From Methanotrichaceae archaeon (GTDB lineage: Archaea > Halobacteriota > Methanosarcinia > Methanotrichales > Methanotrichaceae): a stretch of 64,000 nucleotides of DNA. The position numbers and the translations under genes are program-made. Below the pieces are notes generated by a model. The model ran no database searches and was not told the origin of the DNA. It saw only the letters and a program-made list of their open reading frames with translations. Shown here one piece after another: positions 1-64,000 of the stretch (its first letter is position 1; every line of letters begins with the position of its first letter). The stretch lies in the NCBI GenBank assembly GCA_963813075.1, contig CAWEXU010000030.1, positions 32,001-96,000 on the forward strand. The letters are read 5' to 3'.

Positions 1-1325
1 CACGCCATCCAGGAGGAACATGAACTGCTAATGGATCGCTCTCAGGATCAGATGCCGCGGCAGTGAAGGTCACCGCGGCGCCCAGCTACCTGTGGGCTGG
101 CCAGGTCTGCAGCCAGATCCACAACTTCTGGCGGGTTGTTTGGAACCGCCTCGACGACGAACTCCATCGTCCTTGAGCTGTCGCCATCTGGATTGTGATT
201 GTTATCTCGGGTCCGCACCTCGATCATATGCGAGCCGATGCTCTCGGCAGTGGTGGTCCAGGTCCAGCTCGGGCTCTCAGCGAACTCGGTCTGAGCCACG
301 CCATCCAGGAAGAACTGGTACTGCAGTGGATCGTTCTCAGGATCAGATGCCGCGGCAGTGAAGGTCACCGCGGCGCCCAGCTACCTGTGGGACTGGCCAG
401 GTCTGCAGCCAGATCCACGACTTCTGGCGGGTTGTTTGGTACCGCCTCGACGACGAACTCCATCGTCCTTGAGCTGTCGCCATCTGGATTGTGATTGTTA
501 TCTCGGGTCCGCACCTCGATCATATGCGAGCCGATGTTCTCGGTGGTGGTGGTCCAGGTCCAGCTCGGGCTCTCAGCGAACTCGGTCTGAGCCACGCCAT
601 CCAGGAAGAACTGGTACTGCAGTGGATCGTTCTCGGGATCAGATGCTGCGGCAGTGAAGGTCACCGCTGCGCCCGCTATCTGGGGACTGGGCTGATCGGC
701 AAAAAGATCGACCACCTGGGGTGGATTGTTGGGTGGAGCCTCAATGGCGAACTGAGTCGTCTGAGAGCTGTCGCCCTGAGGATTATGGTTGTTGTCCCGC
801 GTCCAGCACCTCGATGGTATGCGAGCCGATGTCCTGGCTAGAAGTAGCCCAGGTCCAGCTGGGATTATCGGTGAAATCCGTGCGCGGCTGGCCGTCAACC
901 AGGAACATGAATTGCAGTGGATCGTTCTCGGGATCAGATGCCGCGGCGGTGAAGGTCACCGCTGCCCCGGCTATCTGGGGGCTGGGCTGATCTGCGGCAA
1001 GGCCAACCACCTGGGGTGGATTGTTTGGCACCGAGCCTCAATGGCGAACTGAGTCGTCTGAGAGCTGTCGCCCTGAGGATTATGGTTGTTGTCCCGCACC
1101 AGCACCTCGATGGTATGCGAGCCGATGTCCTGGCCAGAGGTGGCCCAGGTCCAGCTGGGATTATTGGCAAAATCCGTGCGCGGCTGGCCGTCAACCAGGA
1201 ACATGAATTGCAGTGGATCGTTCTCGGGATCAGATGCCGCCGCGGTGAAGGTCACCGCTGCCCCTGCAATCAGGGGGCTGGGCTGATCGGCATTCAGGCC
1301 TGCCACTTGAGGAGGCTGATTCACC
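1..1325 (-). repeat. Intragenic tandem repeat, ~294-bp unit, more than 4 copies
   Basis: GAAGGTCACCG recurs at ~65, 360, 656, 951 and 1247 (offsets 295-296). Confidence 0.9.
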
Positions 1326-1990
1326 GGCGCTGCCACGGATTCTGGAACCTCTACTATCGGCTGCTCCAGCACAGGAGCCTGCTCCACTACGGGAACTGCG
1401 GCAGGCGGGCTGACCACTGCCGGAACCTCAGGAGCGGTTATCTGATACTCTATAATCTTCTCATTGGGCTTGAAGTCCTGACTGGTATGCATTGCATCCC
1501 TTACCAGCACTTTGATCTGGTAAGCTCCCGGATTCAATGTTGCCGTGTTCCAGGTCCAGGTGTTCTCCTCGATCCATTGCGTCAATGGGACCCATGGATC
1601 CTTCGTTGGATCTATGATAGATGGATCCTTTATCCGGAACATGTACGATATGGGATCGTTCTCAGGGTCCTCTGCTTTGACCGTCCATTTTATGGCAGTC
1701 CCTTGAGGCTGGGGACTGAGCCGGTCCAGCTCGACGCTTATGATTACAGGTGCCTGATTTCCGCTATCCGAAAATGCTGAATCCTGCCCTGGGAAGCCTA
1801 TCCCTTCAGGAAATCCCCCGGGCTGGCCCTGCGCATAGGCGAATGCATTCAAGAACACGCCTATGAACAGGATCATAGCAAGGACAAGAAACTGCTTACT
1901 GTATCTATGATTAAGCAAATTTTTTAATTTTACATTAATTCCATACTTACTATCTTTTTCACTTTTATGCATTTTATCCTCACACTCCAC
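1..1990 (-). CDS. Large secreted/surface protein with tandem ~98-aa Ig/PKD-like repeats; runs off the window start; split by apparent indels
   Basis: ORFs 971-1990, 783-1031, 365-898 and 48-368 join into one protein with an N-terminal hydrophobic signal region followed by repeated NxPP...SP...G..VTFTAAASDPENDPLQ...SWTW...GSHxIEV.RDNNHNP units. Confidence 0.8.
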
Positions 1991-2168
1991 CTAACCCACT
2001 TCCTGTAAACGGCCTTGCGGCCGGGAACTATTATCTGATGTTATCCGATCCACCATCCGGGATTATGAACCTATTTTTCACATAGAGGCTCTATCAAAGC
2101 CAGCTTCCGGGCCCAATCTCATGTGAAACCTCTGTGAGCCCTGTATGGATCTGGATCAGCCGCGCACT

Positions 2169-2675
2169 TCAGGCAAAGGGGTGCTTTGCGGTGCTCTTCG
2201 CTGCCAGGATATCCACTGGCTTTGGCTCCCTTTTCGCAGCGCGCTCTATGGCAATTTTCGTGGCCTGATAATTATATTCGTAAATCTTATCTTTATCTTT
2301 CGCATCCCACTCCACAAATACAGACACTATAATAAAAAGATCATCCGCCAGCTCCTCAGGCAAAACGCCCGACTCGACGCAATCCATCACCGCTCGTGCC
2401 ACTGCTGCCTGCACCGGGCCGAAGACCATTGTTGCCTGCCCGGCATTCTTTATGGTAACCTTGTTGACCATCAGAGTTGAGGGCTTGACCGGCAGGTTGG
2501 GCGCGAGGACGGCCAGCAATGGGGTATGTCCCCTGGATGGCGATGCCAGTGCTCTGACGAACGCCTTTTCCACCGGGCTGTCCCTGGGTCCCATAACCAG
2601 ATCAATATGCGCTACCTCGGGCCCCTCTCCGACCAGCGCTTCACCCACCAGCACCCTCTGAAAAGATTGCGTCAT
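2169..2675 (-). CDS. fae: Formaldehyde-activating enzyme
   Basis: VGEALVGEGPEVAHIDL and HTPLLAVLAPNLPVKPSTLMVNKVTIK motifs, C-terminal HPF. Confidence 0.93.
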   Translation of the reverse strand: MTQSFQRVLVGEALVGEGPEVAHIDLVMGPRDSPVEKAFVRALASPSRGHTPLLAVLAPNLPVKPSTLMVNKVTIKNAGQATMVFGPVQAAVARAVMDCVESGVLPEELADDLFIIVSVFVEWDAKDKDKIYEYNYQATKIAIERAAKREPKPVDILAAKSTAKHPFA

Positions 2676-2766
2676 AATCGAACCCTTTTGTCTTTTTCAT
2701 ATAAATGTGTAATCTAAGCAGGCAGCCAAAAAATATATCATCATAATGCAATGCATTGATTCACTA

Positions 2767-3312
2767 ATGCGAGTGCTGGTAATCAACAACTATGGACAGT
2801 TCAATCACCTTATCCGGCGCAGCATCCGGGATAAGGTGGACTGTGACCTCATCTCCAACCAAACGCCGCCAGAGGACATCGATGCCGATGGCCTGATACT
2901 GGGAGGGGGACCATCACTGGATCGCGCCGGAAACTGTCGCGATTATCTTTTGAAGCTGGACATTCCCATCCTGGGAATCTGCCTGGGGATGCAGATCATG
3001 GGCACCACCTTTGGAGGTCAGGTCATGCCTGGCAGCATCGGTGGCTATGCCCAGGTGGATGTGGAACTGGTGGATGAGGACGACATCCTGAAAGGGCTCC
3101 CGGCGAAATTCAAGACCTGGGCCTCCCATGCCGACCAGGTATCCCAGCTTCCTCCTGATTTCCAGAGGCTTGCTACCTCCAGGATCTGCGATGTCGAAGC
3201 CATGAAACACCTGAACAGGCCTCTTTATGGAGTGCAGTGGCATCCAGAGGTGGTGCATACTGAGTACGGCGGAGAGCTTCTAGATAATTTTATAAATGTT
3301 TGCCGGAGATGA
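2767..3312 (+). CDS. guaAA: GMP synthase subunit A (class I glutamine amidotransferase)
   Basis: NNYGQFNHLI, PILGICLGMQ and GVQWHPEV motifs. Confidence 0.9.
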   Translation: MRVLVINNYGQFNHLIRRSIRDKVDCDLISNQTPPEDIDADGLILGGGPSLDRAGNCRDYLLKLDIPILGICLGMQIMGTTFGGQVMPGSIGGYAQVDVELVDEDDILKGLPAKFKTWASHADQVSQLPPDFQRLATSRICDVEAMKHLNRPLYGVQWHPEVVHTEYGGELLDNFINVCRR

Positions 3313-3959
3313 TCCCTTTCCAGAAGGATTTCCTGATAGGAGAGCTCAAGAGGTCATATGCCGCCGCTTTGCGCCTCTCCGTCCAGTCCCTGGCCCAAGA
3401 GATCAATGATATCGGATTTCAGTGTCTGGGCTGCGGCCAATGCTGCCAGGGCGACGATAACAGCGTGGTCGTCTTTCCCTTTGAGATAAGAAGGATCATG
3501 GCAAAGACGGATCTGGATTGGCTGCAGATTGCCCGGCCTCCAAAAGATGGTGAATGGGACAGCAACGGCGACTTCCATACCCTGGAATGGAGGCTCAAGA
3601 AAATAGGATCTGGCTGCCGGTTCTACCAGAAAGGGAAGTGCGCCATCTATAGCTTCCGCCCACTTCTCTGCCGGACCTATCCCTTCTACCTGGTGGAGGG
3701 CGAGCTATGCTGCTCAGAGTGCTCGGGCCTGGGGCGGAAAATAGAGATGGATAGGGCCAGGGAGATCGCCGGGCAGCTAATTTTGCGCCATATCACTGAG
3801 ATAAAGGAAGCAATAGCCCTCACGGAAAGGTACGAGGACTTCCAGAGGGGCAGCTGCCAGGAGGGCGGCTCATATGTGGTCCACGACAGCGAGGGAGAGC
3901 ACAGATTCCCGCGATTCACTGCACCGCGCTCTTCACCTCATCCACGATCTTGTCAATGA
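3309..3959 (+). CDS. YkgJ-family cysteine-cluster protein
   Basis: FQCLGCGQCC and CRFY..GKCAIYSFRPLLCRTYPF motifs. Confidence 0.85.
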   Translation: MIPFQKDFLIGELKRSYAAALRLSVQSLAQEINDIGFQCLGCGQCCQGDDNSVVVFPFEIRRIMAKTDLDWLQIARPPKDGEWDSNGDFHTLEWRLKKIGSGCRFYQKGKCAIYSFRPLLCRTYPFYLVEGELCCSECSGLGRKIEMDRAREIAGQLILRHITEIKEAIALTERYEDFQRGSCQEGGSYVVHDSEGEHRFPRFTAPRSSPHPRSCQ

Positions 3960-5080
3960 GGCTTTTCTCCTTCTCTTTCTCGGTCGGAGCCTGCTTCGGC
4001 TCGCCAAACTCCTCTGCCAGCTCCTCCAACAGCTGCCTTTGCCGGGCAGAGAGAGCAGCAGGAGTCTTTATCTTAACCTTAACATGCAGGTCGCCAGAGC
4101 CCGATCCATGCAGCCTGGGCATGCCTTTTCCTCTCAAGCGGAAGACCGTTCCGGTCTGGGTTCCAGCAGGCACCTTGATCCTGGCCCGGCCGTTCAGGGT
4201 GGGGACCTCCAGATCCGCACCTAAAGCGGCCTGAGTGAAGCTGATGGGGGTTTCCATGACAAGGTCGCTATCTATCCGCTGGAAGACCCGGTGGGCCAGG
4301 ACATTTATAACCACATAAAGGTCGCCGGAGACGCCCTTGGGGCCGGCAGAATCCCCCTGGCCGCGAAGCTTGAGGTGCTGGCCCTCCTCCACTCCCGCCG
4401 GGATCTTGATATTGATCTTGCGGGATTTTTTCACCCTGCCCGAACCGCTGCAATCCTCACAGGGGCTGGTGATGATCTCCCCTCTGCCGCCGCAGGCATG
4501 GCAGGAGGTGGAGGTGACCATCTGGCCGAATGGGGTATTCTGGGCCCGGGTTACCTGACCCGAGCCTCGACAGGTGCTGCAGGTGACGGGCGTTGTGCCG
4601 GGCTTGGCCCCGCTGCCCTGGCATTTGGGGCAGCTTTCCGTGCGCGGGACCTCGATGGTCGTCTCCAGACCTGCCGCCGCCTGCTCCAGGGTTAGATCGA
4701 TGTCATAGCGAAGGTCCCGTCCTCTGGCCGGACCCCGCCGTCCTCCCCCTCCGCCGAAGAACATATCGAAGATGCTCTCGCCGCCCCATGCCAAAGCCCC
4801 GGAGAAGATCCTCGAAGTTCACATTCCGGAACAGGTCCTCCTGCGAGTACTGGCTGTTGATTCCCGCATGGCCGAACTGGTCGTACTTCTGCCGCTTATC
4901 CGGATCGGATAGGACCGCATAAGCCTCAGAGAGCTCCTTGAACTTCTCCTCCGCACCGGGATCATCTGACCGGTCGGGGTGATGTTTCATGGCGAGCTTG
5001 CGGTAGGCAGCCTTGAGATCCTTCTCGCTGACGTCCTTGGATACCCCAAGCACCTCATAGTAGTCCTTCTTATCCGGCAT
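3916..5080 (-). CDS. dnaJ: Chaperone DnaJ, with a +1 indel in a G-run at ~4785
   Basis: J-domain with HPD in ORF 4703-5080; four CxxCxGxG motifs and C-terminal domain in ORF 3916-4794. Confidence 0.93.
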
Positions 5081-5108
5081 GATACAATCAGTTCCTTTCT
5101 ACTCCAAT

Positions 5109-6977
5109 TTACTTCTTCTCGTTTACTACCTCGTAGTCTGCATCCACCGTCTGATCCTGCCCTTGGGAGCTGGGACCCTCCTCCGGGCCGGGGCCCTGAC
5201 CAGCCTGTCCCTGCTGAGCCTGCTGCTCTTGCGCTGCTTTCTGGTACATGGCGGCGGAAAGCTCGTAGATTGCATTCTGCAGGCTCTCGGTCTTGGCCTT
5301 GATCTCGGAGATATCGCCGCCGGTCTGGGCGTTCTTCAGGTCGCTGATGCCTTTCTCGATCTTCTCCTTCTGCTCAGGAGTGGCAATGTCGCCTGCATCT
5401 TTGAGCATCTTCTCCGAAGCATAGACCAGAGATTCTGCGGCATTCTTGACCTCAATCTCCTCTTTTCTCTTCAGGTCGTCAGCGGCGAACCTCTCAGCAT
5501 CCCGGATCTTGGAATCGATCTCCTCTTTGCTCAGTTTATGGGGAGCGGTGATGGTTATCCTCTGCTCTTTCTTGGTGGCCAGATCCTTGGCGGAGACATG
5601 AATTATGCCATTGGCATCGATATCGAATGTGACCTCGATCTGAGGTATGCCCCGGGGAGCAGGAGGAATGCCGACCAGAGTGAACCTGCCCAGAGAGACA
5701 TTGTCCTTGGCCATGGGCCTCTCTCCCTGGAGGACATTGACCTCCACGCTGGTCTGGTTATCGGCAGCGGTGGTGAATATCTGGCTCTGTCTGGTGGGAA
5801 TGGTGGTGTTCCTCTCGATCAGCTTGGTGGTTACCGCTCCCAGGGTCTCTATGCCTAAAGAGAGCGGAGTTACATCCAAGAGCAGCAGATCCTTGACCTC
5901 TCCGCCCAGGACGCCCGCCTGAATCGCTGCACCCGTGGCCACGCATTCCATGGGGTCTACGCCCCGTTCGATGTCCTTTCCCATGAAGTTCTTCACGAAC
6001 TCCTGCACCATAGGCATCCTGGTTGGACCGCCCACCAGAATGATCTTGCCGATATCGGACTTCTCCAGCTTGGAGTCGTTCAATGCCTGGATCATCGGGC
6101 CTCGGCAGCGCTCGAGCACATCTCCCACCAGCTCCTCCAGTTTGGAGCGGGGGATGGTCATGCTCAGATGCTTGGGGCCGCTGGCATCGGCGGTGATATA
6201 AGGCAGATTCAGGTTGGTCTGCAGGACGCTGGATAGCTCTATCTTCGCCACCTCAACCGCTTCCCTCAGGCGCTGCATGGCCATGGAATCGCCGCGCAGA
6301 TCAACTCCCGACTCCTGCTTGAACCGGTCTAAGACATAGTTCGTCAGCCGGTCGTCCATATCCCGGCCTCCGAGCTGAGTGTCGCCCGATGTGGACAGGA
6401 CCTCGAATACCCCTTCGCCGATCTCCATTATGGTGACATCCAGGGTCCCTCCGCCCAGGTCGAAGACCATGATCTTATGCTCGCCTACCTTGTCCAGGCC
6501 GAAGGCAAGAGCTGCTGCGGTGGGCTCATTGATGATGCGAACGACCTCCAGGCCAGCGATGGTGCCGGCGTCCTTGGTGGCCTGCCTCTGGTTGTCATTG
6601 AAGTAGGCGGGGACGGTGATTACCGCTTTGTCCACGCTGTCAGCCAGATAGGTCTCAGCATCGGTCTTGATCTTTCTCAGGATCTGGGCGGAGATATCCT
6701 CGGGACTGTACTCCTTGCCGAAAACCCTGACCTTGTAGTCCGTGCCCATCTTTCTCTTTATTCCCTGAACAGTCCCCTCGGGATTGGTTACCGACTGCCT
6801 CTTTGCTGGCTCTCCCACCAGAACCTGACCATCTTTGGTGAAGGCGACATAGGAGGGAAAAGCCTTACCACCGATGCTTGTTCCTTCTGCGCTGGGAATT
6901 ATGGTGGGCCGGCCACCGATTAGAACTGCTGCTGCCGAGTTGCTGGTTCCAAGATCAATGCCTATAATTTTTGACAA
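5109..6977 (-). CDS. dnaK: Chaperone DnaK (Hsp70)
   Basis: [22 protein letters not shown] and [16 protein letters not shown] motifs. Confidence 0.98.
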
Positions 6978-7065
6978 GATTCCATCTCCTGAACTTAGTG
7001 TATGCTAATACTCTGTAAATATTTAAACTTTTCATCATATCTTTTCAATTTTATCTCAACACGCC

Positions 7066-7584
7066 CTAACTATAGCCTTCTTCTTTCAGGGGCTTATTTA
7101 CTGACACCTTGGAGAAGCGAATGACCCGAGAATTGAACAGATAGCCTTTCTGTATCTCCTCGGCCACCACGTCCTCTTCCATATCATCCTTCTTCACCTG
7201 AAACAAGGCTTCATGCCGGTAGGGATCGAACTTCTTGCCAACTGCTTGTATGGGAACGAGCCCCTCATTGGAGAGTATGCCTAAAAGCTGCATGTAGAGC
7301 ACCTTTTGGCCCTCGTCGTGCTTTGCCGCCTGCTCGAGGCTGTCGAGCACGGGGAGAAGCTTATGGACGAGCTTTTCTGAGGCATAACGGATGGTATCCT
7401 CCTTCTCCCGAACCGATCGCTTCATCAGATTGTCGAGATCTGCCCGGCAACGAGTCAATTGATCCAGACGCTCCTCAGATAGGATCTGCGTCTTGTGCAG
7501 CTCCTGTTCCAGTTCATCTATTCTGGCTGCTAAGGGGCTCACATCCTCTTCGTCCTGAGAGCTCACATCCATATCATCATCCAT
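7066..7584 (-). CDS. grpE: Nucleotide exchange factor GrpE
   Basis: ADLDNLMKR, LLPVLDSLE, FDPYRHEA and QKGY motifs; directly upstream of dnaK. Confidence 0.95.
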   Translation of the reverse strand: MDDDMDVSSQDEEDVSPLAARIDELEQELHKTQILSEERLDQLTRCRADLDNLMKRSVREKEDTIRYASEKLVHKLLPVLDSLEQAAKHDEGQKVLYMQLLGILSNEGLVPIQAVGKKFDPYRHEALFQVKKDDMEEDVVAEEIQKGYLFNSRVIRFSKVSVNKPLKEEGYS

Positions 7585-7659
7585 TTTGCTTCACCCGAAA
7601 TATCATTGTTCCGATCGAAGGGGAGGATTCAGGCATTACTGCCTGATTCCATGATTCCA

Positions 7660-9300
7660 TCAATAGTGAGGCATTGGCATCTGGGGCATGGTATAGTCAT
7701 GAGGGCTCTGACCGGGCTTGGGCGCCATCTCCTCCCTCTTGGAGGCGATGACATCGTCCACCCGCAGGACCATGGTGGCGGCTTCAGCTGCAGACTTGAT
7801 GGCCTGGGTCTTCACCTTTAATGGCTCGACCACACCCTGGGCCATCATATCCCCTGGCTCGCCGGATTCGATATCCAATCCATAGCCCTTGCCCTGGGAA
7901 AGTTTCGCCCTCAAAGCGACCAGACAGTCCACGGGATCGAATCCCGAGTTCTCGGCCAGGGCAAATGGAATGGCCTCCACCGCATCGGCAAAAGCGCGGA
8001 TGGCCAGCTGCTCTCTTCCCTCCAGGGTGGAGGCAAACTGCCTGAGATTCTCGGCCACCAGGATCTCCGGGGCTCCTCCTCCGGGGACGATCTTTCCGGA
8101 GCGAATGACGTCCATAACCACATTCAAAGAGTCATCCAAGGCCCGTTCCATCTCCTCTAAGAGCTGATCTGAGGCACCATGGAGGATGATCGACACCGCT
8201 TTTGCTTTTTCACAACCTTCAACGAAGATCATATGCTTTTCCTTGCCCACCCGTCTCTCCTCTACCAGGGCAGCTGATCCCAGGTCCTCCGGCCGCAACT
8301 GCATTACGTCACCCACCAGCTTCCCACCGGTTGCCAGGGCCAGCATCTTCAAATCCTCTCTCTTGACCCGGCGCACAGCTAAAATTCCCTGATTGGCCAG
8401 GTAGCCCTGGGCAAATACCCCAATTCCCTTCTCGCAGAATACCACATTTGCCCCGGCAGCAACGATGGCGTCGACCTGCTCCTTGATGATCTTCTCCTCA
8501 CCCTCCTTGAAGCTGGAGAGATTCTTGGCTTCGGTTATGGTTATCTTGGCATCAGTTCCCAGCTTCTTCAGCTCCAGGGTGCCTTCGAGGAGCATAATCC
8601 GGGCATTTTTGATCGACTTTGGCATCTGGGGAGTGGTCCTCTCCTTGTCCAGCACTATGCCGTGGTTTAAGGATGAGTCCTCGACCCTGCCGCCAGGAAT
8701 TCGGATCATCTTGATGTTCTCTTCGATATCCTTGCCCTCAAATCCTACCACCGCCTGTGCCGCTTCAACTGTGATCAGGGAAAGCTTATCCATGGCCAGC
8801 TCAATGCCCTTTCCTCTCATGGCGGTCTGGGCAATCTTGAGGAGCATCTCCCGGTCACCGGATACATCTATGGCCATCTGCTTCAGTACCTCCTGGGCCC
8901 GAGAAGCAGCCTGCTTGTATCCCTGCACAATAACTGTGGGGTGGACATCCTGATCTAGGAGGACCTCCGCCTTTTCCAGCAGCTTTCCGGCGATGATCAC
9001 GGCCGTGGTGGTGCCATCCCCAATCTCATCATCCTGGGCTCTTGCCACCTCCACTATCATCTTGGCCACAGGATTCTCTATGTCCATCTCCCGGAGGATG
9101 GTTGCACCGTCATTGGTGATGGTTGCATCTCCGCTGCTATCGATTAGCATCTTATCCATGCCCTTGGGCCCAAGAGTCGTCCGGACCGCCTCAGCCACCG
9201 CTTTCGCCGCTAGTATGTTCCTGTGCTGAGCATCCTTTCCGCCCTCACGCTTGCTTCCTTCCTTCAGTATGATTACTGGTACACCGCTCAAACCTGCCAA
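7660..9300 (-). CDS. ths: Thermosome subunit (group II chaperonin)
   Basis: [30 protein letters not shown] and GGGAPE motifs. Confidence 0.95.
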
Positions 9301-9403
9301 ACCTTAGTCCTCCCCGACGTTTTTCTTAGTACGAGTTTGAAGTTCTATATAAAGAATTCGCATGATTCGCATCGTCATAGTTATCTGTCCAGGCATACAT
9401 ATA

Positions 9404-9427
9404 GTCTATATAGGAAGGTCTATATAG
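9404..9427. promoter_or_regulatory. Candidate operator: direct repeat of palindromic GTCTATATAG
   Basis: GTCTATATAG at 9404-9413 and 9418-9427, between the divergent thermosome and pstB genes. Confidence 0.4.
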
Positions 9428-9613
9428 CCTGGCCCCGATCTCAGATGGATGTCTGCCTATCGATGCATTCTCTCAAAGCAAATGGAGTTGAGATGTCCTC
9501 CACCAAAAGCCACGACCACAGGTATCGGCAACAAATGCTCAAAAATCGCCCGGCAACAAGCCGCGAGATGAGCCTAGGACAGGAATGCCCCGAGAAGATA
9601 AAAGGGATATGCT

Positions 9614-10360
9614 GTGACCTCAAAGATAGTCTCTGAAAATCTGAACCTCTGGTACGGGGAGAAGCAGGCCCTCAAGGACATCAGCCTGCAGATACCGGAA
9701 AAACAGATCACTGCCCTTATCGGCCCATCCGGCTGCGGCAAGTCTACATTCATTCGCTGCCTGAACCGGATGAACGATCTGGTGGCCAATGCTCGAATCG
9801 AGGGCCAGGTCTTCTATGAAGATATCGATATCTACGGGAAGGATACTGATGTGGTGGAGCTGCGCAAGAGAATAGGGATGGTATTCCAAAAGCCCAATCC
9901 GTTTCCCATGTCCATCTATGACAATATCGCTTATGGCCCCCGCATCCACGGGCAGAAAAATATCAATCAGATAGTGGAGCGCAGCCTTAAGGAGTCCGCC
10001 CTCTGGGAAGAGGTCAGCGAGAGATTGGACCAGCCAGCTTTAGGCCTTTCAGGAGGCCAGCAGCAGAGGCTGTGCATCGCCAGGACCCTGGCTATGCGGC
10101 CTGATGTCATCTTATTCGATGAGCCCTGCAGCGCATTGGACCCGATCTCAACCGGCAAGATCGAGAGCCTCATGGAGAGCCTTAAGGAAGAGTACACCCA
10201 GATAATAGTCACACACAACATGCAGCAAGCAGCCAGGATCTCTGACCGCACTGCCTTCTTCCTCCTCGGCGAGCTGATCGAGGTGGGAGAGACCAAGCAT
10301 ATCTTTGAAGTGCCGAAGATGAAGAGCACCGAGGATTATATCACCGGACGGTTCGGATGA
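9614..10360 (+). CDS. pstB: Phosphate ABC transporter ATP-binding protein
   Basis: [38 protein letters not shown]-terminal YITGRFG. Confidence 0.96.
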
Positions 10361-10381
10361 ATCCAGGTGGGGGAAGATTGA

Positions 10382-11041
10382 ATGATCCCTTATAGACAGC
10401 GCTATCGCAAAGATCTTTCAGATCTGAAAAGCCTGACAAAGGATCTGGCCGATCATGTGGGCGACGCCATAGAAAAATCGGTCGTTGCCCTGTCCGAATC
10501 AAATGTGGACCAGGCAAGGGAGATCATCAAGAATGATCAGGACGTGGACGACCTGAGCATCAAGATCGAAAACCTTTGCCTGGAGCTCTTAGTGCTTCAG
10601 CAGCCTATGGCCAGGGATCTGAGGAGGATCATAGGAATCCTGAAGATCGGCATAGACCTGGAGAGAATAGGAGATCTGGCTGTGGATATAGCCAGGGTTA
10701 CCGCTCAGTCCCATAACAAGATTGAGATAACCAAGCTGGAATTCATACCCCGCATGGCGGAGGTCAGCAGAAAAATGCTCCGGGAGTCGATGGACGCCAT
10801 GATGAACGACGATGCCGATATGGCCCGCCAGATAACCAAATGGGATTATGAGATCGATGGGCTCTATGTCAAGGCAAGGGATAAGCTTCTGAAGATCGTA
10901 ATCGAACGGCCCGAAGTGATAAAGGAAGGGACCGCGCTGCTCATGGTGAACAGGCATCTGGAGAGGACGGGCGATCACATCTGCAACATCTGTGAGACAA
11001 TCGTCTACATGGTGGAAGCAAAGAGGGAACACCTGAATTAG
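10382..11041 (+). CDS. phoU: Phosphate signalling protein PhoU
   Basis: QQPMARDLR, DLERIGDLA and LERTGDHICNI motifs. Confidence 0.93.
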   Translation: MIPYRQRYRKDLSDLKSLTKDLADHVGDAIEKSVVALSESNVDQAREIIKNDQDVDDLSIKIENLCLELLVLQQPMARDLRRIIGILKIGIDLERIGDLAVDIARVTAQSHNKIEITKLEFIPRMAEVSRKMLRESMDAMMNDDADMARQITKWDYEIDGLYVKARDKLLKIVIERPEVIKEGTALLMVNRHLERTGDHICNICETIVYMVEAKREHLN

Positions 11042-11048
11042 GAGGTTC

Positions 11049-12054
11049 ATGGACACCAGAAAGGTGCAGAGGACAGGCAAGTCCACATTTCATCGTCTCC
11101 CTCCCAAAAACCTGGGCGACGAAGAACGGGGTTGCCGCCGGCTCAATAGTCTACATCAACCAGGGTGATAATGGAGCCTTAACCCTATCCACCGATCGCT
11201 CGGAGAGAGATCTGCGGGTGAAGCTGGATATAGGGGAGAAGACTGGTGATGATCTGGTCAGAGATATCATTGGATGTTATGTTGGAGGCTACAGGATCAT
11301 CGAGGTCACAAGCCAGCATATGTCCCCTGCCCAGAAGAAGGATCTGCATCAGATAGTGAACAAGCTGATCGGGCCGGAGATTTTAGAGGAGACCATCAAC
11401 AAGGTGGTCATTCAGGACCTTTTGAGTTCAGAGGAGCTTCAGTCCGAAAAAGCCCTGAGAAGGATCAGGACGGTGGTAAAATCCATGATCCATGACTCTT
11501 TTGCCAGCCTATTGAATAACGATGAGGATGAACTGGCATTGGACGTGATCCAGAGGGATGACGATGTGGACAGGCTCAACCTGCTCATCTCCCGCCAGTT
11601 CACCGAGATCCTCCGGACCGGTTCGGTCAAGCAGGAGACGCAAAATCCCATTCATGCATTCAACTACATGCAGGCGGCTTCTAACCTGGAGCGCATAGCT
11701 GATCACGCTCACCGGATAGCCCAGATAGCCAGAGAGTACAACTGCACCCTGGGCGATGACCTGAAAGAGGAGCTCCTGGAAATGGAGGGCCAGTTGTGCG
11801 GGTTTATTGACGACTCCATTACTTATTTGCTGCAGACCAATTCGGACAAGGCCAATGAGATGATAGATATGATCCGGGAGATTCAAAAGAAAGCTGCACG
11901 GATAGCCGTGGCCTCGGATAATCTGGAAAAATCGGAGATGCTCGAGAGGCTGGTCGTGGCTGCGAGCCTGGAGAGGATGTTCGACTACATCATGAATATT
12001 GGCGAGCTGACCATCAACCTGAGCCACGCTACCAGGCAGGCAGAGAAGGTATGA
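11049..12054 (+). CDS. Archaeal AbrB-PhoU phosphate uptake regulator, with a +1 indel at ~11089
   Basis: GGAGG then ATG 11049 gives MDTRKVQRTGKSTF; removing one T continues IVSLPKTW (AbrB-like) into ORF 11218-12054, which has PhoU repeats (DDDVDRL, LERIADHA). Confidence 0.85.
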
Positions 12055-12271
12055 TGCCACGCTCATGATCCGCAACCGCTGTTGATATTTAGCATATTTT
12101 TTTAATTAAATTGGATTGAATCCGTGGAATTTTGCAGATCTTAGATTCATTTCGGAATACAGTAGAAAAGATACTTATACAAGTATAGCATTATTATTGA
12201 TAACAATTCAAGATATCATTGATTTGCAGGAAAGAATCACTGCAGCTTATTAAGATTGAAGAGGCGTCTTA

Positions 12272-13204
12272 ATGAAAGAAATCCTGGCACTATTGCTGAT
12301 TCTTCTCATTCCCTTCTATGGATTAGCATCTTCAGAAAGCTGGTATGGATATGTAAATACTACAGAAGATAGCTGGAGCATCTACCGGCATAGCAATAAT
12401 ATGAGCTTCCAGATTGAGCAATACGTTGAAGGAAAAATTCAACCTTTCGAAGGGCCAGGGGGCAGAATTATGAGCCCATATATCTCATGTTTTGAGGATG
12501 TAGAGCTCAATGAGGTAAGGCTTAAAGCCAGGACTGCGGCAGGGGAGGGCAGCTATAGCGCAGAGGATTTAATAGAGGTCAAAGCAGAGATTTTGTCGCC
12601 TGTGGGCCTGAACGTAGAGCAGTCTGCCGAATCTGGGATATATACAATAGACTTCATTGAGAAGTGGCCGGCAGAGGTTACCGCCAACCGGAATCTCGTC
12701 TATTCCGGCAAAGGCATTAATAATATGGATTTTATAGAAAATAATGGAGATTATGCCCGCACGAATCTGCTCTATAACAAAAAACTATCAAAAGATCTCT
12801 CCTCAGGAATGACCCTGGACAGGATGAATGCCACGGTCATCGCCACCGATGAAAATATAATTCTTGCCGAAGAGAAGGCCACCAGGGATCTTAGCTTCGA
12901 TATATCGGCAAGCATAACGGGCATCGCCGACCTGAGCTATCAGCAGTGTGGGCCGGAACGGAAATCTGCCCCTCAAGTAGGCAGAGAGATTGTCAATAAA
13001 GGAGAGGAGAGATATCTGGGATCATTTAACATAAACAAGAGCATCCTCATGCGGTCCAATTTCGATAATTTCAGGTCGGATGAAGGCGGGCTGAGCTGTT
13101 GCTTCCAGGGCTGGAGGGATACAAATCCGTTTGATAAGAAAGCATACAGCGCGGATGGAGTCTTTGATTGCACCTGTGACAGCAATGGAGGGATGAAAAT
13201 ATGA
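12272..13204 (+). CDS. Secreted hypothetical protein, paralog of 18401-19220
   Basis: Signal peptide, 310-aa ORF, Cys-rich C-terminus; overlaps start of the S8 gene (ATGA). Confidence 0.75.
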   Translation: MKEILALLLILLIPFYGLASSESWYGYVNTTEDSWSIYRHSNNMSFQIEQYVEGKIQPFEGPGGRIMSPYISCFEDVELNEVRLKARTAAGEGSYSAEDLIEVKAEILSPVGLNVEQSAESGIYTIDFIEKWPAEVTANRNLVYSGKGINNMDFIENNGDYARTNLLYNKKLSKDLSSGMTLDRMNATVIATDENIILAEEKATRDLSFDISASITGIADLSYQQCGPERKSAPQVGREIVNKGEERYLGSFNINKSILMRSNFDNFRSDEGGLSCCFQGWRDTNPFDKKAYSADGVFDCTCDSNGGMKI

Positions 13205-15021
13205 ATCTGAAAGCATTGATTGCTATGGTTTTTGCATCTTTTTTTATTGCCCAGGTAGCCGGGGAGATAGAGATAGGTCTAATACAGAATTATGCTGGTG
13301 TGCACAGTTCCTATGCATATAACGCATCCAAGACTGTATTATGCTCGCCTACTTCGGAGTGCGACTACACAGGTTATTATTATTGTCCCACTCTCGAGGT
13401 AAATCTGAGCTGCAATGAAATAATTTATGCCCCCGATCAGGGCTGCGAACCAAATTCTGATTGTTATGATAGCAGTGGCATATTTCATGAGGATTGGTGC
13501 TACAGATGTCCGGGAATGGGTTACTATTGTATTCGATGCGATAGAAGCATCCCTCCTGAGCTAAAACCACCTGTGCCAAATCCGCCGGAACCAAATCCGC
13601 CAGAGCCAAATCCACCGGAACCAAATCCACCCGAGCCAAAGCCCCAACCTGAAGCCAAGCCAACCCCACCTAAACCCGGGCCATGGATATGTCCCGATCT
13701 GCCCAAGCCAAAAGTCGTCGTACCGGGATTGGGAAACTGCACATTCGAGTCCCCCGAGCCCAGCAGCCTGATCAATACCTCTGAATGGGGAGAGGTACCA
13801 GCCGATCAGGTCCTGGTGGTGGCAAGGGAGGACTGCGACTATTGCATGGTCTGCGAGATAGCCGACGGCCTTAAGGGCGAGGTTGTGGGGTATATCGATT
13901 TCATCAACCTCTACCAGATTAAGACCAAATCCAAAAATGAGGCCGAGCTGAGGGACAACATCTCCCGGGCACTGGAAATTCCCTGCATAGAGCTGGCTTT
14001 TCCCCATCAGAAGGTGTTCCCGGAGAGTTCCCCCCTGGACGATCCCGTCTACTCAGAGGGCAGAGACAGAAGCTATCGGATAGTGGGCGTCCCGGAAGCA
14101 TGGGAGGCGATTAGAAGCTCGGGGCTTGATCTCTCTGAGACAAAGGTGGGGGTGGTTGATGACGGCCTGTACAAAGGCTATGGAGAGTTCGATGGAGTGG
14201 TTCATATCAATACCAGGAGCAACGGCTCACTGCTAGATAAGCCCTTGCCCAAATATCCAATTGCCGGCAGCCATGGCACGGGAATAATGAACCTCATCGC
14301 TGCCGATCCGGATAACGGCGGACTGGTGGGGATGGCATCAGAGCCTCTGAAAGAGAATCTGACCGTCTCGATGATCAATATGATCTCACCCATGTATTCC
14401 AAAACAGGCGATGCCTGGTACATGGGCTACCATGCAGCCCTCTTACATGCAGGCTTGGGCTCAGACATAATCAGCTTCTCCTACGGTAAAAGCCGGGCGG
14501 ACCCCGGAGCGGTCAACGCGTCTGCAGATTTCTTCCGGGAATTGCAGCAGGCATACCCGAATCATCTCTTCATCTGCTCAGCCGGAAACGATGGCATGGC
14601 CATGGATGGCAGCAGGCGTTTCCCCTACACCTATCATATGCCCAATATAATTACCGTGGGATGCATAAACAATAATGGCACCATCCGGAAGAACAGCAAC
14701 CGGAACAGCGACAACTTCGAGGTAACTATTGCCGCTCCTGGGGATCAGGCGGTCTGGGGCAGGGACAACCAGGGGAATATTGTAAACGAGGGCGGGGAGA
14801 CGAGCATGTCGGTGCCATTTGTGACCGCCACTGCCGCTCTAATACGTTCTCTTAATCCAGACCTGAACGCCTCAGAGATAAAAGCACTGCTGGTAAAGAC
14901 CGCCAGAGAGAAGATCGAGTTGGACGGCAGAGAGGTTGCAGCACCGGAGGAGGTCGGTGGCAGGGTGCTGGCAGCAGATCTGGCCGTTCAAGAGGTGATA
15001 GAAGAGCTGAAAGAAGACTAG
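13201..15021 (+). CDS. Secreted S8 (subtilisin-like) serine peptidase with Cys-rich N-domain and Pro-rich linker
   Basis: Triad motifs VVDDG, SHGTG and ETSMSVPFV; oxyanion SAGND; signal peptide. Confidence 0.88.
   Translation: MNLKALIAMVFASFFIAQVAGEIEIGLIQNYAGVHSSYAYNASKTVLCSPTSECDYTGYYYCPTLEVNLSCNEIIYAPDQGCEPNSDCYDSSGIFHEDWCYRCPGMGYYCIRCDRSIPPELKPPVPNPPEPNPPEPNPPEPNPPEPKPQPEAKPTPPKPGPWICPDLPKPKVVVPGLGNCTFESPEPSSLINTSEWGEVPADQVLVVAREDCDYCMVCEIADGLKGEVVGYIDFINLYQIKTKSKNEAELRDNISRALEIPCIELAFPHQKVFPESSPLDDPVYSEGRDRSYRIVGVPEAWEAIRSSGLDLSETKVGVVDDGLYKGYGEFDGVVHINTRSNGSLLDKPLPKYPIAGSHGTGIMNLIAADPDNGGLVGMASEPLKENLTVSMINMISPMYSKTGDAWYMGYHAALLHAGLGSDIISFSYGKSRADPGAVNASADFFRELQQAYPNHLFICSAGNDGMAMDGSRRFPYTYHMPNIITVGCINNNGTIRKNSNRNSDNFEVTIAAPGDQAVWGRDNQGNIVNEGGETSMSVPFVTATAALIRSLNPDLNASEIKALLVKTAREKIELDGREVAAPEEVGGRVLAADLAVQEVIEELKED
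13576..13635 (+). repeat. 15-bp coding tandem repeat (PNPPE)x4
   Basis: CCAAATCCRCCNGAR four times. Confidence 0.9.
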
Positions 15022-15071
15022 GAGAGAAGATGGGGCAGGCAGTGGCCTATCATGGCCTGCCCCAACTTCGG

Positions 15072-17108
15072 TTAACTCTTGCTCTTTTCGTCATCTCTTT
15101 TTCTCAGCTGCCGGTACAAGAGAATCAGAGAGAAGATGCTGATCAAGAAGGCGATTATGCCTTTTGTCGAGGAATAAACAGAGCGAACGGCATCTGTGAC
15201 TATCTCTTCAGAACTCTGTTCCAAGACTTTCACCACCACCGGCCAGTGAGTGAGATTCACACATTTGCAGTTATAAGGTGGTTTATCCAACTGAAGGTCC
15301 ACGGTCAAAATCAAAGTATGATTGCCTTCTTTTAAGGGGGTAACATACCACAGCCATAACGCAGGATCCTCTCCCAGTATCTGGGCATCGGGCCTCTTGG
15401 CCTGGATATCAAAACCGCTGTCGCATTCCAGCTTTACGACATACGTCAAGTTGGTCTTGGCATCGATATATCTGAACTTCACATCACCCTTTCCCAAGAG
15501 GCCTTCCACCAGTTTGGCGGTGTTCTCCCGGCCGATACGAGCATCAATCCACTCCCCCTGACCGGTTACCATGAACTCGGGTGGATTGAAAACCAGTGTG
15601 CCTGCCGCCTCCTGAGCAAAGTCCTGATATACATCGCCATAAATGGGCATTGGAATCCATGTGCCGGATGGCCGTTTTGCCTTGGATGACGAATCTAGCT
15701 CTCCCGGGTTATCCCCAGTCAATCCAACTTCGTCAATGCGCTCCTTTTCAGATATATTTATACCGATATTATCTGCAAATTCATTTCCCTCAATCCCCAC
15801 AACATCACGAGAATTATTCCTAAATGTATTATTTTGAATACGATTGTATTTTGATGAGACGAATTCCAGTGAAGTGTTAGTATTCCTAACCTCACTCTTT
15901 TCAAGTATATTACCGGCGGAATAGTAATATCTTACGCCAAGATCGCTCTTGCTTATATTGCTCTTTGATATAGTATTATTATTAGAGTCAGCTAATTCTA
16001 TCCCGCAATAGGTATTATTGCTTATATTGCTCTCGAATATGGTATTATTACTGGAGTCAGCCAATTCTATGCCACGCCAGTTATTATAAGATATAATCCA
16101 TCCAAGAGAGCTGTTGTTTGAAGAACTGATTCGGACCCCTGCACCTGGAAAATAGTCGTCATTTGATGAGTTGATGGTTATGATGCCCTCCAGGATGACC
16201 TGATCGGCAGAGATCTCAATGGCATTTCCCCTCCGGCTGGCATCTATAATTGGAAGCCCTCCCCCGGCATCCACTCCTTTGAGGGTCATGGGCTTGTCGA
16301 TCTGGAGGCTCTCGATGTAAGTTCCGCTGTTAACCTCTACAATGCCTCCCGGAGCAAGATCATCAATGGCTTTCTGAATGCTATCCCCGGCATTCACCAC
16401 GATCTTCGATTTTTTTTCCTGGGGGATATCGGGGCTTATCAGCTCGAATACATGCGCATCATATATGTGGACCTCCGGACTTCCAGATGATCTCGATATG
16501 GTTATGCGATTTTTCAGTTTAAGGTTGACATCTGTCCTGCCGGCCTCAAGAAATTCAGCATCGGTTATGTTGACGGGAGGATCACCCAGGTAAACTCTGG
16601 GGCTCTCGGAAAAGCGGGCACATACCTCTGCAATTGCCGCATGAGCCATCCTTGAATTGTTTTCTCTATGCATTGATGATGAATTGCCCTCAACTGGCCT
16701 GAGTGGCAGGGAATTCGAGGTCCCTTCTGGCATAGAGCGAGCACCTTCTGCAATTGTGCTCTGCATAATTGATTCGGAGGTCACACTCCTGGCTGCGAAG
16801 GAGGAGTTTTTTGGATTTTGGGTATTTTCAGCCTCACTCAAGAGGAAGTCAGGATAATTTATTTTGACGGCAGGATTGTCAGAATTAATCATGGGAGCCT
16901 GGGTAAACCTGGAGGTGATGCCAGCCATCAGCTCTTCGGACCTGGCCAGGCGGTGAGATTCAACTAGAGAGGATGGATTTGAGCCATCGATCGAATCCAA
17001 AGTGGATGCCTCATCCTCAAATCCATAATCAAGGCTAACGTTATCGGCTTGTGTATGAGCCGATGCCAAAAGGATAACAAAAATAATTATCCCAATGATT
17101 AGCCTCAT
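15072..17108 (-). CDS. Secreted, membrane-anchored NosD/CASH-like right-handed beta-helix protein
   Basis: Signal peptide; SIQKAID..GGIVEV.SGTY.E; repeated GIELADSxNNTI.xSNIS; C-terminal TM helix with basic tail. Confidence 0.8.
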   Translation of the reverse strand: MRLIIGIIIFVILLASAHTQADNVSLDYGFEDEASTLDSIDGSNPSSLVESHRLARSEELMAGITSRFTQAPMINSDNPAVKINYPDFLLSEAENTQNPKNSSFAARSVTSESIMQSTIAEGARSMPEGTSNSLPLRPVEGNSSSMHRENNSRMAHAAIAEVCARFSESPRVYLGDPPVNITDAEFLEAGRTDVNLKLKNRITISRSSGSPEVHIYDAHVFELISPDIPQEKKSKIVVNAGDSIQKAIDDLAPGGIVEVNSGTYIESLQIDKPMTLKGVDAGGGLPIIDASRRGNAIEISADQVILEGIITINSSNDDYFPGAGVRISSSNNSSLGWIISYNNWRGIELADSSNNTIFESNISNNTYCGIELADSNNNTISKSNISKSDLGVRYYYSAGNILEKSEVRNTNTSLEFVSSKYNRIQNNTFRNNSRDVVGIEGNEFADNIGINISEKERIDEVGLTGDNPGELDSSSKAKRPSGTWIPMPIYGDVYQDFAQEAAGTLVFNPPEFMVTGQGEWIDARIGRENTAKLVEGLLGKGDVKFRYIDAKTNLTYVVKLECDSGFDIQAKRPDAQILGEDPALWLWYVTPLKEGNHTLILTVDLQLDKPPYNCKCVNLTHWPVVVKVLEQSSEEIVTDAVRSVYSSTKGIIAFLISIFSLILLYRQLRKRDDEKSKS

Positions 17109-17411
17109 GAAATCAATCCTTCACTATTAATTTTATCCATTAAACTATATAGGAGTTGCGCAGTCGATTCAGATAAGGCCAATATAATTTATAAATTTAG
17201 AATATATTTCTGACTAATAACTGTCGTGAAAACATATTATCGTTAACTTTTTTCGTTTGTAATATGATGTGCCAGAGGACTATGACCGGGAAACAACCAG
17301 TGGCCATTAAATCAGATTGAATTCAAGCTCATTTTTGCGGCCTTCGCGAGAGCATCTGGCATCTGGTGCTCACTGCAAAGGCGAAGATGCCACCCGAGAT
17401 CTCTTTTATAT

Positions 17412-17864
17412 TTATACCAGATCTTTCGACTTCCTTTTCTCCAGGAGCAGCATCTTCTCTTTAGTATCCAGGCCCCAGGCAAAGCCGCCCAGGCCGTTCC
17501 TGGCAACAATGCGGTGACAAGGAATGATGATGGGAAAGGGATTGGTGGCCATGACCTGACCCACCGCTCTTGCCCCCTTCGGGCATCCGACAAGAAGAGC
17601 AATCTTTCCATAGGTCACAGTCCTTCCCCGCTCGATCCCCCGGACCGCTGAATATACCCTCTTCTGAAAATCGGTGCACCCGGATAGATCCAGCTTCAGA
17701 GAGGGACAGGGTGCGCCCCCCTCCAGGTGAGCGGCAATTCTCTCTGCCAGAATGGAGGGCTCGTCCGGTTTATCACGGGAGAAATAGATCCGTTTGACCT
17801 TTTGCCCCGCGCACTCCACAATGAGGTAAAGGTCAAGAGCAGCGACAAAAGTACCGTTTGTCAT
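17412..17864 (-). CDS. ogt: Methylated-DNA--protein-cysteine methyltransferase
   Basis: TDFQKRVY, ARAVG and NPFPIIIPCHRIV active site. Confidence 0.92.
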   Translation of the reverse strand: MTNGTFVAALDLYLIVECAGQKVKRIYFSRDKPDEPSILAERIAAHLEGGAPCPSLKLDLSGCTDFQKRVYSAVRGIERGRTVTYGKIALLVGCPKGARAVGQVMATNPFPIIIPCHRIVARNGLGGFAWGLDTKEKMLLLEKRKSKDLV

Positions 17865-18391
17865 CCCTTGATGATCTCCCGGTAGGTCTTGAACCGGCCC
17901 AGCTCAATTCTCTCCACCTCCAGGCTGGATGTGTCCAGGACGGCCACGGTGGAGCAGCCGGTCAGGTGGCCCCAGATCTCGCCCGGGTTGACCAGCAGAG
18001 TCCTGCCATGACGGGATACCTCGAACTGGTGATTGTGCCCCCGGACCAGGACATCATAGATCTGGGATGCCAGCACCGCCCTCACCAGAGGCTCTTGTGT
18101 GCCGTGCATCAAGGCTATTCGCAGTCCATCGGCCTCGACCTCTCCGAAGTCCCCCAGGTACTCCCCGCCCACCCGGGCAAACTCACTGAATAGGCCCACC
18201 CGGTCTCCGTCGTTGTTGCCATACACCAGCTTCAGGGGTATGTTCAGGCCCTCGAAGGTATAGCAGTTGCCTGATCCGATCATATCTCCAGCGAATAGGA
18301 TCATGGACACCCCCCGGGAGGAGAAGGCCCGCAGTGCATCCTTGACACCCTGAAATTGGTCATGGGCATCGGACATAATACCAATCAGCAT
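17861..18391 (-). CDS. YfcE/MJ0936-family metallophosphoesterase
   Basis: SDAH, AGD, GNND, HG, GHNH and NPG motifs. Confidence 0.9.
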   Translation of the reverse strand: MLIGIMSDAHDQFQGVKDALRAFSSRGVSMILFAGDMIGSGNCYTFEGLNIPLKLVYGNNDGDRVGLFSEFARVGGEYLGDFGEVEADGLRIALMHGTQEPLVRAVLASQIYDVLVRGHNHQFEVSRHGRTLLVNPGEIWGHLTGCSTVAVLDTSSLEVERIELGRFKTYREIIKG

Positions 18392-18400
18392 AAGATCTCT

Positions 18401-19220
18401 TTATGCCATACGGGTAGCATTCTTATTGGTTGCGCTCATGTTTATGGCGGCAACCAGGGAATAATCCCCAAAGAAGGTCTCTTCGCCCCGGCTCAGAATG
18501 GTGGTCATATCGGATGCCGTTCTGGCATATGATAATTCGGTCTGGCCGGAACAGAAGGCCTGGATGCTGTAGTTCAGCTGCTTGGTGGGAAGGAACTGGA
18601 CCTGCAGCACATCGTCCTCATCTGCGAGCAGAGATATGTTTGTCCTCTCCAGATCCATACTGTATCTCCTGATGCTGGAAAGCTCCGGAGAGCGGCTAAA
18701 TTTCGTGGCCGCCCAATCCAGGTTATTCCTGGAGAGGTCAAGATCGTTGATCATCGTTCCATGGTATACGAGGGCCCTTTCGGATTGAAAGTGCACCGGC
18801 CAGACCTCAGTGAAGTTGAACTCGAAGTAAGGAGAGCCGGAACGCTTTATGATCTCCCGAACTATCGGCTCATCCGCGGAGGCGGAGATGTTGGTGTACT
18901 CTTCCGATTTTATCTCACCCTCAAGAGCGCTCCGCCTCTGCTTCACTCCCACGCTGTTCAGGTCAATATTCACATATCGAGAGTGGATTCCATCCACCAT
19001 CGTGCCCCTGGGCGTGGCCTGGATCCCGGTAATATTTCCGCTGCAGTAGTCCTCGTAAGTGAAGTTCATGGTCAGGCTGTCCCGGTTGATCTCCCAGCTG
19101 CCCACGCTGGCATACCAGGATACGGCATGGACGGGAGGAGCTCAGGAGTAAGAATAATAAAAATACAGTAATAAAAAAGTGAATAATACCAGAAATAAAA
19201 TATTATAGATATTCAATATG
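18401..19220 (-). CDS. Secreted hypothetical protein (paralog of 12272-13204); N-terminal signal region interrupted near 19142; start approximate
   Basis: ORF 18401-19105 extends upstream as PVHAVSWYASVG; hydrophobic leader in the in-frame ORF ending at TGA 19142-19144; shares SW...EVWP..LVY.G..IN motifs with the 12272 protein. Confidence 0.6.
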
Positions 19221-19383
19221 TTCAAAATGGCAGATTTCGCCCTAGCATAGTGAATATTAAAAAGATTTTCTGCCATTTCCTCAAATGCGGACGGCATGAA
19301 AGCAGTGCTGCGCTTCCATGCATCATCAATTAGAGGACTATACGGATGGAAACCGGCGCTCAAGCTGATCTCATCTCAACATC

Positions 19384-20112
19384 TTATTCCTTTTTGTCGT
19401 CTTCATCCTTGTCGTCGTCATCCTTGCTCTTGCTCACCACGCTTGAGATCTTCGATTTCTTCTCCATAACTGTGGCCGTCGTCTTTACATCCAGTGCCTT
19501 TGAGGAGTAAATCAAGCCTCTGGATTTCTGGGCAGAGATCTCCCTTTCCGCTTCTGCGAAGACGGCAAACCTGGTCTTCGCGGGAATTGTTGCCTTCTGA
19601 TCGGCAACGACCTTCTCATCGGTGGCATCGCCATAGCTCCGGTAGTTATTTAGGGAGCCGGACTCGATCTTCAGCCCTACCCTTGCCAACTGCCCCATGG
19701 AGTTCCAGGCCTCGGTATAGCACGCGATGAACTTGCCCTGGTCCACATCCAGCGACTGGGATACCCGGATTCTGTCCTTCTCTTGCTTTTCGATGTCATA
19801 GCTATGAATAAATTCTTTGCTATCCTGCATCGTGGCATTCAGATGGACATGCTCACCCTTGTCCAGGGAATCAAAGGTCTGATCAAAATCATAGGCTCCA
19901 CTGCCTTTGAAGGTCATGCTGGTTGCATGGCTTTCAGGGGATGCCTCTGTGCTGCTATACATTGAGCTGTCCAAAGGAGCAGTCAATTTGACGTTTTCGG
20001 AGGCACCATTTATGCCATTTGATGTGCCCATTGAGAAATTCAGGCCGTATGCTCCAGTAAGGAGGAGTAGAAATGCCGATATCAGAGCCATGCTTATTTT
20101 TAATCCATCCAT
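19384..20112 (-). CDS. Secreted hypothetical protein
   Basis: GAGG then ATG 20112; signal peptide; acidic C-terminal tail. Confidence 0.7.
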   Translation of the reverse strand: MDGLKISMALISAFLLLLTGAYGLNFSMGTSNGINGASENVKLTAPLDSSMYSSTEASPESHATSMTFKGSGAYDFDQTFDSLDKGEHVHLNATMQDSKEFIHSYDIEKQEKDRIRVSQSLDVDQGKFIACYTEAWNSMGQLARVGLKIESGSLNNYRSYGDATDEKVVADQKATIPAKTRFAVFAEAEREISAQKSRGLIYSSKALDVKTTATVMEKKSKISSVVSKSKDDDDKDEDDKKE

Positions 20113-20411
20113 TAAAATACCTCTCCGTTTTGCTTGAAGCCTCAAGTTGATAAATTTTTCCAACCTTAATATAGGAATTTCGATCAGTAACACCAGACAT
20201 AACCTCTTAACAAGCAATTTGCTTAATTCAATAGATTAAAATCATCATTTACTCTGCTAATTTACAGATTTTACGTCTTTCTGAGGGACAATATACCACA
20301 AATCTTCGCTCATTGTGATAATTTTTTGACTGTAGTTCTATGATTATTACCGGCATCCACAGTCATTTGTCCGAAAGAGCTAAGTACAAGGAGTAACCTG
20401 GTAGCGAGAGG

Positions 20412-20519
20412 CCCGCCTTAACTCAGCCTGGTAGAGTGCGCGGCTGTAGTATGTCTCGCACCGTAGAGGTGCTACGCGCAGTCACCGCGATGTCCCCGGT
20501 TCGAATCTGGGAGGCGGGA
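20412..20519 (+). tRNA. tRNA-Tyr(GTA) with 34-nt intron at 37/38 (20450-20483)
   Basis: Acceptor CCCGCCT/AGGCGGG, GTTCGAATC T-loop, anticodon stem CGCGG/CCGCG; BHB central helix CTGT/GCAG with 3-nt bulges. Confidence 0.93.
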
Positions 20520-20527
20520 TCTGTTGT

Positions 20528-20600
20528 GTCCGGATGGTGTAGTGGCCCATCATGAAGGCCTGTCGAGCCTTCGACCCGGGTTCGAATCCCGGTCCGGGCG
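20528..20600 (+). tRNA. tRNA-Asp(GTC)
   Basis: Acceptor GTCCGGA/TCCGGGC, anticodon arm AAGGC-CTGTCGA-GCCTT, GGTTCGAATCCC. Confidence 0.95.
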
Positions 20601-20616
20601 TTTTATTATCTTTTAG

Positions 20617-20756
20617 GGTTCCTCTGTTGTATCGAGTGGTAATAGATCATCAAGTTCTCTCGTGATTTCCCAGAGGTACACAGAGTGCGTACGGAGACGG
20701 ACTAAACGGCAGACCATAGTAACCTGATTTTAGCCCACAAGAAACAGCGAAGAGCC
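20617..20756 (-). mobile_element. MITE-like element, short copy (140 bp)
   Basis: 44 bp at 20713-20756 are the exact reverse complement of 35014-35057; the other end (GGTTCCTC...) also matches; no flanking direct repeat. Confidence 0.7.
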
Positions 20757-20821
20757 TAAAAAAAGTGTGCGTTCAGATGATTTTTCTCCGAGCTATTTCC
20801 CGCTAGTTCACTTATCCACCA

Positions 20822-21750
20822 CTACTTTCCTTTGCCCTCGGGCTTAACGATGACGGTATAAGTCACGTCCTGTAGAAAGACGAAATCGGGTTCATCATCT
20901 TCACCGGGTATTTCCAATCTCGATGCATAGTGAATTATATGCCTGCCAGGAGTCAGCGGTGGCAGCAACAGATAATAGCCATCTGCCGCCGACATGCCCC
21001 TCGCACCCTCGCCAGCACCAAGAATGTTATCTGCAGGAAGTGGCCCGATATCAAAGACTTCGGAAGTCGCACCGTATTCCTCCAAATTCTCTATGTCTAT
21101 ACCGTCAACTGTAGCTGACATTTCTGTGACATATTGGGGAAAGGATTGAGCGTAGCTTTCCAACTCCTCCTCAGCTATCCCCTCAATGGTGGAGCCTTCC
21201 ACATTGAACAGTGGCATGAAGAGCTTTGTCCCAGGAGGAATGGTAATTTCGCGATTGGGCACATTTACGATGTACTCTCCTCCGGCCCCATCTCATTGAC
21301 AACGCCCGACCCAATGAACCACACCTTCCCCGACTGCCCCTCGCTTCCATCCGCGGTATCATAGAGCGGATGCTCTGTAACCGGCATGGACATAGACCAT
21401 TTCCACCATTCAGCGCTCAACTCATCATACGTCTTTGAGTTGGGCGACCTGATGCCTGAGCCCGGGTTGGGATTGCCTCCTCCTTCGTTTGCATCTAACG
21501 CATCCGCTGTCGGCAGGTCATCTTCAGGCGTTGCTATAGTTTCCATATCTTCTCCCAGTCCCGGTGCGTCCTCAGAGTCAAAAGACGCGGATTCTTCCCC
21601 CGGCACTGATTGCGGTTCAGATACCGCTTCTGATTCATCGGAAGTATTATTTTCTTGGCCTGGTGCGTTCTCCTCATCCCCAAAAGATACTGCTGCATGA
21701 GCCGCTAAGGCCACAACCAAGAACAGTATGATATGCCATTTTGGTTGCAT
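20822..21750 (-). CDS. Secreted hypothetical protein, with one indel near 21278
   Basis: ORFs 21265-21777 (signal peptide, acidic linker, LSAEWWKW..S.P) and 20822-21262 (ADGYYLLLPPLTPGRH) read as one protein. Confidence 0.7.
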
Positions 21751-21843
21751 ATTTTCCACCTTGATATCAAGTGGCATTCTTAACTATAAATAATGAACTA
21801 TATTCTTCTGGCTTGTCCCGGAGGAAGGCCTGGGGAGCGACTG

Positions 21844-24800
21844 CTAGGACTGCACCCTGTTCAGCAGCCTGACCAGCTCATCCTTGATCACCGGCTTGGC
21901 GATATAGTCATCCATCCCCGACTCAAGACAGATCTCCCGATCGCCCTCCAGAGCATAGGCGGTGATGGCAACGATCTTCGGCCCATTCTCTGGCCAGCGC
22001 CTGCGTATCTCCTTGGTGGCGGTGATTCCATCCATCTCCGGCATCTTCACATCCATGAATATCAGATCGAAATCCCTCTGCTCAAGGGCCTGGAGGACCT
22101 CTTTTCCATTTGCCACCGCATTGGACCGGTAGCCCATCCTCTTGAGCATATCCACCAGAACCCTCTGATTGGAAGGATTATCTTCCGCCACCAGAATGCT
22201 CAGAGCCTCAGGCCTGATCGGTCCCGCGACCAAATCCACCCTTTCCGCCTCAAAAAGATTCAATTGGTCACTGGAGGCCACATCTGCCTGGATGGTGAAA
22301 TGGAAGGCGGAACCCTGGCCCGGACGGCTCTCCAACCAGATCTCTCCACCCATGAGCTCAACCAGCCTCTTGGCTATGGCCAGGCCCAGGCCGACACCGT
22401 CCCGCTTGCGGCTCATGACATGCTCCGCCTGGGTGAAGGGCTCGAAGATGGCATTCATCTTGTCTTCAGCTATGCCAATGCCTGTATCCCTGACACAGAA
22501 ATGGATCTGCCGCTTGTTTCCTTTTCCTTCTATGGAGTGGGAGCGGATGGATACCGAAATATCCCCCCGATCGGTGAACTTAACTGCATTGTCAAGCAAG
22601 TTCACCAGGATCTGCCTGAGACGGCCATGATCCCCGATGACGGTATCGGGCGTGCCGTAGCGGATGGTGTACTCCAGGTTCAGGCCCTTCTGGTCGGCTT
22701 TGACCATCACCATCTCCAAAGCCTCCTCAACGCAATGCCTGAGGCTGATGGGCTGATGCTCCAGCTCCACATTCTCCTTGTTGGCGCGGGAAAAGTCCAG
22801 GATGTCGTTGACCAGTCCTAAGAGAGCCTCTCCTCCATCTCTGATCCCCTCGATGTACTCTCTATGCTCGGATGCCAGTGGCTCATCCAGAAGAAGGCTG
22901 GTAAAACCAATAACCGCATTCAAAGGGGTGCGCAGCTCATGAGACATATTGGCCATGAAGTCCGCCTTGGCCTCAGCTGCCGCTTCCGCGGCCTCCTTCG
23001 CCTCTATCAGCTCCGTTTCAAGCTTTCTGTGTATCTCCAGCTCTTTTTGAAGCACCTCATTGGATAATTCCAGATTTTCCTTGGCCGTCTGAAGCTGGGC
23101 CGTCCTATCTTGCACCTTCTTTTCCAGATCATCGCGTGCCGCTCGCAGCTGTTCTTCCATCTGCTTTCTCTCGGTGATATCCTGACCCTGGGCAATGGTG
23201 GCCACAATCTTCGTCCTCTGCTCGTCGTATATGTTAGCGGAGTTCCAGAGGACTACATGCACTGAGCCATCAGCATTCAGAATCGGTATCTCTATGACCT
23301 CCCAGTACTCGCCGGAAAGAGTTCGGCGGATGTATTCCAGAGAGGCTTCTTTGCTCTCTTCCGGGAAGAGGATTTCCAGGGGCCTGCCCACCACCTCCTT
23401 CGCATCCAGACCGGTTAGCTTCTCAAAGGCGTGATTGAACCTGGTGACGAGAAATGAAGTATCCCAGACTATGATAGGAGCATTGGCATAATCGATAAGG
23501 CTCTCAAGATAATCCCTGGCCTCACGCAGAGCATCCTCGGCCTGTTTTCGCTCCGTTATGTCCTGGCCCTGGGCGATGGTGGCGATGATAGTAGACCGAT
23601 CCCGGTCATAGACATTTGCTGAGTTCCACAGGACTGTGCGCACTGAGCCATCCGCTCTTTGAATGGGGATCTCCACCACCTCCCAGCGCTCGCCGGATAG
23701 TGTTCTGCGGATATATTCCAGTGAGGCCTCTTTGCTCATTTCCGGGAAGAGGATTTCCAGGGGCCTGCCCACGACCTCCTCCGCAGCCAGGCCGGTCAGG
23801 GTCTCAAAGGCATGGTTGAACCTGGTGACAAGGAATGAGGTGTCCCAGACGATGATGGGAGCATTGGCATAGTCGATGAGGTTCTCCAGGTAGTTTTGCG
23901 CTTCTCGCAAAGCTGCCTCCACCTCTTTACGCCAGGTGATATCTCTGCTGCTTGTTCTGCGCCCCAGCCACCTTCCGTCCTGGGCAAACACGGGCTGACA
24001 TAAGTGACTGATCCACATAACCACGCCATTTGCCTTAACGATGCGATAGTCCAGCCTCGCTGGATCCGCGTCCTTATCGTAGTGGATCTTCAGGTGCTCT
24101 TCAAAGGCACTCCTGTCATCTGGATGGGCAATGTCTAAGGCAAGGCCGGGGTTTTCTATGAAATCTCTGGCCGCAAAACCGGTTATCTTTTCGCACGATG
24201 GTGAAACGTATAGATAGTCACCATCTGGATCCATCCAGGTCTCCCAGTCCGAGGTGAACTCTGCAATCAACCGGAACTTCTCCTCGCTTTTCCTCAAGGC
24301 CTCCTCGGCCCTTTTACGCATGATGCATTCGAGGATGGTGGGAGCCAACGCCTCCATCACCTTTTGATCTTCCCAGCGATATCCGCCTTCACGATTGCCA
24401 AGGCATATTATGCCCACGGTCCTGCCATTGTGGACCAGGGGCACACCGAGAAATTCTCTCAAGCATTGATTGGCACTGGGCCTTCCAGTTCCTTCAGGGT
24501 GAGAGGAATTGTTGGCTGTGAGGATGATCCTGCCTTCCTGAACAACCCTGCCGCACTTATCCAGTATCTCGCAGGCACTCTTTTGCCCGGACCCTTCTCT
24601 CAGTTCAGCCGTCTCGCACCTATCCCTTCCAGGGTGAATGAATGCGATCTCATGAAAGAGGCCATCCTTATCTACCTCACCAATAAAGCCGCAATTGCTA
24701 TCAGTTATTGCGGCGGCGATATCCAGGCAGGCTCGCACCAGATCTCCCAATGTCTCGCAGCGCATGGCATCTTCATAGACCTGATTTATTGCACATAAAA

Positions 24801-25446
24801 TAATATTTTGATAATTAATCTTATCCTTAATTTGTCTGCTCTCAGTAATATCATGTACCACAGATACAGATCCGATAATTTTGCCATCAGCATCCCTAAC
24901 CGGGGCGGCATTGACCTGACGATAGCGCAGCTCTCCTGTGGCAGGAGTTCTTATTATCTCCTCCAGGTCTTTCACCGTCTCTCCCTGCAGGGCTCGCAAT
25001 GGAGGGGCCTCATCGATAGGGCGGGGGCTACCATCTATGCGATAGACCTCCAGAATCGAGGCGAAATCTTCGATATCTACCTCTTCTTTCGAGGTAATTT
25101 TGAACTCACTGGCAGCAGAGGGATTTGCCAGAGTGAACTTTTTATTTATATCCGCAAACCAGATCTCATCACCGATGCTGTTTAAGAGTGCATATAGCTT
25201 ATCTCTCTCCTCCTGGACAATGGATAGCATTCTCTCTCTTTCTTTTGCTGCCGAAAGCATCCGGTCATTCTGCAGGCGGATATTCTCTAGATCTGCAAAC
25301 AGATCGTCCAGGCTGGCCTGGAGCCCGGCCAGGCCGTCGGATAGGATTTCAGCCGCATTTGCTGAGCGATCCATGCTCTTTGCCCTGAAGTCATCCAACT
25401 GCGTCCGAATATCGGATACTCTTTGGGAGAGTTTATCGTCCGCCAT
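21844..25446 (-). CDS. Hybrid sensor histidine kinase/response regulator (PAS, GAF, PAS x3, HisKA, HATPase, REC)
   Basis: FMANMSHELRTPLN, NLLDNAVKFT, DTGIGI, GVGLGLAI; receiver VAEDN...MDVKMPEMDG...KP. Confidence 0.95.
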   Translation of the reverse strand: MADDKLSQRVSDIRTQLDDFRAKSMDRSANAAEILSDGLAGLQASLDDLFADLENIRLQNDRMLSAAKERERMLSIVQEERDKLYALLNSIGDEIWFADINKKFTLANPSAASEFKITSKEEVDIEDFASILEVYRIDGSPRPIDEAPPLRALQGETVKDLEEIIRTPATGELRYRQVNAAPVRDADGKIIGSVSVVHDITESRQIKDKINYQNIILCAINQVYEDAMRCETLGDLVRACLDIAAAITDSNCGFIGEVDKDGLFHEIAFIHPGRDRCETAELREGSGQKSACEILDKCGRVVQEGRIILTANNSSHPEGTGRPSANQCLREFLGVPLVHNGRTVGIICLGNREGGYRWEDQKVMEALAPTILECIMRKRAEEALRKSEEKFRLIAEFTSDWETWMDPDGDYLYVSPSCEKITGFAARDFIENPGLALDIAHPDDRSAFEEHLKIHYDKDADPARLDYRIVKANGVVMWISHLCQPVFAQDGRWLGRRTSSRDITWRKEVEAALREAQNYLENLIDYANAPIIVWDTSFLVTRFNHAFETLTGLAAEEVVGRPLEILFPEMSKEASLEYIRRTLSGERWEVVEIPIQRADGSVRTVLWNSANVYDRDRSTIIATIAQGQDITERKQAEDALREARDYLESLIDYANAPIIVWDTSFLVTRFNHAFEKLTGLDAKEVVGRPLEILFPEESKEASLEYIRRTLSGEYWEVIEIPILNADGSVHVVLWNSANIYDEQRTKIVATIAQGQDITERKQMEEQLRAARDDLEKKVQDRTAQLQTAKENLELSNEVLQKELEIHRKLETELIEAKEAAEAAAEAKADFMANMSHELRTPLNAVIGFTSLLLDEPLASEHREYIEGIRDGGEALLGLVNDILDFSRANKENVELEHQPISLRHCVEEALEMVMVKADQKGLNLEYTIRYGTPDTVIGDHGRLRQILVNLLDNAVKFTDRGDISVSIRSHSIEGKGNKRQIHFCVRDTGIGIAEDKMNAIFEPFTQAEHVMSRKRDGVGLGLAIAKRLVELMGGEIWLESRPGQGSAFHFTIQADVASSDQLNLFEAERVDLVAGPIRPEALSILVAEDNPSNQRVLVDMLKRMGYRSNAVANGKEVLQALEQRDFDLIFMDVKMPEMDGITATKEIRRRWPENGPKIVAITAYALEGDREICLESGMDDYIAKPVIKDELVRLLNRVQS

Positions 25447-25549
25447 ATCTTTGCCCTCTGGCCGATCTTGCCCAGTCGAGCACTTATCAATGATAATATA
25501 AGTCGCTGCCGATGAGATTGCTCCCGGGGCGAGCGGGTCAGCCCTGGCA

Positions 25550-26641
25550 TCACCGGCTCGATCCTTTCCCCCTTATTCTTTTAAACTCCTCTAAGAAACG
25601 ATCATTCTCCTCCGGTCGGCCTACAGTGACCCGCAGGCAATTGTTGCCGCAGCCCGGAAATGAGCTGCAGTCTCGCACAATGATTCCTTTGCGGAGCAGA
25701 CGGTCTACAACCGTTCGAGCCTTTTCCTCGGTCTGAATATAGAGGAAGTTGCCCTGAGAAGAACGGTCCAGATGCAGAGATTCAGCCATCCTCTCCCTCT
25801 CTAAAACTATATTTCTCACTCTCTCCTTCATCCAGTCCAGATCCTGAAGAGCGGCCACGCCGGCGGCGAGAGATGGGCTGCTTATGCTGAACAGAGGGGC
25901 AACCCTCCGGTACTCCCTGGCGATCCATTCCGGTGCCACCGCATATCCCAGCCTCAGCCCGGCCAGGCCGAAGGCTTTGGAGAGAGTCCGGCCCACCACC
26001 AGGTTCTCGTGCTCCCGGACGAGGTCGATCAGGCTCTTTTCGGCGAACTCCACATAGGCCTCGTCCAGGAAGACGATGGCACGGGTTTCTTCCAGAATCT
26101 CCCTCACCCTCGACTCCGTCAGGGCATTTCCCGTGGGATTGTTCGGGGAGCAGAGAAATACCATCTTAACGCCCTCAGGGATTCTGGGATCAACATCCCA
26201 GCCCATGAGCCTCTCCTGATAGATCGGCCGGGCAGCGCAAAGCTCTGTTGCCAGGCCATACAGGTTGTAGGTCGGCACAGGAACCAAAACCCGGTCACCA
26301 GGCCCAAGGAAGATCCGACAGATGGTGGTTATGATCTCATCCATTCCCGCACCGGCAACCAGGCTCTGATCCGGGTAGCCGGTATATCTTGAGAGGGCTG
26401 AAATAAAAGGCCTCAAGTCCGGATATCTGTTGAGTCTGGCCTGGCTCAGGGCGGCTGTGGCATGAGGACTGGGGCCATAAGGGTTCTCGTTCCGGCTGAG
26501 GATGGCAAGGCTGGCTACGGGAATGCCAAATCTCAGCGCGATCTGTTCAGGATCCGGTCCCGCCTCATCCTCCACCAATCGATGGATATGATCCAGGACG
26601 TTTTTCTTATAATCATTTTTCGTATAATCATCTGGATGCAT
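25550..26641 (-). CDS. hisC: Histidinol-phosphate aminotransferase (PLP class I/II)
   Basis: LSRNENPYGPSP, SPNNPTGN, DEAYVEF and RTLSKAFGLAGLRLGY motifs. Confidence 0.8.
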   Translation of the reverse strand: MHPDDYTKNDYKKNVLDHIHRLVEDEAGPDPEQIALRFGIPVASLAILSRNENPYGPSPHATAALSQARLNRYPDLRPFISALSRYTGYPDQSLVAGAGMDEIITTICRIFLGPGDRVLVPVPTYNLYGLATELCAARPIYQERLMGWDVDPRIPEGVKMVFLCSPNNPTGNALTESRVREILEETRAIVFLDEAYVEFAEKSLIDLVREHENLVVGRTLSKAFGLAGLRLGYAVAPEWIAREYRRVAPLFSISSPSLAAGVAALQDLDWMKERVRNIVLERERMAESLHLDRSSQGNFLYIQTEEKARTVVDRLLRKGIIVRDCSSFPGCGNNCLRVTVGRPEENDRFLEEFKRIRGKGSSR

Positions 26642-26740
26642 CGCATCCTTTCATCAGAGGAGAGGAGTATTTAGCTCTTGGCAGAATATCCGCATCGGAC
26701 AACAAAATCCTTTTATCTTCCCCCTGCCTTCCGTACCGGC

Positions 26741-27565
26741 ATGTTCAAGATCGGCTTTGTGAAGCTCGGAAACATAGCCACCTCGACGGCTATTGATCTA
26801 TCCCTGGATGAGATAGCAGAGAGAACGGATATAGAGTTCAAGATCGTCAGCTTCGGCCCCAAGATGACAGAGAAGGAGGGAAAGGCGGCAGAAGAGCTAA
26901 AAGACTGGCAGCCTCAACTGGTGGTCATCAGCAGCCCCAATGCCGCTACCGCAGGTCCCACCGCCGCCCGGGGGATGTTCAAGGGGACGCCCACCATCAT
27001 CATCTCCGACGGCCCGAGCAAAAAAGAGGCTCGCGAGGCTCTTTCTGCCGAAGGCTTCGGCTACATCATCCTTCCCATGGACCCCCTCATCGGAGCGAAA
27101 AGGGAGTTCCTGGACCCGGCGGAGATGGCTCTCTTCAACTCCGATGCCCTGCGGGTCCTGGCGGCCTGCGGAGCCATCCGCCTGGTGCAGGAGGAGCTGG
27201 ACAGGACCATGTCCAGCATCATCGCCGGCCAGGCCATGTTGCCGGCAATTCTGGCCACTCCGGAGAAATGCGCCGAAAGGATGCACTTTTCCAACCCCTA
27301 TGCCCGAGCGAAAGCGATGGGTGCCCTCTATATGGCTCAGACGGTGGCCAGCATAGATGCTGCTGCCTGCTTCCGCTTAAAGGAGCTGGAGCCGATCGCC
27401 CTCACTGCTGCCGCAGGGCACGAAGTCATGCGGGCAGCTGCCCGTCTGGCCGATGAGTCCAGGGAGCTGGAGAAGGCGAATGATACCGTATCCCGCCACC
27501 CCCACGCCCGCACGGGAGAGCTGATGCAAAAGGTGGGCCTCCTGGATAAGCCGGAGAGGATCTAG
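26741..27565 (+). CDS. mtd: F420-dependent methylene-H4MPT dehydrogenase
   Basis: KIGFVKLGNIATS, DEIAERTDI, SPNAATAGP, DPLIGAKREFLDPAEMALFN and AAAGHE motifs. Confidence 0.93.
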   Translation: MFKIGFVKLGNIATSTAIDLSLDEIAERTDIEFKIVSFGPKMTEKEGKAAEELKDWQPQLVVISSPNAATAGPTAARGMFKGTPTIIISDGPSKKEAREALSAEGFGYIILPMDPLIGAKREFLDPAEMALFNSDALRVLAACGAIRLVQEELDRTMSSIIAGQAMLPAILATPEKCAERMHFSNPYARAKAMGALYMAQTVASIDAAACFRLKELEPIALTAAAGHEVMRAAARLADESRELEKANDTVSRHPHARTGELMQKVGLLDKPERI

Positions 27566-27810
27566 AACACTTTCGTCCCGCGCGGATTGGGGCTAAATAG
27601 CAGCCCAGAATATCTCAATCTCAATAAAGGAAGAACTGCAGCCCGCCCCCTACATGCTTCTGGGTGATGAAGGGCTGCCTTCCCCTGAATTTCTTCTCAA
27701 GACAAGTGAGCATAGTTCATGAAAAAAGATAAAGCGTCCTACTGCCAGATCAGGGATTACATCCTCTCTGATAGAAAGAAATAAAGCACCCTATCGCCTG
27801 TCCTTAGACA

Positions 27811-28569
27811 ATGGCTCTGCTGGAGATAAAAGGAGTATACAAGCACTTTTTTGCCGATGGCAAGCAGATGGAGGCCTTGCGTGACATCAATCTGACCATC
27901 GGGGAGAATCAGTTCGTCTGCTTCATAGGGCCCTCGGGGTGCGGAAAGACCACGCTGCTGCGCATAGTTGCCGGGCTGGAGGCACCAACCCAGGGCACAG
28001 TCACAATTGATGGCCAGCCCATAAAGGGCCCCTCCCCGGAGAGGGGGATGGTCTTTCAGGAGTACTCCCTCTTCCCCTGGCAAACCATCCTGGACAATAC
28101 GGTATTCGGCCTGGAATTGAAGGGCATAGATAAAGCCAAAAGAGAGGAGATGGGAAGACAGTATCTGAAAATGGTGGGCCTGGAGGGCTTTGAGAAGCGC
28201 TATCCTCATGAGCTCTCCGGGGGAATGAAGCAGAGGGTGGCCATTGCCAGGGCGCTGGTCAACGACCCCAAGGCCATTCTCATGGACGAGCCCTTTGGAG
28301 CCCTGGACGCCCAGACCCGCAACACCATGCAGTCCGAGCTGCTCAGAATCTGGGAGGAGGAGAAGAAGACGGTGATCTTCGTCACCCACAGCGTTGACGA
28401 GGCCATCTACCTGGCCGATACCATAGTGATCATGTCCGCTCGACCGGGGAGGATAAAGGATATAATTGATATTCCCCTGCCCCGACCCAGGAACAGGACC
28501 AGCACTGAGGTCAACCAGATAAGGGATCGCATCCTCTGCGACCTGCGCTCGGAGATTGCCAGCTGCTGA
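27811..28569 (+). CDS. ABC transporter ATP-binding protein, nitrate/sulfonate/taurine type
   Basis: [36 protein letters not shown] and VTHSVDEA motifs. Confidence 0.9.
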
Positions 28570-28624
28570 GGATATGGTTTTATATCGCCGAAGAGCATTA
28601 CTATCTCACTTCATTTTTTAGCAG

Positions 28625-29683
28625 GTGAGGCATTTGACGGGATCGAGATGGATGGAGCTTCCGCGCATAGTGGCCGTGGGAAGCGGGGCGATATTGGAGC
28701 TACCCCAGATCTGCTCTTATCTGCATCTTGTGGGGCCAGGCCTCATTGTCACCGGACCACATACCGATGATGTTGTGGGCAAAGCAATATTCCAGCTGCT
28801 GGATAAGGGTGGCCACCAGCCCCAGACGCTCGTCTGCACCGCTTCAAAGCTCGATGAAGTGGATCGCGCAGAGGCGATGGCCAGAGAGATAAAGGCCGGA
28901 TTTCTGGTCGGCGCCGGTGGAGGCAGATCGATCGATATCGCCAAGATCGCCTCCATGAGGACGGATATTCCCTTCCTCTCCCTGCCCACTGCCGCTTCGC
29001 ACGATGGCATCTGCTCGTCTTTGGCCTCTCTGACCGTCAATGGGGAAACGGTATCCCTTCCTGCCCAGTCCCCCCTGGCCATAGTCGCCGATACCAGGAT
29101 AATAGCCCAGGCACCGGCCAGGCTCCTCGCCGCCGGCTGCGGGGATATCATCTCCAACTACACCGCTATTTTGGACTGGCAGCTAGCCCACCGGATGAGA
29201 GGTGAGGAGCTGAGCGAGTATGCCTCCGCCCTCTCCGATATGACCGCCAGAATGATCGTCGAGCGTGCTTCAGATATCCGGCCGGGGCTGGAGGAATCGG
29301 CAAAGATCGTGGTCAAGGCCCTGATATCCAGCGGAGTGGCGATGAGCATTGCCGGCTCATCCCGTCCGGCGAGCGGCTCAGAGCATAAGTTCGCCCATTC
29401 GGTCAACCGCATAGCTCCGGGAAGAGCCCTGCACGGGGAACTCTGCGGCCTGGGTACCATAATGATGATGTATTTGCATGGCAAAGACTGGAAGATGATA
29501 AAGGAGGCTCTGGCCAAAGTGGGAGCGCCCACCTCAGCCGACCAGATTGGACTGGATGCGGAGACGGTAGTGGAGGCCCTGGTGAACGCCCATAAGGTTC
29601 GACCGGAACGCTATACCATCCTGGATAATGGCCTGAACCGGATGGCTGCTGCCAGGGCCGCTGAAGCTACAGGAGTGATTTAG
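28625..29683 (+). CDS. egsA: sn-Glycerol-1-phosphate dehydrogenase
   Basis: GGGRSIDIAK, PTAASHDG, SSRPASGSEH, HGE and RPERYTIL motifs. Confidence 0.93.
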   Translation: MRHLTGSRWMELPRIVAVGSGAILELPQICSYLHLVGPGLIVTGPHTDDVVGKAIFQLLDKGGHQPQTLVCTASKLDEVDRAEAMAREIKAGFLVGAGGGRSIDIAKIASMRTDIPFLSLPTAASHDGICSSLASLTVNGETVSLPAQSPLAIVADTRIIAQAPARLLAAGCGDIISNYTAILDWQLAHRMRGEELSEYASALSDMTARMIVERASDIRPGLEESAKIVVKALISSGVAMSIAGSSRPASGSEHKFAHSVNRIAPGRALHGELCGLGTIMMMYLHGKDWKMIKEALAKVGAPTSADQIGLDAETVVEALVNAHKVRPERYTILDNGLNRMAAARAAEATGVI

Positions 29684-29895
29684 CAGAGATAAATACGAAA
29701 GAATGTAATGAGAGACAATAAGGATAGATAATATGAAGTTATGAAGTGATGGATAATAGAGAGATCAATAGTAAAAAAACAATAATAATATTAGTATATA
29801 ATAATGTATAATAATGTATGGCAATGTATAAAATAAAGCGTAAAAACCGTATAATAATTTGTGAATAACAATTAGCGAATAATGATTAATAAAGG

Positions 29896-30354
29896 GTGAG
29901 AAAAATGTCAGAGGCATCTACACAAATCACATTGATTGGAACGAAGCTTGCCAGCATTGGCATGGAGTTCACCTTCATGGGCCCCACTCCGGAATGCGAA
30001 TCCTGCAAGCTGAGGAATACCTGCATCAATCTGGAGCCAAAGAGGCGCTACAGGGTGCTGGGAACGCGCGGAGAGCTGGTGCATGAGTGCCCCATTCATG
30101 AGTCAGGGGTCAGGGCGGTGGAGGTGGCGGAAAGCCCCATAATCGCGGCCTTCGATGCCAGAAAAGCATTTCCCGGCTCAAAAATAGTCTTTGAGGCCAT
30201 GAAATGCGACGACCCGGAATGCAGCATGTACGACATATGCCATCCCACCGGGCTGAAGGATGGTGAGAGGTGCACCATTGTCGAGGTGGTGGGGGAGGCG
30301 CCTGAGGACTGTCCCCGGGGGAATATCCTGAAGCTGGTGGAGTTTCGCCGCTAG
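29896..30354 (+). CDS. UPF0179-family protein
   Basis: [30 protein letters not shown]. Confidence 0.8.
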
Positions 30355-31350
30355 ATGAAGACCATAACCTATAGCAAAAATATTTTTCTTTCTGTAACTA
30401 ACCTCTGCCGCAACCGCTGCCAATACTGCTCTTTTCGAAGGGACCGGGACCAGGCCCAGCTGATCAGCCGGTCAGGAGCCATTCGTCTCCTGGAGGAGGG
30501 CCGGGATATTGGATGCTCCGAAGCCCTCTTCACTATGGGAGAGAGGCCAGGAGAGGTGGCGGGCTTCCAGAGAATGCTCGCCGATGCGGGCAGGGAGGAC
30601 CTATTAGATTATCTGATAGAGCTGTGCGAGCTGGCCATCGAGCATGACCTTCTGCCTCATACCAATGCCGGCCTCCTCACCGAAGAGGAATTGTCTCGCC
30701 TGCAGCCTTACAATGCCTCCATGGGACTGATGCTGGAAAGCAGCGCTTCTCTGGACGCCCATTTGGATTCTCCCGGAAAGAGCCCGCAGCTGCGGCGGGA
30801 GCATATCGCAAGGGCGGGCAGGCTGCGTATACCATTTACCACCGGCATTCTGGTGGGCATAGGGGAGAGCTGGCAGGACAGGATCCAATCCATTCAGGCC
30901 ATAGCCCGCCTGCACGATGAGTTTGGCCATATCCAGGAGGTCATAGTGCAGCCCTTTGACCCCAAACCGGGAACAGCCATGGCATCCGTCCCCCGCCCGG
31001 AAGAGGAGGACCTGGTCCGGACGGTAGGACTTGCCCGCGAACTCCTTCCCATAGAGGTGGCGGTCCAGGTCCCACCCAACCTGGCTGACCCTCTGCCCCT
31101 GGTAGAGGCAGGAGCAGACGACCTGGGAGGGATCAGCCCCATAACCCGGGATGGGATAAATCCTGATAGCTGCTGGCCGGGAGAGGAGGAGCTGAAAGAT
31201 CGCCTTTTCGCTTATGATCTGAAAGAGAGGCTGCCTGTCTATCCCCGGTTTATAAAGAAGGGATGGCACGGCCACAAGACCCACAGGCTGACTGCTGAAC
31301 TGGCAGGCGAAGACGGCCTGCGGCGAAAAAGTATATCTTCCTGGGGATGA
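30355..31350 (+). CDS. cofG: FO synthase subunit CofG (radical SAM)
   Basis: [47 protein letters not shown] and DLGGISP motifs. Confidence 0.93.
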
Positions 31351-31541
31351 AGGTGAGTTTCGTGAAGAAGAAATATATTGAGATAGGGCTGAGCACCGGC
31401 CTGGTGCTTTTCATGATCATCCTCATTTTGGGGGCACAGATGACCCTCCCCGCAGGAGAGAGAGGATCAAGCATAGCCATTATAATCCTGCTTTTCATTG
31501 TGGCCATGGGCATTGTGGGATTGAAGCTGGATGATATGTAG
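31347..31541 (+). CDS. Small two-TM membrane protein
   Basis: 64 aa, two hydrophobic helices, ATGA overlap with cofG. Confidence 0.7.
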
Positions 31542-31593
31542 CTGCGTTAAATATAAATATAATAATACACATTTCCCATTGAGGGATTCTTAG

Positions 31594-31959
31594 ATGGCAG
31601 GATTTCTGGAGAAGCTCAAGCTCATTGGTAAGTCCAGCGAGCAGGATTACACTGAGGTGGATCTAAGCCAGTTCGAAGAGCCCAGGGGCTCGAATGAGAT
31701 CGTCCTGCGGGTGGCGGAGATGGGACGGATTGAGGTTCTGCCTGAGGTCAAACAGGAGATCTACAATGGCAATATCGTCCTGGTGGATATTGCCGGCCTG
31801 AAAAGGGATAAAGCCGCCCTGGATAGAGCGATCGGCGAATTGAAAAAGGCGGTCGAGGATGTATCAGGAGACATTGCCGGCATCGGAGACGACCTGATAG
31901 TCCTGGTTCCAAACGGCATAAAGATAGACCGCGAAAAAGTAGTCGGAGGAAAAGATTGA
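31594..31959 (+). CDS. sepF: Cell division protein SepF (archaeal)
   Basis: IYNGNIVLVDI, GDIAGIGDDLIVLVPNGIKIDR. Confidence 0.85.
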   Translation: MAGFLEKLKLIGKSSEQDYTEVDLSQFEEPRGSNEIVLRVAEMGRIEVLPEVKQEIYNGNIVLVDIAGLKRDKAALDRAIGELKKAVEDVSGDIAGIGDDLIVLVPNGIKIDREKVVGGKD

Positions 31960-32525
31960 ATCTTACAACCAATGCTAACTGCCCTGTATGCTCTGCCCAG
32001 ATTCAGTTTTGCTGGGAGACGCAGGATATACCATATTTCGGCGAGGCCATGTTGATCTCCGGGGTCTGCGAGTGCGGATTCCGCCATAGCGATACCATTC
32101 TCTTGACCCAGAAGGAGCCGGTGAGAAATACCCTGACGGTGGAAACCCTGGAGGATCTGAACGCCAGGGTGATCCGCTCTTCCAGCGGGACGATTCGAGT
32201 GCCTGAGCTGGGAGTGGACATAGAGCCGGGATATGCCTCAGACTCATATGTCTCCAATGTGGAAGGAGTGCTGAACCGGATAGAAGAGATTGTCTGCTTT
32301 GCCACCTCCCAGGCCCGGGCGGCAGAGAATCAGGATGCCATCCGGAGAGGGGAGGAGATCCTGGAGAACATCGCCCTCGCCTGCAAAGGAGAGTTCCCTT
32401 TAACCATCATCCTCGAGGATCCTTTAGGAAACAGCGCCATAGCCTCAGAAAAGACGATAGTTTCGCCCCTGACGGATGAGGACATAGCCCGCCTCCAGAC
32501 AGGCATCATGCTTTTGGACATCTGA
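31956..32525 (+). CDS. ZPR1 zinc-finger domain protein
   Basis: CPVC, IPYFGE, CECGFRHSD, DLNARVIRS, SNVEGVL and EDPLGNS motifs. Confidence 0.9.
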   Translation: MNLTTNANCPVCSAQIQFCWETQDIPYFGEAMLISGVCECGFRHSDTILLTQKEPVRNTLTVETLEDLNARVIRSSSGTIRVPELGVDIEPGYASDSYVSNVEGVLNRIEEIVCFATSQARAAENQDAIRRGEEILENIALACKGEFPLTIILEDPLGNSAIASEKTIVSPLTDEDIARLQTGIMLLDI

Positions 32526-32526
32526 G

Positions 32527-33420
32527 ATGCTGATTTTGAGCGGAGGCACGGGAACTCCCAAGCTCCTGCGTGGGCTGAAGGAGCTGGTCGCTCCTGAGGA
32601 CCTCTCAGTGGTGGTGAACACCGCTGAAGACCTCTGGATTTCCGGGAACTACATATCGCCGGATATTGATTCAGTTCTCTATACCCTGGCAGATATGATC
32701 GATGAGAAGAGGTGGTGGGGCATAAAAGGGGACAGGACTCTAACCCACGACTTCCTCCTCATGATGGGAGTGGACGAGAAGCTCACCGTGGGAGATAGGG
32801 ACCGGGCAGTGCACATATTTCGCACCAATCTCCTCCGCCGGGGGGTCAAGCTCAGCCTTACCACCGAGGCCATAGCCGAAGCCCTGGGGGTTATGCAGAG
32901 GGTGGTCCCGATGACCGATGACATCGTCTCCACAGTCATCAGCACATCGGAGGGAATGATGCACTTTCAGGACTTCTGGGTGAGCCTGAAGGGGAAGCCA
33001 GAGGTTGAATCGGTGATCTTCACCGGATTGGAGGAGGCCCTCCCCTGCCCTGGATTCCTGGATCTATTGGAGAAGGAGGATACCATTATCATCGGCCCCA
33101 GCAATCCGGTCACCAGCATCGGTCCAATCCTCGCCCTCACCGGGGTGCGTGACCGCCTGAAGAAGAAGAAGGTGGTGGCGATCAGCCCATTTATAGGTAA
33201 CCGGCCGGTGAGCGGTCCGGCGGCAAAGCTCATGGAGGCCTGCGGTGTTCCGGCCAGCGATGAGGGGGTGGCAGAGCTCCTGGGCAAGATAGACCTCTTT
33301 GTGGTGGACAAGAAGAGCGACTACTCCGGGGAGTGCGTGCGTATGAAAACCCTTATGAGGACAAAAAATGAGAGTCTGGCAATGGCGAAAGGTTTGCTGG
33401 ATTTGATCGGATGTTCTTAG
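32527..33420 (+). CDS. cofD: 2-Phospho-L-lactate transferase
   Basis: LSGGTGTPKL, PDIDSVLY, GDRDRA, HFQDFWV, GPSNPVTSIGPIL and SGPAAKLM motifs. Confidence 0.93.
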   Translation: MLILSGGTGTPKLLRGLKELVAPEDLSVVVNTAEDLWISGNYISPDIDSVLYTLADMIDEKRWWGIKGDRTLTHDFLLMMGVDEKLTVGDRDRAVHIFRTNLLRRGVKLSLTTEAIAEALGVMQRVVPMTDDIVSTVISTSEGMMHFQDFWVSLKGKPEVESVIFTGLEEALPCPGFLDLLEKEDTIIIGPSNPVTSIGPILALTGVRDRLKKKKVVAISPFIGNRPVSGPAAKLMEACGVPASDEGVAELLGKIDLFVVDKKSDYSGECVRMKTLMRTKNESLAMAKGLLDLIGCS

Positions 33421-34370
33421 GCGTAGACCACGGGACCACCGCTATCAGGTTTGCCAGTGAAAAGGGCTCCACTTATGAGCTCTCGCGCAGCCTGGCTGCT
33501 GATCTCTCTTCTGAGCAGATATTATCCCGGGTTATAGAGGGCCTGGGCCCGGAAAAGGTGGACCTGGTTGCTCTCTCCTACTCCATGGGCGACGGCCTGA
33601 CCAGTATCGTGAGGCTCGAGGACGCTGCCAACCGGGGGGTGATAAGCCAGGATGGGGCAGGCCTGCACCAGGGAGGAGGGACTCAGGTATTCGAGGCCGT
33701 CAAAGCATCGGGCTGGCCGGCCATACTTCTGCCCGGAATTCATCGCGCAAGCAGGATGGACCCCCGATTTCGGGTATTCAGCCACGGCATGAGCCCGGAG
33801 AAGGTGGGCCTCGCCTATGGCGTCTTCAGGAAGAAGAGCTCCAGCTTCATCGTTTGCGACGCCAGCTCCAATACGGTCAGCTTTGCTGTTCTGAATGGCG
33901 AGATCGCAGGGGCCATTGACGCCCCCATATTCGCCCCCGGCCTCTTGCAGGGACCTTTAGACGTACAGGCGATAAGAGATGTCGACTCCGGAAGGCTGAC
34001 CGCAAACCAGGCCTTCAATTGGGGTGGCATCCTCTCCAAGATGGGGCGGAAGGGTTTGGATCAATGCTCCCAAGAGGAACGCCATCTGGCCACAGAGACC
34101 CTCGCCCTCTTCGCCGCCATGGAGATCAGTGCCCTTCTGGTCCTCTGCCGTGACCTGGGCCATGAGGCCCCAACGCTCTTCCTGGCCGGAAGCCCGGCGA
34201 AGGAGATTGAGCCGCGGGTATCTGCCCTCCTGGATAGAGCGGTCCTGCCCCTGGAGAGATCGGCGGCTGCTCAGGGCTGCGCCTGGATAGCAGAGGACGT
34301 ATTCGCCGGAAGGGAGAGTATCCTGGGAATTGCCGTCGATGAGAGGGTCGGGGCAGGAAAGAAAGGTTAA
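33411..34370 (+). CDS. Methanogenesis marker protein 12 (UPF0285, ASKHA-like)
   Basis: FLGVDHGTTAIRF, SYSMGDG, AG...GGGT, D.SSNTV and GPLDV motifs. Confidence 0.8.
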   Translation: MFLGVDHGTTAIRFASEKGSTYELSRSLAADLSSEQILSRVIEGLGPEKVDLVALSYSMGDGLTSIVRLEDAANRGVISQDGAGLHQGGGTQVFEAVKASGWPAILLPGIHRASRMDPRFRVFSHGMSPEKVGLAYGVFRKKSSSFIVCDASSNTVSFAVLNGEIAGAIDAPIFAPGLLQGPLDVQAIRDVDSGRLTANQAFNWGGILSKMGRKGLDQCSQEERHLATETLALFAAMEISALLVLCRDLGHEAPTLFLAGSPAKEIEPRVSALLDRAVLPLERSAAAQGCAWIAEDVFAGRESILGIAVDERVGAGKKG

Positions 34371-34397
34371 TCCATCTGGCTGATAGAGGCCTAACTT

Positions 34398-34643
34398 ATG
34401 GAGACGATTACCGATAGAGAGATACGGGATCTGGAGGACCGGGCCTCATACATCAAGGGCGAGAAGGCCAAAGTTCTGAAAGAGGAGGCAGAGCTTGCCA
34501 TGACCAGGGCAGAGGCCGCGGGATTGGGTCCGGAGCTGATCGACCGCCTTGATATCCTTTTGCTCAATCTCACCGAGGCATCGCGTGATGTCTGCACCAA
34601 TACCAGATGTCCTCATTACGGCAAAAAGTGCAAGATGAGGTAA
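34398..34643 (+). CDS. Small hypothetical protein with C-terminal Cys motif
   Basis: 81 aa, GAGG upstream, ends CTNTRCPHYGKKCKMR. Confidence 0.7.
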   Translation: METITDREIRDLEDRASYIKGEKAKVLKEEAELAMTRAEAAGLGPELIDRLDILLLNLTEASRDVCTNTRCPHYGKKCKMR

Positions 34644-35013
34644 GGGAATGATAATAATAGTCCCGGCATCAGCCAGGACTATGGATAAAAGTAATATTAT
34701 TTTTACCTGACTCCGGACCTGCTATCAGACCACTTATTCAGGAGCGTAGGTAGGGCGACGACAAGCACACCAAATAGAATAATGGCGTATATCTGAGACA
34801 TCATATCCATCTTTTCTCACCTCCGGAAATTGGTATATTGACCCGGTTGGGTTTAGGTGCAGACCATGATAAACTTTTTGCTGCCAGATGCCAGGCAGCC
34901 TGAGATCATCAGCCCGGTGCAGCATGGATTTGGGACGTAGGAAGGAAAAATACAGGCCAAACCACAAGGAGACAAGCGATTCCTTAGCTCTTCGGGAAAA
35001 AGGAAAAAAAGGT

Positions 35014-35229
35014 GGCTCTTCGCTGTTTCTTGTGGGCTAAAATCAGGTTACTATGGTTTTGCCGTTTTAGTTCATCTGCATACGTACTCTGTGAACTGTG
35101 AGCTATGTGGTTGAAACGTTGCCAGCCGCAGGTTATGCAGTTGCTAACGACTACCGCAGAGGCACAGAGCGCACGGAGAACTCACGAGAGAACTCATGAT
35201 CGATTACCCACTCGACATAGCGAGGAACC
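35014..35229 (+). mobile_element. MITE-like element (216 bp) with imperfect terminal inverted repeats and 8-bp target-site duplication
   Basis: Ends GGCTCTTCGCT ... AGCGAGGAACC; AAAAAGGT at both 35006-35013 and 35230-35237; second copy at 20617-20756. Confidence 0.8.
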
Positions 35230-35443
35230 AAAAAGGTAAAATTGGTAAAAAAGGTAAAAAGCAATTTAACCTTTTTGTTAAATGTAAATTTACTAATTAG
35301 GGGCCTTATAGGAAAAACTAAGATCGATTAAGCAATTAAATGATAGCAAAATTGTCTATTATCGGAAAAGGTTTAAATAATCTAAACTCATGCCTTGTGA
35401 CTGTGAACTGGCCCAGGGAGATGATCGGTCCAGAGCACAGGAG

Positions 35444-35599
35444 ATGAATATGGCAGGCTTTACACAGAATGAACCACCCAATGTGGGGAAGGATGTACAG
35501 GTCAAGGGATCTTTAACATCAGAGGACGGCGGATTTTACACCATCATTGTATCTGCAATCATATTCTTGATTGCCGCACTATCCGGTCATCTGGCATAG
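35444..35599 (+). CDS. Small membrane protein (~51 aa)
   Basis: BRE/TATA GAAAAGGTTTAAATA at ~35365-35379, AGGAG before ATG, single C-terminal hydrophobic helix. Confidence 0.55.
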   Translation: MNMAGFTQNEPPNVGKDVQVKGSLTSEDGGFYTIIVSAIIFLIAALSGHLA

Positions 35600-35708
35600 A
35601 AAAGTTCATTTAATAAATATTTTTAGTCTCTGTATTCCTTTCGCCCTTTATCGACAACTTTCCGGGCGCATCTGCTTTCTTGGCCAATCGCAGCGTGGCC
35701 TCTTCGCT

Positions 35709-36356
35709 CTATATCGGAGGGGATCTCTTTTTTCCTCTGCCGGGCAGAGTTCTATATATCCGTGCCCCTGAGGCGATCGCTCCGGAGGCACTCAGCCTCT
35801 GGATATGAGGCGATATATCCCCGCTCCTCTGCAGGAACTGCTCAGCCACCAGCCCCTCCAGCTTCTTTTTGTCCACCATCTTCCCCTTTCCAATCCCCGG
35901 ACAGGTGGGATTGTAGCTGATGTTAAGAAGTATATCTCCATTGGATAGCGTCTCCTCTTCCACCCGAAAAGGAAAGAGCCGGCAGGCGATCGGACGCATG
36001 GAATAGATGCTGCAGCCCTCCCGGTAGAAGACGCAGGTGGTATCCTCTTTGCTTTTCATCACCGGCAGGTCGAGGATCACCCGTCGCCCCTCATCCTCGA
36101 TTCTAACATAGCAGCCACTGTATTCGTATAGGGTATCCACGAAGTCCGGGGGCCTTTTGCCCGTCCTTTTGCTGATGGCACAGACATCCTTCTCCGTGAG
36201 ATAGATCAGGTTGGAGCTTCTCCAAAAATCCTCTATCTGCTCAGAGGGAATGAGATCATCGAACTCCAGAGGCCTTTTATGGTGGCAGCATGAGCCGCAC
36301 CTCTGGCACTGGAATCGGATATTGCCAAATATGGCTTTTACCATAACCCGGGGCAT
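35709..36356 (-). CDS. YkgJ-family cysteine-cluster protein
   Basis: FQCQRCGSCC, CVFY..GCSIYSMRPIACRLFPF and CPGIG motifs. Confidence 0.85.
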   Translation of the reverse strand: MPRVMVKAIFGNIRFQCQRCGSCCHHKRPLEFDDLIPSEQIEDFWRSSNLIYLTEKDVCAISKRTGKRPPDFVDTLYEYSGCYVRIEDEGRRVILDLPVMKSKEDTTCVFYREGCSIYSMRPIACRLFPFRVEEETLSNGDILLNISYNPTCPGIGKGKMVDKKKLEGLVAEQFLQRSGDISPHIQRLSASGAIASGARIYRTLPGRGKKRSPPI

Positions 36357-36392
36357 AAATCCCCTCAAAAAAAGAGAAAAGGAGAAGGCGAC

Positions 36393-37328
36393 CTAAAGGG
36401 TCGTCTTCAGGGGATGCTTCTCGGCCAGAACTTCCAGTCCCAGCTCCTGGGCGGACTCTGCCTTCATGATATCCACCATTGCTGCCGCGGGGAAGATCAT
36501 GGGGGCGTTCTCAATGGGCCCGTAGAGGTAGTAGTCAGCACCGACGATTCCGGCCACCAGGTTCGAGCCGATATCGACAGGAGCGAAAGCCTCCTTGTGC
36601 TGCTTCTTCCACTTCTTCATCCAGTCCCAGGCAGATGCGCCGTTATGGAATCCTCCGCCCACCGGCAGGCCGTACATGGCCTTGATGGCGATGCAAGCCC
36701 TGTAGGTTGCACCGGATCCGGCTCCCAGGGGCATGGCTGCGGTATCGATGAGAGGCCTGGTGATGCCGCACTCTTTGGCGTAATCCATCAGAGGCTTCTG
36801 AGCGCCGCCTGCGGCCTTGTTCATCATGTCCAGCTTGCCCTTGGTCCCCTTCTCAATGGCGTTGAAGATGAGGATGATCGCCGAGTCAAGATCGCTCTCT
36901 TTGACTGCTGCCAGCTCCTCGGGGGTGATGGAGGCATTGATGGAGTTATGGATGGCTCTGTCTGCCACACCGATCTCTGTGGCGTGCTTGACGCCGAAGG
37001 CCCGCACCTCTGGGGCAGAGGAGTCGATGAGGAATGGGTAATCGGATATGCCCACGAACCAGTCTATCTCTTTGGCCATGGCCTCATTGCTCTCGGCCAC
37101 GATCTGGTTCATGCAGCTGTTTCCTGTAACCTCGCTCATCTCTACCTGGGTATTCCACAGCCGCTCTGCAGCTGCTACGTCAAAGACACCGTGCTCGGGG
37201 TCTGAGACTATCTTGTGTCTGGCATAGAACATGGTGCCAATGCAGCATGTGGGGTACTCGCCAGGCTGGCCCCCTAACTTGAATTTACCGAAATCGAAGA
37301 CTTCCTGCTTTCTATCAAATCTGAACAT
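36393..37328 (-). CDS. mtrH: Methyl-H4MPT:CoM methyltransferase subunit H
   Basis: MFRFDRKQEV, GGQPGEYPT, GTMFY.RHKIV and YGPIEN motifs. Confidence 0.96.
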   Translation of the reverse strand: MFRFDRKQEVFDFGKFKLGGQPGEYPTCCIGTMFYARHKIVSDPEHGVFDVAAAERLWNTQVEMSEVTGNSCMNQIVAESNEAMAKEIDWFVGISDYPFLIDSSAPEVRAFGVKHATEIGVADRAIHNSINASITPEELAAVKESDLDSAIILIFNAIEKGTKGKLDMMNKAAGGAQKPLMDYAKECGITRPLIDTAAMPLGAGSGATYRACIAIKAMYGLPVGGGFHNGASAWDWMKKWKKQHKEAFAPVDIGSNLVAGIVGADYYLYGPIENAPMIFPAAAMVDIMKAESAQELGLEVLAEKHPLKTTL

Positions 37329-37586
37329 TCAAATCACCGCCGTCCAATTGCCTGCGTAAACGAACAGTACGTATGCTAAGACCAGGATCAATCCTGCGCA
37401 GATACCATAGGCCATGCCCAGATCTCTGCCGATGGATTTGCCGGCTCTCATATACTTCTCTGAGGAGTAGAACTCTATCTTCTCCTCTATCTTCTCCAGC
37501 CTTGCCATCACATCTCTGAGCTGATCAGGATCGACCACCGCAACGGGTACTACCGGCTTGGTATCTTCTGGCATATGTTCTGGCAT
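37329..37586 (-). CDS. mtrG: Mtr subunit G
   Basis: RLEKIEEKIEF...GKSIGRDLGMAYG; operon position. Confidence 0.92.
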   Translation of the reverse strand: MPEHMPEDTKPVVPVAVVDPDQLRDVMARLEKIEEKIEFYSSEKYMRAGKSIGRDLGMAYGICAGLILVLAYVLFVYAGNWTAVI

Positions 37587-37589
37587 GGT

Positions 37590-37817
37590 TCAAATCCCTC
37601 CCATGAAGGCAAAAGGCCCCAGCATCATCACAATAGCGAGGACAAAGCCGATGGCAAATCCTACGGAGACCGTGGACATGACGCCAGAGCTGAGCTTGGT
37701 CTCCCTGGCCAGAAGCTGGCCCTTATACCGGACATCCTCTACAATCGCGTCGATCATGGGCATATTTGGCTCTATCACCGCGGGCAATCCCTGGCCATAT
37801 GCAATCTCTTCTGCCAT
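37590..37817 (-). CDS. mtrF: Mtr subunit F
   Basis: VEDVRYKGQLLARETKLSSG; operon position. Confidence 0.92.
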   Translation of the reverse strand: MAEEIAYGQGLPAVIEPNMPMIDAIVEDVRYKGQLLARETKLSSGVMSTVSVGFAIGFVLAIVMMLGPFAFMGGI

Positions 37818-37818
37818 T

Positions 37819-38550
37819 TTACATTCCTCCTGCCACTCTGAGAATCAATCCAAAGAGGACCAAGACCACGGTCATGCCCAGAGCTATGCCCTCGATCTTG
37901 CCGGCATAAATGCCCGCTTGGAGCTTATTGAGGAGGCCGACGTTGGTCACGGCGGTGTCTATGCCGCGCATCCGTCCCCTTACCTCCACCATCTCTGCTG
38001 CCATGGGCTTGAGGCCGCCTGCCTCTTCTTCTTCTCCGCCCTCTTTGATCTCAATGGCCATGGGCTCGACATCAAGAGCACCTGGGTCTTTGCTGGCCAG
38101 CTCTTTGACCTTGCCGGCAATGGCCCCGATGTCCTCGGTGTTCATCATCACGACCGCTTCGACCTGCTCCTTCCAGCGCTCAATGGCCTCGGGGGTCAGG
38201 TTCTGGATGAAGGGAATGGCTCCCTTGGCTCCGATGATCCTGCCTTCCTTGTCGATTCCGCTCTGGGTGAAGGCCTCGATCGCCTGCCCGGTGATGTGCC
38301 CCTTAACCTCCATTCCCGTGATCAGGACGTACCTGATGTTGGGGTTGGAGATGACATTGGCCACCATCTTCTCTATGCCGATGTTCTCGGTCTTGCAGGG
38401 CCCGGCCAGAGCCGCTCCCGCCTTGATCAGATCATCGTTGTGAAGGTGCGATCCGCAGGTACATACTGCGACCGGGCTCTCCGGATTTCCCACCTCATAC
38501 TCGCCTGTGATCGTCGGCCAGGGGTCAGAAGGCTTCTTTTTAAGAACCAT
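37819..38550 (-). CDS. mtrA: Mtr subunit A (corrinoid protein)
   Basis: GPCKTENIGIEK, NPNIR, EVKGHITGQ and GAIPFI motifs. Confidence 0.96.
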   Translation of the reverse strand: MVLKKKPSDPWPTITGEYEVGNPESPVAVCTCGSHLHNDDLIKAGAALAGPCKTENIGIEKMVANVISNPNIRYVLITGMEVKGHITGQAIEAFTQSGIDKEGRIIGAKGAIPFIQNLTPEAIERWKEQVEAVVMMNTEDIGAIAGKVKELASKDPGALDVEPMAIEIKEGGEEEEAGGLKPMAAEMVEVRGRMRGIDTAVTNVGLLNKLQAGIYAGKIEGIALGMTVVLVLFGLILRVAGGM

Positions 38551-38552
38551 CT

Positions 38553-38903
38553 CTAAGCACCTCCAAGAGCTTTCTTGACGATCTCAAATGTGGCCGGATT
38601 GGTGAACGCCATAGATAGCAGCAACACGAAGGACAGCACCAGACCGATGATGAATCCCATCCAGATGTTGGTGTATAGACCTGCTATGTATGATGCCTTT
38701 CCTCTTCTGGCGTACGACGACAGGAGCTCATTGTCCGGCACAAGCTGATTCACGAGGTCGTCAGCCACTTTGTCCAGTATTTCTATTTTCTCATAGACTG
38801 GGTCGAAGGTGAACAAGACCACGTCCGCCCTCTGCTCCGAGACCACTCCTTTCATGGGGTCGAAGATCAGGCCCAGTTCCGGTGAAACTCTAACAAATCC
38901 CAT
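38553..38903 (-). CDS. mtrB: Mtr subunit B
   Basis: VRVSPE, ADDLVNQL.P, C-terminal TM; operon position. Confidence 0.9.
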   Translation of the reverse strand: MGFVRVSPELGLIFDPMKGVVSEQRADVVLFTFDPVYEKIEILDKVADDLVNQLVPDNELLSSYARRGKASYIAGLYTNIWMGFIIGLVLSFVLLLSMAFTNPATFEIVKKALGGA

Positions 38904-38915
38904 ATCTAGAACACC

Positions 38916-39743
38916 TCACTGCACCGTTGGCGGCAATAGTCCTGTTCCGACAACCGCGGATGCATCCCTCTTGACCAGACGGTAGAACATCTTGAAGAAG
39001 TAGAACCATATGGCAAAGCCGATGATGATCTGCAGCAGTCCTGCACTCAGGCCCTGGGTCAACAAGGCCCCAATTCCCGTGGTGATCATGGCCAGTCCGC
39101 CCACCATTATCGCATTAACCAGGGTCCTATCCTGCTTCTCATCCGGGCCTAGATTGGCATTGAAGGGATGCAGGATGGCAAGGCCTCCAGCGATGAAGAT
39201 GATGGCGATGTAGCCGGTCATGAGAACATCGTTCACAATATCGGCATATCCCAGAGTGCCGGATATGGCAAAGCTCCAGCCGAGAATGGCCAGTGCGCCT
39301 GCCATGGACAGATCGGCATTGCCCTCCTCCATCACCGGGATGTTGAACTTGATGACCTTGTTGGCGATGACGCCGATAACGTAGCCGAAGACGCCGGCAT
39401 AGACCAGGGTGATGATCGGGCCGAGCATTCCGAATCCCAGTGTTTCTGCCACAGAGAGACCGAACATAACGGCGATGATGCCCATGCCCAATGCGAGCAT
39501 GCCAATTGATGGAACTCCGGTACCAATACCGTAAGCGCAGACTCTTCGCACCGCATTGGCGCCCATGACCACGGCAAATATGGCGGCCACCGCTCCGATA
39601 AAGGAGAACACCTCGGTATTAAGGGCGGAATTGAGTATTGCGCCCAGATATATTCCCACAATAGAGCCCACCAGGCCGTACATTCTCAGCTTCTTGGGGT
39701 CATATGCAGACGGCGCTCCGCCTGCCGCTCCTCCTAAGGACAT
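38916..39743 (-). CDS. mtrC: Mtr subunit C
   Basis: VRRVCAYGIGTGVPSIGM and LHPFNANLGPDE motifs. Confidence 0.95.
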   Translation of the reverse strand: MSLGGAAGGAPSAYDPKKLRMYGLVGSIVGIYLGAILNSALNTEVFSFIGAVAAIFAVVMGANAVRRVCAYGIGTGVPSIGMLALGMGIIAVMFGLSVAETLGFGMLGPIITLVYAGVFGYVIGVIANKVIKFNIPVMEEGNADLSMAGALAILGWSFAISGTLGYADIVNDVLMTGYIAIIFIAGGLAILHPFNANLGPDEKQDRTLVNAIMVGGLAMITTGIGALLTQGLSAGLLQIIIGFAIWFYFFKMFYRLVKRDASAVVGTGLLPPTVQ

Positions 39744-39744
39744 T

Positions 39745-40434
39745 TCAGGCACCTCCGGTGATCAACACTGATGCTAAAGCGAGCAGAATGCTGGCGATGG
39801 CGCAGGCTTTGAAGGCGAAGGGCCACTTCTTGAACTTGGGGTCATGGAAGCCCTCGATTGTTCCCTGGATGTTCCAGGAGGCAATCACAGCGTTCACCAG
39901 GAATATACCGATGGCGAACATGGCGCTCAAAGCGGCATTGCCGTTGATCAGATAGAGAGGATAATAGATCATGGCTCCGCCCAGGCCCCCCATCATGCCG
40001 CCGATAAGGCCGCTGACAAAGCAGATGGTGGGTATGCCCTGGCCGACTGTTCCCGGTGCCACATAAGGCGGCTGGGAAAATCCGGTTATGGGATCGTAGT
40101 TGACCTTGGCCGAGGCAAAGGGCACTCCTACGGCATAAGCGTATATCCAGGAGCCAGTGAGCATGGTAGATCCTATCATGATCCCTGCGCCGACAGCTCC
40201 TGAGGCCAGAATGATCCAGATGTTATCGGTAACTGACATCATCAGGCCGGCGGCCAATAAGCCAGTGAGGCCTGAACCAGCAGCGAGCTGCACTGTGCCC
40301 GTGCCGATGCCTGCTGCCTGGGCCATGGCCGCAGGCGCACCGCCCACAGGGACGAAGTGAACGCCAATCCCGACCAACAGCCCGCCCACGAGGATCTCCA
40401 GAATATATACAATAGTATAAGCATCGAAGTTCAT
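39745..40434 (-). CDS. mtrD: Mtr subunit D
   Basis: HFVPVGGAPAAMA, DPITG and GTIEGFHDPKFK motifs. Confidence 0.95.
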   Translation of the reverse strand: MNFDAYTIVYILEILVGGLLVGIGVHFVPVGGAPAAMAQAAGIGTGTVQLAAGSGLTGLLAAGLMMSVTDNIWIILASGAVGAGIMIGSTMLTGSWIYAYAVGVPFASAKVNYDPITGFSQPPYVAPGTVGQGIPTICFVSGLIGGMMGGLGGAMIYYPLYLINGNAALSAMFAIGIFLVNAVIASWNIQGTIEGFHDPKFKKWPFAFKACAIASILLALASVLITGGA

Positions 40435-41336
40435 GCTGCTATATCCCCCTTGTACTCCGGATAAGCTCCGTACTTTCTCCTGGCGGACCTCTCTATGTAG
40501 AGGTTATAGGCGACCTCAACAAGAATGAAGAAGACACCCATGAGAATGGCATAAGATGCCTGGGTGACAGGATCAAATACCGTCGTCCTCCAGTTATCCA
40601 AAAAGACCGTCAGTCCGAAGCCCATTCCAGTGGCCGGCCCGCCGAATTTGGTGCAGAACCAGGCGTTGTCAATGGAGTTTCTCAGACCTGCCTCAGCCTT
40701 CCTCACGATCTGGCCGGAGAGCATGGTGTTCAGACCGCAGCCGAACTGCCGGTTCTGGAACTCTCTCTCGCCGCCATAATGAATATCTCCTACCGAGGAG
40801 CCGATAGCACCCACAGCCAGTCCCCAGATCAGAGCGATGATGGGCATTGGGAAGGGATGCGGCGTTGGCAGCATGTATACCATGATATACGAAATAGTTG
40901 CAATACAGAATGATGTTATCCAGGCATGCGCCATAATCGATGGCGTGGTGTACCTGACGATATCCAGATAGACCCACTGGTTGAACCTGGCCTGGCTGGA
41001 GTTCCTGCCAAAGTAGGCACTCATTGAAAAGACACCGTTGAATAAAGCGGCAACGGATGCGCCTGCTACCAGGGCAAGCAATGCGGGCATCTGGAAGGCG
41101 GTAATAAGCGTATAGGCTACAATAGCTGCTGTGGCACACCACAGGGCATTGGCCGGGGGTTCGCCCGAGATGGCCTTATTATAAATCCTGTGGGGGTTGC
41201 CGACCTGGGCAGCCAATTGTACTTGCGAGTTGGGATTGCTCTGAGATCCTATATCGGATTCTATATCTTCAGAGGCACCAGCAACTGTCGCAAGGGCTCC
41301 CATTGCAGCTATAAGCCCCATGCTAAATGCGTCCAT
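40431..41336 (-). CDS. mtrE: Mtr subunit E
   Basis: EDIESDIGSQSNPNSQVQLA, NKAISGEP and GDIHYGGERE motifs. Confidence 0.96.
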   Translation of the reverse strand: MDAFSMGLIAAMGALATVAGASEDIESDIGSQSNPNSQVQLAAQVGNPHRIYNKAISGEPPANALWCATAAIVAYTLITAFQMPALLALVAGASVAALFNGVFSMSAYFGRNSSQARFNQWVYLDIVRYTTPSIMAHAWITSFCIATISYIMVYMLPTPHPFPMPIIALIWGLAVGAIGSSVGDIHYGGEREFQNRQFGCGLNTMLSGQIVRKAEAGLRNSIDNAWFCTKFGGPATGMGFGLTVFLDNWRTTVFDPVTQASYAILMGVFFILVEVAYNLYIERSARRKYGAYPEYKGDIAA

Positions 41337-41483
41337 TTATTCCTCCTCCTTTTCATTTTACCAATTTCATAGTTTTCCCCTATAAAATTGGCTATGACGC
41401 TCTTGGTATCAATTAGCCAAACTTATAAACCTTTCGCGATCCGGCAGGTAAATTTCCCGGATGGCGGATGGCAGGAAAAAATT

Positions 41484-42020
41484 TCACCAGGGCTCTCTCT
41501 TTGCCCCGATCTTATAGCCAATGATGTTGGTTATGCGGTGAAGGACCGGGGTGATGATCAGCACAATTATCATAATCAAAGGAGTGAAGTTGTGCCAAAA
41601 CCACAACGGTGCAATTAGCATAGTGAGAATCCATGCCCCTATGACAAAATCGATCTGATCGATTATAAAGAAGGGAGCACCACGCTTCATCCTCAGGCGG
41701 CGCTTGAAGAAGGCAGCCACGATATCCCCCAGCATTGCCCCAAAGGAGAGCCCCAGGAGAATGGGGAGCTGCTCGATGCCCGCGCCAAAGACCGGCAGGC
41801 CGAAGAACGGCGCGATCAGGTTTTGCACCAGACCCATCAGGACGCCGCAAACGGTCCCGGCGATGGTCCCCCGGAAGGTCTTGCCGTCGCCAAGAGTCCT
41901 CTCTCCGTCCTGGAAGACCCGTCCCATGTCCAGAGGAGTTCCCCCCCCAAATAAGGCAGCGAAGTTGTTGGGCAAATAGGCAGGCAGCATCAGCCAGAAG
42001 GCGACGATGAGGTCAATCAT
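41484..42020 (-). CDS. carS: CDP-archaeol synthase
   Basis: LPAY.PNN, GGGTPLD, GDGKT.RG, GAMLGD...FFKRRL, DQIDF, C-terminal EPW. Confidence 0.9.
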
Positions 42021-42224
42021 TCTTCAATCCCATTCTTCTTTTTTATTCTTCTTATTCTATTCTTCTGTCCTATTTTTCTCTTCGCGGTCACCCCCATATA
42101 TCAAATTATCTGAGAGCGACCATATGGCCTTGGGGAGCAGATCTTTTAATACAAATGCACGACTGATGGCGAGAAATTCAAATCATAACATGGAGGCATT
42201 TGTCTGAGCAGGAAATTCAGCGAA

Positions 42225-42563
42225 TTGACGGCGAAGGAGCTGGCCAGGATTCCAAGCCTGTGCTTTGATCACAGCTGGATTGGAGAGGAGATCATTTTCC
42301 TGCATCTATACAATGAAGAGAAGATGCACTGGTATTTAGCGGAGTACGGGCCGATCAACAAGAGGTTCTTCGGCTTTTATGTGAATAAGGCCGATGGAAT
42401 CGCCTCGGGGTACTGCAGCCTCGATGACATCCTGGCCTATGAGAAAAGGGGCGCGGGCTGGGTCCCACTGGTCGATGAAGAATGGAAGACGGTGGCGGCG
42501 CGGGAGATCCCCATCCTGACAGAGTACATCAAATTGATGATAACTCAGCCCGATATCACATGA
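42225..42563 (+). CDS. Hypothetical protein, weak DUF2958-like signature; true start may be TTG 42200 with an indel
   Basis: WYLAEY...FFGF...GYCSLDDI pattern; GGAGG at ~42192. Confidence 0.6.
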   Translation: MTAKELARIPSLCFDHSWIGEEIIFLHLYNEEKMHWYLAEYGPINKRFFGFYVNKADGIASGYCSLDDILAYEKRGAGWVPLVDEEWKTVAAREIPILTEYIKLMITQPDIT

Positions 42564-42714
42564 TCAGCAGGATCTCGCACTTTCAGCCAGAAGAGATCTG
42601 AATAATGACGGTTTGAGATCCAGGATTGCTGAGCATCCAGGACAGGCCCCCATCCAGGTCGATGGGGATTTGGATCGAAACAGTTAAGTTCAAGCTGTGA
42701 GACTAAGGGGCTGG

Positions 42715-42812
42715 GCGTCGATGGTCTAGTGGTTATGACTTGGGCCTTCCAGGCAGATCAATAGAATCTGCGAAGCAAGCCTACAACCCGGGTTCGAATC
42801 CCGGTCGACGCA
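42715..42812 (+). tRNA. tRNA-Gly(TCC) with 26-nt intron at 37/38 (42752-42777)
   Basis: Acceptor GCGTCGA/TCGACGC, GGTTCGAATCCC, anticodon stem TGGGC/GCCTA; BHB helix CTTC/GAAG plus intron stem GCAGAT/ATCTGC. Confidence 0.92.
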
Positions 42813-42919
42813 CTTGTTCTTTCATCTTTTCCGGATCGATTCCTCCGCCAGTTGCTGATACGTTAAATGCCGAATTATTTTCGCTACATTTATATCCTAG
42901 TTTCACCAGTTAATCCTTT

Positions 42920-43639
42920 ATGAATTCCGGTGGGGAGATCTCCAACGCACGAGGATTACTGGCAGAGAAGATTGCAGGCGAGATCACCTTGTCCCAAACC
43001 CCGGCGATACCTTGAGGAAGTGGCGGCGCAACTTCGGCATAACCCAAACCGACCTCTCCAATCACCTGAAAATATCACCTTCTGTGATCTCAGACTATGA
43101 GAGCGGCAGGAGGAAGTCCCCAGGCATAATGATCGTCAGCAGGATAATCGATGCCCTGCTCAGGCTGGATGAGAGCCGGGGCTGCAATGTCCTGCGCGCC
43201 TATGAGGACATGTGGGGAGACATGCTGGGGCTGGACTCCATCTGCAGCGTCTGCGAGTATCAAGACCCCCTCCCTCTGAACGATATCGCCCGCAAGCTTG
43301 ATGCGGAGATCATCTTTGGCCGGACGGATATCACCATCTGGGGCTATACGTTGATCGATAGCGTGAAAGCCATTGTGGAGATGCTGCCCGACCAATTCCA
43401 GAAGATCTATGGGAGGAGCACTGCCCGAGCGCTGATATTCACCGGCGTTCATTCCGGCCGGTCGAGCATGGTGGCAGTGCGGGTGAGCAACCTGAAGCCA
43501 GGAGCTGTGGTCCTGCAGGGGATGGAACCAACCGATGTGGACCCAATCGCAGTCAAGGATCGCCGAGGTTGAAAATATACCCCTCTTGACGACACATTTT
43601 TCCGTGGATGAGATCACCAGTGCTCTGAGCAAAGGGTGA
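42920..43639 (+). CDS. Archaeal XRE/HTH transcriptional regulator, with two indels (~43000, ~43558)
   Basis: EKIAGEI.LS..PG.TLRKWR, SPSVISDYESGRRKSPG, GYT.IDS.KAI, RALIFT.V..GRS.MVA.RV motifs; tail IAEVENIPLL in the next frame. Confidence 0.8.
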
Positions 43640-43645
43640 AATCCA

Positions 43646-44682
43646 TTGGTCTCGGGTATTGTCAGCTACGGGGTCTATATTCCCCGGTTCAGGATACGGA
43701 CAGATGAGATCGCCAGGGTCTGGGGAGACGGCGACGATATATCCCAGAGCCTGCGGGTCTTTGAGAAATCCGTGCCCGATCTGGATGAGGACGCAGTGAC
43801 CATCGCGGTGGAGGCAGCCAGGAGCGCCTGGATCGCGCCAATGTGGATCCGAAGCGGATCGGGGCCATCTATACCGGCTCGGAGAGCCATCCCTATGCGG
43901 TCAAGCCATCGGGGACGATCGTTGGCCAGGCGGTATGCACCTCATCCTCCTTCACCACTGCGGACTTCGAGTTCGCCTGCAAGGCGGGGACTGCGGCCAT
44001 TCAGGCATGTCTGGGCCTGGTGAGCTCCGGTTATATCGATCTGGGCCTGGCCATAGGTGCGGACGTCAGCCAGGGAGCGCCGGGGGATATGCTCGAATAC
44101 ACCGCGGCCGCGGGCGGGGCGGCATATTTGATAGGCAGCAGGGATCTGGCGGCGGAGATCGAGGGCTTTTATTCCTTTACCACTGACACCCCGGACTTCT
44201 GGAGGAGAGAAGGCATGCCCTATCCAGAGCACAGCGGGAGGTTCACCGGCGAGCCCGCCTACTTCAAGCATGTCAGCAGTGCCGCCACGGGATTGATGGA
44301 GAGGATGAAAACCAGGCCCGAGGACTATGACTATGCCGTCTTCCACCAGCCCAATGGCAAGTTCCCGGTGCGGGTGGCCAGGATGCTGGGCTTTTCCAAA
44401 AAGCAGATCGAGCCGGGGCTGATTGTGCCCATGATTGGAAACACCTATTCTGCCTCCTGCCTCCTCGGCCTGGCCGCCACCCTGGACATCGCCCGGCCGG
44501 GAGAGAGGATATTTGTCACCAGCTTTGGCTCCGGTGCAGGGAGCGATGCCTTCAGCATCAGGGTGCTGGACAGAATTGAGGACATCCGCTGCAATGCACC
44601 GAGCGTTCGCGACTATATCGGCGATGCCGAGTATCTTGACTATGCAATGTATGCCAAACACAAGGGCAAGCTGAGAGTATGA
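43646..44682 (+). CDS. Hydroxymethylglutaryl-CoA synthase, with a -1 indel at ~43828
   Basis: [35 protein letters not shown] and GNTYS motifs. Confidence 0.92.
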
Positions 44683-45842
44683 GGTCTGTATCTATTATCG
44701 GTGTAGGTTGCACCAGGTTCGGGGAGAGATGGGACTGTTCTCTGCGCGACATGATCGCCGAGGCAGGGGTCCTGGCTATTGAGGACGCAGAGATCACCGG
44801 AGAGCAGATAGACGCTCTATATGTAGGCAATATGAGCGGGGGACGGTTCATAGAGCAGGAGCATATCGGTGCGCTTATCGCCGACTGCGCCGGTCTCTCC
44901 CGGCTGCATGTCCCCTCCACCCGGGTGGAGGCAGCCTGCGCCTCAGGAGGTCTGGCCCTCCGTCAGGCGGTCCTGGCGGTAGCCAGCGGCTACTGCGATA
45001 TCGTCATCGCTGCTGGGGTCGAGAAGATGACCGACGTCTCCTCGGGCACTGCCGCGGACGCTCTGGCTGCAGCAGCAGACCGGGAGTGGGAGTGCTTCTT
45101 TGGTGCCACGTTCCCGGCGCTTTATGCCATGATGGCCAAGATGCATATGCGCCGATACGGCACCACCCACGACCAGATGGCCCAGGTGGCTGTGAAAAAT
45201 CACCATCATGCCTGCATGAATCCCATCGCCCAGTATCAGATGGAGATCGACATCGAGGACGTGGACAGGTCCTCGATGGTGGCCGATCCCTTGCATGTGC
45301 TGGACTGCTCGCCCATATCCGATGGGGCCTCAGTGGTGGTCCTGGCACCTACCGAGACTGCCCGCAAGTTCTCCGATACCCCCATCAAGATCGTGGGCTG
45401 CGCTCAGGCCAGCGATACTCTGGCCCTGCATGACCGCCGCGACCTGACCACCCTGGATGCCACCGTCCATGCCGGGCGGGCTGCCTTCCGCCAGGCAGGG
45501 ATAGAGCCCCGTCAGGTGGATGTGGCCGAGGTCCATGACTGCTTCACCATTGGCGAGATCCTGGCGATCGAAGACCTGGGATTTGTGGAGAAGGGCCAGG
45601 GGGGCAGGGCAACGGAAGAAGGGCTGACCGCATTGGATGGAGAGATTGCCGTCAACACCTCTGGCGGACTGAAGGCCTGCGGCCATCCGGTGGGTGCCAC
45701 CGGGATCAAGCAGGCCTATGAGATCGCCCTGCAGCTGAGAGGAGAGGCAGGACGCCGCCAGGTCGATGAGGTGGAGATCGGCCTTGCCCACAATGTGGGC
45801 GGGTCGGGGGGAACGGCCCTGGTCCATATATTCACGAGGTAA
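44679..45842 (+). CDS. Acetoacetyl-CoA thiolase
   Basis: [24 protein letters not shown] and HNVGGSG motifs; between HMG-CoA synthase and DUF35. Confidence 0.92.
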
Positions 45843-45844
45843 AG

Positions 45845-46294
45845 ATGACGACCCAAGCTCCCAGATTCTGGCGAAGCATACCTCAGAGATACAATCTCTT
45901 GGGAACGCATTGCAATAGCTGCAACGAATACTTCTTTCCTCCCCGAAACCTCTGCCCCAACTGCAGACGGGGCGCTCACCTGGAGAGCCATGCCTTCAAG
46001 GGCACCGGGACCATCATCACCTACACCACCATCTACAATGCCACTGACGACTTCGAGAGGCTCACCCCCTACAATCTGGCCATAATCCAGCTGGACGAAG
46101 GGCCCAAGATCACCGGCCAGATCGTATCCAGCCAGCAGGAGGTTAAGATTGGGATGAGGGTCCGGGCTGTCTTCAGAATCCTGGGAAAAGAGGGTGAGCG
46201 GGGCATAATCTATTATGGCACGAAGTTCGCACCCTTGATTGAGCCGGGCTGCCTGGATCGAGATGGAAAGGAAGAGAAAGAGCATTCGGCCTGA
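45845..46294 (+). CDS. DUF35 Zn-ribbon/OB-fold scaffold protein
   Basis: CNSC..FFPPR..CPNC and IYYG.KF motifs. Confidence 0.9.
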   Translation: MTTQAPRFWRSIPQRYNLLGTHCNSCNEYFFPPRNLCPNCRRGAHLESHAFKGTGTIITYTTIYNATDDFERLTPYNLAIIQLDEGPKITGQIVSSQQEVKIGMRVRAVFRILGKEGERGIIYYGTKFAPLIEPGCLDRDGKEEKEHSA

Positions 46295-46364
46295 AAGAGG
46301 AGGGATGATATCCCCTGGCCGGGCTATCTGGCCCTTTTAGGGCAATGTTATCAAGCGGCCCCCT

Positions 46365-46631
46365 CTATGTCAGGACCCTCGCTGATCCCAGAATGCTTTT
46401 ATCATCGGAATCGCCATCTGTGGTGAAGAGGACCGGCGCGGTCTTGATGACACTTTGCTCCTCGTTTATTTCGCGAATCATCTGAGCCAGGCCCTTTTTG
46501 CCATCGGCCTGCATCACCAGGAAGAAATCGTATTCGCCAAAGAGGCGATAGATATCCACAACTTCCGGCTTTTTTTGAAGATAATCATAGGCCGATCGCT
46601 CCTGGCCGCACTGGACCTTGATCATCGTCAT
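46365..46631 (-). CDS. Stand-alone Lrp/AsnC ligand-binding domain protein
   Basis: PEV..IY.LFGEYD motif. Confidence 0.8.
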   Translation of the reverse strand: MTMIKVQCGQERSAYDYLQKKPEVVDIYRLFGEYDFFLVMQADGKKGLAQMIREINEEQSVIKTAPVLFTTDGDSDDKSILGSARVLT

Positions 46632-46788
46632 CGCAATTACTATTCAAATACCCCCACAAGTGTTTTGCAGATGTAGTATCATTATATATATAAATCTTGC
46701 TTAAATTATCTTTCGAACAGATGGTACTGAGATTTCATTTGATATTTTGAGGTAAGGCATAAATACTTTATAAATTCTATTATGAACT

Positions 46789-47907
46789 ATGAGGACGGGA
46801 TCTTTCGCGCTATGTCTGTTTATGCTTCTCATATGCTCCCAGGGAATGGGTTGTGCAGCGACGAATGAAGCATCCGTGGGTACCGCATCATTGGACACAG
46901 TATCAGTTAGTACACCATCAGCGGCCTCAGAATCACCGGGCAATGAAACCCGAGACATTGCAGGGATGAACTCCTCATCACCGGAAAGCTCTGTGAATAT
47001 TGAAATCCCCAGCAGGATTGCCCTGGAGGGATGCGAGCAGATTCAATTGCCGAGAATGGGCCCGGTCCTGCGAGTGGGTCTGACCTCCCGGGATCTGCTT
47101 ATATCAGAGGGGCTTGCCGTCTATTCTCAGGGGTTGCCGATACAGGGGAGGATCGATCTCTCCAGAGAACGGGATGATCTTGCGATCGCTAACGGATCGG
47201 ACATCCAGGTCTGCATAGCACCACTCAGCCTCAAAGGATATCTGGCAGGAGATCCGGGCGAGTTGAAGCCCTCAGGGGATACGATCTGCACTGAGGCCGG
47301 GGTGTGGAATGGCAGGGATATTGATAGCACGGAGAAGAGGGCCAATCTGTCTTTCAGCATCTCTGCAGACAGGATGGCCGGGAGGAGAAGCGGCCTGTAT
47401 GCAGTATATGCTATTGACGGGAATCGATCAATTATTGCCCCTGCCCAGGCCCTCTTCTTGACAGAGGGTGAGGCGATCCTGCAATTGGGAGATAGCATTC
47501 ATCCAGAGAACTCATCCATCAAGATCAATCTGAGCACCGGGAGCGAAAAAGAGAGAAAGAGGCTATTTGCGGCGGCCATTATGCCGCGCAAAGAATATGA
47601 AAACGCCACAATAAGGCTGGTCGCGAATGAATCAAACCCCTGGCCGGTTCTCGCTTTATCCTCAAGCACCAGATCCATGGAGATCGTGGCCAATCCCGCT
47701 ACTGCTTATAAGCAGCTTATGGATATGATCTCCCTCCTGCCGGAAGATAGCGCCATAAGCATGCAGGAATCGGCCCAATCCTCCGTCGAGCTCGTCCTTC
47801 TGGCGGATGGGCCCTGGAAGAAGGGGGAGTATGTGATCAATTGCGCCATCTACTCACCAGCAGTCGGGCTGGAGGGCTTGAAGCAGAGTATTGTAGAAGT
47901 GGTTTAA
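46789..47907 (+). CDS. Secreted methanogen extracellular protein (TIGR04279-like)
   Basis: Signal peptide; 372-aa ORF; C-terminal KKGEYVI.CAIYS...GLKQ..VEV; family call from recall only. Confidence 0.55.
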   Translation: MRTGSFALCLFMLLICSQGMGCAATNEASVGTASLDTVSVSTPSAASESPGNETRDIAGMNSSSPESSVNIEIPSRIALEGCEQIQLPRMGPVLRVGLTSRDLLISEGLAVYSQGLPIQGRIDLSRERDDLAIANGSDIQVCIAPLSLKGYLAGDPGELKPSGDTICTEAGVWNGRDIDSTEKRANLSFSISADRMAGRRSGLYAVYAIDGNRSIIAPAQALFLTEGEAILQLGDSIHPENSSIKINLSTGSEKERKRLFAAAIMPRKEYENATIRLVANESNPWPVLALSSSTRSMEIVANPATAYKQLMDMISLLPEDSAISMQESAQSSVELVLLADGPWKKGEYVINCAIYSPAVGLEGLKQSIVEVV

Positions 47908-48215
47908 CCAGCCTTTGCCCTTCAACTCAATCTTTTTATTTTCAGAATTATCAGTCAAATTAATTTAGTAGTTAAAGCGTGAGGTTTTTATCTGATATCA
48001 GACTCAATAGGATTGTGAATCCGGGATAATTTGCAGAAAAATTTAAGAATAATATGAAGAAGATGTCTGAGAGACTAATTAATTTAATGCAAATTATTTA
48101 GAGATGAATCCCTGACTATCAGCGACAGAGAAAAGGTTCATTCATCAACAATAGCTATAATGCAGATAAAAGTGCCAGAGTGATCTGGAGAATGCTGCGA
48201 GGGGAGGAAGGGAAT

Positions 48216-49044
48216 ATGCCAAAGGATGTGGAATGGATAAGGAATGGGGGCAGGGGCCTGGCCAAAGCCCTTGCCATCAGTTTAATGCTGATTTTCATAT
48301 TTATATCGCCAGGAATCTCATTTGAGCTGTCCGATACCAGCGTTACCGCCGGGAAGAATTTGATCATAACCGGGACGAGCGAGCCTAACAGCGAAAATGA
48401 CGTTTCTCAGCAGCTTTACCATGAATCTGCCTGTGAGCTCGGGGAAGTACAGCTTTGAGACTGAGGTTAGAGTTCCCAATAAGCCAAATCGCTTTGCGGT
48501 TACGGCCAGAAACGTGCAGAACCTGGATGCAGCGGTGAAGATGGGCATCTGGATCACCAAGAGCTTCGACGCAAGCGGCGGGGTGGTGTATCTATCCGGG
48601 GATGACATTCCCCCAGGGAGGTACAGGCTCAAGGTATCAGGCACTGCAATACCGGGAAAGAGCGAGGTTCCCATAACCGTCGAGGCCGAGACCAGGGCCC
48701 TGGCTGACTCCAAGGGGAGGTACAGGCTGGCCATCGATACCACCGGCATACCGGAGGGTGAGTACCTGATCGAGGGAGATGGCGATGCGAAGACCGTCCG
48801 CATACTGAGCAAGAATAAGCCCCCATCGCGGGCTTCAGATAGCAATGAGGCGGAGAAGGAGACAGGAGCAGATAAGGATAAAAATGGGGTGATGCCCGGC
48901 GCGCCTGCCAGCTCCGTCAGTGAAATAGAGGGCGACGAATCGGTCCAAAATGAGGTGCTCGCAGAGGAGAAAGCCACCCCGCAAGAGGAATCCGGCCAGA
49001 GCAAGGGAGTGGTGGACAGGCTGGCAGAATGGTTGGGGCTATAG
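48216..49044 (+). CDS. Secreted hypothetical protein, with a +1 indel at ~48396
   Basis: Signal-bearing ORF 48180-48458 joins ORF 48397-49044 on removing one A from GAAAATG. Confidence 0.65.
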
Positions 49045-49071
49045 GCAGCGGATATTAGGGGGAATGAGAGG

Positions 49072-50070
49072 ATGAACAGAGATCTAGAGAGCCTGCCAGC
49101 AGATCTCCTGGCAGCAGCAATAATGGCCCTGGCAGTTCTGCTCTTCACCCTCACCCCTTTGAGCGGCCTGGTCCTGCGAATACCCATCGGCCTATTGATG
49201 GTGCTCTTTGTGCCGGGGTACGTGCTCATCGCCGCCCTCTTTCCCAGGGCAGGAGACCTGGATGGGATTGAGAGGATTGCTCTCGGCTTCGGCCTGAGCA
49301 TCGCCGTGGTTCCTCTGATCGGCCTTGGCCTCAACTACACCCCCTGGGGAATCAGGCTGATACCGGTGGTCATATCCATCTCCGCCTTCACCCTGCTTAT
49401 GGCTGCGGCTGCCTACTGGCGGCGCACATCTCTTCCTCCGGAGGAGAGGTTCTCCATTCACCTCCGCCAGTGGACCGACTCCTTAAAGGAGGAGATCAGA
49501 GCGGAGGGGGAGAGGAGCTGGGTGGATAAGGCCTTAACTGTAATTCTGATACTGTCCATAATCGCCTCCGTCGCCGCCCTGGTCTATGTGGTGGTCACTC
49601 CCAAAGAGGGGGAGAAGTTCACCGAGTTTTATATCCTGGGCCCGGGGGGCAAGGCCTATGACTATCCGACGGAGGTCAGGGCAGGAAACAACAGCACTTT
49701 GATCGTGGGGGTGGTCAACCATGAGTACCGGCTGACCAACTATACTATGGAGATTCAATTGAACAATACCCCCCCAATCGATATTCTGCTGAACGGCACA
49801 GAGAACAACAGCCTGAATAATGCCACCACTATGTTGAGCGCACTGGAATACGACCGATCAGCCCTCATCGTACCCATACTGAAGATGAACCTCAGCCTGC
49901 CGCACAACGAGACCTGGGAGCGGAATGTGTCCTACGTCCTGGATGAGCCGGGGGACCGGCAGAAGCTGCAGTTCCTCCTCTACAAAGAGGGCAATTTCAC
50001 CGCCGCCTACAGAGACCTGCATCTATGGGTCAATGTGACAGAGAGGGACTTTGAGAGACCATTAAGATAG
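49072..50070 (+). CDS. DUF1616 membrane protein
   Basis: LFVPGY..AALFP, ERIAL.FGLS, EKFTEFYILG...KA.DYP, LHLWVNV. Confidence 0.85.
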   Translation: MNRDLESLPADLLAAAIMALAVLLFTLTPLSGLVLRIPIGLLMVLFVPGYVLIAALFPRAGDLDGIERIALGFGLSIAVVPLIGLGLNYTPWGIRLIPVVISISAFTLLMAAAAYWRRTSLPPEERFSIHLRQWTDSLKEEIRAEGERSWVDKALTVILILSIIASVAALVYVVVTPKEGEKFTEFYILGPGGKAYDYPTEVRAGNNSTLIVGVVNHEYRLTNYTMEIQLNNTPPIDILLNGTENNSLNNATTMLSALEYDRSALIVPILKMNLSLPHNETWERNVSYVLDEPGDRQKLQFLLYKEGNFTAAYRDLHLWVNVTERDFERPLR

Positions 50071-50075
50071 AGAAT

Positions 50076-50219
50076 TCACGGGCTTTTAGCCACAGCAGGG
50101 GATGGATCCGTGGATGGGTCCTCCCCCGGACTCTCCGTCAGATCAAGCCGGCCCAACTCTTTGATCTTGAGCTTTTCTATCTCTTCGCGAAACTCCATAT
50201 AGCTCTCAAAGCAGCTCAT
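50076..50219 (-). CDS. Small hypothetical protein (47 aa)
   Basis: GGGAGGTGG directly before ATG; MSCFESYMEFREEIEKLKIKELGRLDL...; below the ORF-track cutoff. Confidence 0.5.
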   Translation of the reverse strand: MSCFESYMEFREEIEKLKIKELGRLDLTESPGEDPSTDPSPAVAKSP

Positions 50220-50366
50220 ATCCACCTCCCAGGATGAAATCAGCCTATTCTAAGGCCCATTCTCATGGCCTATTCTCTTGACAGCTCATTCCTGTCCTAT
50301 AATTATATATCCGTTCTCATTCACAATACCCCTTTACGATATCCAGTGGCATTTAGGGGAAGAGAT

Positions 50367-50759
50367 ATGTTGGATCTGAGAACTAGGGTGGTGCAGCTGG
50401 CTGCCAGGGAGGAGATCTTTCAATTGATTGCCCAGGGGGCGCTGAAGGCGAGGGCGGGAAGGCTTGCTCCCGAATCCTCGATGCAGGTGGGAAGGTTCAA
50501 TATGATGGTGGTCGAGGACGAGAATGGCGAGGGATGTGCAGTCCAGTTCATCGAGAGCCGGAAGATGGTGGAGGAGCTGGCCCTGGAAAAGGCCCGTTGC
50601 CTGGATAAGAGTGCAGAGGAGTGGAGCGAGCACGAGCAGCGGGTGTGGCTGGAGGCCTTCTGTCGGGATCTGGGGCCGTATCTTTTTAAGTGCAAGCACA
50701 TCCGGATGCGCATGGGGCCGGGAGAGAACATCACCTTCGAGATGCAGGTAAGCAAATAG
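50367..50759 (+). CDS. Hypothetical protein
   Basis: 130-aa ORF with coding-like composition and a TATA-like element upstream. Confidence 0.65.
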   Translation: MLDLRTRVVQLAAREEIFQLIAQGALKARAGRLAPESSMQVGRFNMMVVEDENGEGCAVQFIESRKMVEELALEKARCLDKSAEEWSEHEQRVWLEAFCRDLGPYLFKCKHIRMRMGPGENITFEMQVSK

Positions 50760-50837
50760 GCCAATCGCTTTTGGCGGACAAGCTAAAAATAGAAGGAAAT
50801 GAGCCGGTTGTACTGCCGGCAAAAGGCATGAGGGGAT

Positions 50838-51668
50838 ATGTCAGAACGACCAGCTGAGGAAAAAGGGGAAGCCCGGTTTACAAGATTGCTATATGGCTAC
50901 CAGCGCTCGCCGCTCGGCTCCATTGCCCCGGCCCGTCTTTCCCAACCCAGAGAGGTCGAGGGGGAAAAGTTTGCCTTCCGGCCCCTTCCGGTCAACGACC
51001 GCGGAGCAGATTATCATCAGCCCTGGAGCGGATATACTCCCAAATGCACCCTTGTCGATCAGGAGGACTGCAAGTACTATCCCGTCCAGACCGCCAATAT
51101 CAAGTTGAACGACATCTACAGCGGAATCGAGGTAGAGGGCGACCGCTGGATGCAGCTGGCCTGCCAGGCCGCGCGGGAGTCGGTGGAAGAGAAGGGCGGC
51201 CCATTTGCGGCGGTGATACTGCAGATCGATAATGACAGCAATCGGATCCTCAGGTACTGGGTAAATTACAACCAGGTTACCTCGGCAATTGACCCCACCG
51301 CCCATGCGGAGATAATGGCCATCCGCAGCGCCTGCGCCAGCCTGGGGGTCTTTGACCTGGGAAACATCAGGGAAAAGGAGGCAAAGCTTCCCCAGCCGGG
51401 TGATGTATCGCACTGCGTCATCTACAGCAGCGCAGAGCCCTGCCCCATGTGCTACTCTGCCATCTGCTGGGCCAATATTCCCATGCTCTTCTTCGCTGCC
51501 ACCCGCTTTGATGCCGCCGCCCAGGGAGTGGACTTCTCGGATGAGGCCATTTATGAGGAATTGGCCAAACCGTACTCTGAGCGTTTTGTCCGGGTCTATC
51601 AGTGCACAGTGGAAAACTCCCTTGACTCCTTCAACCTCTGGAAGGTCTCCAGGAAGATTCCCTATTGA
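50838..51668 (+). CDS. Zn-dependent nucleoside/guanine deaminase (CDA fold) with N-terminal extension
   Basis: GGPF.AVI, DPTAHAEI.AIR, SAEPCPMCYSAI.WA and GVDFSD motifs. Confidence 0.88.
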   Translation: MSERPAEEKGEARFTRLLYGYQRSPLGSIAPARLSQPREVEGEKFAFRPLPVNDRGADYHQPWSGYTPKCTLVDQEDCKYYPVQTANIKLNDIYSGIEVEGDRWMQLACQAARESVEEKGGPFAAVILQIDNDSNRILRYWVNYNQVTSAIDPTAHAEIMAIRSACASLGVFDLGNIREKEAKLPQPGDVSHCVIYSSAEPCPMCYSAICWANIPMLFFAATRFDAAAQGVDFSDEAIYEELAKPYSERFVRVYQCTVENSLDSFNLWKVSRKIPY

Positions 51669-51737
51669 GAAAAAATGGCGCCTGATTGCACACCCTCCGG
51701 TGTCAGGCGACCGAAAGTCAGATCGGGCACACCAAAT

Positions 51738-52442
51738 CTATAGCACGAATTGTTTTTGGCATTCAGGACAGCCACTATATTCCAGTGCATCAGGCGGAGC
51801 CTGTAATGCCCCCAATCTCATTAAAGATGCTGCAGAGCTCGCCCGAACTTTGGAGCTATTATCTTCCATCGACCTCATCAGCGGCTCAATTGCCTCCTTA
51901 TTTCCAGATCTGCCCAATGCCCATGCCACCTGTTCTCTGACCTGTGAGTCGCTATCCTCCATTGCATTTTTAAGCGAACCGAAGGAACGGCGGTCATTTA
52001 TCCATCCCAGGGACCAGGCAGCTCCTGCCCTGACATCAGCATCGGTATCATTGAGAGCTTTCAATAGGGGCTCGGTGGACCTGGGGTCCATCGTCCTTCC
52101 AAGAGTCCATGCCGCTTCTGCTCTAACCAGGGGATCTATATCATTCAACGCCAGGATAATCGGCTCATAAGAGGCACTATCGTTGATCTCCCCTAAGGCC
52201 CATATGGCTGCTGCCCGGATGCTGGCATTCTCATCATTTAGCAATTGGATCAATGGCTCAGCTGCTCCTGGCTCTTTTGCCTCACCCAGAACCAGTATCG
52301 CCTGGTTTTTGACGGCGGTGTCGCTGCTATTCAGGTCGCGAATATAGCGATCTGCGTCGTCTGCAGCATGAGCCAAAAAAGAAAATGCCGCAACCAACGA
52401 AATATATATAATTAAATACCTCAGCTTCATATTAAACCTCAT
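51738..52442 (-). CDS. Secreted HEAT-repeat (PBS lyase-like) protein
   Basis: Signal peptide; repeated L.D....VR..AAW.LG. Confidence 0.85.
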   Translation of the reverse strand: MRFNMKLRYLIIYISLVAAFSFLAHAADDADRYIRDLNSSDTAVKNQAILVLGEAKEPGAAEPLIQLLNDENASIRAAAIWALGEINDSASYEPIILALNDIDPLVRAEAAWTLGRTMDPRSTEPLLKALNDTDADVRAGAAWSLGWINDRRSFGSLKNAMEDSDSQVREQVAWALGRSGNKEAIEPLMRSMEDNSSKVRASSAASLMRLGALQAPPDALEYSGCPECQKQFVL

Positions 52443-52487
52443 GACCTCGTATATATTCCATCGCCCCTTTGTTCCCCGGGATCTATC

Positions 52488-53591
52488 TCAGGGAATGCAA
52501 TCGCTCACTTTTTGCAGAACGACTTCAATTGGATTGAAGTAGACTGTGACACTGGTATCAGTCCCCGCATCGCCGCCTTCTGTGTCACCAATAATTTCAT
52601 ACATCTGTACTAATCCAGTGCCCCTTTCAAACTTATCCGGATCATGATCGGAATCAGTATAGCTTATAGAGTCAGGCTGTACATTGATATCCCGGATGAT
52701 ATATCCAACTGGAGCTCGATAAATGATTACATCGTTTGCAAATCCTTCTACAGTGGTCCAGTCTTCTGTGGTCTCCATAGCTTTCATATAAATAAAAGCT
52801 GTTATATATTTTTGATGATTTATCGCATTAACCCAAACCGTTATTTTTGGACCATTGCCCGAGAAATCGTTATCTCCTCGTTCATGTTCAGGAGTGAATT
52901 TGGCCTGTGTTCGTTGGGTGCGATCGGTCTTTACGACGCATTTAGGCCCGATTATGGGAACCTCGGATAACGTGAGATTGGACCACTTTACAACCAATGC
53001 CTTGTCGTTCAATGTGAGAGGCACACCATTCCCACCAATGTTTAAAGTCATCTGATAGTGATGCGCAATTGACAGGAATTGGCTCACATTGGTCAGGGCC
53101 CCATCCTTATTCATGAGAAAAACACTGGGTCGTGTCTCTGCATCAAAATCATATCCATAGTAACCGATCACGGGACGCCTGCTGGGATCGATGTTTAAAT
53201 CAACCTGCGAAGGTACCACCTGGCACAGAGCAGGGATAACTGGAGGAGGCGTTTCTCCTAATAGACGGGCCCTTATCCGAATGAGATCCTGCCTCACCCT
53301 TGTCCTTACAAAATCCGTGTCGCATCTGAATTCGACTCCAGCAGTAGCAACTCCTCTGGCCAGGGTATTTGAGACCTCATTTCTTATTGTGGATTGAGTG
53401 CTATCTGTCAGTTGATCTCGGGTCTCCTCCAGAATCGTCTGCCAATCTGCATTTGCATTGTCCAGCTTGAAGATGGCTTCATCCAGCACAGCAACAGCCT
53501 TATCAATCGAATTCGCCAGCGGATTGAAGTCTATGCAACCACTGATTGACAAAATAACAATGATGGCAGTCGGGACAAGAACCTTTTGCAT
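52488..53591 (-). CDS. Putative lipoprotein, hypothetical
   Basis: Lipobox-like LSISGC; 367-aa ORF; lower GC than neighbours. Confidence 0.7.
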   Translation of the reverse strand: MQKVLVPTAIIVILSISGCIDFNPLANSIDKAVAVLDEAIFKLDNANADWQTILEETRDQLTDSTQSTIRNEVSNTLARGVATAGVEFRCDTDFVRTRVRQDLIRIRARLLGETPPPVIPALCQVVPSQVDLNIDPSRRPVIGYYGYDFDAETRPSVFLMNKDGALTNVSQFLSIAHHYQMTLNIGGNGVPLTLNDKALVVKWSNLTLSEVPIIGPKCVVKTDRTQRTQAKFTPEHERGDNDFSGNGPKITVWVNAINHQKYITAFIYMKAMETTEDWTTVEGFANDVIIYRAPVGYIIRDINVQPDSISYTDSDHDPDKFERGTGLVQMYEIIGDTEGGDAGTDTSVTVYFNPIEVVLQKVSDCIP

Positions 53592-53716
53592 AATTTCCTC
53601 CTGAATCCAGAGTTTAGTACTAAGCTATATTGAAGTATAGGTACTAATCATATAAATATGCTTGCCCCTTTTGATAAGATCAAAATAGGATTCATGGCGG
53701 TGATTTAAGCATAAGG

Positions 53717-53788
53717 GGCCGGGACCGGGATTCGAACCCAGCTCGAGGGATCCACAGTCCCTCAGGATAACCACTACCCTATCCCGGC
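53717..53788 (-). tRNA. tRNA-His(GTG)
   Basis: Minus strand GCCGGGATAGGGTAGTGG...GAGGGA-CTGTGGA-TCCCTC...GGTTCGAATCCCGGTCCCGGCC. Confidence 0.93.
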
Positions 53789-53804
53789 ATGCCACAATTC
53801 CAGT

Positions 53805-55349
53805 CTACTGGGAGAAGATAAAACTTTCCCCGCCATAGGCCTTCTCCGAGACCTCCACCACCAGGGATATGAGATCCTCGGGCCGGCTTATGTAGTAGAC
53901 CTGGCCGAGTCCGGAAAGGGACTCCTCCACATGCCGATCTTTATAGGCCGGATCGATGGAGAAGAGGACGAACCGGCTCACCTCCGAGGCCCTTTTGATA
54001 TCCTCCCATTCCTGGTAGAGATTTTGAATATGGGTGTCTGTGATGCAGAGGATCAGGCAGCCCGGACGGCCTTGAGCCAGCTCCAGTATCCTTTTTCCCG
54101 GTATATGGGTGCGGGTGCAAAAGAACTCCACCAGCACATCCTCCACGGCATTCAGGTCCCGCGTCCAGCTGGCCAGCCGGTACTTCTCGCTGAAGTTTAT
54201 CGCCGCCAACTCCGCCCCCATGGAATGGGCGAACTGGCAGGCCTTGAAGGCGGCCAGGGTCGCCTTATGGCTCTTGGTGCCCTTCTTATGCCCCTCCATG
54301 GAGCGGCTGCTGTCCAGGACGATGAGAAGGTCGGGCACTCCCGCCCTTCCCGGCATCAGGGGGCTGGTCTCATAGTCCCTTTTGTAGGTCGAGACTCCGG
54401 GAATTAGATAGGGGCTCATGCTTTGAGAGTAGGAGACATCCAGATCAGAGCAGGGGTCGGTCAGCCTCCACTTGGTGTAGCCGGATGGGTTTTCCTCCGA
54501 GCGGGCCCTGGGGACCTCTCTGATCTCTATGGAGTAGCTCTGGTCGCGATACCAGCGCTTCAGGTCTCCCCTCTGCCCAAGGACCGCCAGGGCCTCCTCA
54601 TACTCGCCGGCATCAAGGTCCGCAGCACAGAGCAGGGGCACGGCATCTGCGCAGCCCTTCAGGATCTCCTGCGCCCTGACCGGTCCCTGCCCCAGGACCC
54701 CTGGTTCAAAGGCACTCAGGATGCGGGCCATCTCCTGGCACTGCCTGGGCCAGAGGCTCTTGTCCCTGATGCCGGGAGAGAAGATCCGCAGGAGTTGCCC
54801 CTTCTCCGGAAGGGAGCATGGGGGGAGGGGTGCCTCCCAAAACTCCCTTAGAAAGCCCAGTACCACCCGATCTATGGGCATGAGGGCCCGCCCCGCCCGG
54901 CCATCCAGCTCCGCCAGTCTCTTGTAGCCCATCAGCACCAGCTTTTCGTCCCGCGCGCTCCGCTCCAGCCGGAAGGAGTCCGTTACAATATCGGAGAAGA
55001 TGTTCACCATCCTGCGGGCAGATTCTATATCGCCAGGGGAGCCTGGCAAAAGGTCCGATGTAAAATCCGGATGCTCCAGGCCCTTGAGCGCGGCCAGAGC
55101 CAGGAGGGAAGCATTTTCCAGCGATCGAGGGCAGAAGATGTATTGAACTATAAGATGCTCGAAGAGGTTTTCCAGATACCGGGGTCCGAGCTGGATCGCT
55201 TCCCGGTCTAAGGTGATCTGATAGTTCTGGAAGGGAAAGCTGCCCTGGGCTGTGCCATCCGCCCGGCCCAGAACGGGCATAGGGAGGAGCGGCCAGTGCC
55301 AGTTCTCCCGAGAGCTCTGCCAGATCTCAATCCAGCCCCAGGACTCCAT
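53805..55349 (-). CDS. VWA-domain protein
   Basis: C-terminal LLIVLDSSRSM (MIDAS DxSxS), AINFS and CITDT motifs. Confidence 0.85.
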   Translation of the reverse strand: MESWGWIEIWQSSRENWHWPLLPMPVLGRADGTAQGSFPFQNYQITLDREAIQLGPRYLENLFEHLIVQYIFCPRSLENASLLALAALKGLEHPDFTSDLLPGSPGDIESARRMVNIFSDIVTDSFRLERSARDEKLVLMGYKRLAELDGRAGRALMPIDRVVLGFLREFWEAPLPPCSLPEKGQLLRIFSPGIRDKSLWPRQCQEMARILSAFEPGVLGQGPVRAQEILKGCADAVPLLCAADLDAGEYEEALAVLGQRGDLKRWYRDQSYSIEIREVPRARSEENPSGYTKWRLTDPCSDLDVSYSQSMSPYLIPGVSTYKRDYETSPLMPGRAGVPDLLIVLDSSRSMEGHKKGTKSHKATLAAFKACQFAHSMGAELAAINFSEKYRLASWTRDLNAVEDVLVEFFCTRTHIPGKRILELAQGRPGCLILCITDTHIQNLYQEWEDIKRASEVSRFVLFSIDPAYKDRHVEESLSGLGQVYYISRPEDLISLVVEVSEKAYGGESFIFSQ

Positions 55350-56091
55350 CCGCCGCCTCGGGTCCGAATTCCTTCGCCCTTATCTGCCCGTTCTTCATCC
55401 GCCATCCCGCCCTCCTTCCCGCCCGGCCAAAAACGGTGATCCTGCCCCCTTTCATCAGCAATCCCAAATAGTCCCCCGCATCGCCGTGAATGCGCAGGCT
55501 CCCCGCGCTCATCAGCCAGCCCGCTCTCTCCCCGCAGCTGCCCTGGCAGACCACCCTCCCGCCACAGCAGCCCAGGGCCAGGAAGTTGCCGCAGTCTCCT
55601 TTGATCACACCCAGACCCCCGCCCATCCGGCGAAAGGCGTAGTGGCCCGCGCCGGGGGCAACTATCCCCCCGCCGGTCATCTCCTGGCCCAGATAGTCGC
55701 CTGCCGCCTGGCGGAGATAGATCCTGCCCCCTGTCATCCTCTCCCCCACATGCTCTCTGCCCTCATCCAGGATGATGGTGCCCCGGGATAGCTCCAGGCC
55801 GGCATAATCTCTGGCCGGAAGGTGCAGGGGCTCTGGATTCCTCTCAGCGGCAATGCTGGAGATATATCCCCAGATTAGCTGATACTTCTTCCCCGGATCG
55901 GATGCGAGCAGCATCTCAAGGGTGCTGGCATCCAGAGGGAGTAGCTCTTCGATCTCCGCCCGGCTGGGCCTGGTTCCCACCCTATCTGCCAGGTCCTCCA
56001 GGCTGAAGATGGGATCTCCCTCCTGGCTTTTCAGCCTGCGGCCCCTGTTCAGGCCGCGATAAGCGTTGTCCATGAAGCGCGTGAGCTTCAT
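55327..56091 (-). CDS. GXGXG beta-helix protein (FwdC/GltB C-terminal-like)
   Basis: Repeated G..M.GG.I.(V/I).G.AG units. Confidence 0.8.
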   Translation of the reverse strand: MKLTRFMDNAYRGLNRGRRLKSQEGDPIFSLEDLADRVGTRPSRAEIEELLPLDASTLEMLLASDPGKKYQLIWGYISSIAAERNPEPLHLPARDYAGLELSRGTIILDEGREHVGERMTGGRIYLRQAAGDYLGQEMTGGGIVAPGAGHYAFRRMGGGLGVIKGDCGNFLALGCCGGRVVCQGSCGERAGWLMSAGSLRIHGDAGDYLGLLMKGGRITVFGRAGRRAGWRMKNGQIRAKEFGPEAADGVLGLD

Positions 56092-56092
56092 C

Positions 56093-57358
56093 TCATCCTC
56101 TCCTCATCAACTGCTGGAGAGCGGGTATGAAGTCCAGCCGGGCGATGGGATCGTCATAGATCGATAGCTCCTCTATCGCCCTCGATACTGATATCTCCCC
56201 ATCCACTGCCCGGGAGAAGATCAGGTTCATGTCTGCCCGCTCGTTCATAGTGCGATTGATGCTCTTTTCCACCAGTTCTGCCACCAGGGCCAGCTTTCTT
56301 GCCCCATAGTAAGGAGGCCGCTCGATGACGGATCTTACCGGGTTTATGCGGTGCCAGATCACATAGGGAGCCACCGCTTTTAAGACCTCCAGGTCGGCCT
56401 CTCTATCCAGGAGATAGGCAAAAGCGCGGGAAAAGGATCTCAGGTCCTGGCGCACCCGATCTGACAGACCCTCGTCTGCCTGCCAGCAGATGGCCTCCGG
56501 ATTGCCGCTGTAGTGGCAGCCCGGGCACAGACCTCGCGAGGGGCGGGCAGCGGATAGCTGGGTCTTGTCATACGACGGCGCTCTCTCGCAGAGGGTGAAA
56601 TCCCTCACTAAAGAGAGCACTGCCAGCTCCGCCTGCGGGTCCAGCCTCTTTTGGGCCACCTGTCCGGGCAGGGAGTCGAACTCCTGGGAGGTGAAGCGGG
56701 GCAGTTCCTCTGCCAGTTCCCGGACCTCCTTCTCCCTCTCGGAGAGGGCTAGCCCGGCCAGGAAATCGGGCTGATAGGCGGGAACGCAGACAGAGATGCG
56801 GTCCAGCAGGGCCTCGTCCAGGGGATAGGTGGCGGAGAACTCCGGGTTCATGGTCAGATAAAAGCAGGTATCTCCGGGCTCGTACACCTGGCCGGCATAG
56901 CTGATCTTTCTCTTCTTGATTATCTCCAAAAACAGGTTCTGCTTGCCCCCAGGAAAGCGGTTGATCTCATTGATCAGCTTCCAGCGGGATCGGGACCAGG
57001 GAGTCCAGAGAACCGTGCAGGGCCCTTCCTCCTCTCGTGTCCACTGTCTGGGATCAAGAAAGCCCACCATCTTCTCCTCCGTCTGCTCCGGATGGCCGGT
57101 CACCATCCGGTCCTCTACCTGGTCAAAGGATAAAGAGAGGAATGAGGAACCCAGCAGATTGACCAGAGTGGTCTTGTTCGCCCCCATTCCGCCGTAGAGG
57201 AGAAGAGCACGGTTTCGCAGGCAGGCGTTGGCAATAGAGAAGTAGAGCTGAGAGTTGACCCGTTGATCGCCGATGGCAAGATCCTTCCTGGCCACATGCA
57301 GCCTCAGCTCCTCTAAGGCGGAGATCAGGGCTTTTATCTTCTCCAGAGGGTCCGGCAT
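56093..57358 (-). CDS. MoxR-like AAA+ ATPase with non-canonical Walker motifs
   Basis: LLYGGMGANKTT, LINEINR, QNLFLE, TMNP...YPLDEALLDRI. Confidence 0.85.
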   Translation of the reverse strand: MPDPLEKIKALISALEELRLHVARKDLAIGDQRVNSQLYFSIANACLRNRALLLYGGMGANKTTLVNLLGSSFLSLSFDQVEDRMVTGHPEQTEEKMVGFLDPRQWTREEEGPCTVLWTPWSRSRWKLINEINRFPGGKQNLFLEIIKKRKISYAGQVYEPGDTCFYLTMNPEFSATYPLDEALLDRISVCVPAYQPDFLAGLALSEREKEVRELAEELPRFTSQEFDSLPGQVAQKRLDPQAELAVLSLVRDFTLCERAPSYDKTQLSAARPSRGLCPGCHYSGNPEAICWQADEGLSDRVRQDLRSFSRAFAYLLDREADLEVLKAVAPYVIWHRINPVRSVIERPPYYGARKLALVAELVEKSINRTMNERADMNLIFSRAVDGEISVSRAIEELSIYDDPIARLDFIPALQQLMRRG

Positions 57359-57464
57359 AAAAAGATATCTCTAATGCATGCGATATTTAAATCAGGCGAG
57401 AGGAGCGGCGGATTTGTGGATGAAGAAGGGATAGCGACTTTTGGCTTGAGAGAAGATAGGAACA

Positions 57465-57504
57465 GCAAAAGTCAGTGTAGGAGGGATTGAAGATTGACTT
57501 TTGC
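57465..57504 (-). ncRNA. Candidate small RNA unit 3 (hairpin with AUCCCUCC loop)
   Basis: Perfect 10-bp stem GCAAAAGUCA/UGACUUUUGC; TTATATT box 24 nt upstream. Confidence 0.55.
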
Positions 57505-57598
57505 CAGGAATCCATACGACATAAGACGAATATAACTCTTTCGGGCGATAACGATCGACGTGATTTCTATTGGAAGGACTTTCCGAAAAGGAGGGAGG

Positions 57599-57645
57599 GG
57601 CAAAAGTCACCATACGGGAGGGATTGATGGCCGTCGACTTTTGCC
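57599..57645 (-). ncRNA. Candidate small RNA unit 2 (hairpin with AUCCCUCC loop)
   Basis: Stem GGCAAAAGUC/GACUUUUGCC; AAAAGG-TTTAAAT BRE/TATA about 24 nt upstream; CCCUCCUUUU tail. Confidence 0.55.
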
Positions 57646-57734
57646 TGCGTTTATTACGGCATTTGACGATTTAAACCTTTTGGCCGCATGCCTGCATCGG
57701 TTTATTAGCTTAATTTAATGTAAATAGGAGGGGG

Positions 57735-57777
57735 GCAAAAGTCATTTTATAGGAGGGATGTGGGTATTGACCTTTGC
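57735..57777 (-). ncRNA. Candidate small RNA unit 1 (hairpin with AUCCCUCC loop)
   Basis: Stem GCAAAGGUCA/UGACUUUUGC (one G-U); AAATATATA box 24 nt upstream. Confidence 0.55.
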
Positions 57778-57939
57778 ACAACTACTATACGATCATCAAC
57801 GTATATATTTGTTTCCGTCTGAAGCAATCGCCGATAGAATGCTTCTGCCAGGATGTCCTGCCAGGATGAAATGGGTGGACATGCCAGCATGAGTCATATT
57901 GGCACTCCACCTCAATACTGCCATCCGCATAATAGGATC

Positions 57940-59271
57940 CTAATCAGTCATTGTAGAGCCATCATAGATGCTGAATGTCGGATCGATCTCCCCCTTGAAT
58001 CTCTCCAGATAAAAGCCCATTATCTCCCTCATTCTCTCCACGGGATTCACCTCGAAGACATCCTTTTTATAAGCGCCGCCAAAAGAATCATTAAAATCGC
58101 CGAAATCGACATCCTCCCGGATCAGATGCTTTGTCATCTCATATATCTCGGTTCCAGGAATGGGAGTTAAAAGAAATACGTTTATCCATTTTGGCTTTGA
58201 TTCGGCAATCATCCTCTTGGTCAGATCTATATCCTCCTGAGTCTCACCGGGAATTCCCACTATCAAGAACATCCCGGTGACGATTCCGACCTCATTGGTC
58301 AGCTTAAAAGCCCTTATTATCTGCTCAACGGTAATTCCCTTGTTCAGGAGGTCCAGGATCGCCGGGCTCCCGCTCTCCACCCCAAAGCCAAGCTCGACGC
58401 AGCCCGCCTGTTTCATTCGAGACAATATCTCAAAATCAACCGTATCCACCCTGGCCATGGCCTCCCACTTCTTCCCAGGAAGCTCTTTTTCCATGGCATT
58501 ACAAAAATCAAGCAACCTCTTTCTGTTCTGGGTGAACAGATCGTCATCAAATGAGACGATTTCAACATCGTATTCATCATACAGCAGTCTCATCTCCTCG
58601 ATGATGTTATGGACGGATCGAAATCTGATCTGATTTCCGAAGACGGCTTTGCTGCAAAATCGGCAGGAGTACCGGCAGCCTCGAGCGGTGATTATCGGGG
58701 AAGTAGCACCCCCCAAATGCGTTTTCCATGGATCGGTATATTTATGCATATCCAGTAGATGCCTCGCGGGATAGGGGATCTCATCAAGATCTTTTATAAA
58801 TTCCCTGGGAGGCGTCCTTACCACATCCCCCTTCGAGACAAAGGAGATACCCTTAACATCATCCAGGGGTAGATCGTTCTCTATCGCCCTGACCAGCTCG
58901 ACTATGGTCCTTTCGCCCTCTCCATAGCATACTATTGAGTAGCCGCTCTCGTGCAGCCTGGAGCTGGGCAGACACATGACCCCCGGTCCGCCGATCATAA
59001 AGACAGCATTCTCTCTTCCCACAATGCCCGGAATTTTCATTGCCTCACCGAGCAATGGAATAGTTGAGGTCACCCCGACGATGTCCGCGTTCAATTCAGT
59101 GATTTTTTTAATGTAATCATCATAGTCGCAGATAAACCCGTCAATTATTTCTATTTCTAAATCATTATTATAAGCTAAGAGTGATGACGCCAAATACGCC
59201 AGCCCTAAAGGAGGCTCTGGACAAATGGAAAATGCCGTTCTGCCATTGGGCTGCACGAATGATATCTTCAT
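57940..59271 (-). CDS. B12-binding radical SAM protein (class B methyltransferase-like)
   Basis: PPLGLAYLAS, GGP, YGEGE, RGCRYSCRFC, DDLFT, GVESGS and GIPGET motifs. Confidence 0.9.
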   Translation of the reverse strand: MKISFVQPNGRTAFSICPEPPLGLAYLASSLLAYNNDLEIEIIDGFICDYDDYIKKITELNADIVGVTSTIPLLGEAMKIPGIVGRENAVFMIGGPGVMCLPSSRLHESGYSIVCYGEGERTIVELVRAIENDLPLDDVKGISFVSKGDVVRTPPREFIKDLDEIPYPARHLLDMHKYTDPWKTHLGGATSPIITARGCRYSCRFCSKAVFGNQIRFRSVHNIIEEMRLLYDEYDVEIVSFDDDLFTQNRKRLLDFCNAMEKELPGKKWEAMARVDTVDFEILSRMKQAGCVELGFGVESGSPAILDLLNKGITVEQIIRAFKLTNEVGIVTGMFLIVGIPGETQEDIDLTKRMIAESKPKWINVFLLTPIPGTEIYEMTKHLIREDVDFGDFNDSFGGAYKKDVFEVNPVERMREIMGFYLERFKGEIDPTFSIYDGSTMTD

Positions 59272-59364
59272 AATTAATTGGTCCTCCACAAAATATATTT
59301 ACATTTTCCTGAAGAAGGAAGTTCGGGCAAAAGAGTAATTAGATCTGCCGGAGAAAGGGAATTG

Positions 59365-60303
59365 ATGATCTACACAATCACCCTTAACCCCGCCCTGGAC
59401 CGCACCTTATGGATTAAAAACATGCGCGACGATGTCTCAAACCGCATAATAGAGGAGAAGAGCTTCGCAGGAGGAAAGAGCGTCGATGTCTCCAAGGTGC
59501 TCAAGAACCTGGGCCAGGAGAACATCGCCCTGGGGTTCGTGGGCGGCTTCGCCGGACGCGAACTGGAAGGACGGTTGCTCAATGAGGGCATTGAGACCGA
59601 TTTCGTGCGGGTATCCGGCGAGACCCGCACCAATATCGTGATTCATGAGAAGGATACGGGAAAGCAGTATGTCTTCAATGCCCGCGGCCCGGAGATCAGG
59701 CCGGATGAGCTGATGCAGTTCATAGAGCAGCTGGAGAGGCTGCCCTGCAGCGAGCTGGTCACCATCGGAGGGAGCCTGCCCCTAGGTATCAGCCCGGAGA
59801 TCTATCGCAAGATCATAAACCTGGTGAAAAAATGCCAGGTGAGGGTGGTGCTGGATGTGGACGGCGAGGCTCTCCGCCAGGGGATCTGTGCCCGGCCCAA
59901 TATCATCAAGCCGAATATCCATGAGCTCTCCGAGCTGGTGGGCCGGGAGCTGGCGGAGATGGAGGATATCGTTGCTGCTTCCAGAGAGATAAACCAGAGA
60001 GGAGTGGAGATCGTCCTCGTCTCCATGGGAGCGAGGGGAATACTCCTGGTCTCCGGCAGCAGGAGCTACTTGGCAGTGCCACCGGCGGTCAAAGTAGAGA
60101 GCACCGTGGGCGCAGGAGACTCATCTGTGGCCGGTTTCATCTTTGGCCTGGTGCAGGGGAAGGACCTGCCGGAGTGCCTGATCTATGCCGCCGCTGCAGG
60201 CACCGCCACCACCCTTCGTCAGGGAACAGCTCTTTGCCAGAAAGAGGATTTTGAGAGGCTGGTCCCACAGGTTGTGCTGACCGATCTCTCCCGCAAAGAA
60301 TGA
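59365..60303 (+). CDS. 1-phosphofructokinase/PfkB-family hexose-phosphate kinase
   Basis: TITLNPALD, GGKS.DVS, GETRTN, GSLPLG, KPNIHEL, SMGARG and TVGAGDSS motifs. Confidence 0.9.
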   Translation: MIYTITLNPALDRTLWIKNMRDDVSNRIIEEKSFAGGKSVDVSKVLKNLGQENIALGFVGGFAGRELEGRLLNEGIETDFVRVSGETRTNIVIHEKDTGKQYVFNARGPEIRPDELMQFIEQLERLPCSELVTIGGSLPLGISPEIYRKIINLVKKCQVRVVLDVDGEALRQGICARPNIIKPNIHELSELVGRELAEMEDIVAASREINQRGVEIVLVSMGARGILLVSGSRSYLAVPPAVKVESTVGAGDSSVAGFIFGLVQGKDLPECLIYAAAAGTATTLRQGTALCQKEDFERLVPQVVLTDLSRKE

Positions 60304-60312
60304 GGTGGAAGA

Positions 60313-61230
60313 ATGATTGAGAATGAGAATATCAGGGTCCCCCTGGATGTCCCGGCAAAGAGCCGCAAAAGATACCTGGATAACTATATGAAGATCACCA
60401 AAGGCCGGGGCCGTCTGATGCTATTTGCCGGCGACCAGAAGGCAGAGCACTTAAACGACGACTTCATCGGAGAGGGTATTGCCCCCGAGGATAACGATCC
60501 AGAACACCTCTTCCGGATAGCGGCCAAATCCAATATAGGCGTCTTTGCCACCCAGCTGGGCCTGATCGCCCACTATGGCATGGACTATCCATCTGTCCCC
60601 TACCTGGTCAAGCTGAACTCCAAGACCAACCTGATCAAAACCAATCAGGCGGACCCCCGCAGCCCCCAATGGATAGATGTCCAGCAGGTCATCGAGTTTC
60701 TTGAAAGCAGCAAGCTCGATATCCTGGGGGTGGGCTACACCATCTACCTGGGAAGCGAGCATGAGGGAAAGATGCTCTCCCAGGCCGCCCGGCTCGTCTT
60801 CCAGGCCCATCAGGCCGGTCTGGTCACAGTGCTCTGGATCTATCCCCGGGGACGGGCGGTTGGGGATGAGAAGGACCCTCACCTCATCGCCGGCGCGGCC
60901 GGCGTGGCCCTGACTCTGGGAAGCGACTTCGTCAAAGTGAACTATCCGGCCAAAGCCGGGCAGGACTCGGCGGAGATATTCAAGGAGGCGGTCGTGGCAG
61001 CGGGCCGCACCAGGGTGGTCTGTGCCGGCGGGGAGAGCACCGATGCCCGCCTGTTCCTGCAGAGGCTGTACGACCAGATCCACATCAGCGGTGCGGCAGG
61101 AAATGCTACCGGCAGGAACATTCACCAGAGGCCTTTGGAAGAAGCCGTGAGGCTATGCAATGCCATCTATGCCATAACCGTGGATAATGCCAGCGTGGAC
61201 TGGGCCTACAGGCTCTACCTGGGAGAATGA
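60313..61230 (+). CDS. Class I (DhnA-type) fructose-bisphosphate aldolase
   Basis: AGDQK.EH, YTIYLGSEHE, LWIYPRG, LGSDFVKVNYP and GRNIHQ motifs. Confidence 0.85.
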   Translation: MIENENIRVPLDVPAKSRKRYLDNYMKITKGRGRLMLFAGDQKAEHLNDDFIGEGIAPEDNDPEHLFRIAAKSNIGVFATQLGLIAHYGMDYPSVPYLVKLNSKTNLIKTNQADPRSPQWIDVQQVIEFLESSKLDILGVGYTIYLGSEHEGKMLSQAARLVFQAHQAGLVTVLWIYPRGRAVGDEKDPHLIAGAAGVALTLGSDFVKVNYPAKAGQDSAEIFKEAVVAAGRTRVVCAGGESTDARLFLQRLYDQIHISGAAGNATGRNIHQRPLEEAVRLCNAIYAITVDNASVDWAYRLYLGE

Positions 61231-61946
61231 TGGGAGGCAAAGTGCCACGGCTGCTGCTGCTAAGACACGGCCAGAGCCTCTGGAACCGGGAGAGAAGGTT
61301 CACCGGCTGGACAGACATCGATCTATCCCCCCAGGGAATCGAGGAGGCCAGAGAGGCCGGGCGGCTGATGAAAAGGGCGGGCATAACAGTTGATGTCGCC
61401 TATACCTCCCGATTGATGCGGGCCATCAGGACCCTGTGGATAGTGCTGGATGAGATGGATCGGATGAAAATTCCGGTCTCCAAGAGCTGGAGGCTCAACG
61501 AGCGCTCCTATGGGGATTTTGAGGGACGGAGCCTGGACGAGGTGGAGGAACTGTACGGCCCAGAAGAGGTGCGACGAATGCGCAGGGGATTTTTCCATCG
61601 ACCGCCCTGCCTGCCCGAGAAAGAGGTGGCCAGAGGAGGAGAGAATCGGCGCATTGAGCCAGCAGGGGGCCCAGTTCGGGCATCAGAATCCCTGAAAGAG
61701 GTGCAAGAGCGTCTTCTTCCCCTCTGGCAGAATCAAATAACCGCCGATCTGGAAAAAGGGAGGAGCGTTCTTGTGGTATCCCATGGGAACACCATCCGTG
61801 CCCTGGTCAAACATTTAGAGGAGATCTCCGACCAGGATATCGAGAGGGTGGTAGTCCATACCGCCTCGCCCATCCTCTATGAGCTGGACGGCCAGCTGAT
61901 GCCCATAGAGCGCCTGGATCTTGGAGGCAATAATGATCTGTTATGA
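61227..61946 (+). CDS. gpmA: 2,3-BPG-dependent phosphoglycerate mutase
   Basis: LRHGQS.WN...RFTGW.D, WRLNER.YG, SESLK and SHGNTIRAL motifs. Confidence 0.88.
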   Translation: MMGGKVPRLLLLRHGQSLWNRERRFTGWTDIDLSPQGIEEAREAGRLMKRAGITVDVAYTSRLMRAIRTLWIVLDEMDRMKIPVSKSWRLNERSYGDFEGRSLDEVEELYGPEEVRRMRRGFFHRPPCLPEKEVARGGENRRIEPAGGPVRASESLKEVQERLLPLWQNQITADLEKGRSVLVVSHGNTIRALVKHLEEISDQDIERVVVHTASPILYELDGQLMPIERLDLGGNNDLL

Positions 61947-61963
61947 ATTCAGGAGGTAATAGA

Positions 61964-62908
61964 ATGGCATACGCTGTCAGCCACATATCCATAAAGAAAA
62001 AGGAGGAGCTGGTCGATCAATACGCCGGCCAGGCAACCCACGAGGTGAAATCGGATATATACGGATGCTGCATCAAGCTTTTGACCGGAATCCCCTCGAT
62101 CAAGGATGCCTGGGAGGAGAGCTTCTATTCGGCATCGCAGAGCATTCGTTCCCACGGCCGGCTTTATGTCATCCAGGATCCGGATATGGGAGAGAATCAG
62201 GTGCTGTACGACCCCCAGTCCAGGACGGCATTTCTGATCAACATGGACTATTACGGCTGGGTCAAATCCCTGGCCCTGAGCGTGGCCGGAGATATCCTGG
62301 AGGATTATCACAACATCTATTCGGTGCATGGTGCCTGCCTGGATATGCGGGGCCGGGGGGTATGCATACTGGGCGGATCGGGCGCGGGCAAGACCACCCA
62401 CACCTATGGTCTCTTGCGCAACCCAAGGGTGCGTGTCGTCTCTGACGACTGGTTCTTCGGGCGGATCTATGGAGAGGACATCCTGGCTTATGGCTCAGAG
62501 AAGAACTTCTATATCCGGGCGGACCTGGCTGAGATCTGGAAGGAGTTTGCCGGTCTGGTGGAGAAGGCGACCTTTGACGCCAAGGGGCGAGCGGTGGCAG
62601 ACCTCCGCCAGGTGATCGGAAAGGGGCGCATCCTGCCTTTGACAACCATTGAGAAGGTGATCTTCCTCAAGCGCGACCCTGGACAGGAGGAGGTCGTGCT
62701 ACCCTTGGAAGGGGATCAAGCCCTGGCGATTCTGGAGAAAAATGGCTACTATAACCCCCATCTTCTGGTGCATAACGAATTCAAGGCCGATCTGCGCAGC
62801 CGCTTCTTCCGCAAGCTCTTGAGTCGGACGAGGGTGATCGAGGTGAACACCACCGGCACCCCTGAAGAGACTCAAAAGAGGATTTTTGAGATTGTGGAAA
62901 AAATATAA
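61964..62908 (+). CDS. HPr-kinase/PEPCK-like P-loop protein of unknown function
   Basis: VHGACL, GGSGAGKTT and VVSDDW motifs. Confidence 0.7.
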   Translation: MAYAVSHISIKKKEELVDQYAGQATHEVKSDIYGCCIKLLTGIPSIKDAWEESFYSASQSIRSHGRLYVIQDPDMGENQVLYDPQSRTAFLINMDYYGWVKSLALSVAGDILEDYHNIYSVHGACLDMRGRGVCILGGSGAGKTTHTYGLLRNPRVRVVSDDWFFGRIYGEDILAYGSEKNFYIRADLAEIWKEFAGLVEKATFDAKGRAVADLRQVIGKGRILPLTTIEKVIFLKRDPGQEEVVLPLEGDQALAILEKNGYYNPHLLVHNEFKADLRSRFFRKLLSRTRVIEVNTTGTPEETQKRIFEIVEKI

Positions 62909-62945
62909 ATAAAATATAAGGGGATCGCCCGCGTCAAAGATCCAT

Positions 62946-63104
62946 TCAGGCATTGGTGATGCAAAGAGGCCGGACGGGAAAGTAGTCGACCTCCAGAGCA
63001 TCATCCGAGGTATGCAGATAGCGGCGATCCATCAGGTAATGCCGCCAGATAGCATTCCTGGCCGCAAGGACCCTGCCGTTGATGCTGTTCAGATCCCTAT
63101 TCAT
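62946..63104 (-). CDS. Small hypothetical protein (52 aa)
   Basis: GAGGTGA 5 nt before ATG; MNRDLNSINGRVLAARNAIWRHYL... Confidence 0.45.
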   Translation of the reverse strand: MNRDLNSINGRVLAARNAIWRHYLMDRRYLHTSDDALEVDYFPVRPLCITNA

Positions 63105-63163
63105 CGTCACTCACCTCGATTTTTTCGCGATCATTCATCAGCCAGCACAATTGAGCACCTGGC

Positions 63164-63353
63164 ATGATCTGCCCGCTACTGTCAAGGGAGAAGAGATCTT
63201 AGAAGGAAGCTGATAGAGAAGCTGAGAGGGAATCTGGGTCGATTAGACCGGATTCCTGTCAATTGTCCGGCTTGTGCAATGAGACAGGCGGAGAATGCGC
63301 AGTTGCTCGTTTTCACCACCAAGGATGGTCTCGACCAGAAGCTCACCCCATAG
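63164..63353 (+). CDS. Possible small CxxC...CxxC zinc-finger protein (needs one C removed at ~63173)
   Basis: Corrected translation MICRYCQG...PVNCPACAM...KLTP*. Confidence 0.4.
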
Positions 63354-63646
63354 GGCCAACAATAATAATTTCCAGGCCCGTAGGTACTCTAATAAGTCAC
63401 TTTTCCTATTTCTAAGTTTCGATCCATTGATATGGATGTCAATGAAGGTTTTTGGGATCGGAGATATGTTACGGGGAAATTTCCGTCAATGCATTGTGTT
63501 AAGCTCAGAAATTAAATCAAGCTTGAATTAAAAATAGGAGACCTTGTGGGATTTTTTTCCCATAAAAATATTAGAATATGAGAAAAGATATCAGTTTGAT
63601 GCTGAATTCAGATTGACAAAATGAATTTTGACTGCCAAGTCGAAGT

Positions 63647-64000
63647 TCATTTTCCAACCCCGGCCTTCTTTTCTCTCCTCTTCGCACTCAATGCACCTCC
63701 ATATCGCGATGGTATCAAGCACTCCTTCTCCTCGCCCACCAGCTCCAGCCTCCCAGCCCTCTTCAGCCCCTCCCGGACCAGATTGTAGTTGCGGGGGTCC
63801 CTGTACTGCAGCATGGCTCTTTGAATCCTCTTCTCCTCCCCTTTGGGAACATGGACCGGCAGGAGGGTGAAGGGGTCCAGGCCGGTGTAATACATGGCAG
63901 TGGAGACGGTCATGGGGGTAGGGGTGAAGTCCTGCACCTGCTCGGTGTACATGTGGTTGCCCTGCAGATACTCCGCCAGCTCGACCATATCGGCGATGCT
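63647..64000 (-). CDS. YgiQ-family radical SAM protein, C-terminal part (truncated by window end)
   Basis: EQVQDFTPTPMT.STAMYYTGLDP and QRAMLQY motifs. Confidence 0.88.
   Translation of the reverse strand, partial: SIADMVELAEYLQGNHMYTEQVQDFTPTPMTVSTAMYYTGLDPFTLLPVHVPKGEEKRIQRAMLQYRDPRNYNLVREGLKRAGRLELVGEEKECLIPSRYGGALSAKRREKKAGVGK

Follow-up and report, generated by a model that had tools for sequence, protein, structure and literature searches.

Few archaeal small RNAs (sRNAs) have known targets. Among methanoarchaea, the excerpts of PMC5867862 describe two trans-acting RNAs of M. mazei, sRNA41 and sRNA154, that mask ribosome-binding sites (RBSs), sRNA154 doing so through a hairpin loop (loop 2), as is proposed here for the elements of a Methanotrichaceae archaeon; both are presented there as single genes, unlike the 1-21-copy family with a single hairpin and one fixed stem reported below. 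The M. mazei pair sRNA162/sRNA171 is likewise a duplicated archaeal sRNA in which an unpaired segment masks the RBS; in contrast to the present elements, it is 191 nt long, folds into three stem-loops, targets neighbouring genes and has homologues reported in Methanosarcina only (PMC3510493, in part). Outside the archaea, the cuckoo/CcsR RNAs of alphaproteobacteria are also paralogous, often clustered and equipped with an anti-Shine-Dalgarno (anti-SD) motif in their hairpin loops, according to the portion of PMC4615179 that deals with them; the same portion gives them 2-4 hairpins, variable in the stem and constant in the CCUCCUCCC loop, and describes the RSs0680 cluster as co-transcribed. By comparison, the elements described here have one hairpin, a fixed stem, a variable loop and a promoter per unit. 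Their loops read UCCC(U/A)CC instead of CCUCCUCCC and no RNA carries 2-4 adjacent hairpins with variable stems, so that the resemblance to cuckoo RNAs drawn in an earlier note on this DNA stands for the mode of action and falls for membership. The cold-induced nine-member sRNA group of Methanolobus psychrophilus is set apart by the supplement text of PMC5378194, from which the stem motifs are absent and in which the probes imply purine-rich RNAs. In literature outside subscription papers, combining Methanothrix or Methanosaeta with sRNA brought up no described case, and a broader archaeal search brought up Methanosarcina sRNAs only.

The elements were found in the window, the 64,000-nucleotide stretch of DNA that was analysed, flanked by a B12 radical-SAM gene on one side and an AAA-type ATPase gene on the other. 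Three minus-strand units run in each case from a BRE/TATA promoter through a palindrome and a 9-10-bp hairpin with a AUCCCUCC loop to a pyrimidine tail (Table 1). They belong to a conserved multicopy promoter-plus-hairpin family, quite probably transcribed as separate RNAs of about 60 nt that would act in trans as translational repressors with variable target loops. Much of what the earlier note had read in the array was borne out: GCAAAAGTC starts at 57465, 57600 and 57735, its only positions on the plus strand of the window; BRE/TATA, hairpin and ATCCCTCC in the loop are present in every unit (3/3); and the degenerate half-unit is there, with a 5' arm and a decayed loop, lacking 3' arm and promoter. 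The stem-pair pattern has five strand-matches in the window, all at the three units, and none in each of 100 shuffles; folding z-scores (minus strand/plus strand) are -2.6/-1.4, -3.1/-1.8 and -4.4/-3.8 for the three units. Two points call for correction. The 135-bp spacing, presented as exact, is accidental (128/138 in genome G005, 148/135 in G032, with 1-4 units per locus), and the stretch between TATA box and hairpin is not without conservation, as it contains the palindrome CG[GT]C-N4-G[ACT]CG directly 3' of the TATA box. A scan for bacterial promoters and terminators gave no signal above chance.

Table 1. Parts of the array and its flank, in window positions
Feature	Position	Strand	Remarks
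Unit 1 BRE (CGGAAA) + TATA box AATATATA	57802..57817	-	position kept family-wide
Unit 1 promoter-proximal palindrome, degenerate; putative operator	57790..57801	-	
Unit 1 predicted sRNA	57722..57779	-	stem 57777-57768 with 57744-57735, AUCCCUCC loop, CCCUCC tail
Unit 1 predicted sRNA start	57779 or 57777	-	inferred
Unit 2 BRE (CCAAAA) + TATA box (TTTAAA)	57670..57683	-	
Unit 2 palindrome CGTCAAATGCCG; putative operator	57657..57668	-	
Unit 2 predicted sRNA	57586..57645	-	stem 57645-57636 with 57608-57599; putative start at G57645
Unit 2 seed AUCAAUCCCUCC	57617..57628	-	exact complement of GGAGGGATTGAT site preceding CTG start, secreted-protein gene G000 C5:95830
Unit 3 BRE (CGAAA) + TATA box (TTATAT)	57530..57543	-	
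Unit 3 palindrome CGTCTTATGTCG; putative operator	57517..57528	-	
Unit 3 predicted sRNA	57451..57505	-	stem 57505-57495 with 57474-57464; decayed tail
Fourth unit, remnant	57425..57445	-	5' arm, decayed loop only
AAA-type ATPase gene, flanking	56093..57358	-	marks conserved locus, outside the element

The surroundings offer some observations of their own. Window positions 53805-57358 form an apparent operon of the AAA-type ATPase, a GXGXG protein and a 514-aa protein, the last with no Pfam or NCBIfam match. The B12 radical-SAM gene (window 57940-59289) separates the array from pfkB here and is missing from that position in G072. Units 3 and 1 have extra palindrome-like sites ahead of their BRE (57552-57562 and 57826-57835), and these are present in relatives too.

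The array is only part of a much larger set. In what follows, G denotes genomes (G000 being the host genome), g genera, f families, C contigs and L loci. Named homologues of one of its proteins assign the host genome to Methanothrix. By covariance model, this genome has 13 full copies (E <= 5.1e-7) and two promoter-only traces, the array supplying 3 of the 13. None of the 13 overlaps a gene by rough gene calls, hence they are intergenic; the ten outside the array are dispersed, with unrelated neighbours and differing orientations. The search of Methanotrichaceae genomes that the earlier note had suggested recovered the family in every genome searched (model R1: 101/101 genomes, 16/16 genera, 1-21 matches each). 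Across the phylum, the same model has matches in 12 of 151 genomes. Model R2, a covariance model that includes the promoter, has matches in 92 of 121 genomes of the class, distributed as 60/60 in f1, 27/55 in f3 (presumably Methanosarcinaceae), 3/3 in f29, 2/2 in f30 and 0/1 in f2; copies outside f1 are mostly single, and the model finds none in g6 (0/14) or g86 (0/5), genera that appear to be Methanosarcina. Of 22 loci, 20 have the array ahead of the ATPase gene, the number of units ranging from 1 to 4 and the spacing varying; in another genus the array is found at the same ATPase gene as well. Conservation across the whole family supports the proposal of paralogous minus-strand RNAs with their own promoters and anti-SD loops. 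In Rfam 15, the sole covariance-model match is a weak one that falls outside the array (E 0.7); 12 further loci have none.

Three further observations concern copies and look-alikes. A near-identical duplicated block with one sRNA copy occurs at G000 C5:6192-9240 and C30:479832-482840, and is either a real duplication or bin contamination. Genomes lacking the family carry elements with a similar promoter and C-rich loop and different stems (L253, L254, L255), possibly analogous sRNAs, none of which has an Rfam match. In G026, GGAGGGATTTGATG has nine matches; the five inspected (L392, L396, L400, L408, L410) have identical flanks and are probably an insertion sequence.

The anatomy of the family was drawn from 94 distinct copies. 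Promoter geometry is fixed, with the BRE at about -38, the TATA box at -31 to -26 and an AT-rich -12/-11; a G stands at -1, just before the stem, in 74 of the 94. This geometry fits the positions given in the excerpts of PMC5378194 (TATA at -23 to -30, BRE at -35) and was counted in favour of sRNAs with their own promoters. The strict BRE-TATA pattern occurs on the sense side of 48/94 copies and on the antisense side of 2/94. The palindrome is probably an operator, since it lies upstream of the predicted start. It recalls the MsvR operator TTCG-N7-9-CGAA, a similar palindrome adjoining the TATA box in the part of PMC3729527 that defines the motif; this box is exact in four f3 copies and in none of the 94 Methanothrix-type promoters, 17 of which have it with one mismatch. 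No V4R domain was found in G000, a genome 83% complete. A TATA-plus-palindrome promoter without hairpin also precedes a few secreted- or repeat-protein genes (G000 C13:140883, C18:28993, C30:227278), possible members of the same regulon.

The stem carries the strand argument. Over 801 cells of the 9-bp stem, from 89 of the 94 copies (five divergent ones left out), 739 are Watson-Crick pairs, 61 G-U and a single one A-C, so that the reasoning which the earlier note had applied to one substitution holds for unit 1 and for the whole family. Although 53 of the 61 wobbles were permitted by the search pattern itself, the pattern was applied to both strands, and every wobble lies on the C-rich one. 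Such a bias needs single-stranded RNA. Stem cells are paired in 95.6% of cases, falling to 55% or less when the arms are slid. The conserved 10-bp stem of the original description is invariant over 9 bp, its tenth pair being variable. Checking it for covariation returned almost no two-sided change (1 of 11 pairs, and by eye also two distant copies, L207 and L252), because the stem is nearly invariant.

This invariance suggests another use of the hairpin, in which the stem would be held by a protein and the loop would act as guide; such a ribonucleoprotein would locate start regions and then cleave, destabilise or sequester the mRNA beyond merely masking it. The exact stem sequence is kept across several families and changes almost only by G-U wobble, which structure alone would not require, and the loops vary as guides do. 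We nevertheless regard this mechanism as unlikely: no conserved protein gene lies beside the copies, whose neighbours differ, and the 5' arm resembles the promoter palindrome located about 22 bp upstream, a likeness and a distance through which a DNA-level constraint could explain the invariant stem.

In the loops, the UCCC(U/A)CC core differs from the 16S tail GAUCACCUCCU. The loop motif once called invariant is not so family-wide, AUCCCUCC occurring in 2 of 52 non-array copies; it is typical of array loci (30/42 copies). CAT/CAU stands 4-10 nt 5' of the CC(T/A/G)CC core in 55 of 87 loops, the 7 copies lacking the core being dropped, against a shuffle mean of 15.7 and maximum of 29; related loops are not independent in this count, and with the largest class excluded the figure is 30 of 62 versus 10.6 when shuffled. 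Loop classes are kept across genera.

On the preferred reading, that of trans-acting repressors, each copy would be transcribed separately from a start roughly 25 nt downstream of the TATA box, at the G of GGCAAA, and the RNA would end in the pyrimidine tail after some 60 nt. A dimeric factor bound at the palindrome may place the copies under shared control. The stem would present an open loop, able to pair with the RBS, spacer and start codon of particular mRNAs; the 30S subunit would be kept out and translation repressed. The proposal builds on the architecture, strand, intergenic position and conservation of the elements, the anti-SD and anti-AUG content of their loops and one compensatory change. 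With RBS-masking sRNAs, the elements share intergenic position with an own promoter and, for one sibling, conserved target complementarity.

That sibling, at C4:70093, belongs to class A. A 16-nt stretch of its sequence complements GGUGGGAAAGAAAUG, the start region of two tandem genes that encode 240-aa cysteine-rich secreted proteins, and the pairing spans the ribosome-binding site and the start codon. The secreted-protein gene is the best of 1694 start regions (score 16), and 0 of 150 flank shuffles match as well. Within g1, the genus of the host, the class-A RNA is present in 29 of 36 genomes and the 240-aa protein in all 36. In G090, from another genus, the orthologous gene tops 1399 start regions for the counterpart RNA (target site GGGAACGAA, loop CGUUCCC), with a score that is not significant alone (20/150 shuffles). 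A diagnostic letter of the RNA, left free, is U (T) in 53 class-A rows of g1 and G in none; it is G in 9 rows, which come from 7 genomes in 5 other genera, and also in 4 g14 genomes. The facing letter of the mRNA is A in 28/30 g1 copies and C or T in 22/22 copies outside g1. At the level of sequence, this is a compensatory RNA-mRNA change between genera, U-A in g1 and G-C in six others, and it probably reflects a single evolutionary event. The sibling letter of G078 mismatches both target copies seen, and no class-A sibling was found in 5/5 g13/g16 genomes. As the loop of one sibling and the ribosome-binding site of its target have changed together, the RNAs likely block translation of chosen genes. 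The idea that variable flanks choose the targets is upheld for this sibling and weakly for units 2 and 3 of the window. Class-A copies also lie about 170 bp downstream of a gene for the chromatin protein MC1 in G033 and G025, and adjoin the predicted target gene in G012 and G016 (loci L017, L073, L056; G016:C14:43884-45585).

The 240-aa secreted protein (protein A) is tandem, multicopy, cysteine-rich and beta-rich (L031 = G000 C30:176277-182349), has 2-19 matches per genome and is restricted to f1 among the genomes searched. It has no PDB, Pfam or Atlas match; its model (pLDDT 54) is mostly beta, and the best structural hit (Z 6.1, rmsd 5.0 over 126 residues) is non-specific. These proteins are candidates for a sheath or surface fibre.

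For the units of the window, the likely target class is that of GGAGGGAU-type start regions, the best candidate for units 2 and 3 being a second secreted protein with a CTG start (protein B, with no Pfam match). When near-cognate starts are allowed, the GGAGGGATTGAT-CTG of this gene is the exact complement of the unit 2 seed; units 2, 3 and 1 pair with the site over 12, 11 and 8 nt. In the ranking of start regions in G000, shuffles of units 2, 3 and 1 match as well in 6, 45 and 143 of 150 cases, and unit 1 has no specific target among the start regions ranked. G005, G074 and G078 have the identical site, as do 41 of the 45 close orthologues in which a start was located; GGAGGGA is used by 62 of the 63 members of the protein family for which a start was found (80 loci, 17 of them with none), and array RNAs from several genera retain the unit 2 seed. 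Conservation at the gene start reaches past the paired stretch, the G090 orthologue has no perfect partner, the CTG start itself may need a strong SD, and signal-peptide genes are not enriched at GGAGGGA starts (6/28 versus 28/160). The link of units 2 and 3 to this gene is thus weaker than the class-A case, and we would call it evenly balanced. With AUG, GUG and UUG starts, the best match of unit 2 is MC1 (score 14, 6/150 shuffles), which is not significant over 12 tests and pairs poorly in several relatives; MC1 is possibly an additional target. The exact GGAGGGATTGATGG occurs in 5 genomes only at the elements themselves, and a looser version of the pattern has no gene common to the genomes. 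One MC1 start in G000 matching the 3' arm and tail was dropped, as it is not kept in relatives, and so was target ranking by RNAduplex, which was too noisy.

The CTG gene is also unusual in itself. Near-cognate starts are apparent across its protein family (L461-L540), CTG in 43/45 close orthologues and ACG in 9 paralogues. In the gene itself (L437:330-350 = G000 C5:95830-95850), an upstream frame of five codons shares nucleotides with the SD, and its stop does so with the CTG.

Should flanks matter little, the RNAs might be general anti-SD decoys that damp many SD-led mRNAs. Only one of the 12 G000 copies tested, the C4:70093 sibling, clearly beats its own shuffles, and five G090 copies score 9, 9, 103, 25 and 20 of 150; most copies thus lack a target above shuffles. 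A second CCCUCC lies 3' of the stem, and GGAGGGA also precedes many core genes, among them MC1 (26/31 orthologues) and acetate permease. Against this stands the retention of loop classes across genera, with one class changing in step with its target, which makes decoys very unlikely. A G000-G090 comparison of SD types has just 3 GGAGGGA-type pairs out of 110.

Regulatory repeats acting at the DNA level, or a structured leader for the ATPase operon, are highly improbable alternatives to free RNAs. Palindromes do recur in the promoter and, in the small shares of assembled RNA contigs covered, one contig spans the array and continues into the ATPase gene; however, the ten other copies have neither neighbours nor orientation in common, the G-U strand bias requires single-stranded RNA, and a TATA-like box belonging to the ATPase gene itself lies about 26 nt upstream of its ATG. 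In G005, contigs from two RNA studies end 10-15 nt before reaching the predicted start of unit 1, which is at most a weak hint because hairpins break contigs. None of the assembled contigs marks out a discrete transcript. That the elements are mobile repeats (MITEs or IS ends), or antisense partners of an opposite-strand small peptide (type I toxin-antitoxin), is hardly credible and largely refuted: the elements are multicopy and 55/94 have an SD and ATG on the opposite strand, but the same locus is retained across genera, viral sequences hold 53 stem-pattern matches and 0 full elements, the opposite-strand promoter pattern is nearly absent (2/94), and no conserved peptide emerges, as the frames differ (26/20/7) and lengths scatter from 3 to 73 aa.

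A more far-reaching reading can be imagined, which we consider doubtful: an archaeal programmable guide system, in which a protein would read the constant stem, an exchangeable loop would be directed at single start regions and one operator would turn on up to about 20 guides at once, silencing secreted beta-rich envelope proteins and MC1. Several of these envelope-protein targets would have CTG or ACG starts, and the hosts are the dominant acetate-using methanogens.

Methanothrix is a major source of methane, as stated in the excerpts of PMC10470525. The family points to post-transcriptional control of secreted proteins that are so far uncharacterised in these organisms. Its design is simple, a fixed stem with a variable loop, and a natural compensatory RNA-mRNA pair is available; if the RNAs work as predicted, they would provide a compact gene knock-down tool for methanogens.
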